DNA of 39,249 nucleotides from a virus. Taxonomy: Duplodnaviria > Heunggongvirae > Uroviricota > Caudoviricetes. The stretch is from IMG/VR virus record IMGVR_UViG_2869936548_000010, positions 1-39,249 of that record; one strand, given 5' to 3'. The notes under the pieces are model-generated. The model searched no databases. It worked only from the letters and a program-made list of their open reading frames with translations, and was not told the origin of the DNA. Below, in pieces: positions 1-39,249 of this stretch. The position numbers were made by a program, and so were the translations under genes. Each line of letters opens with the position of its first letter. Within the stretch, counting starts at the first letter, position 1.

Positions 1-114
1 ATAAAACCGGGTGATGCAAAAGTAGCCATTTGATTCACAAGGCCATTGACGCATCGCCCGGTTAGTTTTAACCTTGTCCACCGTGATTCACGTTCGTGAA
101 CATGTCCTTTCAGG

Positions 115-190
115 GCCGATATAGCTCAGTTGGTAGAGCAGCGCATTCGTAATGCGAAGGTCGTAGGTTCGACTCCTATTATCGGCACCA
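115..190 (+). tRNA. thrW: tRNA-Thr (anticodon CGU)
   Basis: 76-nt cloverleaf read by eye: acceptor GCCGATA/TATCGGC, anticodon loop ttCGTaa, T-arm GTAGG-TTCGACT-CCTAT, 3' ACCA. Its 3' 46 nt are part of the att repeat. Confidence 0.9.
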
Positions 191-208
191 TTTAAATCAA
201 TAAGTTAC
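145..208. repeat. attL: 64-bp direct repeat (3' part of tRNA-Thr plus 18 bp) identical to 37500-37563
   Basis: Exact repeat attcgtaatgcgaaggtcgtaggttcgactcctattatcggcaccatttaaatcaataagttac at both ends of the phage gene block; the int stop codon lies inside it. Confidence 0.85.
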
Positions 209-1365
209 CTCGCATTTAAGTAAACCACGTTCTCCTCTTGTGCCGTATTTGTGCCATTGCGACTTATAATCGCATCGATTTTGCTTGCGTGCTCGGTGAG
301 ATGCCCGGCTGAAAGGTGGGCGTATCTTTGAACCATTTCGAGAGTTTCCCATCCTCCCATCTCTTTAAGTGCAAGAAGAGAGACACCGGACTGAACCAGC
401 CAGCTTGCCCAGGTATGCCTCAGATCATGGAAGCGGAAGTTGCTAATGCCTGCCCGCTTTAACGCTCCCTTCCATGCCTTGTTGCTGTCGGTTCTCATCT
501 TCCTTACCGCTGCTGTTTTTGTTCCGTCGCTTCGGTAGGCAGGTTTGGTGTGGACAAATACCCATCTCTTATGGAGCCCCTGCTGTTTTCTTAATATCTG
601 GCATGCGGTTTCGTTAAGAGGAACTCCGATCGCATTGCCAGCTTTTGTTTCATCAGGGTGCATCCATGCCATTTTCTTATCCAGATCGACCTGTGACCAC
701 TCAAGGTCTGTAACGTTGGAACGGCGAAGGCCTGTCGTGATTGCAAACATGACCACAGGGAAGAAGTGAGGAGCAATTTCTGCAAACAGGCGCTTCGATT
801 CCTCCTCTGTAAGCCATCTGATGCGTCCATTCTTAACGCGTGGTGTTGATATTTTGGGTGCCCTGTCAAGCCATCCCCATTCAACAGCCATATTGAGAAT
901 GGCGCGAAGTATTGCCAGATGCCTCGTCTTCGTTCCTTTGCTTGCAAGCTTTGGTTTATACTCCGGCACCGGATTGCCAAGTCGCAAACACCTGTCCCGG
1001 CTCATCTCCCAGTTCAGGCGATGGCGGCGGTTTTCCATCCCGTCTACCGCCTCCATTATTTTTTCTGTTGTTATGTCAGAGAGAATGGCTTCTCTGAAGT
1101 GCAACATCCAGAACGATATAATGCTCTTGTCATCATCAATGGACTTCTTATCCGATTTCTCACGCAGCCACCGTATGCAGGCTTCCTTGAATAGCTTTTT
1201 CGGTGATTCCCCGAGATTTTTTACTCTCCACGCTTCTGCTTTCAGACGATCGTGAAGTTCTTGCGCTTGCCTTTTGTCCGATGTTTCAAGAGAGCGTCTA
1301 ACTCTTGATCCATCTGGCGCGACGAAATCGCAGTGCCACGTGCCACCGCGTAGTTTGATTGACAT
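205..1365 (-). CDS. int: Phage integrase, tyrosine recombinase (P22 Int-like)
   Basis: 386-aa ORF next to the tRNA; C-terminal catalytic region with [16 protein letters not shown] and YAHL motifs; its stop sits in the att core. Confidence 0.9.
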   Translation of the reverse strand: MSIKLRGGTWHCDFVAPDGSRVRRSLETSDKRQAQELHDRLKAEAWRVKNLGESPKKLFKEACIRWLREKSDKKSIDDDKSIISFWMLHFREAILSDITTEKIMEAVDGMENRRHRLNWEMSRDRCLRLGNPVPEYKPKLASKGTKTRHLAILRAILNMAVEWGWLDRAPKISTPRVKNGRIRWLTEEESKRLFAEIAPHFFPVVMFAITTGLRRSNVTDLEWSQVDLDKKMAWMHPDETKAGNAIGVPLNETACQILRKQQGLHKRWVFVHTKPAYRSDGTKTAAVRKMRTDSNKAWKGALKRAGISNFRFHDLRHTWASWLVQSGVSLLALKEMGGWETLEMVQRYAHLSAGHLTEHASKIDAIISRNGTNTAQEENVVYLNAR

Positions 1366-1589
1366 GCTTTAACCTCCTGCACATCAACCGCATTCACCGC
1401 GCTATTGTGTCTCACAGACTTAAGCGCCGCAATGCAGTCTGACTTGCAAATGCGATATGGGCTTTTAGGTTTATCTGGATTTATCTTTGCGGCCTGAAGT
1501 CGTCCACTTCGTATCCACTGCGTGATAGTGCCTTTGTCTACCTTCAGATACGACGCTGCCTCTTCACGAGTGAAGATTTCTTCTTCCAC
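1242..1589 (-). CDS. xis: Excisionase (Xis-like)
   Basis: 115-aa ORF immediately upstream of int and overlapping its 5' end in another frame, as in P22 xis-int; small basic DNA-binding-like protein. Confidence 0.7.
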   Translation of the reverse strand: MEEEIFTREEAASYLKVDKGTITQWIRSGRLQAAKINPDKPKSPYRICKSDCIAALKSVRHNSAVNAVDVQEVKACQSNYAVARGTAISSRQMDQELDALLKHRTKGKRKNFTIV

Positions 1590-1679
1590 CTGGAATCTCC
1601 ATTTATTGGATTGGTATTATTGCGGTAGGTCTGGATATCATTGAGCAATGAACAGGCCTCATCGAGTATGAGGCTGTGG

Positions 1680-2024
1680 TTAGTCCTTGCGTAACTCGCT
1701 AATTCTTCTGTAAGTCTCTGGTGCTTTGTTTCCGTGTATCTTCATTTCAGACTTCAACAGATCAACGAGGGAATCCCATTCGTTGAGGATGCCTTTGAAT
1801 GCCGGAACGCGCTTTGCAACCTTGTCGAATGAATCTCTGATTTCTGGGATCTGCTCAACAAGTGCAACGCATCGTCTGAAATCGGCTGCGTCATGTGGAG
1901 CGCCGAAGTGATGACCATAGATATTCTTTTTCAGTCCACATGCGATTGAGGCAAGAGTTGCGCTACTGATGCCGACATCGCCAGTCGATTGCCATTTCAA
2001 AACCTTCATAGCCAAATCTGACAT
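1680..2024 (-). CDS. Hypothetical protein (early-left accessory gene)
   Basis: Track ORF 1680..2051; start moved to ATG 2024 because GGAGA lies 6 nt upstream and the 2051 ATG sits inside a hairpin loop. Confidence 0.5.
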   Translation of the reverse strand: MSDLAMKVLKWQSTGDVGISSATLASIACGLKKNIYGHHFGAPHDAADFRRCVALVEQIPEIRDSFDKVAKRVPAFKGILNEWDSLVDLLKSEMKIHGNKAPETYRRISELRKD

Positions 2025-2044
2025 TTCTTGTCTCCAATAAAAAA

Positions 2045-2058
2045 CCGCCATCAGGCGG
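2045..2058 (-). terminator. Hairpin ccgcc-atca-ggcgg followed by a T-run on the minus strand (putative intrinsic terminator)
   Basis: Minus-strand read gccgcctgatggcgg followed by ttttttatt; lies between the zinc-ribbon gene and the 1680..2024 gene. Confidence 0.5.
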
Positions 2059-2124
2059 CTTGGTGTTCTTTCAGTTCTTCAAATCGAATATTGGTTACAT
2101 TGTTTTCATATATGAATAAATAAA

Positions 2125-2304
2125 TTAGCTTTTTTCGTTGCCTTCGCGTTCTTTATTAATTTTGACAAACTCGTTTTTACCACGCTCTCCAAATGCGTCT
2201 TTAGAGTCGTTGTATCCGCAATCGCAGCACACATAATCACCAGACCATCCACGCATTGTTTTTTCTTTTGCAATATTTCCAGAACCGCATTTTGGACAAG
2301 ACAT
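2125..2304 (-). CDS. Small zinc-ribbon protein (CxxC...CxxC)
   Basis: Track ORF 2125..2337; start moved to ATG 2304 with GGAGG 7 nt upstream; protein MSCPKCGSG...CCDCGY has two Cys pairs. Confidence 0.5.
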   Translation of the reverse strand: MSCPKCGSGNIAKEKTMRGWSGDYVCCDCGYNDSKDAFGERGKNEFVKINKEREGNEKS

Positions 2305-2400
2305 ATCACTACCTCCAAAGCATGAGTGAGATGACAACGTAACATTGATTGGAGATTAACAATAGATTGCTGATGTAAAAGATATGTATAAGCTTCGCTT

Positions 2401-3075
2401 TCAAAGTGGAGGCTCTGGTAGCGGCATCCAGTGAGTTACGTCATCCAAGATATATCCTGATAAATACGTGAAAGCTCTATATTTTTTGTAATCAATTGGA
2501 TTTGCAACCCAGTTCCAATATGCGGCCACGATTTCACCTTGACTAAATGCCAGTAACATTTTGGTGTCTTCCGGCATTCGATCACTACAGCTTATCCAAC
2601 CATCAGGAGTTACCGGAGAGTTGCCACCGGGAATATTTTCCGGAATATTTTGTTGTGCGTTTTGTGGTTGTTCGGATTTACCCTGAAGCATGGCGGCGCG
2701 GCAGGCGTTCCAGCCAGCTGTTCGCCCAAGCGCGTAAACTTCAGATGGCTCAAGATAATCAATGTCATGCCCATCCTCATCGTCGTTCTCAGGTAATGCA
2801 GCAGGTACTACCGGTACTGGCGGAGCGGCGTAGACTTCAATAATCCCATTATCAATAGGCCATTCCCCATCCTTGATGTAGTCACTTGTGCCGTCAACTT
2901 GCTGTTCTGCAATGTGGAATGCGCCAATAGGCTCTGCTTCCAGCGATGCCAGTGCAATACGCAGGGCAGCCAGGATATTCCCCTGGTAATCATCAAGCCC
3001 GAAAGGAAGCTCATCACGAACGCTTTCATAATCGTTGATAGCCTGCTGCAGCCATTCTCTTGTGATAGTGCTCAT
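2401..3075 (-). CDS. DUF551-family phage protein
   Basis: 224-aa ORF ending ...THWMPLPEPPL, the C-terminal signature I recall for DUF551; AAGGAG-type RBS; ATGA start/stop overlap with the upstream gene. Confidence 0.65.
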   Translation of the reverse strand: MSTITREWLQQAINDYESVRDELPFGLDDYQGNILAALRIALASLEAEPIGAFHIAEQQVDGTSDYIKDGEWPIDNGIIEVYAAPPVPVVPAALPENDDEDGHDIDYLEPSEVYALGRTAGWNACRAAMLQGKSEQPQNAQQNIPENIPGGNSPVTPDGWISCSDRMPEDTKMLLAFSQGEIVAAYWNWVANPIDYKKYRAFTYLSGYILDDVTHWMPLPEPPL

Positions 3076-3644
3076 GATGCCTCTCCTTTACATGCTTCGG
3101 TGACGTTTATTCCAGCGTTGTGCAGTGCCTCAAGAACCTGATGCTGCCTGTAAACCATTTCAGTGTGGTAAGGCTCGTCAAAATCGACGCGATGCAACAT
3201 GCTATAGCATTGCGGAAGCACAACCTCCCGCGCCTCCAGTTCAGCGATGCGCTTCTCTGCGGCTTCTGTTTTTCTCCTTAACGCCTCGCTACAACCATCA
3301 GCTTTTCGGATTGCTAACTCCAAGTGTTTATTCAGCGCTTCTGCGGCTTCCAGCTCAACGCGCAGCTTCCCTACCGTTAGCGCAATTTCCTCGTTCTCCT
3401 GGTCGCGGGATTTGATGTATTGCTGGTTTCTTTCCAGCTCATCCAGCAGCGCCAAGACGGTAGCGGGATTGGCTGCGGCGATGAAAGCAGCATCACGCGA
3501 TTCGTTTTCACTGAACACCATAGCTATTTGCTCATGGTTCACGCCGTCAGTGGAGTAAATCTCATCGTCGAATTCAACAGCCCACTGACCTTTCGTAGCC
3601 TTCTCTGCGGCCTCACGCAGTGCCTGGTAATTAATCTCGCTCAC
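3072..3644 (-). CDS. Ead/Ea22-like protein
   Basis: 190-aa ORF starting (GTG)[20 protein letters not shown], coiled-coil middle; AAGGAGG 6 nt upstream of the GTG. Confidence 0.6.
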
Positions 3645-3808
3645 TGGTTGCCTCCTTTACGCCACATCGCATTCAGATATTTGTTTTGATTCACTGATGG
3701 AAAAGAATTTCTCTTAAGCAATTCCTCTCTCGATGGCATTGGCTTTACGCGTTGGCGAATAATCATTTCTGCCGGAAGAATGCCGGGATTGTATGCAAGT
3801 CCTCTCAT
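3641..3808 (-). CDS. Small hypothetical protein (55 aa), not in the ORF track
   Basis: ATG at 3808 with AGAGGA 7 nt upstream; its TGA overlaps the GTG start of the Ead gene (translational coupling). Confidence 0.4.
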
Positions 3809-3824
3809 GGTAAATTCCTCTTTG

Positions 3825-4139
3825 TTAATTTATTCGTATGCCTGCTCTTTCTTCATCGAGTTTTTTTAGCTTGTATCGCATAGCTCTTACTGAATAAATT
3901 GAGCGGCAGGTTGCAATTGCTATTTCTTCTGCGGAGAACTTACCGAAAAGTGATACTTCGGCTCTTGTCCATCGTCTTCCACGAAGTCGGCTAACAATGT
4001 CAGCGCCAATCCTTGTTGCTTTCGCCATTACTGCTTTTTCAGTCCTTTCCAGTTTTTCTGCGATAACTTCAACTGGCATTGTCGCCGCTACCTCGCGCAA
4101 GAAATCGACTTCCCATTTCTCCCATGGAGTCTTTTTCAT
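3825..4139 (-). CDS. Hypothetical protein
   Basis: 104-aa ORF, tightly packed between flanking minus-strand genes. Confidence 0.5.
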
Positions 4140-4150
4140 AGGCGATACCG

Positions 4151-4633
4151 TTATTTGATAAGAAGTGAAGGTTTCCCAACTTTGAGTTGAGCACCGGGGA
4201 TATTTATTCCTGCTTTTAGTTGGTGTTTGATTGCCAGTTTGTCGGCTTTAATTGTCGTTTCGAACTCAACGTATTCAGGAGGAAGGGCGCTTGAGTCGAT
4301 GATTTCTACAGTTTCTGACGGTTTGCGGATTGTTACCTGGTGAATACCTGCTCGAATCTTTTTCTTGCCAACCATTTCAAGCGATGACGCTATATACGCC
4401 ATAATGCTGTCAATCTTATTTTGAATTACTGCGGCTCGCTCATTTAGTGACTTTGCCTCGTCCTTGAGGCGTTCAGCATAACCATATTCATTTTTAATAA
4501 TGGCAAGAAGTTGCTCTATTTTATCGGTAAATTCTCCTTCCATGCCTTCTATTGTGTCAGCAATCATCTCTGGCTCTAAATCTGAATCCATCAGCTTTGC
4601 GTATTCATTGGCTATTTCATACAGTTTGCTCAC
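4151..4633 (-). CDS. Gp157-family protein (often found beside RecT/Erf recombinases)
   Basis: Track ORF 4151..4639; likely GTG start at 4633 with GGAGG 6 nt upstream; family call from recalled similarity. Confidence 0.55.
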   Translation of the reverse strand: MSKLYEIANEYAKLMDSDLEPEMIADTIEGMEGEFTDKIEQLLAIIKNEYGYAERLKDEAKSLNERAAVIQNKIDSIMAYIASSLEMVGKKKIRAGIHQVTIRKPSETVEIIDSSALPPEYVEFETTIKADKLAIKHQLKAGINIPGAQLKVGKPSLLIK

Positions 4634-5519
4634 TGGCAACCTCCAGTTTCGCTTTGCATTCTATGTAAATGGCTTGTACGTTCTGCTGCAATTTCATTCC
4701 AGATGTCAGGCGATATGCTTCTGCAAAATATCGCTTCAAATCATCCATGTTTTCTGCCTGAGCCATTTCATCGCAAAGAAGTTGTGCTTTATCCATTATT
4801 TCCTGCTGGCGTTTCCGTTCATCTTCGCGGATATCTTCCTCTGATTTGTGCGGCATAACTGGTTCCTGATGCATACCTTCATCTTCGTTAAGCAGGTGAA
4901 TGGCATTATCCAGTCGCTGGGCTTTAGGCCAGTATTTGCTGGCGCGTTTAACTATTGTTTTACGCGCCATCTCTTCCCAGAATGTTTTCCACGGTCCATT
5001 CTTTGCCTTGCTCGTTGCTTCCACAGCTTTAATTTCTGCCAGACTCATTTCTTCAGTCAGGTAGTCACCATCTGCTGTTTTAACCGTGCAATAACCTCCA
5101 ACAATAGAGCCTCGCTCACCAAATGCGTTGTATTTGTGGGTTGGTGCTGAATCAAGGCCATTTGATTCATAGGTGTCGTTTGAGTACACCAGTTTGCATT
5201 GCCCCCACTTAATTGATCCTGTCGATTGCGCAAGATGAAGTAATCCCATGTAACTGATATCAAGGCACACCATGCCGTCGCGAGGAACCAGATAAGCCAG
5301 TTTGCTGGCCGGGTTTAAGGTGATGCCGATCGCCGCAACATTGATGATGGCGTTCTGTGCGCTGGTTGGATTTGCCAGTGCTGTTTTAGCCAGGTAATCG
5401 TTTTTCTGGAAATACTGAATTGCAAACTGGCTTTCCTTAGCCCATGTCACCGTCTGTTCAGTCAATGCTCCGCAGAATAACTGCTCCTGCTGTTTAACGA
5501 ATTCAACGATATTGCTCAT
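4617..5519 (-). CDS. recT: RecT-family single-strand annealing recombinase
   Basis: 300-aa ORF, RecT-like by recalled similarity; sits where erf lies in P22 and bet in lambda. Confidence 0.75.
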   Translation of the reverse strand: MSNIVEFVKQQEQLFCGALTEQTVTWAKESQFAIQYFQKNDYLAKTALANPTSAQNAIINVAAIGITLNPASKLAYLVPRDGMVCLDISYMGLLHLAQSTGSIKWGQCKLVYSNDTYESNGLDSAPTHKYNAFGERGSIVGGYCTVKTADGDYLTEEMSLAEIKAVEATSKAKNGPWKTFWEEMARKTIVKRASKYWPKAQRLDNAIHLLNEDEGMHQEPVMPHKSEEDIREDERKRQQEIMDKAQLLCDEMAQAENMDDLKRYFAEAYRLTSGMKLQQNVQAIYIECKAKLEVASEQTV

Positions 5520-5827
5520 GCAGCTTCTCCAAAAATGTGTCTGCGTTTGAATATTGCGAAGGCATATTCAGCCTTAACTCTTTCGGTTATTGCATCCCAG
5601 AACCATTCAGCGGCTTTTTCCTGATAGTTACAGTCATCATCTTCCAGCCAGTCGATAGCGTCCTTAGTGTGTTCATCTGGTTTATATGAGCGAAGCATTT
5701 CGCTTATTGGGTCGCAACGTTTGCAGAGGCGATCAACTTCACTGTTGATTCGTTCGTAATCATCATCGGTAAAACTTGCGATGATTTGCGATATTTCACG
5801 CTTATCATTCAGAGTCAGAATCATCAT
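5516..5827 (-). CDS. Hypothetical protein (acidic, kil/arf-position gene)
   Basis: 103-aa ORF; ATGA overlap with recT start. Confidence 0.5.
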   Translation of the reverse strand: MMILTLNDKREISQIIASFTDDDYERINSEVDRLCKRCDPISEMLRSYKPDEHTKDAIDWLEDDDCNYQEKAAEWFWDAITERVKAEYAFAIFKRRHIFGEAA

Positions 5828-5912
5828 CTTTCTCCTGTTCTTTGTGCTGATTGAGCATTTTGTTCATCTGACGAATGAATTCTTCGTCTGACCAGTTATC
5901 TGTAAAACTCAT
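5805..5912 (-). CDS. Small ORF (35 aa), not in the ORF track
   Basis: ATG 5912 overlaps the TGA of the CIII-like gene; encodes MSFTDNWSDEEFIRQMNKMLNQHKEQEKDDDSDSE; weak RBS. Confidence 0.3.
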   Translation of the reverse strand: MSFTDNWSDEEFIRQMNKMLNQHKEQEKDDDSDSE

Positions 5913-6079
5913 GGACGGCCTTGTTGTTTCAAAATATCCCAAAGCTTTTCGAGCAAACTTTTCATTCTTGGTTGTTTAAAGTCTGCTCCGGTTAAAATAT
6001 TTTTTCGTGAATGCTGTACCGATAAAATTGGGTTGAAAGGGCGAACCGATGCCGCCCCTGCAATAGCGAACTGTTGCAT
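5909..6079 (-). CDS. CIII-like protein (56 aa)
   Basis: Internal start of track ORF 5909..6184 with AAGGAG 6 nt upstream; begins MQQFAIAGA, resembling lambda CIII MQYAIAGW as recalled. Confidence 0.5.
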   Translation of the reverse strand: MQQFAIAGAASVRPFNPILSVQHSRKNILTGADFKQPRMKSLLEKLWDILKQQGRP

Positions 6080-6386
6080 AGGATGCTCCTTCTGTTTGAT
6101 TGCATAACGAAAACGCCTCGAATGAAGCGTTATTGGTATGCATATAAAAAAGCCCTCACACTGGAGGGCAAAGAAGATTTCCAATAATCAGAACAAGTCG
6201 GCTCCTGTTTAGTTACGAGCGACATTGCTCCGTGTATTCACTCGTTGGAATGAATACACAGTGCAGTGTTTATTCTGTTATTTATGCCAAAAATAAAGGC
6301 CACTATCAGGCAGCTTTGTTGTTCTGTTTACCAAGTTCTCTGGCAATCATTGCCGTCGTTCGTATTGTCCACTCCATTGATTCTTA

Positions 6387-6473
6387 TCAATAGTCGTAGT
6401 CATAAGGATAGTCCTGGTATTGTTCCATCACATCCTGAGGATGCTCTTCGAACTCTTCAAATTCTTCTTCCAT
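6387..6473 (-). CDS. Small highly acidic ORF (28 aa), not in the ORF track
   Basis: ATG 6473 preceded by GAGGTGA; encodes MEEEFEEFEEHPQDVMEQYQDYPYDYDY. Confidence 0.4.
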   Translation of the reverse strand: MEEEFEEFEEHPQDVMEQYQDYPYDYDY

Positions 6474-6535
6474 ATCTCACCTCAAATAAGTGGTTTGCTG
6501 CCAAAACAATGAACCATCCGGAAATTCCAGATAGT

Positions 6536-6763
6536 TCATAATTCACTCTTCAATACTTCCAACTTACTAATAGCCGATAGATATCCGCGCTGATAAGGCA
6601 TCATCATTCCTTCGAGCTTGCCACTTCTTAACTCCTCCCTGAGCAATTGTATTGCTTGATCAATAACCTCTGCCTTAGCGTCCTTTATGGCTTGCTTGCG
6701 GGGCTTTGCTTTCTGCTTTGGCAGATTTCTCAAGCATGATGGAATGTATGTCTGATTCATCAC
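6536..6763 (-). CDS. Hypothetical protein downstream of N
   Basis: 75-aa ORF; its start abuts the N stop codon. Confidence 0.45.
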   Translation of the reverse strand: MMNQTYIPSCLRNLPKQKAKPRKQAIKDAKAEVIDQAIQLLREELRSGKLEGMMMPYQRGYLSAISKLEVLKSEL

Positions 6764-7072
6764 TTACCTGGCTGTCAGTTGTTTTGATTTCCGGTAGCCT
6801 GCCGCGTAAAGAGCTACGTTTGGCAGGCAAATACTTCCACTGCATTCGTCGGTATTTTGGTTACGAATGTTGCCGAGTGATATTGCTTTTTCAGAAAGGA
6901 TTAAACGTTTTCTCGGGGCTTCCTGAACAGGTTCCTCACTGTCTGTGCCGAAGATCGAATCGATGATGTTGCATATAGCATCACGCTCGATAGCCAGCTT
7001 TCTGCGCCGCTCATGACGGCGAGTTTTGGCATTTCCTGCAAATGTTGATTTCCCGTACACGATTACCGTCAT
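6764..7072 (-). CDS. Antitermination protein N (P22 gene 24 type)
   Basis: Start at ATG 7072 gives MTVIVYGKSTFAGNAKTRRHERRRKLAIER; this arginine-rich motif matches the P22 N boxB-binding peptide as I recall it. Track ORF extends upstream to 7156. Confidence 0.85.
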   Translation of the reverse strand: MTVIVYGKSTFAGNAKTRRHERRRKLAIERDAICNIIDSIFGTDSEEPVQEAPRKRLILSEKAISLGNIRNQNTDECSGSICLPNVALYAAGYRKSKQLTAR

Positions 7073-7191
7073 GATATTTTCCTCATGTGAAATGGCTTTG
7101 GTGGTGATGCGCCAGGTGCTGATCTTCTGGTTGCTGTCGTTGCAGCTGCAATTCACATCACCGCCAAACCCATCTCGTTTGGTATCTGTTT

Positions 7192-7224
7192 GCGCTTTGT
7201 CAGCGCCCCATCGAAGTTAAAGAG
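7192..7224 (-). promoter_or_regulatory. nutL: boxA (GCTCTTTAA) and boxB hairpin (GCGCTGACAAAGCGC)
   Basis: Minus-strand boxB at 7192-7206 and boxA at 7216-7224, between pL and N; matches the P22 nutL boxB as recalled. Confidence 0.7.
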
Positions 7225-7271
7225 CCTGCCAATCTGTTCCGTTTGGCTTCCAGCTTCCTGCTGATGGCTAA

Positions 7272-7300
7272 ATAGTACGATGTGTACTTTATTGAGTCAA
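7272..7300 (-). promoter_or_regulatory. Putative pL: -35 TTGACT, 17-bp spacer, -10 TACTAT
   Basis: Minus-strand hexamers at 7300-7295 and 7277-7272, upstream of nutL and N; spacer carries an operator-like GTGTACTTTATTG motif. Confidence 0.5.
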
Positions 7301-7373
7301 TACAAAATGTTCTAAATGTGGTTAGTTTTTTATAACACTTTGTATTTTATTGATTTATATTTTGGAAAAAGAA

Positions 7374-7395
7374 AACCCGACGCTAAGGTCGGGTT
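7374..7395 (-). terminator. Intrinsic terminator downstream of the repressor gene
   Basis: Minus-strand hairpin aacccgac-cttagc-gtcgggtt followed by ttcttttt. Confidence 0.6.
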
Positions 7396-7425
7396 ATTGT
7401 TGTGTGTTTTAGAGTGGTGAGGCTG

Positions 7426-8085
7426 TTAACTAAATGTCTCTTCAGGCCACTGGCTGGCGATAACTTTCCCTACTACGGAACAGCTATCATTGCATGGGAT
7501 CATTGGATATTGCGGGTTTAGTGGTTGTAGGAACACCTGACCGCTATCCCTGATCAGTTTCTTGAAGGTAAACTCGTCACCACCAAGTCTGGCTATGCAG
7601 AAATCACCTGGCTCAACAGCCTGCTCAGGGTCAACGAGAATTAACATCCCGTCAGGAAAGCTTGGCTTGGATCCTGTTGGTGCGGTCATGGAATTACCTT
7701 CAACTTCAAGCCAAAACGCACAATCACTGGCTTTTTTGGTTGTGCTGACCCATCTCTCCGCATCACCTTTGGTAAAGGTTCTAAGCTCAGGCGAGAACAT
7801 CCCGGCCTGAACATGAGAAAAAACAGGGTACTCATATTGTTTTTTAACGGGGGCAGATGAGTATTCGCCAACAGGTGAAAATGTACCGTCGTGGTTGAAT
7901 GAGACGTTATCAATACCAAGGTATTTAAACACCACACCAATCTCGTCAAGAGATGGATGACGAGATCCGCGCAACCAGTGACCAATTCCACCCTGCGTCA
8001 TACCAAGCTCTTCAGCTAACTTCTCTTGAGTTATGCCGAGTTCTTTCATTCTGGATCTAGCCAGTTCATACCATTTCATCTTCAT
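7426..8085 (-). CDS. CI-type prophage repressor (HTH plus LexA-like S24 domain)
   Basis: N-terminal HTH ([21 protein letters not shown]) and C-terminal Ser/Lys autoproteolysis motifs (GNSMTAP, FKKL). Start at ATG 8085 or 8079; track ORF runs to 8160. Confidence 0.85.
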
Positions 8086-8102
8086 ATCCTTATTATTACG
8101 CT

Positions 8103-8160
8103 CTGTACTAAAACCATCCATGCACAAGATGTATTTTTTGTTTGCATTCCAAAAGTACAT
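8103..8160. promoter_or_regulatory. OR operator region: three related 12-bp motifs
   Basis: CTGTACTAAAAC (8103), ATGTATTTTTTG (8129) and inverted CCAAAAGTACAT (8149); a similar GTGTACTTTATTG occurs in the pL spacer. Confidence 0.4.
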
Positions 8161-8170
8161 ATCGTATTAT
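8142..8170 (+). promoter_or_regulatory. Putative pR: -35 TTGCAT, 17-bp spacer, -10 TATTAT
   Basis: Hexamers at 8142-8147 and 8165-8170, about 27 nt upstream of the cro start. Confidence 0.6.
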
Positions 8171-8196
8171 TGTTTCATGGTTACTATGGAGGGCAT

Positions 8197-8412
8197 ATGA
8201 GCAACCTACGAAAATATCGAGAGTCACTGAATATCTCTCAAACAACACTTGCTAAGGCGGTTGGATGCACACAGGGAGCTATCGGACATTGGGAATCTGG
8301 TCGTCGCTTCCCAGACCTTAAAACATGCCGTGCTCTTGTTGCGTGCCTAAACAAGTTAGGCGCAAAAGTCAGTCTTGATGACGTGTTCCCGCCGGAACAC
8401 AAAGCCGCTTAA
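8197..8412 (+). CDS. cro: Cro-like HTH repressor
   Basis: 71-aa ORF with GGAGGG RBS; HTH TQGAIGHWESG closely resembles the CI recognition helix. Track ORF 8026..8412 extends upstream through the operators. Confidence 0.8.
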   Translation: MSNLRKYRESLNISQTTLAKAVGCTQGAIGHWESGRRFPDLKTCRALVACLNKLGAKVSLDDVFPPEHKAA

Positions 8413-8422
8413 TAAGCGGATC

Positions 8423-8457
8423 AGCTCTTTATCAATCTGCACCGCCGACAACGCGGT
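8423..8457 (+). promoter_or_regulatory. nutR: boxA (AGCTCTTTA) and boxB hairpin (ACCGCCGACAACGCGGT)
   Basis: Just downstream of cro; boxB matches the P22 nutR boxB as recalled; a further stem-loop ctcatc-gaaa-gatgag at 8471-8486 may be tR1. Confidence 0.7.
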
Positions 8458-8521
8458 AACTAATTAATCACTCATCGAAAGATGAGTATTAGTGATTATT
8501 TACCTATGGAAATAGTAAGAA

Positions 8522-8818
8522 ATGGAACAAACAAGTTACAGCAAACTATCACAGCGCGACGTTGATCGCGCAGAAACAGATTTACTCATCAACCTGTCAA
8601 CGCTTACCCAGCGCGGTCTGGCAAAGATGATTGGCTGTCATGAATCGAAGATAAGCAGAACGGACTGGAGATTTATTGCTTCGGTCTTGTGTGCTTTCGG
8701 AATGGCATCAGACATCAGTCCGATTAGCAGGGCTTTTAAGTATGCGCTTGATGGACTCACCAATAAAAAACGCCCGGAGGCAACCGAGCGTTCTGAACAA
8801 ATCCAGATGGAATTCTGA
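8522..8818 (+). CDS. cII: CII transcriptional activator
   Basis: 98-aa ORF ending TNKKRPEATERSEQIQMEF, nearly identical to the lambda CII C-terminus as recalled. Confidence 0.9.
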   Translation: MEQTSYSKLSQRDVDRAETDLLINLSTLTQRGLAKMIGCHESKISRTDWRFIASVLCAFGMASDISPISRAFKYALDGLTNKKRPEATERSEQIQMEF

Positions 8819-8850
8819 GGTCATTACTGGATCAATCCACAGGAGTAATT

Positions 8851-9012
8851 ATGACAAAACGTCGTAAGAAATACCAGGAAAAAGAAGAGATTCGACACCC
8901 TGATTCACCTGAGGGATTAGTGGTAGCCGCAGCAAATAACAGGGCGTTCGCAGAGCGCCTTGTTGGTGTTTACAGACTAGCCAAAGCAGGAGTGAAACAT
9001 GGGCGTCGTTAA
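8851..9012 (+). CDS. Small basic ORF (53 aa), not in the ORF track
   Basis: ATG 8851 with AGGAG 5-6 nt upstream; encodes MTKRRKKYQEKEEIRHPDSPEGLVVAAANNRAFAERLVGVYRLAKAGVKHGRR; 3' end overlaps the O start. Confidence 0.4.
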   Translation: MTKRRKKYQEKEEIRHPDSPEGLVVAAANNRAFAERLVGVYRLAKAGVKHGRR

Positions 9013-9889
9013 GTTAGCTGATTACAGGCATAACCCTGTACAACATCAGGAGGCATCCAGTATGGGGTATGTCTCTATACACCGCCAGTTTATGGACAGC
9101 AGGCTCTATAAGGACTCTCAGGCAGTACATCTTTGGCTTCACTTAATCCTCAAGGCTAATCACGAATCTACTGTCGTCAATACGGATATCGGTCCGATAA
9201 CTGTTGATCGCGGTCAGATGATAACTGGACGCCCGTCGCTGGTCAGAGAAACATTCATTCCAGACAACAAAGTTCGGAGCTTATTACGGACTTTTGAGTC
9301 GAAAGGGATGCTTAATATTTGCTCGATGGGGAAGAAATTTAGCCTGTTTACAATCGTTAAATATGACGATTTTCAGGCAAAAAATTGTCCAACGGTTGTC
9401 CAACGGTTGTCCAACGCAAACACCAGTAATGGCGCGTCTCTCAGCGGAGATTGTCCAACGGTTGTCCAACGGTTGTCCATAAACAATAATATAAATAATA
9501 TCTCTAATACTGACGTATTAGAGAGTGCCACAGCAGACAAAAAGTCTGACAAGAAAAAACCTTCCGTTAGCTGTCAGGATGTTGTCGATGCTTACCACGA
9601 AATCCTTCCTGAAGCGCCAAGAATCCGCGCACTGAATGACAAGCGTAAAAACCAGATCCGAACGTTCTGGCGCAAAGCCGGAGTGATAACCCGCCAGCTT
9701 GACGGGCATGGGTTCACGATGCAGGACTGGAGAAATTATTTGAGCTACGTAGGCGAAAATTGCCGATGGATGTTCGAAGAGCGTCCAAACCATCAACGCG
9801 GAACCGTCTGGCACAAAAAGGGATTTGATTTCCTGCTTAACGATAATACCTACCTGAAAGTTCGTGAGGGTGAACACGATGACCGATAA
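8999..9889 (+). CDS. Replication initiator, lambda O / P22 gene 18 type
   Basis: 296-aa ORF with AGGAG RBS; origin iterons lie inside the coding sequence as in lambda O. Confidence 0.85.
   Translation: MGVVKLADYRHNPVQHQEASSMGYVSIHRQFMDSRLYKDSQAVHLWLHLILKANHESTVVNTDIGPITVDRGQMITGRPSLVRETFIPDNKVRSLLRTFESKGMLNICSMGKKFSLFTIVKYDDFQAKNCPTVVQRLSNANTSNGASLSGDCPTVVQRLSINNNINNISNTDVLESATADKKSDKKKPSVSCQDVVDAYHEILPEAPRIRALNDKRKNQIRTFWRKAGVITRQLDGHGFTMQDWRNYLSYVGENCRWMFEERPNHQRGTVWHKKGFDFLLNDNTYLKVREGEHDDR
9385..9510. repeat. Origin of replication: six 11-bp iterons (TTGTCCAACGG) in two clusters, then an AT-rich tract
   Basis: Clusters at 9385-9417 and 9451-9483, start-to-start spacing 66 bp (6 x 11); followed by ataaacaataatataaataatatctctaat. 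Confidence 0.75.
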
Positions 9890-11315
9890 TTTTTATGCGC
9901 CGCCCCATAGCATCGAGGCAGAGCAGGCGGTGATTGGTGGATTGCTTCTGGATGATGACAGCAGTGAGCGCGTCCAGAAAGTTCTGGCGATGCTGAAGCC
10001 TGATTCATTTTACAGCCGACCACACAAAATTCTTTTCGAAGAAATAACCAGAATGCACCGGGAGCAAAAGCCAGTAGATGGCCTGACGCTTTTCGATGAA
10101 CTGGAGCGCAAATCGTTAACGGTGTCTGTTGGCGGTTTTGCTTATATCGCTGAGATCGCAAAGAACACGCCAAGCGCAGCAAACATCGTTGCCTATGCAA
10201 TGCAGGTTCGTGAAACCGCAATGGAACGCTACGCCATCAACCGCATGACTGAAGCGACGGAATTGCTCTATTCCCGCAACGGAATGACTGCAACGCAGAA
10301 GTACGAAGCTATTCAGGCGATTTTCACGCAACTGACAGACCATGCAAAAACCGGATCGCGTCGCGGACTTCGCTCATTTGGTGAGGTCATGGAAGACTGG
10401 GTTAGCGACCTTGAGAAGCGATTTGACCCATCAGGCGAACAACGGGGAATGAGCACAGGGATCCCATCGCTGGACAGGATGCTGTCACCGAAAGGTCTGG
10501 TGAAAGGCTCTCTGTTTGTCATTGGCGCTCGCCCTAAGATGGGGAAAACGACGCTATACAGCCAGATGGCAATCAACTGCGCAGTGCATGAGAAAAAGCC
10601 CGCTCTGATGTTCAGCCTTGAAATGCCAGGAGACCAGATACTGGAAAAACTGGTAGGGCAGAAGTCTGGTGTTAACCCGAATATTTTTTACCTTCCGGCG
10701 ACAAATGACGCTGATGACGGCTATCAGGGTGATTACGATGGTGACTTCAACAGGGCGATCGAAACAGCTAATCGTTTGAGTGAAATCGACCTGCTTTACA
10801 TCGACGACACGCCGGGATTATCTCTGGCTCAAATCGTCAGCGAAAGCCGTCGAATCAAGCGAGAAAAAGGATGTGTTGGCATGATTCTGGTCGATTACCT
10901 GACACTAATGACCGCTGAGAAGGCCGATCGCAACGACCTTGCTTACGGCATGATCACCAAAGGACTGAAGAACCTTGCCAAAGAGCTTGATTGCGTTGTT
11001 GTGCTTCTGACGCAGCTTAACCGCGCACTGGAAAGCCGAACCAATAAACGCCCATTACCAAGTGACTCACGAGATACAGGGCAGATTGAACAGGATTGCG
11101 ATTATTGGGTGGGGATCCATCGTGAAGGTGCTTTTGATGACAGTGTTCCACCTGGTGAAACCGAACTAATCCTTCGTCTCAATCGTCATGGCAATACCGG
11201 CACGGTGTATTGCATTCAGGCAAATGGCGCTATTTATGACACAGACCAACAGTCTGCTGAAATGCGCCGCCGTGAACGCGAGGAGCCGCAGTCCAAGAAG
11301 AAAGGAGGATTCTGA
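9879..11315 (+). CDS. Replicative DNA helicase, DnaB family (P22 gene 12 type)
   Basis: Walker A GARPKMGKT present; start at ATG 9879 (GAGGG upstream) preferred over the track's GTG at 9864. Confidence 0.9.
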   Translation: MTDNFYAPPHSIEAEQAVIGGLLLDDDSSERVQKVLAMLKPDSFYSRPHKILFEEITRMHREQKPVDGLTLFDELERKSLTVSVGGFAYIAEIAKNTPSAANIVAYAMQVRETAMERYAINRMTEATELLYSRNGMTATQKYEAIQAIFTQLTDHAKTGSRRGLRSFGEVMEDWVSDLEKRFDPSGEQRGMSTGIPSLDRMLSPKGLVKGSLFVIGARPKMGKTTLYSQMAINCAVHEKKPALMFSLEMPGDQILEKLVGQKSGVNPNIFYLPATNDADDGYQGDYDGDFNRAIETANRLSEIDLLYIDDTPGLSLAQIVSESRRIKREKGCVGMILVDYLTLMTAEKADRNDLAYGMITKGLKNLAKELDCVVVLLTQLNRALESRTNKRPLPSDSRDTGQIEQDCDYWVGIHREGAFDDSVPPGETELILRLNRHGNTGTVYCIQANGAIYDTDQQSAEMRRREREEPQSKKKGGF

Positions 11316-11344
11316 TGACCATCTACATCACTGAGCTAATAACA

Positions 11345-11373
11345 GGGGCTATTTACACAGTAGCCCTTTTTTA
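11345..11373 (+). terminator. Intrinsic terminator after the helicase gene (tR2-like position)
   Basis: Hairpin gggcta-tttacacag-tagccc followed by ttttttatt. Confidence 0.6.
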
Positions 11374-11399
11374 TTGGATTAAGAACGAGGGGGATCCTG

Positions 11400-11612
11400 A
11401 TGGACACCGTTAACGGAATGTGTTCAGACGCACCGCGTGCCAAAAAATGTAAATGCGGAAAATCACCGACAATATTCGACATGGAGAACGGGTGCCAAAT
11501 CTACTGCGCTAACCACGCCGCTGTGGCGGCCGCGAATTATCGCAGTGCGGTAACGGAGTGGAATAACCTGAAATCTGTTAGAGAGGGAAGTCATGAAAAA
11601 ACTAACCTTTGA
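11400..11612 (+). CDS. Hypothetical Cys-rich small protein
   Basis: 70-aa ORF with GAGGGGGA RBS; Cys pairs CKCG...CANH. Confidence 0.45.
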   Translation: MDTVNGMCSDAPRAKKCKCGKSPTIFDMENGCQIYCANHAAVAAANYRSAVTEWNNLKSVREGSHEKTNL

Positions 11613-12033
11613 AATTCGATCCCCAGCACATCAGCAAAACGCTATTCACGCGGTACAGCAAATTCTTCCAGACCCAACCAAACCAATCGTAGTAACCATT
11701 CAGGAGCGCAACCGCAGCTTAGACCAAAATCGGAAGCTTTGGGCTTGCCTTGGTGACGTTTCGCGTCAGGTTGAATGGCATGGTCGCTGGCTGGATGCAG
11801 AAAGCTGGAAGTGTGTGTTTACCGCAGCATTAAAGCAGCAGGACGTTGTTCCTAACCTTGCCGGGAATGGCTTTGTGGTAATAGGCCAGTCAACCAGCAG
11901 GATGCGTGTAAGCGAATTTGCGGAGCTATTAGAGCTTATACAGGCATTCGGTACAGAGCGTGGCGTTAAGTGGTCAGACGAAGCGCGACTGGCTCTCGAA
12001 TGGAAAGCGCGATGGGGAGATCGGGCTGCATGA
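11593..12033 (+). CDS. ninB: NinB recombination protein
   Basis: 146-aa ORF, essentially identical to lambda NinB as recalled. Confidence 0.9.
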
Positions 12034-12203
12034 TGCGATGTTATCGGTGCGGTGAATGCAAAGAAGATAACCGCTTCCGACCAAATCAACCTTACTGGAA
12101 TCGATGGTGTCTCCGGTGTGAAAGAACACCAACAGGAGTTTTACCACTACCGCAGGAAAAGGAGGACGTGTGGCGAGACAGCGACGAAGTATTACTCAAA
12201 TAG
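12030..12203 (+). CDS. ninD: NinD
   Basis: Start at ATGATG overlapping the ninB stop; [16 protein letters not shown] zinc-ribbon-like; the track's longer ORF starts upstream inside ninB. Confidence 0.7.
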
Positions 12204-12346
12204 CGTTAGACAACCTGATTTTTACTCCTACCAAACGCACCAAATCCCGCAAGAAACCAATCCCCACAGAAAGCCAGGTAAAGACATTCGATTATGTCTA
12301 CGGGCTGTTACAGGCCAAATGGAACCGCATGAGGAAAACAAGGTGA
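12170..12346 (+). CDS. ninE: NinE
   Basis: GTG start after GGAGGA; overlaps the ninD 3' end by 34 nt as in lambda; absent from the track because it lies inside the 153-aa ORF region in another frame. Confidence 0.6.
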
Positions 12347-12513
12347 TTGACCCAAATCGAAGTTACGAACAAGAAAGCGTCGAGCGGGCTTTAACGTGCG
12401 CTAACTGCGGTCAGAAGCTGCATGTGCTGGAAGTTCACGTGTGCTCCGATTGCTGCGCAGAACTGATGAGCGATCCGAATAGCTCAATGTACGAGGAAGA
12501 AGACGATGAATGA
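12343..12513 (+). CDS. ninF: NinF
   Basis: C-terminal part of track ORF 12052..12513; GTGA overlap with the ninE stop (alternative ATG at 12319); resembles lambda NinF. Confidence 0.6.
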   Translation: MIDPNRSYEQESVERALTCANCGQKLHVLEVHVCSDCCAELMSDPNSSMYEEEDDE

Positions 12514-13228
12514 GTTAATAAATGGCAATGCCATCAAAATGACAAGCATTGAAATCGCTGAGTTGGTGGGTAAGCGTCATGACAATGTGAAACGTACCAT
12601 CGAAACGCTGGCTAAAAATGGTGTTATCCGGCTTCCTCAAATTGAGGTTTCCGAAAGAATCAATAACTTAGGGTTCAGTGTTCAGTACGAGCATTACGTC
12701 TTCGAAGGCGAACAAGGAAAGCGAGACAGTATTGTCGTTGTAGCCCAGTTGTCGCCGGAATTCACCGCTCGTCTTGTTGACCGTTGGCGAGAGCTTGAAG
12801 AAACTGCGGTTAATATCCCAAAAACGCTACCAGAAGCGTTGCGCCTTGCTGCTGATCTTGCTGAGCAGAAAATGCAACTGGAAAACCAGCTCGCAATTGC
12901 CGCACCTAAAGTTGAGTTTGCCGATCGCGTTGGCGAGGCCAGCGGAATTTTGATTGGAAACTTTGCAAAGGTTGTTGGAATTGGTCCAAACAAACTGTTT
13001 GCGTGGATGCGCGATCACAAAATCCTTATTGCTTCAGGTTCCCGGCGCAATGTGCCAATGCAGGAATATATGGATCGCGGCTATTTCACAGTGAAAGAAA
13101 CAGCGGTCAACACAAATCACGGAATACAGATATCGTTCACCACAAAAATCACCGGGCGTGGTCAACAGTGGCTGACCAGAAAGCTGCTCGATAACGGAAT
13201 GCTGAAAGTAACAGGGGAGGCTGCTTAA
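12506..13228 (+). CDS. Rha/KilA-C family regulatory (antirepressor-like) protein
   Basis: 240-aa ORF; N-terminal Rha-like DNA-binding region and C-terminal KilA-C-like region by recalled similarity. Confidence 0.65.
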   Translation: MNELINGNAIKMTSIEIAELVGKRHDNVKRTIETLAKNGVIRLPQIEVSERINNLGFSVQYEHYVFEGEQGKRDSIVVVAQLSPEFTARLVDRWRELEETAVNIPKTLPEALRLAADLAEQKMQLENQLAIAAPKVEFADRVGEASGILIGNFAKVVGIGPNKLFAWMRDHKILIASGSRRNVPMQEYMDRGYFTVKETAVNTNHGIQISFTTKITGRGQQWLTRKLLDNGMLKVTGEAA

Positions 13229-13518
13229 TGGCTAATCTACGCAAAGAAGCACGCGGCAGAGAATGCCAGGTACGTATTTACGGCGTATGCAATGGCAATC
13301 CTGAAACTACAGTTCTGGCACATTACCGGATGGCTGGAATTTGCGGAACGGGAATGAAGCCTGACGACCTGATCGGCGCATGGGCTTGTAGTGACTGCCA
13401 CGCGGAGATCGACCGACGCACCCATAATCTCGACAACAAAGACGCCAGACTTTACCACCTCGAAGGCGTGATCAGGACGCAGGCGATACTGCTGAAGGAG
13501 GGGAAGATTAAGCCATGA
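13228..13518 (+). CDS. NinX-like / DUF1364-family protein
   Basis: 96-aa ORF with conserved Cys/His (CNGNPETTVLAHY...CSDCH); ATGA-type overlaps with neighbours. Confidence 0.55.
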   Translation: MANLRKEARGRECQVRIYGVCNGNPETTVLAHYRMAGICGTGMKPDDLIGAWACSDCHAEIDRRTHNLDNKDARLYHLEGVIRTQAILLKEGKIKP

Positions 13519-13877
13519 ACGAATATCAGTTTGCGCTTCCTTACCCGCCGTCGGTGAACACCTACTGGCGAAGACGGGGGAGTCAATACTACATCAGCGA
13601 TAAAGGCCAGAAATACCGAAAAGACGTTCAGCAAATCATCCGCCAACTCAAGTTAGACATTTTCACCAAATCACGACTCCGCATCAAAGTCATCGCAGAC
13701 GTTCCAGACTCCCGCCGCCGCGACCTCGACAACATCCTGAAAGGTTTACTCGACTCCCTTATCCACGCCGGATTTGCGGAAGACGACGAGCAATTCGATG
13801 ACATTCGCGTAATTCGTGGTGTGAAAGTACCAGGCGGACGGCTTGGAATAAAAATCACCGAACTGGAGAACGTATGA
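13515..13877 (+). CDS. rusA: RusA Holliday junction resolvase
   Basis: 120-aa ORF with the conserved RRRDLDN motif; resembles E. coli RusA as recalled. Confidence 0.85.
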   Translation: MNEYQFALPYPPSVNTYWRRRGSQYYISDKGQKYRKDVQQIIRQLKLDIFTKSRLRIKVIADVPDSRRRDLDNILKGLLDSLIHAGFAEDDEQFDDIRVIRGVKVPGGRLGIKITELENV

Positions 13878-14062
13878 ACTCCACAATTCAAACGATACCA
13901 GAGCTTCTTATCCAGACACGAGGAAATCAGACCGAAGTGGCGAGGATGCTTTCCTGTGCAAGAGGAACAGTGCTCAAGTACAACCGAGACAGCAAAGGCG
14001 AACGTCACGTAATAGTTAACGGCGTCCTGATGGTCAAACAGGGCAAGAGGGGAAGACGATGA
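13874..14062 (+). CDS. ninH: NinH
   Basis: 62-aa ORF; GNQTEVARMLSCARGTVLKY matches the lambda NinH HTH region as recalled. Confidence 0.7.
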   Translation: MNSTIQTIPELLIQTRGNQTEVARMLSCARGTVLKYNRDSKGERHVIVNGVLMVKQGKRGRR

Positions 14063-14577
14063 GCATAAGAGAACTAAACCTCACCAAAGAGCAGCACGAT
14101 TGGCTGAATGGATGGCTTGAACTGTGGGGCGCATGGGTTTATTCAGGTCGTCTGGAAAAGCGCATGAGCAGCGTAATAGCGAAGTTCATGGAGAGCGTAG
14201 AGCCGGGAAGAGTTATGACAAGGCCAATGTGTAATGATGATGATGGAATGTTGATTTCTCAGGTCGTCGATTCCGTCATGTACATTGACAAGAAAGCCTT
14301 TGGCATCCTCCTCAGCTACTACGCTCATGGTTCATCTAAGCGAGCAATTGCATCCTACTATCACGCGACTGCAAAGCCACGCAAGATGTGTGGACGTGGT
14401 GGCGAGGGATGGAGAAAACCTTCACTGGCAACCTGTAGAAACGAAATTGACGATATCCTGAAAGCGTCGTTATTTGTTTTGTACCAGCCAATGCAAAATG
14501 CTTTCAAAATGCGTAAACGTGTTGAGAAAGTTAAGCATATTGCTGTTAAAAGCCTTGACATGCAATTATCCATTTAG
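14059..14577 (+). CDS. Late-gene antiterminator Q (P22 gene 23 family, not lambda-Q type)
   Basis: 172-aa ORF in the Q position between ninH and the lysis cassette; family assignment from recalled similarity. Confidence 0.7.
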   Translation: MSIRELNLTKEQHDWLNGWLELWGAWVYSGRLEKRMSSVIAKFMESVEPGRVMTRPMCNDDDGMLISQVVDSVMYIDKKAFGILLSYYAHGSSKRAIASYYHATAKPRKMCGRGGEGWRKPSLATCRNEIDDILKASLFVLYQPMQNAFKMRKRVEKVKHIAVKSLDMQLSI

Positions 14578-14584
14578 CCATAAT
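14555..14584 (+). promoter_or_regulatory. Putative late promoter pR': -35 TTGACA, 18-bp spacer, -10 CATAAT
   Basis: Hexamers overlap the 3' end of Q and sit just upstream of a terminator, the arrangement expected for a Q-utilisation site. Confidence 0.35.
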
Positions 14585-14594
14585 TAGAAGGTAA

Positions 14595-14635
14595 GCTGCC
14601 GTTAGTGACTCTTAAGTTGCAACGGTGGCTTTTTT
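14595..14635 (+). terminator. tR'-like intrinsic terminator
   Basis: 9-bp stem (gctgccgtt / aacggtggc, two G-U pairs) followed by tttttt at 14630-14635. Confidence 0.5.
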
Positions 14636-15075
14636 ATTTGCACAACAGGTAAGAGCATTGAACCCGCAGACCTCGCGGAATTGGTTAAAGGTGCCGCGCA
14701 GTGCTCTTATCGTTGTGGTGAATGCACAGGCTGATGTGTAAGGGCAAGAATCTTTCGCTGGATTCGGTGTGGCCACGTAGCCCGCTGTAGGCAGTTGCAG
14801 CAAACCGGAGATCAGCACCGGTCGCCACAATCCAAACTGAGCCGTAGCCACTGGATGTCCTGAATTCATCAGTGATAGTTATGCTGCGGCCTTCTACACA
14901 TGATCTTCGTGAAAGCGGGTGACAGGAGGTCGCGCTAACAACCTCCTGCCGTTTTGCCCGTGCATATCGGTCACGAACAAATCTGATTACTAAACACAGT
15001 AGCCTGGATTTGTTCTATCAGTAATCGACCTTATTCCTAATTAAATAGAGCAAATCCCCTTATTGGGGCTAAGAC

Positions 15076-15399
15076 ATGAAGATGCCAGAAAAACATGACC
15101 TGTTAGCCGCCATTCTCGCGGCAAAGGAACAAGGCATCGGGGCAATCCTTGCGTTTGCAATGGCGTACCTTCGCGGCAGATATAATGGCGGTGCGTTTAC
15201 AAAAACAGTAATCGACGCAACGATGTGCGCCATTATCGCCTGGTTCATTCGTGACCTTCTCGACTTCGCCGGACTAAGTAGCAATCTCGCTTATATAACG
15301 AGCGTGTTTATCGGCTACATCGGTACTGACTCGATTGGTTCGCTTATCAAACGCTTCGCTGCTAAAAAAGCCGGAGTAGAAGATGGTGGAAATCAATAA
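15076..15399 (+). CDS. S: Holin S (class I, dual-start MKM)
   Basis: 107-aa ORF, near-identical to lambda S as recalled; upstream ccccttattgggg stem-loop like the lambda sdi structure. Confidence 0.95.
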
Positions 15400-15859
15400 T
15401 CAACGTAAGGCGTTCCTCGATATGCTGGCGTGGTCAGAGGGAACTGATAACGGACGTCAAAAAACCAGAAATCATGGTTATGACGTCATTGTTGGCGGAG
15501 AGCTATTCACTGATTACTCTGATCACCCTCGCAAACTTGTCACGCTAAATCCGAAACTCAAATCAACAGCCGCCGGACGCTACCAGCTTCTTTCCCGTTG
15601 GTGGGATGCCTACCGTAAGCAGCTTGGCCTGAAAGACTTCTCTCCGAAAAGCCAGGACGCTGTGGCACTGCAACAGATTAAAGAGCGTGGCGCTTTACCG
15701 ATGATTGATCGCGGTGATATTCGTCAGGCTATCGACCGTTGCAGCAATATCTGGGCTTCACTGCCTGGCGCTGGTTATGGTCAGTTCGAGCATAAGGCTG
15801 ACAGCCTGATTGCAAAATTCAAAGAGGCAGGCGGAACGGTCAGAGAGATTGAGGTATGA
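15383..15859 (+). CDS. R: Endolysin R (lytic transglycosylase)
   Basis: 158-aa ORF, near-identical to lambda R as recalled. Confidence 0.95.
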
Positions 15860-16293
15860 GCAAAGTAACCGCGATTATCTCCGCTCTGGTTATCTGCATC
15901 ATCGTTTGCCTGTCATGGGCTGTTAATCACTACCGTGATAACGCCATCGCCTACAAAGAGCAGCGCGATAAGGCCGCATCCACAATTGCTGACATGCAGA
16001 AGCGTCAACGTGATGTAGCAGAACTCGATGCCAGATATACAAAGGAGCTTGCTGATGCTAACGCGACTATCGAAAGTCTCCGTGCTGATGTTTCTGCTGG
16101 GCGTAAGCGCCTGCAAGTCGCCGCCACCTGTGCAAAGTCAACGACCGGAGCCAGCAGCATGGGCGATGGAGAAAGCCCAAGACTTACAGCAGATGCTGAA
16201 CTCAATTATTACCGTCTACGAAGCGGAATCGACAGGATAACCGCGCAGGTTAACTACCTGCAGGAGTACATCAGGACGCAATGCCTTCGATGA
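15856..16293 (+). CDS. Rz: Spanin inner-membrane subunit Rz
   Basis: 145-aa ORF; N-terminal TM segment identical to lambda Rz, divergent periplasmic part. Confidence 0.85.
16055..16240 (+). CDS. Rz1: Spanin outer-membrane lipoprotein Rz1 (embedded in Rz, +1 frame)
   Basis: Internal Met of track ORF 16028..16240; lipobox LLGVSAC followed by a proline-rich stretch. Confidence 0.7.
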
Positions 16294-16467
16294 TAGCGAT
16301 AATTTTACTCATCATCCTTCACATCTGGCTCTGTAGACAGGGTGATGATCACTTCTGGAGTGAATCCAGATTAAACATCTCATTGCTGATGCTTGATATT
16401 GAGCATCTGGCGCGCGGTAAGGGGCTGCGTTGAGATAAGAGCCAGTCATTACAAATACCAGGATTTA

Positions 16468-16491
16468 GCCTCGCATTTGCGGGGCTTTTTT
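16468..16491 (+). terminator. Intrinsic terminator after the lysis cassette
   Basis: Hairpin gcctcgc-attt-gcggggc followed by tttttt. Confidence 0.55.
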
Positions 16492-16637
16492 ACATCTGCA
16501 GTAAACCGCGCATCGCAGCGCGTAACAATCCCGAGTCTTTCAGAAAGCTGAGCCTGAGAATTGCCGTATATGGTGGCGACCATCTCGGGGGCGGCTTTTC
16601 TGTGCGAACAGGCTCATCTTTCTAAAAGGTAAACGCT

Positions 16638-17123
16638 ATGAATAACTTTGTTGAAATTACCTCAAGAATTGGTCGCATGTACCAAGATTTTCTTATAAGT
16701 GGAAAGGGGTCTGGCGACATCATAGAGGAAATTGACAAGCTAAGTGCAGAGCTGAGAAGGAATGGGTGTGTTAATTCTATCTTTTTTGAAACTTTGCTAA
16801 AGCAAGGCTTTATGTTTGACATGATTAATTACAACAAAGTCGCACCCAGTGCTTCGCAAAAATCATATGTGTACGTTCTGCATGCTGAAGATAGTGGGCT
16901 AACAAAAATAGGGTTTAGTCGCAGGGTTAATAAACGAATTTCAGAGATATCTCGCATGAGTGGTGGGAAGCTAAATCTAATTGCAAAGATTCCGGCCGAT
17001 AGAGAGCTTGAAACCAAATTGCACCAAAAATATTACAACTATAGGTCGCACGGGGAGTGGTTTAGCCTCAATCGTTGTCATTTGAAAGAGCTAAAAGAAA
17101 TGCCTGGTAACGAACTGAAATAA
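16638..17123 (+). CDS. T5orf172 (GIY-YIG-like) domain protein; moron
   Basis: 161-aa ORF; C-terminal half YVYVLHAEDSGLTKIGFSRRVNKRISEIS...HGEWFSL fits the T5orf172 pattern as recalled; gene is visibly AT-rich. Confidence 0.6.
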   Translation: MNNFVEITSRIGRMYQDFLISGKGSGDIIEEIDKLSAELRRNGCVNSIFFETLLKQGFMFDMINYNKVAPSASQKSYVYVLHAEDSGLTKIGFSRRVNKRISEISRMSGGKLNLIAKIPADRELETKLHQKYYNYRSHGEWFSLNRCHLKELKEMPGNELK

Positions 17124-17371
17124 TCCCCGGACTCACTAATTAACGGCAGTACAGCGAAACAACCCAAGCCAGTAAGTGGGGAAATAACACTGGCAGCCAC
17201 TGAAAGATGAACCTCCTGCCTTATGGCAAAAAAAGATTCTTTGTGGTGGCGGACTGATGGAAAGACATCGGTTATTGCAGAGACCATTCAATGAGTGGTC
17301 TCGACAATGGCTTATACCCTACACGGGATAACTTAACTGATATCCCTTTTAACGGATAAACGGAGCCAACA

Positions 17372-17614
17372 ATGGCAGAGATTATTCCCATGACTGAAGA
17401 ACAGAAATTCCAGTTAGAGATTTACAAACTGGTCATGAACCAGAACGCAGCCGCAGAAGAAGCATTTCAGTTCATTGGCACTGACGAGCTGAAGCTTGAG
17501 CTATTCAAAATTCACTTCCAGTCAGGTGGCGCTAATTCAGATATCACGACCCGAACTATCGAAGCGGTGCGTAAATCGAAGGAAGCGTTAGACCTGTTTA
17601 CTACCGGAGCATGA
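17372..17614 (+). CDS. Hypothetical protein (position of P22 orf80)
   Basis: 80-aa ORF upstream of the terminase genes. Confidence 0.5.
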   Translation: MAEIIPMTEEQKFQLEIYKLVMNQNAAAEEAFQFIGTDELKLELFKIHFQSGGANSDITTRTIEAVRKSKEALDLFTTGA

Positions 17615-17615
17615 T

Positions 17616-17795
17616 GTGAGCCGCGTAATCAATTTGGGTAAGGAGAAGAAATTCCCAATTACTCAAGAGCTATACGAGCGGCTTGAAAGCGTTATTCATG
17701 ATTATGATGGTGAAATCAGTTTATGCGAGGCGATTGGTACACTCGAATTGCTGAAGCAGTCACTGATTGAAGGCGCGAAAGAGTCCTTAACCTGA
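17616..17795 (+). CDS. Small ORF (59 aa, GTG start), not in the ORF track
   Basis: GTG 17616 preceded by GGAG; directly follows the stop of the upstream gene. Confidence 0.3.
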   Translation: MSRVINLGKEKKFPITQELYERLESVIHDYDGEISLCEAIGTLELLKQSLIEGAKESLT

Positions 17796-17818
17796 AATAA
17801 CGATTAAGTGAGATGAAT

Positions 17819-18307
17819 ATGGCAGCACCAAAGGGCAACCGATTTTGGGAGGCCCGCAGTAGTCATGGGCGAAACCCTAAATTCGAATCGCCTGAGGCGC
17901 TGTGGGCTGCTTGTTGTGAATACTTCGAGTGGGCTGATGATAACCCGCTATGGGAGGGTAAGGTATTTTCATATCAGGGAGAAATAATTAAGGCTAATGT
18001 CCCTAAGATGCGAGCCATGACTATTTCAGGATTGTGTACCTTCCTTGATATCACCAGGCAAACATGGGGAACCTTCCGGTCAATGGAAGGTTTTTCTGAC
18101 GTCACATCACGAGCGGAAGACATCATCTACGACCAGAAGTTCTCTGGCGCAGCCGCTGACCTTCTCAACGCTAACATCATCGCCCGTGATTTGGGCCTCA
18201 AAGAGCAGTCGCAAGTTGAAGACGTGACACCTGATAAGGGAGATCGCGATAAGCGGCGCTCTCGTATCAAGGAGCTATTCAACCGTGGAACTGGACGCGA
18301 TTCTTGA
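17819..18307 (+). CDS. Terminase small subunit (P22 gp3 type)
   Basis: Start at ATG 17819 ([21 protein letters not shown]) gives 162 aa, the P22 gp3 length as recalled; track start 17813. Confidence 0.85.
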
Positions 18308-19784
18308 TAACCTGAGCGATGAAGAGCAAATCGAATTGCTCGAGCTACTCGAAGAAGAAGAGAACTACCGGAACACACACCTGCTATATGAATTTACGCC
18401 ATACAGCAAACAGCGTGAGTTCATCGACGCCGGGCATGACTATCCAGAGCGATGTTTTATGGCTGGTAACCAGCTTGGTAAGTCATTTACTGGTGCTGCT
18501 GAAGTCGCGTTTCACCTTACCGGGCGTTATCCGGGCACAAAAGGCTATCCTGCTGATGGTAAATATGGCGGTGAGTGGAAAGGTAAGCGTTTCTATGAAC
18601 CTGTTGTCTTCTGGATTGGCGGCGAGACAAACGAAACTGTAACCAAAACGACTCAACGCATCCTGTGTGGTCGTATCGAAGAGAATGATGAGCCAGGCTA
18701 CGGTTCCATACCTAAAGAAGACATCATTAGCTGGAAGAAGTCTCCTTTCTTTCCGAACCTTGTTGATCATCTTCTGGTTAAGCATCACACGGCTGATGGC
18801 GTTGAAGATGGCATTTCAATCTGCTACTTCAAACCATACTCGCAAGGCCGTGCTCGCTGGCAGGGTGACACAATCCACGGTGTGTGGTTTGACGAAGAAC
18901 CACCATACAGCATTTATGGCGAAGGGCTTACCCGTACCAACAAATACGGGCAATTCTCAATTCTGACGTTTACCCCGCTGATGGGGATGTCTGACGTTGT
19001 TACCAAGTTCCTGAAGAATCCCAGCAAGTCGCAGAAAGTGGTCAACATGACCATCTATGACGCTGAGCACTACACCGACGAGCAGAAAGAGCAAATCATC
19101 GCATCCTATCCTGAGCATGAGAGAGAGGCGCGTGCTCGCGGTATTCCTACGATGGGTAGCGGGCGAATCTTCCAGATACCGGAAGAGACGATTAAGTGTC
19201 AGCCGTTCGAGTGCCCTGATCACTTTTACGTAATTGGCGGTATGGATTTCGGATGGGATCACCCGCAGGCGCAGGTTCAGCTTTGGTGGGATAAGGACGC
19301 AGACACAATCTACGTTTCACGCGTGTGGAAGGCGAAAGAAAAAACAGCCGTTCAGGCGTGGGGAGCCGTTAAATCTTGGGCGCATAAAGTGCCAACCGCA
19401 TGGCCTCATGACGGAAACCAGCACGAGAAGGGCGGCGGTGAGCAGCTTAAAGGGCAGTACGCGGACGCTGGTTTTATGATGTTGCAGGAGCATGCGACAT
19501 GGCCTGATGGCGGTAATGCTGTTGAGCCTGGCATCACTGAATTGCGCGACATGATGCTCGATGGACGCTTCAAAGTATTCAACACCTGTGAGCCATTCTT
19601 TGAGGAGTTCCGCCTCTATCACCGTGATGAAAACGGGAAGATCGTCAAGCTTAACGATGACGTTCTCTCAGCCGTTCGCTATGCATACATGATGCGCCGC
19701 TTCGCAAAAATGATGCGCGACATCAAAAAACCAAAAGAGAAAAAGATACCAGCCCCAATCAGGCCCATCGCACGGAGAACTTAA
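18285..19784 (+). CDS. Terminase large subunit (P22 gp2 type)
   Basis: 499-aa ORF with Walker A-like GNQLGKS; overlaps the TerS 3' end. Confidence 0.9.
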
Positions 19785-21950
19785 ATGGCCGACGAAAACA
19801 GACTCAATTCCATTCTGTGTAAGTTTGACGCAGACTGGATGGCGAGCGATGAAGCCAGAACCGAGGCGACAAATGACCTGTATTTTAGCCGAGTGTCGCA
19901 ATGGGATGACTGGCTATCAAACTACACGACCCTGCAATATCGCGGACAATTCGATGTTGTTCGCCCGGTGGTCAGGAAACTGGTCGCAGAGATGCGCCGG
20001 AACCCTATCGACGTTCTCTTCCGACCAAAAGACGGTGCTAATCCTGATGCAGCCGATGTGTTGATGGGGATGTATCGTACTGATATGCGCCATAACACGG
20101 CAAAAATTGCCGTTAACGTTGGCGTTCGTGAGCAGATAGAGTCCGGCGTTGGTGCATGGCGTCTGGTCACGCAGTACGAAGACAACGACCCAACAAGCAA
20201 CAATCAGGTAATCCGACGCCTGCCAATCCATGAAGCCTGCTCACACGTCATATGGGACGCCAACAGCAAGCAGATGGATAAGAGCGATGCTAAGCACTGC
20301 ACGGTGATTAACGCTTTGTCACGCAATGGCTGGAAAGAGTTCGCAGAGGATTACGGTATTGATCCTGACACCTTGCCATCTTTCCAGAATCCGAACGATA
20401 CATGGCTGTTTCCGTGGGTATCGAATGATGTCGTCTACGTCGCTGAGTATTACGAGGTCGAAGAGAAGAAAGAGAAAGTCTTCATCTACCGCGACCCGCT
20501 GACAGGTGAGCCGGTCAGCTATTACCAGCAGGATATCAAAGACGTCATCGACGACCTGGCTAATCGTGGATTCATTAAGGTAGCAGAGCGTAAGGTCAAG
20601 CGTCGGCGTGTGTATAAGTCGATCATCACCTGCACGCAGATACTGAAAGACCGCGAGAAGATAGCCGGAGAGCATATCCCAATCGTTCCTGTGTACGGCG
20701 AATGGTCATTCGCTGGTGACAAGGAGTGCTACGAGGGCGTGGTAAGGCTGACGAAAGACGGTCAACGCCTTCGTAACATGATCATGTCATTCAACGCCGA
20801 TATTGTTGCTCGTTCACCGAAGAAGAAACCGACCTTCTTCCCTGAGCAAATCGAAGGCTACGAATACATGTACGGTGGAAATGATGACTATCCGTACTAT
20901 TTGCAGAACAAGACCGATGAAAACGGTAACGACCTGCCGATTGGTCCAATCTCCTACATGGAAAACCCTGAAGTGCCGCAAGCCAACGCTTACATGCTTG
21001 AGGCTGCCACCAACGCAGTGAAAGAGGTGGCTAGTCTTGGTGTGGATGCGCAGGCAGCAAACTCTCAGGTCGCTTTCGATACCGTCAATCAACTGAACAT
21101 GCGGGCAGACCTTGAGACATACGTGTTTCAGGATAACCTGGCTACCGCAATGCGACGTGATGGCGAGATTTATGCCTCAATGGTCAACGATATTTATGAC
21201 GTTCCTCGTCATGTAACGCTGACACTTGAAGATGGAAGCGAGAAAGACGTTCAACTCTATGCGCAAGTTGTCGATTACCAGTCCGGCAATGTGGTCACAC
21301 TCAACGACATTCGCGGTCGCTACGAGTGCTATATAGGAGTTGGACCATCCTTCCAGAGCATGAAGGAACAGAACCGCGCAGAGATTCAGGAGTTACTCAC
21401 CAAGGTTCCGCAAGGTACTCCAGAGTTCCAGATGCTGATGCTGCAATACTTCACGCTGCTTGACGGTAAAGGCGTCGAGATGATGCGAGAGTACGCGAAC
21501 AAGCAACTGGTGATGATGGGGCTGAAGAAACCAGAAACACCTGAAGAGATGGAGATGGTGCAGCAGGCACAACAACAGCCGCAGCAGCCATCAGCAGAGC
21601 AAATTCAGGCGCAGGGCATCCTTCTGCAAGGTCAGGCTGAATTGCTCAAGGCAGAGAACCAACAGGCGCAGATTCAGGTTGAAGCTGCCAAGGTTGAAGC
21701 CCAAAACCAACTCAACGCCGCGAAGATTGCAGAAATCTTCAACAATATGGACCTCGACAAGCAGGCAGAACTGCGTGAGTACCTCAAGCTCGTAGGTCAA
21801 TTCCAGCAACAGCGCAGCAAAGATGCTCGTGCTAACGCTGAGCTGCTTCTTAAAGATGCAGACCAGACTCATTCACAACGCATGGATTTCGCGAATCTTA
21901 TGCGTCAAGTTCAAATCCCCTCCGGCGGAGTAGCCGAGACACCTCAATAA
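19785..21950 (+). CDS. Portal protein (P22 gp1 type)
   Basis: 721-aa ORF after TerL; Gln-rich coiled C-terminal barrel region. Confidence 0.9.
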
Positions 21951-21963
21951 GAGAGAGTTAATC

Positions 21964-22875
21964 ATGGACCAAACCACCGACATTCAGGCTTCTGAAGAAT
22001 TAACCCTGCCCGGCAATCATGCAGTGGCATCTGCTGATGGCTTAGTTGTCGATAATGCCAACGACAACGCAGGCCAGGAAGAAGGCTTCGAGATTGTCCT
22101 GAAAGACGATGAGAAACCGAAACAAGACCCGGCAACTAATGCTGAATTTGCCCGTCGCCGCATCGAACGCAAACGACAGCGTGAGCTTGAGCAGCAGATG
22201 GAAGCGGTTAAGCGTGGAGAGTTGCCGGAGCACCTGCGGGTGAACCCTGAGTTACCAAAACAACCAGACCCTAACGATTATCTTTCCGAAGATGCACTGG
22301 CTAAGTACGACTATGACCAGAGCCGCGCACTGGCTGCCTTCCAGCAGGCAAACAGTGAATGGCAGATCAAGGCTATGGACGCACGAAGCCAGGCTGTCGC
22401 CGAGCAGGGTCGCAAAACTCAGGAGTTCACCCAGCAATCAGCGCAATACGTCGAGGCAGCCCGTAAGCACTACGACGCAGCGGAAAAGCTCAATATCCCT
22501 GACTATCAGGAGAAAGAGGATGCATTCATGCAACTGGTGCCGCCAGCAGTCGGTGCCGACATCATGCGCCTCTTCCCGGAGAAATCCGCTGCTCTCATGT
22601 ATCACCTTGGTGCTAATCCTGAGAAAACACGCCAGTTGCTGGCGATGGACGGGCAATCCGCGCTGATTGAACTCACTCGACTGTCAGAACGTTTAACTCT
22701 CAAGCCTCGAGCCAAGCCTGTTTCAGAAGCCCCGTTACCTGATGAACCCATTCAGGGACACGCTGTTGCTGCAAATATCTCTGCGATTGAAAAGCAGATG
22801 GAAGCGGCAGCAAACAAAGGGGATGTAGAGACATACCGCAAGCTCAAGGCGCAACTGAATAAAGGAATTCGATAA
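21964..22875 (+). CDS. Scaffolding protein (P22 gp8 type)
   Basis: 303-aa ORF, close to P22 gp8 as recalled. Confidence 0.9.
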
Positions 22876-24173
22876 TGGCATTAAAAGAAGGGCAGTTAGT
22901 TACTTACGCTATCGATGAAATCATCGAAACCGTCCAGAACCTGACGCCAATGGCGTCCAAAGTGACAAAATACACCCCTCCGGCAGAATCCATGCAGCGT
23001 TCAAGCAACACCGTGTGGATGCCTGTTGAGCAGGAAGCGCCAACTCAGACTGGCTGGGATTTAACTGGCAAGGCAAGCGGGATTCTGGAACTCTCCGTGA
23101 AATGCAACATGGGCGATCCGGATAACGATTTCTTCGAGCTTCGTGCAGATGACCTGCGTGATGAGCGTTCTTACCGTCGCCGCATCCAGGCATCCGCCAG
23201 AAAACTGGCGAATAACATTGAGTCAGCGATTGCCAAACAGGCAACTGAAATGGGCTCGCTTGTTGTTCACGATACCCGCTCAATTGGTCCATCATCTACT
23301 GACCTGTCTGGCTGGGATTTTGTGTCTGATGCAGAGCGCCTGATGTTCTCCCGTGAGCTAAACCGCGATATGGGCATCAGTTACTTCATGAACCCTGACG
23401 ATTACCGCAAATCAGGCCGCAACCTGGTAGATGGTGACATCTTTGGTCGCGTTCCTGAAGAAGCGTATCGTAACGGTACTATTCAGCGTCAGATTGCTGG
23501 CTTTGATGAAATTCTTCGCTCACCGAAACTTCCGGCAGTTACCAAGTCAACCGCTACTGGTGTAACTGTGACTGGAGCGCAGAAGTTTAAGCCGCAGGCA
23601 TACACCCTTGATACCGATGGTAACAAAGAGAACGTCGACAACCGTGTTGCAACGGTGACCGTATCCTCCACCGCCGGATTTAATCGCGGCGACAAAATCA
23701 GCTTCACTGGTGTGAAATTCCTGTCTCAGATGGCGAAGAACGTGCTGACTGATGATGCGACTTTCTCAATCACCCGTGTGATCGATGGTACTCACATCGA
23801 AATCACGCCGAAGCCGATTGCACTGGATGACGAGTCACTGACAAAAGAAGAGAAGGCTTACGCTAATGTAAACACCTCTCTTGCTGCGAGCACTACGGTA
23901 AACGTTCTGAATGTGGCAACAACCACCGCTAACGTGTTCTGGGCTGATGACTCAATCCGTCTGCTGTCTCAGCCGATCCCGGTAACCCATGAACTGTTTG
24001 CTGGTATGAAAACGTCTTCCTTCAGCATTCCTGGCATTGGTGTTAACGGCATCTTCGCAACGCAGGGTGATATCAACACTCTGTCTGGTAAGTGCCGTAT
24101 TGCTGTGTGGTATTCAGCATGTGCTGTACGACCAGAGGCAATTGGTGTTGGTCTGCCTAACCAGACTGCGTGA
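22875..24173 (+). CDS. Major coat protein (P22 gp5 type)
   Basis: 432-aa ORF, close to P22 coat protein as recalled. Confidence 0.9.
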
Positions 24174-24181
24174 TAACCAGA

Positions 24182-24203
24182 GGGAGCTTCGGCTCCCTTT
24201 TTT
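24182..24203 (+). terminator. Intrinsic terminator downstream of the coat gene
   Basis: Hairpin gggagc-ttcg-gctccc followed by tttttt. Confidence 0.7.
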
Positions 24204-24217
24204 ATCTGGAGACAAGC

Positions 24218-24466
24218 ATGACACACATGATCTTTCGTCATGGCGACATGAAGAAGTGGAAAGGCGTTGGCTACGACTTTGAAATCGTGAAAGCCGAAGA
24301 GCTTCAGGAATATCTGGATGCTGGTTGGTTTTCACATCCTGATGACCTTTTGAAGGATGTTGCAAAGCCAGAGCCAGAGCCAGAGCCAGAGCCAGAAGAA
24401 AAGCAGCGTAAAAAGCCTGGTCGAAAACCTAAGGCGGCATCAGATGAACCTGACAACGAAGGGTGA
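24218..24466 (+). CDS. Small protein with (PE)5 repeat and basic tail
   Basis: Start ATG 24218 with GGAGA RBS inside track ORF 24170..24466; contains the (GCCAGA)5 repeat; overlaps the gp4 start. Confidence 0.5.
24367..24396 (+). repeat. Tandem hexanucleotide repeat (GCCAGA)x5
   Basis: Five perfect units; encodes [10 protein letters not shown] in one frame and produces the spurious SQSQSQ N-terminus of track ORF 24357..24944. Confidence 0.9.
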
Positions 24467-24944
24467 TTTAGTCCTTGCGGCATTACGTAAGCTCGGTGTG
24501 GCATCAAATGCCACGTTAACTGATGTCGAACCGCAGTCTATGGAAGACGGCGTCAACGACCTTGAAATGATGATGGCTGAATGGCTTGGCGGTGATGCGT
24601 CACCTGGGATCAACGTTGGCTACATTTTTGCTGATGCAGATGTCGCTCCGGATCCGGGCGATGAGCACGGTTTATCAAATAACGCTATCAATGCCGTCAT
24701 TTTCAACCTTGCCTGCCGCATTGCTCCTGATTATGCGCTGGAAGCGTCAGCAAAACTTATAACCACTGCCAGATACGGGAAAGAGCGACTCGTCAAACTG
24801 TCTGCAATGGACAGAGCAAAAGCCGCTAAATGTAAGTCCGGTTATCCAAACCGTATGCCTGTTGGCAGTGGAAACCAGTTGGCGAAGTGGAACGGTTGGA
24901 ATTACTTCCACCGAAAGGAACCTTGCGATAATGGGAGCGAATAA
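24444..24944 (+). CDS. Head completion / tail accessory protein (P22 gp4 type)
   Basis: Start at ATG 24444 gives 166 aa, the P22 gp4 length as recalled. Confidence 0.85.
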
Positions 24945-26362
24945 TGCCGATTCAGCAACTTCCGCTTATGAAAGGTGTCGGCAAAGACTTTAGAAACGCT
25001 GACTATATCGACTATCTACCAGTGAATATGTTGGCTACACCCAAAGAAATCCTCAACAGCAGCGGATATCTTCGCTCATTCCCGGGCATTGCCAAACGTT
25101 CTGATGTGAACGGCGTATCGCGAGGCGTCGAGCACAACATGGCGCAGAATGCTGTTTATCGCGTGTGTGGTGGCAAGCTGTATAAGGGCGAAAGCGAGGT
25201 TGGTGATGTTGCCGGAAGTGGTCGCGTATCAATGGCGCATGGTCGAACATCACAGGCGGTAGGCGTTAATGGTCAACTGGTCGAGTATCGCTATGATGGC
25301 ACGGTTAAAACCGTCTCAAACTGGCCTACAGACAGCGGATTCACACAGTACGAGTTAGGTTCAGTTCGCGACATTACGCGCTTACGTGGGCGTTATGCGT
25401 GGTCAAAAGACGGAACTGATTCATGGTTTATCACTGACCTTGAAGACGAATCGCATCCTGACCGATACAGCGCACAATATCGCGCAGAATCGCAACCGGA
25501 CGGCATCATCGGTATCGGAACATGGCGAGACTTCATCGTCTGCTTTGGTTCATCGACGATTGAATATTTCTCCCTGACTGGTGCAACCACCGTTGGTGCT
25601 GCTTTGTATGTCGCACAGCCATCGCTGATGGTGCAGAAAGGCATTGCCGGGACTTACTGCAAAACGCCGTTTGCTGATTCGTATGCGTTCATCAGCAATC
25701 CGGCAACAGGTGCGCCGTCTGTATATATCATCGGCTCCGGTCAGGTGTCACCAATCGCCAGCGCGAGCATTGAGAAAATTCTCCGCTCCTACACTGCTGA
25801 TGAACTGGCTGATGGCGTGATGGAATCGTTGCGGTTTGATGCGCATGAGTTGCTGATTATCCATCTTCCGCGCCATGTTCTCGTGTACGACGCATCTTCA
25901 AGTGCCAATGGTCCGCAATGGTGTGTGTTGAAAACTGGCTTATATGACGATGTGTACCGCGCTATCGACTTCATTTACGAAGGCAATCAGATAACGTGCG
26001 GCGATAAGCTGGAGTCCGTGACCGGGAAATTGCAATTCGACATCAGCAGCCAGTACGACAAGCAACAGGAACACCTGCTGTTTACTCCACTGTTCAAAGC
26101 GGATAACGCCAGAGTGTTCGACCTTGAGGTTGAATCGTCAACTGGCGTTGCGCAGTATGCTGACCGCCTTTTTCTCTCTGCAACCACTGACGGCATCAAT
26201 TACGGGCGTGAGCAGATGATTGAGCAGAATGAACCGTTCGTTTACGACAAACGCGTTTTGTGGAAGCGAGTAGGGCGCATCAGGAAAAATGTCGGCTTCA
26301 AATTGCGCGTTATCACGAAGTCACCTGTCACTCTGTCTGGCTGCCAGATAAGGATTGAGTAA
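24944..26362 (+). CDS. Head completion / tail accessory protein (P22 gp10 type)
   Basis: 472-aa ORF; ATGA-type overlaps with gp4 and gp26. Confidence 0.85.
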
Positions 26363-27210
26363 TGGCGGATTCGAATCTCAATACACCTGTTATTGTTCAG
26401 GCGACGCGGCTCGATACATCAATCCTTCCACGCAATATCTTCTCGCAGTCATATCTGCTGTACGTTATCGCACAGAGTACTGATGTTGGTAACGTGGCTA
26501 GCAAGGCCAACGAGGCCGGACAGGGCGCTTATGATGCACAGGTCAGGAACGATGAGCAGGATGTGATTCTGGTCGATCACGAAATTCGACTGGCATCAGC
26601 TGAAGCTAAGATTCAGGACCACGAAACAAGGATCACTAACGCAGAAGCGGCGATAGTCGGCCTTGATTCACGATTAACGACAGCAGAAAACGATATTGAT
26701 TATCTGACGGATGAAGTTGTCTCCATTCAAAACACGCTTTCAGACCATGAAACGCGCATCGATGCTCTGGAGTATGCCACTACGCGCAAGAAGTCAGAAG
26801 TTGTTTACTCGGGCGTATCAGTAACCATCCCGACAGCGCCGACCAACCTTGTCAGTCTGCTGAAAACGCTCACGCCGTCATCAGGAACATTAGCGCCATT
26901 CTTCGACACCGTTAACAACAAGATGGTTGTGTTCAACGAGAACAAAACGCTGTTCTTCAAGCTGTCTATTGTCGGGACGTGGCCCAGTGGAACCGCAAAC
27001 AGGTCAATGCAGCTAACCTTTTCCGGCTCTGTTCCTGACACACTGGTAAGCAGTCGTAATGCGGCGACAACAACCGACAACATCCTGTTAGCTACGTTCT
27101 TCAGCGTGGATAAAGACGGCTTTCTTGCCACAAATGGCAGTACGTTAACCATTCAGTCAAATGGTGCGGCGTTTACTGCCACAATCATCAAGATAATCGC
27201 GGAGCAGTGA
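26362..27210 (+). CDS. Tail needle (P22 gp26 type) with extended C-terminal domain
   Basis: N-terminus [25 protein letters not shown] resembles P22 gp26; coiled-coil heptads; 282 aa, longer than P22 gp26 as recalled. Confidence 0.8.
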
Positions 27211-27665
27211 TGATTCAGTTCAAACCAACGCGAAACATCGACCTGATAGAAGCCGTGGGAAATCACCCCGACATTATCGCCGGGAGCAACAACGGTGATG
27301 GATACGACTACAAGCCTGAATGCCGTTACTTCGAGGTGAACGTGCACGGGCAGTTCGGCGGCATTGTTTACTATCAGGAGATTCAGCCTTTGACCTTTGA
27401 TTGCCACGCCATGTACCTGCCAGAGATTCGCGGCTTCAGCAAGGAAATCGGGCTGGCGTTCTGGCGATACATTCTGACTAACACCACCGTTCAGTGCGTC
27501 ACATCGTTCGCTGCACGCAAATTCCGCCACGGTCAGATGTACTGCGCAATGATTGGCCTTAATCGTGTAGGAACCATCAAGAAATACTTCAAAGGCGTGG
27601 ATGACGTGACGTTTTACAGCGCAACACGCGAAGAACTAATCGACTTCCTGAATCACGGGAGATAG
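27207..27665 (+). CDS. P22 gp14-type protein
   Basis: 152-aa ORF in the conserved position after the needle gene. Confidence 0.75.
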
Positions 27666-27667
27666 CC

Positions 27668-28360
27668 ATGTTATATGCATTTAAGCTGGGCAGAAAACTG
27701 CGCGGCGAGGAACCTTATTGCCCTGAAAAAGGCGGGAAAGGTGGCAGCTCTGATAAAAGCGCAAAGTATGCAGCAGAAGCTCAGAAGTATGCCGCAGACC
27801 TGCAAAATCAGCAGTGGCAGACGATCATGAAAAACCTTGCTCCGTTCACGCCTCTTGCGGAGCAGTATGTTAACCAGTTGCAGAATCTTTCCAGTTTAGA
27901 AGGTCAGGGGCAGGCACTTAATCAGTATTACAACTCTCAGCAGTATAAAGACCTTGCAGGGCAGGCGCGTTACCAGAGTCTTGCTGCTGCGGAGGCGACG
28001 GGTGGACTTGGTTCGACAGCCACAAGCAATCAACTGGCTACGATTGCTCCGACTCTCGGTCAGTCGTGGTTATCAAACCAGATGAGCAATTACAACAATC
28101 TGGCAAACGTTGGGCTTGGTGCGCTGCAAGGTCAGGCAAACGCTGGGCAGACATACGCCAACAACATGAGCAGCATTGCACAGCAAAGTGCAGCACTTGC
28201 CGCTGCTAATGCCAATAAACCATCAAGTCTTCAGACTGCAATTAGCGGTGGCACGTCTGGTGCGATTGCCGGTGCAGGTCTTGCCAGTCTTTTGGGAACA
28301 TCAACGCCTTGGGGCGCTGGCATTGGTGCTGGTATCGGATTGCTTGGCTCGTTGTTTTAA
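27668..28360 (+). CDS. Ejection protein (P22 gp7 type)
   Basis: 230-aa ORF, Gly/Ala/Gln-rich; begins MLYAFKLGRKLRGEEPY. Confidence 0.85.
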   Translation: MLYAFKLGRKLRGEEPYCPEKGGKGGSSDKSAKYAAEAQKYAADLQNQQWQTIMKNLAPFTPLAEQYVNQLQNLSSLEGQGQALNQYYNSQQYKDLAGQARYQSLAAAEATGGLGSTATSNQLATIAPTLGQSWLSNQMSNYNNLANVGLGALQGQANAGQTYANNMSSIAQQSAALAAANANKPSSLQTAISGGTSGAIAGAGLASLLGTSTPWGAGIGAGIGLLGSLF

Positions 28361-28369
28361 GGGGTAATC

Positions 28370-29797
28370 ATGGCTACTTGGCAAGGAACAAACGGCGGAT
28401 TGTTGGCTGGTATCGGCGGCGTCAACTCAAACGCTCCGAGCGTAAATGACATCGGCAATACGCTTCAGCTTATCAGGCAGAACAATGATATTGAGCGTTC
28501 AGGCGCTAACAATGTTGGGCTGACTGCTTTGCAAGGCCTTTCAGGTATTGCGGGGGTGTTTCAGCAGGAAAAGCAGGCTCAGCGGCAGAAAGAATTTCAG
28601 CAGGCATACGCTAATGCTTATGCTTCTGGTGATCGCGGTGCTTTGCGTCAGTTGGCTACTCAATATCCAGACCAGATTGAATCCGTTCGTAAAGGCATGG
28701 GATTCATTGATGAAGAGCAGCGTAATTCTATCGGCACCTTAGCGGCTGGCGCACGCCTTGCGTCATCGTCTCCAGAAGCAATGCAATCATGGCTGCAAAA
28801 CAACGCCAAGGAACTGACTCGCGTCGGTGTTGACCCTAACAGCGTTGCTCAGATGTATCAGCAGAATCCTTCAGGGTTTGGTGAGTTTGTTGATCACCTT
28901 GGGATGGCTGCTCTCGGTCCGATTGACTACTTCAATGTTCAGGACAAGATGGCTGGTCGGGATATTGAGCGTGGCGAGTTGGCAGAGACGATTCGCAGCA
29001 ATAAAGCTGGGGAAGGTTTACAGGCGCAAAGCATTGCTGTTAGCCGTGAAAACTCCCTGCGCACTGCTGGAGGTGCTGTTCCTGCATCTGTTAAAGAATA
29101 TCAATATTTCAACAGCCTGTCTCCAGAGCAACAAAAGACATATCTTCGTGTTCGAGGCCGTCCTGATGCTGGCGGGGAGAATGTTGTGCAACTGGCAGAT
29201 GGTAGAACGGTAACGGTAGGCGGGAAACTTCACGGCGCTGGGGCTAATGCGTTCTACGAAGGCATCGATAACGAGGGGAATATGGTTCGCGTTCCTGCCA
29301 GTTCAATCGCTGCTCCTGCAACATCGTCTGCATCAGCACAAAACTATGCCATGAAGAAGGATATCGACGCGATCGCAAATGCAGACGCTTCTGCTCTCGA
29401 TTTCATGACAGGAATGACCGGCGGCGCAGGTAACCCGGCAATTGGTGCTGATGTTCGCAGCCGATTAACAGGAAAAGAGCAGCGCCAGTTATATAACTCA
29501 GCACAACGTATTCAGGGCAGAATGCAGAATCAGGGTGTGGCGGCAGCAAGGGACATGGGGGCCAGTGGTATTAACACCGTTGCAGAAGCGAAGATGTATT
29601 TTCAGGGGATGCCGCAGGTTGACTATTCAAGCCCGGAGGCTATGCAGCAGTCGATTCGTGAGATTCAGGAATACACCAACAATTACAACCAACAATATAA
29701 CGTTAATGTTGGTAAATCTCAGCGGCAGCAATCTCAACCTGCACAGGTATCACAGCCAGCAGCCAGCAGTAACTTTTCTTCACTATGGGGTGATTAA
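28370..29797 (+). CDS. Ejection protein (P22 gp20 type)
   Basis: 475-aa ORF in the conserved position. Confidence 0.85.

Positions 29798-39249: not shown

Follow-up and report, generated by a model that had tools for sequence, protein, structure and literature searches.

Gene content and setting of the region

We analyzed one strand of a 39,249-nucleotide stretch of viral DNA (IMGVR_UViG_2869936548_000010; hereafter, the window), with positions counted from its first letter. The window contains a tRNA-Thr(CGT) gene at 115–190, which is the thrW site of prophage integration, together with int, xis, an S24 repressor gene, a pL-like promoter (7300–7272, minus strand), and an N gene, and the gene order int-xis-g1...Gp157-RecT...N-repressor is kept on the minus strand throughout. 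The P22-like coliphages HZ41, Dewey, and IME10 show ≈97% identity across ≈53% of the first 25 kb of the window.

Seven minus-strand genes lie between xis and the recombination module, as a preliminary description of this DNA had reported, and all of these open reading frames are present. They are g1 (1680–2024; 114 aa), which is the last gene before xis; g2 (2125–2304), encoding the 59-aa zinc-ribbon protein EaG; g3 (2401–3075), encoding a 224-aa EaA-like DUF551 protein; g4 (3072–3644), encoding a 190-aa Ead/Ea22 protein; g5 (3641–3808), encoding a 55-aa DUF2737 protein; g6 (3825–4139), encoding a 104-aa protein with tandem helix-turn-helix repeats; and g7 (4151–4633), encoding the 160-aa Gp157. 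Next to g7 on the same strand are the genes for RecT (4617–5519; PF03837, E 2.5e-33) and a 103-aa protein matching phrog_3486 (5516–5827), which with RecT completes a conserved block. All seven products match a Pfam or PHROG family and have annotated counterparts in near-identical records of phages or E. coli, and most are without a demonstrated function, as was first thought. The stretch from the recombination module to xis-int is on the pL strand, with the repressor, pL, and N upstream of it, which is the position of an early-left "ea" region, and its named P22 ea homologues and mosaic presence and absence (80 viral loci; 5,426 E. coli genomes) correspond to the content of such a region.

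A conserved recombination block and a variable ea region

We compared 80 viral loci carrying a Gp157 that is at least 96% identical to g7, and we determined how many of 5,426 E. coli genomes carry each gene or segment, where coverage of at least 80% was counted as presence. The seven genes had been described as a cluster of tightly coupled genes joined by ATGA/GTGA overlaps. The overlaps hold for two of the six internal junctions, a GTGA overlap between g5 and g4 and an ATGA overlap between g4 and g3, but at the other four the genes stand 11, 16, 96, and 100 nt apart. A uniform cluster was not borne out by the presence/absence comparison, in which g5–g7 were kept as part of a recombination block, whereas only the four distal genes formed a variable ea region. 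Along with Gp157, RecT was found in 80/80 loci, the 103-aa protein in 75/80, g6 in 80/80 (median identity 100%), and g5 in 78/80. At the same 80 loci, the median identity was 47% for Ead and 39% for DUF551, EaG occurred in 2, and g1 in ≈10; the complete arrangement of the window was matched in one contig (L087). The g5–g7 block is present in 296 of the 5,426 E. coli genomes. The g5 product matches PF10930 (E 9e-32), is 77% identical to P22 orf56, and closes the conserved recombination block on its distal side.

The g6 product, a protein of ≈100 aa with two helix-turn-helix repeats, contains the motif W-x2-E...IA...RS-x2-SV twice, and Sigma70_r4_2 was matched in 10 of 16 of its relatives. It belongs to phrog_323 (E 2.8e-20), the family that also contains P22 Abc1 (1.3e-23) and Mu gp9 (5.2e-29), and it aligns colinearly with both. 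Direct comparison supported the relation to Mu gp9 (BLASTP E 5e-5; hhalign 72%), whereas P22 Abc1 gave no BLASTP alignment with g6 and an hhalign probability of 24%. The link to Abc1 follows instead from the shared phrog_323 assignment and from replacement in the same slot, which is occupied in Klebsiella by a true Abc1 homologue (45% identical to P22 Abc1; E 1e-29) and in Serratia by an intermediate (42% identical to g6). Judged from its sequence, g6 is a divergent member of the P22 Abc1/Mu gp9 family encoded within the recombination module, where it would act as a tandem helix-turn-helix DNA-binding protein and an accessory factor. Like P22 Abc1 and Mu gp9, it falls in the range of ≈95–104 aa, with two repeats that align along its length, and it adjoins the gene of an end-protection or anti-RecBCD partner, which is abc2 in P22, gam in Mu, and putatively Gp157 here. 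Unlike in Mu, the order of g6 relative to its partner gene is different.

Gp157 and double-strand ends

The g7 product is a full-length Gp157 (PF05565, profile positions 1–162 of 162; E 3e-36; 125 bits against a cut-off of 28.6). Its gene overlaps that of RecT by 17 nt, has GGAGG 6 nt ahead of its GTG start at 4633, and is translationally coupled to RecT; an overlap of the Gp157 and RecT genes was seen in all the genera examined. In other lambdoid phages, the slot filled by Gp157 is that of the RecBCD antagonists Gam, GamL, Abc2, and Mu Gam, and Gp157 may thus protect double-strand ends or hand them over, so that RecT-mediated recombination would proceed. This assignment is consistent with the annotation of phrog_253 as "Mu Gam-like end protection" (E 1.2e-52), with the 97.5% identity of g7 to HK140 gp40, which has been classed as "MuGam" in a module of SAP-4 and MuGam that is without a nuclease and without an SSB (PMC12315714), and with the interchange of Gp157 and Mu Gam beside erf and sak4 in Firmicutes phages (PMC8093625).

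Gp157 might instead be a RecT-specific accessory factor (a loader, scaffold, or mediator) and no Gam- or Ku-type end binder, in which case its conservation would stem from its coupling to RecT. The overlap with RecT in all genera examined favors such a role, as does the predicted architecture of one 68-residue helix and a small beta domain. So does the occurrence of GamL besides Gp157 in Klebsiella prophages, where one of the two proteins would be superfluous if simple blocking of RecBCD were the role of each. Comparisons with Gam by sequence were negative: against Phage_Mu_Gam (PF07352), g7 scored 16.4 bits under a cut-off of 28.3, and 4 of 26 relatives matched at E<0.1; the hhalign probabilities against Mu Gam were 1.5% and 0.95%; and Mu Gam is placed in PHROGs 491 and 2205, apart from the Gp157 family, PHROG 253. 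Fold comparison added little on a resemblance to the Gam-like structure 2p2u or to the Ku core: it was negative too, but was a weak search, made with a monomer model with a pTM of 0.42. Weighing against a purely RecT-directed role are the PHROG annotation, the published MuGam-type classification, the positional interchange in Firmicutes phages, and alignments to the Gam profile that are sub-threshold, yet colinear and near full-length. We regard the accessory role as a serious possibility, although not the probable one. The published "Mu Gam-like" label for Gp157 was not confirmed by the profile and hhalign comparisons made here.

Handling of double-strand ends by Gp157 remains our preferred reading. 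The preliminary description had also noted that anti-restriction, anti-RecBCD, and exclusion functions are usually encoded in this region of phage genomes. A link to RecBCD is plausible, from gene position and the literature, for the pair formed by Gp157 and the Abc1-like g6, and only for this pair among the seven products. Anti-restriction or exclusion roles were not supported for any of them.

EaG, DUF551, and Ead

The g2 product, named "Eag protein" in RefSeq, is a four-cysteine zinc ribbon with 95% amino acid identity to P22 EaG (phrog_2945, E 1.7e-31), and the eaG segment is present in 271 of the 5,426 E. coli genomes. The 96-nt non-coding spacer between the DUF551 gene and eaG (2305–2400, minus strand) is identical to that of P22 except for one base beside the eaG start codon, and no promoter consensus was found in it on the minus strand. 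The g3 product carries a C-terminal DUF551 domain (residues 159–223; PF04448, E 6e-21), is 43% identical to the C-terminus of P22 EaA, and shares its first 47 residues exactly with HK140 gp34; g3 is an intragenic mosaic. Two of the 5,426 genomes contain this allele at coverage of at least 80%, and 1,353 contain partial matches.

The g4 product has the N-terminal and coiled-coil signature of the Ead/Ea22 family (PF13935, residues 2–137; E 4.7e-32; 111.9 bits against a cut-off of 27), in which a conserved N-terminus and coiled coil precede a variable C-terminal part. It is 62% identical to P22 EaD over 56 aa. No E. coli genome in the set contains this allele at coverage of at least 80%, and 1,300 contain parts of it. 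Like lambda Ea22 (PMC10834534), g4 shows this signature in a mosaic family; unlike lambda Ea22, its C-terminal part has no counterpart in the solved Ea22 C-terminal domain, as PDB sequence matches at E≤1 were limited to chance coiled-coil matches. In variant V2 of the Stx-phage Ea22 proteins, DUF551 is a portable C-terminal domain (PMC10834534), whereas Ead and DUF551 are here two genes with an ATGA overlap; in other prophages the two are fused into one protein (251 aa in L161).

It is unlikely, in our view, that the distal genes (Ead, DUF551, EaG, and g1) serve specifically in counter-defence or exclusion, for instance as anti-restriction factors. Genes of this kind do cluster in hypervariable accessory regions like theirs (bioRxiv 10.1101/2023.04.06.535777), and P22 Abc1, from the neighbouring block, showed broad counter-defence effects and sets off a cell-death response encoded by P4. 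Relatives of g1 in Pseudomonas and Vibrio phages moreover lie near genes that carry the annotation restriction alleviation or host nuclease inhibitor. EaG gave a weak Lar-like zinc-ribbon match (Lar_restr_allev, PF14354; E 7e-5), but its 23.4 bits are under the cut-off of 28.6, and several generic zinc-ribbon families rival it. Furthermore, no characterized anti-defence protein was matched in Pfam, NCBIfam, PHROGs, or the PDB, PADLOC returned no match, and none of these sequences occurs in the searchable supplements of the accessory-gene screen. Lambda Ea22 has been tied not to defence but to the lysis-lysogeny decision (PMC10834534), and the Ea22 relatives of lambda and Stx phages bias this decision towards lysogeny. 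The reading that we prefer for the four genes is that of a true ea accessory region, comprising the Ead/Ea22-like, EaA-like DUF551, and EaG zinc-ribbon proteins and the 114-aa helical protein, whose genes are shuffled both at gene boundaries and within genes and would be non-essential.

A putative terminator between eaG and the 114-aa gene

A hairpin followed by a T-run had been noted just upstream of the g1 ribosome-binding site, overlapping a longer start of this gene, and was confirmed. It lies at 2036–2061 on the minus strand and reads AAGCCGCC tgat GGCGGTTT, then a U-run. On this strand, which is the sense strand, the stem occupies 2061–2042 and is followed by TTTTTTATT. An 8-pair stem, of which 5 pairs are GC, a 4-nt loop, and then UUUUUUAUU give it the form of a rho-independent terminator, and the predicted fold of the 41-nt hairpin RNA is −13.4 kcal/mol (z −2.9). 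The U-run ends ≈12 nt from the g1 start codon.

A hairpin is present at 13 of 13 loci carrying g1, in its exact form at 5, with a 1-nt change or an extra T at 3, and as an unrelated hairpin B with its own U-run at the same position at 5. At one g1 locus, a G-to-A change turns a G-U pair into an A-U pair, so that structure is kept while sequence varies. The replacement by an unrelated hairpin at the same spot in other prophages argues for a working terminator before g1, xis, and int, and thus for our prediction of an intrinsic terminator between eaG and g1. HK140 has the same hairpin, and its annotation there is that of a rho-independent terminator acting on the sense strand.

P22 also has an identical hairpin, to which termination of the aI RNA, transcribed from the other strand, is ascribed. 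The P22 annotation, like that of HK140, favors a terminator, but the strand given for it counts against reading the hairpin as a sense-strand terminator.

In the lambda pL operon, intrinsic terminators of the tL type are overridden by N. The hairpin predicted here is like these in that a GC-rich stem and U-run precede xis and int within an early operon subject to antitermination by N, and further terminator-like hairpins are present along the operon downstream of the pL-like promoter. It is unlike the tL type in that P22 annotates the same sequence as the terminator of an antisense RNA. By analogy, the hairpin would stop unmodified pL transcripts, and N-modified polymerase would pass it. We propose that such N-dependent read-through would result in expression of g1, xis, and int only as delayed-early genes.

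The 114-aa protein

A start of g1 that yields 114 aa is preferred to the longer ATG at 2051, which is inside the hairpin. This choice was supported by a GGAG 7 nt upstream of the shorter start, by the N-terminus MSDLAMKV of g1 homologues in other genera, and by the break in P22 identity, which runs to 7 nt beyond the g1 ATG and gives way to an unrelated gene. At the other end of g1, a non-coding 37-nt stretch (1640–1676, minus strand) is ≈90% identical, by eye, to codons 3–13 of P22 xis. The stretch, a leftover 5' part of a P22-type xis gene, forms a hairpin (1674–1656; predicted fold −11.9 kcal/mol) without a T-run and is a scar of mosaic recombination.

The g1 product matches phrog_1229 and had no Pfam match in a search of three family libraries. 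Structure prediction gave a confident all-helical model that had no counterpart among solved structures. The family to which it belongs is large and unnamed, and g1 is present in 915 of the 5,426 E. coli genomes. It is highly improbable that g1 is a "moron", transcribed on its own from the repressed prophage and bracketed by the upstream terminator: it does have a terminator immediately upstream, is a separately mobile cassette with a mosaic joint at its start codon, and is common in E. coli prophages, but no sigma-70 consensus promoter was found on the minus strand at 2025–2124, the ≈12 nt from the U-run to the ATG leave no room for one, the only hairpin noted after g1 is that of the xis remnant, so that no T-run terminator follows, and g1 has the same orientation as xis and int and runs straight on into them.

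Discussion

We conclude, with a probability of roughly 0.8, that this region is the distal part of the pL early-left operon of a P22-like prophage at thrW and consists of a conserved block and an ea region, with a predicted terminator between eaG and the 114-aa gene. The host element would be a Lederbergvirus-type E. coli prophage, and the stretch its promoter-distal early-left segment. Its first part is the tail of the recombination module, in which Gp157, the 104-aa protein, and DUF2737 move with RecT and the 103-aa protein; its second part is the ea region. The analysis shows the gene content, the homologies, this division in two, and the retention of the hairpin, from which the biochemical activities and the passage of N-modified polymerase are inferred.

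The ea region of P22 itself, eaC-eaG-eaA-eaI-eaD-eaF-eaE-orf56, lies between abc2 and xis. The window resembles P22 in position, strand, and operon, in its EaG (95%) and orf56/DUF2737 (77%) homologues, in its EaD-like and EaA-like genes, and in ≈400 nt, hairpin included, that are common to both at ≈97% DNA identity. It differs from P22 in having the 114-aa gene in place of eaC, in lacking eaI, eaF, and eaE, in Ead and DUF551 alleles that are different mosaics, and in a RecT/Gp157 module where P22 has Erf/Abc2. HK140 carries the same block in the same order (orf103, 98%; RecT, 88%; Gp157, 97.5%; 104-aa protein, 99%; DUF2737, 94%), but has an extra gene between those for DUF2737 and the 104-aa protein, another ea region, and another xis/int.

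The seven genes make up an interval well known from P22-like E. coli prophages, which runs from the recombination genes to xis/int and is heavily shuffled, so that the locus is an ordinary one. The exception is a single widespread family of small proteins, that of the 114-aa product of g1.

The region between xis and recT in a P22-like prophage

The window is a P22-like E. coli prophage. Its tRNA-Thr gene (anticodon CGT; 115-190, plus strand) is thrW, the attachment site used by P22-like phages, and adjoins the integrase gene (205-1365). The excisionase gene (1242-1589), an N-type antiterminator gene (6764-7156), a pL-like promoter (7300-7272) and an S24/HTH repressor gene (7426-8160) lie, like the integrase gene, on the minus strand. 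Coliphages HZ41, Dewey, and IME10 are ~97% identical to the first 25 kb, with ~53% of the length covered. The minus strand at 7192-7225, between the pL-like promoter and N, has a boxA-like GCTCTTTAA and a hairpin GCGCTGACAAAGCGC. This hairpin is presumably P22 boxB, which would make the site nutL.

The preliminary description listed seven minus-strand genes between xis and RecT, and this list matches exactly: g1 (114 aa; 1680-2024), g2 (a 59-aa zinc ribbon; 2125-2304), g3 (DUF551, 224 aa; 2401-3075), g4 (Ead/Ea22, 190 aa; 3072-3644), g5 (DUF2737, 55 aa; 3641-3808), g6 (104 aa; 3825-4139), and g7 (Gp157, 160 aa from a GTG at 4633; 4151-4633). Its statement that the genes are joined by ATGA/GTGA overlaps held for g5/g4 (GTGA) and g4/g3 (ATGA) and failed for the other junctions, where we found gaps of 11 nt (g7/g6), 16 nt (g6/g5), 96 nt (g3/g2), and 100 nt (g2/g1). 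The RecT and g7 reading frames share 17 nt. Annotations of every gene already exist in hundreds of records from phages and E. coli.

A conserved block and a variable region

We sought the window's proteins within 3 kb in 80 viral contigs that encode a Gp157 at least 96% identical to g7. RecT and g6 were matched in all 80 loci (median identity 100% for g6), g5 in 78, and the 103-aa protein upstream of RecT in 75. Matches to g4 (66 loci; median identity 47%) and g3 (50 loci; 39%) covered about half the length, and g1 and g2 were matched in ≈10 and 2 of the 80 loci, respectively. The whole arrangement at 99-100% identity occurred in one of these contigs (L087). Prevalence was also counted in 5,426 complete E. 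coli genomes, at ≥80% coverage versus any match: 915 versus 940 genomes for g1, 271 versus 2,288 for the segment containing eaG (g2), 2 versus 1,353 for the window's DUF551 allele, 0 versus 1,300 for its Ead allele, and 296 versus 1,266 for the g5-g7 block. Together, the locus counts and genome prevalence imply that g7-g6-g5 is the tail of the recombination module and that g4-g1 is a variable region of early-left accessory (ea) genes. Thus, a conserved block and a variable region with overlaps at few junctions replace the single "tightly coupled" cluster proposed earlier.

The 103-aa protein (orf103, phrog_3486; 5516-5827, minus strand) has an ATGA overlap with the RecT start and is conserved with RecT also in Cronobacter and Serratia. 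In Klebsiella prophages this slot is occupied by GamL (PF28165), and in P22 by Arf. We rejected orf103 as a GamL homologue, since comparison with the Klebsiella GamL of that slot detected no similarity.

Within the variable region, g2 is P22 EaG (95% identical), and the neighbouring g5 is P22 orf56 (77% identical). The g3 product combines an EaA-like N-terminus with a C-terminal DUF551, and g4 combines an Ead_Ea22 N-terminus and a coiled coil with a different C-terminal part; the solved lambda Ea22 domain was not matched by the g4 sequence. In a related prophage (L161, 3969-4724), an Ead N-terminus is fused to the same DUF551 in one 251-aa protein; in the window, the two parts are separate genes with an ATGA overlap. 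This fusion agrees with the modular Ea22 variants described by others, who found lambda Ea22 to be pro-lysogenic and tetrameric (PMC10834534).

The expectation that the cluster encodes anti-restriction functions was not supported. The match of g2 to the Lar-like family fell below threshold and was one among several generic zinc-ribbon matches. PADLOC searches of all products returned only a weak Xis match, and NCBIfam returned only RecT, Xis, and generic zinc-ribbon matches. PDB sequence searches with g1, g2, g3, g4, g6, and g7 gave no meaningful match, Rfam gave no RNA family in 1500-4800, and peptides of the cluster were absent from the searched supplements of a Nat Commun 2025 accessory-gene screen.

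Assignment of g6 to the Abc1 family

The helix-turn-helix (HTH) motif W-x2-E...IA...RS-x2-SV occurs twice in g6, and 10 of 16 g6 relatives matched Sigma70_r4_2. The PHROGs family phrog_323 was matched by g6 (E 2.8e-20), P22 Abc1 (E 1.3e-23), and Mu gp9 (E 5.2e-29). Mu gp9 also matched g6 directly (BLASTP E 5e-5; hhalign 72%). Direct comparison of g6 with P22 Abc1 was negative by BLASTP and weak by hhalign (24%), and the link to Abc1 was therefore drawn through phrog_323 and intermediates from the same slot. Just after Gp157, Serratia prophages encode proteins that share 42% (E 7e-21) and 31% identity with g6, Cronobacter encodes a one-repeat version, and Klebsiella encodes a protein clearly homologous to P22 Abc1 (45% identity, E 1e-29). 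These same-slot proteins settle the sequence-based assignment of g6 as a predicted tandem-HTH protein of the Abc1 family.

In Mu (L006, 2483-3326), the phrog_323 tandem-HTH protein gp9 is encoded immediately upstream of gam; in P22, abc1 adjoins abc2; and in the window, g6 adjoins Gp157. This recurrent pairing of the family with end-protection or anti-RecBCD genes suggests a functional pairing. Abc1 helps recombination and is not essential to it, and its molecular role is not established (PMC12315714). Abc1 has also been described as an HTH protein that triggers a P4-encoded cell-death response and has a broad counter-defence phenotype (bioRxiv 10.1101/2023.04.06.535777).

Gp157 and its Mu Gam-like label

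The g7 product is a full-length PF05565 member and falls in a PHROGs family named "Mu Gam-like end protection". HK140 gp40 is 97.5% identical to g7, and HK140 has been listed with a MuGam-type anti-RecBCD gene and SAP-4/RecT, without nuclease or SSB (PMC12315714). In Firmicutes phages, Gp157 and Mu Gam share a slot beside erf and sak4 (PMC8093625). Our own homology tests did not confirm this relationship: g7 scored 16.4 bits against Pfam Gam (cut-off 28.3), which only 4 of 26 relatives matched, and hhalign of the Gp157 family with Mu Gam gave 1.5% with a single sequence and 0.95% with a 27-sequence Gam alignment built from IMG/VR loci, neither of which is significant. The database label on Gp157 proteins thus appears weaker than it looks. 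Klebsiella relatives have GamL in addition, which also does not speak for the homology. Position and the literature lead us to retain end protection, or anti-RecBCD activity, as the most likely role of Gp157. A serious rival interpretation is that Gp157 is a RecT-specific accessory.

A probable terminator ahead of g1

The hairpin and T-run described ahead of g1 are real, with an 8-pair stem at 2061-2042 followed by UUUUUUAUU on the sense strand (-13.4 kcal/mol, z -2.9); on the opposite strand the hairpin is weaker (-10.2 kcal/mol, z -1.85). As also described, the hairpin overlaps the longer g1 start, whose ATG (2051) falls within it. The upstream GGAG, a conserved N-terminus (MSDLAMKV among Cronobacter and Citrobacter homologues), and comparison with P22 support the 114-aa start. 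P22 and the window are ~97% identical over a stretch that opens at the end of the DUF551/eaA gene, takes in eaG and the hairpin, and closes 7 nt beyond the g1 ATG. There P22 has the unrelated eaC instead, which implies a mosaic joint at the g1 start.

In the P22 record, this hairpin is assigned to the antisense aI RNA as its terminator; in the HK140 record, an identical sequence is labelled a sense-strand rho-independent terminator. Each of the 13 g1-carrying loci compared has a hairpin and T-run immediately 5' of a conserved RBS. Eight of these carry the window's hairpin (5 exactly; in the other 3, one base differs or a T is added), and the remaining five carry an unrelated hairpin, GAACUCGC-uacg-GCGGGUUU (≈-11 kcal/mol, z ≈-3), in one of which a base change turns a G-U pair into A-U. 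This replacement of sequence with retention of structure argues that a terminator may be selected at this spot.

No promoter consensus was found before g1, and the ATG follows the U-run by only ~12 nt; for these reasons, we rejected g1 as an autonomous "moron". With a probable terminator ahead and no promoter, expression of g1, like that of xis and int, would be expected to depend entirely on polymerase that reads through. N modification would presumably allow this passage. There was no CII-type TTGC-N6-TTGC motif near g1/xis, and the whole-window count of this motif was at chance level.

The ~45 nt before the hairpin (2062-2106 in the window; 1521-1565 in comparison locus L002) are non-coding in the window and P22; the HK140 counterpart is coding and specifies the C-terminal end of gp31, a protein similar to lambdap35, whose stop codon falls in the hairpin loop. 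In the window, they fall within the eaG segment (2025-2400), parts of which occur in 2,288 of the 5,426 E. coli genomes. Just 3' of g1, a hairpin at 1674-1656 (minus strand) is not a terminator. It is a non-coding remnant of codons 3-13 of a P22-type xis (1640-1676, minus strand), ~85 nt upstream of the real xis start, and looks like a recombination scar.

The g1 family

A profile search of 1.84 billion representatives returned 2,804 matches at E≤1e-3 and 616 at E≤1e-10, giving a family of at least 2,804 clusters at 50% identity. Eight residues are invariant across 44 diverse members (W11, S20, P43, D45, D48, R51, C52, and W83); S20, D45, D48, R51, and C52 may form a polar cluster flanked by W11 and W83. 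Phage records with the domain number 277, among them Vibrio, Yersinia PY54, Pseudomonas, and Arthrobacter phages; the family also occurs in phages of Enterobacteria. In the four phage records inspected, the homologue has early recombination, nuclease, or integrase genes as neighbours and bears the annotation "hypothetical". In longer proteins (P0333, P0269, P0329, P0365, and P0238), the domain follows N-terminal CxxC...CxxC zinc ribbons (read from the sequences), makes up the C-terminal part of a CCA-adding/poly(A)-polymerase plus HD enzyme, or is duplicated in tandem. Pfam and PHROG scans of such proteins gave the CCA/poly(A)-polymerase plus HD as the only informative partner. The window has a separate zinc-ribbon gene, eaG, directly upstream of g1.

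Five other proteins (P0015, P0017, P0032, P0037, and P0053) contain 40-96% of g1 at 89-99% identity joined to unrelated early-protein parts (Ead/Ea22, Kil, Erf, or a dATP/dGTP pyrophosphohydrolase-like domain). Intragenic mosaic recombination may have produced them, or they may be chimeras that arose from assembly or frameshifts.

Because g1 always stands behind a probable terminator in the prophage, we propose that its production is tied to that of xis and int and requires antitermination. That g1 represents a large undescribed family with a fold unlike solved structures, acting as a new small enzyme or as a module that binds RNA or a host factor and serves counter-defence or the takeover of the host, is a speculative reading that we consider rather unlikely.

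Implications

The region is the ordinary early-left region of a P22-like prophage, already deposited, and its layout agrees with the described P22/HK140-type modules. The preliminary description was largely correct; the refinements are the split into conserved and variable parts, the Abc1 family of g6, the weakness of the Gam label on Gp157, the conserved probable terminator before g1/xis/int, and the size of the g1 family. The cluster as found adds little, and three small points are useful: the g6 annotation, the Gp157 label, and the g1 family. The "hypothetical" 104-aa g6 can now carry an Abc1-family tandem-HTH annotation. Real potential for novelty lies only with the g1 family, which is large and unnamed, has a confident predicted structure, and makes a reasonable target for phage accessory-gene screens.

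Follow-up and report, generated by a model that had tools for sequence, protein, structure and literature searches.

The locus between the lysis and packaging genes of this P22-like prophage raises the question of whether its AT-rich open reading frame is a genuine gene and, if so, what its product does and why it sits there. In the window (the whole analysed stretch of 39,249 nucleotides), the ORF list gives an ATG-initiated frame of 161 aa at 16638..17123 on the + strand. The PHROG 4284 profile covers its full length (E 1.4e-75), and the dN/dS ratio is ~0.15, alike in the N-terminal and C-terminal halves; these values are rough because dS is saturated between homologues of about 60% identity (59–62%). 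Intact copies are found in 57 of the 58 E. coli genomes carrying it. Judged by these comparisons, 16638–17123 is a true gene under purifying selection and not a chance reading frame. Its GC content (0.389; GC3 0.395) is lower than that of the window (0.472) and of the neighbouring genes (0.44–0.53), which agrees with the preliminary description, and the homologues are likewise 4–10 points below their own loci. The protein is 100% identical to gp68 of Salmonella phage epsilon34, to g341c gp64 and to the NM-3 homologue, which bear the RefSeq name “GIY-YIG nuclease family protein”. A text search of the epsilon34 genome paper returned no mention of gene 68 or gp68, and a literature search found no functional study of epsilon34 gp68. 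The gene itself appears fairly ordinary, namely the same as one already annotated in epsilon34.

The Q antiterminator, holin and Rz genes lie upstream, and the genes for the gp3-type small terminase subunit (TerS), the P22-type TerL and the portal lie downstream. The last gene of the lysis cassette is Rz (i-spanin; 15856..16293, + strand; Pfam Phage_lysis E 8e-37), in which Rz1 is embedded (16028–16240). A 50-aa ORF (16281..16433, + strand) homologous to epsilon34 gp67 and Sf6 gp65 travels with the cassette flank and is 92–100% identical across 30 cassette-bearing loci. Between the lysis genes and the cassette there is an intrinsic-terminator-like hairpin with a T run (16467..16492, + strand; hairpin 16467–16486). 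It is the terminator that had been placed after Rz, and it lies 3′ of the gp67-like ORF as well; the annotations of epsilon34, HK106, and mEp235 list the same hairpin as a rho-independent terminator. The RBS (AAGG) and the start ATG (16626..16640, + strand), which are common to all leader-bearing cassette types, form the left mosaic breakpoint. The right mosaic breakpoint is at the conserved non-coding flank of ~250 bp that begins at the stop codon (17121..17371, + strand), inside which a terminator-like hairpin is found on the minus strand (17233–17212). Outside the cassette follow orf80 (DUF2560; 17372..17614, + strand; Pfam DUF2560 E 1e-43; phrog_571), orf59 (a homologue of HK620 hkbN; 17616..17795, + strand; phrog_3546 E 1e-42), and TerS of the P22 gp3 type (17813..18307, + strand; Pfam GP3_package E 9e-31). 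The ORF had been described as the single gene between the terminator and the packaging genes; this is not the case, as orf80, orf59 and the conserved non-coding DNA are also there. The position is the same for epsilon34 gp68, g341c gp64 and the NM-3 homologue, all of which come after Rz, a small ORF and a terminator and before DUF2560. The downstream module differs, with gp70/gp71 after DUF2560 in epsilon34 and orf59 plus the gp3-type TerS in the window.

The C-terminal half had been assigned to T5orf172 by its pattern, and profile searches bear this out with significant matches. Pfam MUG113 matched residues 90–154 (E 4.2e-13, 50.1 bits) and Pfam T5orf172 matched residues 77–154 (E 1.1e-9, 39.2 bits), both above the curated cut-offs of 22.3 and 20 bits, respectively. 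The Pfam clan members PF10544 and PF13455 are what we refer to as the T5orf172/MUG113 branch of the GIY-YIG superfamily. The domain (residues 77–154; 16866..17099, + strand) has the GIY-YIG alpha/beta fold, a three-stranded sheet with flanking helices, in the predicted structure, and the best matches in a comparison of predicted folds are SLX1-type structure-specific nucleases. In alignments of 15 and 25 sequences, with identities as low as 18%, no substitution occurs at Y79, K90, I91, G92, R100, E125, H129, E140, W141, or F142. On the + strand, the codons of Y79, K90, and R100 are at 16872–16874, 16905–16907, and 16935–16937, and those of E125, H129, and E140 at 17010–17012, 17022–17024, and 17055–17057. 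A profile search of the PDB aligned the Y..KIG..R motif with GIY..YIG..R of T4 EndoII, the best match reaching only E 0.012. Sequence similarity to canonical GIY-YIG enzymes (I-TevI, SLX1/HIGLE, T4 EndoII, UvrC, and R.Eco29kI) is marginal, and their second Tyr is Lys here; in I-TevI the domain order is also reversed, with the nuclease at the N-terminus.

A closer counterpart is Odn (gp88) of ICP1, a phage-encoded, origin-directed nuclease by which the PLE satellite is destroyed in conflict between mobile elements (PMC8263062). Its T5orf172 domain is also C-terminal, with the conserved Tyr, K/I-G, Arg and Glu and without His or Tyr in helix 1. In an hhalign comparison of the T5orf172 domains (probability 92%, E 6e-7), E125 is aligned with Odn E180, whose substitution by alanine abolishes cleavage in vitro and in vivo (PMC8263062). 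The active-site set would comprise Tyr79, Arg100, Glu125, and Lys90, the last standing where canonical enzymes have their second Tyr. Active Odn shares both departures from the canonical pattern, namely the Lys and a position four residues after Arg100 that is neither His nor Tyr. Profile matches, predicted fold and conserved residues together identify the C-terminal half as a T5orf172-class GIY-YIG nuclease domain with an intact active-site set, and the protein may be expected from its domain and motifs to cleave DNA. A second free-standing endonuclease gene, of the HNH_3 type, is present in the same prophage at 32276–32815.

The catalytic residues also bear on the idea that the product is a non-catalytic DNA-binding or regulatory protein, such as a modulator of the antirepressor type, with a function akin to that of the Rha and KilA-N proteins found in its place in other phages. 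Those slot-mates, the N-terminal domain held in common with the KilA-N-associated HkbL protein (see below) and the presence of relatives in Arc/Bro-N/Rha islands would fit such a role. However, all of the active-site residues are invariant family-wide, including the Glu that matches Odn E180, which would not be expected if catalysis were dispensable, and the fold matches nucleases. We therefore consider a non-catalytic function very unlikely.

The N-terminal half had been described as unassigned. This holds for Pfam and NCBIfam, which gave no family over residues 1–70 (nor did NCBIfam match the whole protein), but the half is homologous to a known phage protein, HkbL of phage HK620. The link was traced through a weak match to PHROG 875 and then by hhalign, which aligned 68 columns with HkbL (probability 98.6%, E 7e-16, 29% identity). 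PHROG matches are reciprocal, from the N-terminal domain to phrog_875 (2.4e-7) and from HkbL to phrog_4284 (4.3e-6), while a database search with a profile of the N-terminal domain only returned the fused family alone. AF2 predicts a three-helix bundle (helices 2–21, 25–41, and 47–68; mean pLDDT 90.5). Residues 1–68 (16638..16841, + strand) are thus, by profile comparison, homologous to HK620 HkbL (PHROG 875). HkbL, HK97 p61 and mEp235 gp60 are found in this same slot or in tail-gene islands of the kind that also harbour the present family. They differ from the present protein in being stand-alone proteins of 77–85 aa without a nuclease, and their genes come immediately after one for KilA-N+ORF11CD3 or KilA-N+P63C.

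What the bundle contributes is suggested by its composition. At E<=1, Pfam still gave no zinc finger, HTH, or NUMOD; the net charge by residue count is approximately −1, and the only cysteine is non-conserved. Because the domain is non-basic and lacks a DNA-binding signature, it more probably serves partner binding or oligomerisation than the reading of DNA sequence. An equivalence to the N-terminus of Odn was considered and rejected, since the two show no similarity (probability 0.9%): the Odn N-terminus is RepA_N-like and reads PLE iterons, in contrast to the HkbL-like bundle here, and setting and host also differ. As for possible partners, HkbL genes lie immediately 3′ of KilA-N genes or overlap them, and the fused form has a 4-nt overlap with Rha in locus L015 and adjoins a KilA-N+P63C gene in locus L014. 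In the window, a search for an adjoining KilA-N or Rha partner found none, its sole match being a distant Ant/Bro-N-like gene at 12506–13228.

These neighbours allow a bolder and distinctly doubtful reading, in which the HkbL-like bundle would be a dedicated adaptor linking effector modules with DNA-binding proteins of the KilA-N/Rha type, fused to GIY-YIG here and free-standing beside KilA-N in HK620 and HK97. Epsilon34 gp68 would then be the catalytic half of a split nuclease targeted in trans, and the slot would be a site of the lambdoid late operon purpose-built for exchanging such conflict modules, equipped with a covarying leader hairpin and a common start codon.

The leader itself is a long imperfect RNA hairpin conserved in the cassettes (16542..16623, + strand; covarying core 16550–16615), with an MFE of −36.7 kcal/mol (z −3.3). 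RNAalifold indicated compensatory changes in 10 of 22 pairs, and 92.6% and 90.8% of cells were paired, compared with 38–55% in slid controls. A covariance model located the hairpin in 30 loci, 5′ of T5orf172, KilA-N or Rha cassettes, and most cassettes of the slot sit behind a terminator and such a structured leader, which supplies the common RBS and start codon. Neither the leader nor the conserved non-coding DNA further downstream has a matching Rfam family. A consensus scan of 16200–17900 found 0 sigma-70-like promoters against 3.1 expected by chance, in a search that weak or non-sigma-70 promoters could escape. On the + strand, the only terminator candidate with a solid stem precedes the gene; the ORF itself contains a weak 6-bp hairpin (16792–16807), and no terminator was found after the gene. 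With no promoter found and a terminator only upstream, the gene reads as part of a Q-dependent late operon, and most likely it is transcribed late by Q-antiterminated polymerase, as judged from gene order. These results qualify the earlier label of a moron: in the sense of Juhala/Hendrix, the gene is an addition relative to the empty site of Sf6 and deviates in GC, but the scan showed no promoter or downstream terminator of its own.

The expression context speaks against a superinfection-exclusion or defence nuclease that would be made in the lysogen and degrade incoming phage DNA, one of the roles suggested in the preliminary description. A gene behind a terminator in the late operon should be silent in lysogens of Q-dependent phages, and no sigma-70-like promoter was seen between terminator and ATG or anywhere across 16200–17900. 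The searches of PADLOC-DB v2 gave only PDC-S57 (18 bits, E 4e-4, domain-level) and PDC-M64B (E 0.03), without partner genes. The first of these weak matches, an Imm_superinfect gene adjoining a relative in L015, and an AT-richness resembling that of other accessory genes are in favour of defence. Yet the protein belongs to no validated PADLOC family and comes without a membrane anchor, a sensor domain or a partner gene. It differs in particular from SNIPE (DUF4041 + GIY-YIG) and PD-T4-3 in having no transmembrane segment and no DUF4041, and those systems reside in host defence islands, whereas this is a phage gene in a late operon. Moreover, the Tad2-like protein that occupies the slot elsewhere (Pfam, named for Thoeris anti-defence 2) is of a kind that serves the lytic phage. 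A defence role in the lysogen is consequently a poor fit and, in our assessment, decidedly unlikely.

The borders of the cassette could be placed by comparison with related phages. On the left, homology with HK620, E212, CUS-3, and HK106 stops at 16642–16644 (ATG+4). On the right, it restarts at 17121 for P22-like phage 25 and CUS-3, and at 17134–17143 for HK620, HK106, Kapi1, E212, and Sf6. The right flank is 97.5% identical to HK106 and the left flank 84%. In Sf6 the slot is empty, with window position 16455 joined to 17143 via ~115 bp, and in HK620, E212, and Kapi1 the insert is bordered by a ‘cattacaaa’ repeat. According to Pfam, the alternative occupants are Rha-ORF11CD3, KilA-N-ORF11CD3 with or without HkbL, a Tad2-like protein, or nothing. 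The usual ones, P22 orf201 (Rha) and HK620 HkbK (KilA-N), share the leader, RBS, start, downstream flank and late position with the present gene. They are nonetheless unrelated proteins, with Rha or KilA-N DNA-binding domains plus ORF11CD3 and no nuclease. A further idea, that a displaced rha gene had left these flanks behind, was rejected; the stop codon of P22-type Rha coincides with that of the present gene. The conserved ATG is in frame with CUS-3 Rha, 23 codons 3′ of the annotated CUS-3 start, and on account of this in-frame ATG and the coinciding Rha stop the flanks are common cassette borders rather than gene debris. From these alignments, the ORF belongs to a set of interchangeable cassettes with ORF-precise borders at a lysis/packaging recombination hot spot of lambdoid phages.

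The comparison of this junction proposed in the preliminary description showed a minority allele that is not present in all P22-like phages. The gene was found in 58 of 5426 complete E. coli genomes, 2649 of which match some part of the surrounding 1.6-kb region, and in 5 of 245 matching phage records, corresponding to about 1–2% of sites. Of 39 surveyed loci, 35 had a marker recognised on at least one side, and in these the gene lies 3′ of lysis genes and 5′ of packaging genes. The >=99%-identical allele is paired with at least five TerS types and occurs in Salmonella as well as E. coli, on many mosaic backgrounds. Relatives of 30–61% identity keep the lysis-to-terminase position in Erwinia, HK106, and other lambdoid backgrounds. 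One of these is HK106 gp64, from an HK97-like siphovirus, which has the same two-domain architecture (PHROG 4284, E 2e-86) in the same slot after Rz and a terminator, with homologous flanks. It differs in its protein identity of ~31% and in what follows it, a gp74-type HNH gene and cos instead of packaging genes of the P22 type. Distant family members are found in tail-gene islands far from terminase.

This distribution speaks against a packaging helper, that is, an SLX1-like nuclease trimming branched intermediates before terminase acts, in a position akin to that of the HK97 gp74 HNH protein. The location 5′ of the packaging genes in a late operon, the SLX1-type structural matches and the lack of a sequence-reading domain would suit such an enzyme. 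Most related phages, however, package normally with an unrelated gene or nothing in the slot, HK106 possesses both a PHROG 4284 family gene and the HNH gene, and the distant relatives in tail-gene islands are remote from terminase. Of the functions considered, this one seems to us highly improbable.

A classical free-standing homing endonuclease, which would cut alleles without the gene or a nearby conserved gene and bring the phage no benefit, has more to recommend it. According to Barth et al. (2023, PMC10448857), genes for T5orf172 nucleases are concentrated close to terminase and at the edges of exchanged segments, and T5orf172 is the main class of putative homing endonucleases in ICP1, T5-like and other phages, 35% of them adjoining terminase genes (PMC10448857). 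The C-terminal position of the nuclease matches that order. The presence/absence polymorphism, including the empty Sf6 slot, the near-identical allele on many Salmonella and E. coli backgrounds, the AT-richness and the HNH_3 gene elsewhere in the prophage are all compatible with homing. Against it, CapR/DUF723/DUF4397 zinc fingers are carried by 87% of the surveyed T5orf172 homing endonuclease genes (PMC10448857), whereas this much smaller protein of 161 aa has no detected DNA-binding domain, and its non-basic bundle is homologous to a stand-alone companion of KilA-N. Purifying selection on both domains and the 57 intact copies among 58 are unlike the decay of a purely selfish element. The slot also stays the same in lineages with different neighbouring genes, and these would be the candidate targets. 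Flank identity to the window is 98–99% in carriers and 96–99% in non-carriers, and this crude comparison gave no signal of co-conversion. We regard purely selfish homing as unlikely.

The function that we tentatively favour, and to which we would give slightly less than an even chance, is a two-domain endonuclease carried on a late-expressed swappable cassette and used in conflict between mobile elements, with homing-like spread. A compact enzyme, composed of an HkbL-like N-terminal bundle and a C-terminal GIY-YIG domain, would be transcribed late from the Q-antiterminated operon and would cut the DNA of co-resident or co-infecting relatives or satellites. The same breaks may also favour inheritance of the cassette, which would amount to homing-like spread. 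Several points count against this reading too. The rarity of the allele gives no sign of efficient drive, and no DNA-binding domain was detected that could account for target specificity. The Rha and KilA-N cassettes have equally ORF-precise borders, so exchange at the slot needs no nuclease, and the flanks of carriers resemble the window no better than those of non-carriers.

Current understanding is unchanged unless a function is demonstrated. If active, the protein, at 161 aa, would represent a minimal T5orf172 enzyme in well-studied phages and prophages amenable to genetics (epsilon34, HK106, and E. coli W) and a convenient model for how T5orf172 nucleases, which are abundant but little characterised, find targets without a classical DNA-binding domain. 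The relationship with HkbL offers an entry point to a widespread small protein found alongside KilA-N genes, and the findings would allow a more specific annotation of PHROG 4284 and PHROG 875, both listed as function unknown in PHROGs v4. The ORF-precise site with its structured leader illustrates how lambdoid phages swap accessory genes at the boundary between lysis and packaging.

The window is a P22-like prophage in which a tRNA-Thr gene (115-190) adjoins the integrase gene (205-1365, minus strand), and the late region, headed by the Q antiterminator (14059-14577), continues through holin, endolysin, Rz/Rz1, a gp3-type small terminase subunit (TerS), the large subunit (TerL) and a P22 portal. 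The 161-aa ORF between the lysis and packaging genes was confirmed on the plus strand as earlier delimited (start ATG at 16638, stop codon ending at 17123). Its AT-richness was also borne out, with GC and GC3 values of 0.389 and 0.395 against 0.472 for the window and 0.44-0.53 for the flanking genes. The terminator placed behind the lysis genes (Rz and a small gp67-like ORF) is present at 16467-16486 plus a T run. However, the preliminary description erred in seeing a single gene from this terminator to the packaging genes, as orf80 (DUF2560, 17372-17614), orf59 (17616-17795) and approximately 250 bp of conserved non-coding DNA (17124-17371) also lie there. The non-coding stretch, directly 3' of the ORF, is 92-98% identical among P22-like, HK97-like (HK106) and other phages and has no Rfam match. 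It contains a minus-strand terminator-like hairpin (17233-17212), and part of it is annotated in epsilon34 as resembling the N-terminus of ST64T orf118.

The C-terminal half had rightly been called T5orf172: residues 77-154 match Pfam T5orf172 (E = 1.1e-9) and MUG113 (E = 4.2e-13), both members of the GIY-YIG superfamily and both above curated cut-offs. Y79, K90-I91-G92, R100, E125, H129 and E140-W141-F142 are invariant in alignments down to 18% identity, and the Y-x11-K-x9-R spacing matches the GIY...YIG...R motif, with that of T4 EndoII aligned to it. A profile alignment places E125 on E180 of Odn, the T5orf172 nuclease of ICP1, and substitution of E180 abolishes the nuclease activity of Odn (PMC8263062). 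The Pfam matches, invariant residues, motif spacing and Odn alignment together support the assignment well, and the protein is probably an active nuclease. A role as a non-catalytic regulator is very unlikely in view of the invariant active site. The gene is thus a member of the phage T5orf172 nuclease family, in agreement with its existing RefSeq name, "GIY-YIG nuclease family protein". Epsilon34 gp68, g341c gp64 and an NM-3 ORF match the protein at 100% identity; neither gene 68 nor gp68 came up when the text of the epsilon34 genome paper was searched. Among 5426 complete E. coli genomes, 58 carry the gene, 56 of them (E. coli W included) as a single copy with at least 99% identity, and the surrounding 1.6-kb region has a partial or full match in 2649.

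When 1.84 billion cluster representatives were searched with a sensitive method, 5717 relatives of the C-terminal domain emerged, just a handful of which also cover the N-terminus. Residues 1-68, described earlier as unassigned, are predicted to form three long helices. No family of Pfam or NCBIfam covers them, but they are homologous to HkbL by profile alignment. Specifically, a weak match to PHROG 875 led to HkbL of phage HK620 (85 aa), and aligning the N-domain profile to HkbL with hhalign gave a probability of 98.6% (E = 7e-16, 29% identity, 68 columns), with reciprocal PHROG cross-hits. HkbL-like genes (PHROG 875) are present in 57 phage records. At each of the four loci inspected, the gene stands directly 3' of a KilA-N gene, which it overlaps by 4 nt or from which it is separated by 2 nt: hkbK/hkbL in HK620 (hkbL, L002 2331-2588), p60/p61 in HK97 (p61, L107 1801-2034), gp59/gp60 in mEp235 (L108 1801-2058) and ORF56/57 in Klebsiella phage RAH1 (L109 2501-2755). 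The second domain of these KilA-N proteins is ORF11CD3 or P63C. The pairs, which look like a conserved two-gene module, are found in the lysis-to-packaging slot as well as in islands among tail genes. Two distant members of the fused family have similar neighbours: the gene shares 4 nt with a Rha gene in L015, and a KilA-N+P63C gene comes next in L014. By residue count, the N-domain carries almost no net charge (-1), in contrast to the basic nuclease domain (+7), and is therefore unlikely to be what reads the DNA. A DNA-binding domain is encoded by 87% of surveyed T5orf172 homing genes (PMC10448857). A pure homing endonuclease is weakened as an explanation by the lack of such a domain here and by strong purifying selection, and we consider it unlikely.

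The boundaries of the slot were mapped by BLAST of the window against seven related phages. The gene is not universal among them, and slot contents vary between comparable breakpoints. On the left, homology with HK620, E212, CUS-3 and HK106, including the terminator and the leader of ~150 nt, reaches 16642-16644 (the ATG plus 2-4 nt). The right breakpoint is at 17121, in the stop codon, for P22-like phage 25 and CUS-3, and at 17134-17143 for HK620, HK106, Kapi1, E212 and Sf6. The mosaic breakpoints are therefore ORF-precise. The slot holds Rha + ORF11CD3 in phage 25 and CUS-3, KilA-N + ORF11CD3 in E212, the same combination plus HkbL in HK620, and a Tad2-like protein in Kapi1, and it is empty in Sf6. 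The Rha, KilA-N and T5orf172 cassettes share one AAGG ribosome-binding site and one ATG; Kapi1 lacks the cassette leader. The Kapi1 protein (Kapi1_043, L005 1416-1937) matches PF11195 (E = 4e-26), a family that takes its name from Thoeris anti-defence 2, which suggests that the slot may also carry a counter-defence gene. HK106 encodes a 31%-identical family member between flanks that share 84% and 97.5% identity with the window, indicating that old alleles were swapped within young, shared flanks. A second insertion hot spot at ~17270-17358 holds gp66 in Sf6 and a 630-bp insert in phage 25. The 9-bp sequence cattacaaa occurs just 5' of the terminator in the window (16447-16455) and HK620, again 3' of the cassette ORF in HK620, E212 and Kapi1, and once in Sf6 (L003 ~1348-1358), whose slot is empty; it could be a deletion/insertion junction or a short boundary sequence. 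Two metagenomic proteins have unusual architectures: P0014 is a chimera whose N-terminus is Rz-like and whose remainder corresponds to the final ~40 residues of the present protein, beginning near residue 121, and in P0010 (183 aa) the leader's upstream ORF is joined in frame to the gene. They are either signs that this junction rearranges frequently or assembly artefacts.

Among 39 loci with full-length relatives, the gene lies 3' of the lysis cassette and 5' of the packaging genes in the 35 with a marker on at least one side, and none of the 39 breaks this order. Rz variants of 46-100% identity accompany the allele of at least 99% identity, which is combined with five or more types of TerS. 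The position is also kept by relatives of 59-61% identity in Erwinia and metagenomic phages and by the 30%-identical P0024, at loci with different holin, lysin and terminase families. Two distant members reside in accessory islands inside the tail gene cluster, 5' of the tape-measure gene (as L015 shows), together with Arc, Bro-N, Rha, KilA-N and Imm_superinfect genes. An SLX1-like packaging helper is highly improbable, the slot being dispensable and variable.

The term "moron" fits the empty slot of Sf6 and the deviant GC content but not the transcription signals, as no sigma-70-like promoter was found in 16200-17900 (3.1 expected by chance). With a terminator upstream and an operon headed by the Q antiterminator, late, Q-dependent transcription is the most economical reading. 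Against an exclusion nuclease expressed by the prophage stand the negative promoter search and the position behind a terminator; the protein is also not a PADLOC member, and we regard this explanation as distinctly unlikely. Between the terminator and the shared ribosome-binding site, the leader contains a long hairpin (16542-16623, core 16550-16615; MFE -36.7 kcal/mol, z -3.3) that occurs with T5orf172, KilA-N or Rha cassettes, among others in L002, L004, L006, L007, L008, L010, L012 and L017. Compensatory changes affect 10 of its 20-22 pairs across cassette types, and paired cells amount to 91-93%, against 38-55% in slid controls. In the first alignment, all 500 shuffles fell short of the observed value on every one of the five measures; in the covariance-model alignment, this was so for four, and 50 of 500 reached it on the fifth. 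The covariance model placed the hairpin 5' of the cassette in 30 loci, and no Rfam family matches it. An RNase III site, an attenuator and translational control are candidate functions. Annotated Rha starts lie ~23 codons 5' of the shared ATG, within the structured leader (CUS-3, L007 1471-1542; phage 25, L006 1220-1290), so those of the P22 orf201 type may be too long. The corresponding stretch of the window is a 20-codon upstream ORF (16571-16633) ending just 5' of the ATG.

Elsewhere in the window, the minus strand carries an HNH_3 endonuclease gene (179 aa, 32276-32815; Pfam E = 2e-20), a putative second free-standing nuclease gene of the prophage. Its site, just upstream of the tailspike gene (Head_binding domain, 32828-34027), is that of the "ant moron" in P22-like phages. 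The tailspike region (32828-34589) comprises two ORFs of 399 and 200 aa overlapping at 33987-34027, and the gene may be disrupted or of unusual type. Three minus-strand ORFs follow (34656-37210), presumably gtrABC-like from position and size. A nin-region ORF (12506-13228), the window's sole match to 11 KilA-N/Bro-N/Rha-network query proteins, is 34% identical in its C-terminal part (100 aa) to ICP1 gp89 (Ant/Bro-N-type).

We propose that the gene encodes an active T5orf172-class endonuclease produced late in infection, whose HkbL-like bundle would mediate partner binding or dimerisation. The nuclease would act in mobile-element conflict, with homing-like spread as a by-product. This mechanism as a whole is a serious possibility, a little short of probable, and the biological role is advanced more tentatively. 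To the existing annotation of the gene, the analysis adds the HkbL homology of the N-domain, a cassette structure exact to the ORF borders, a lysis-to-terminase position kept across lineages, and a structured leader.
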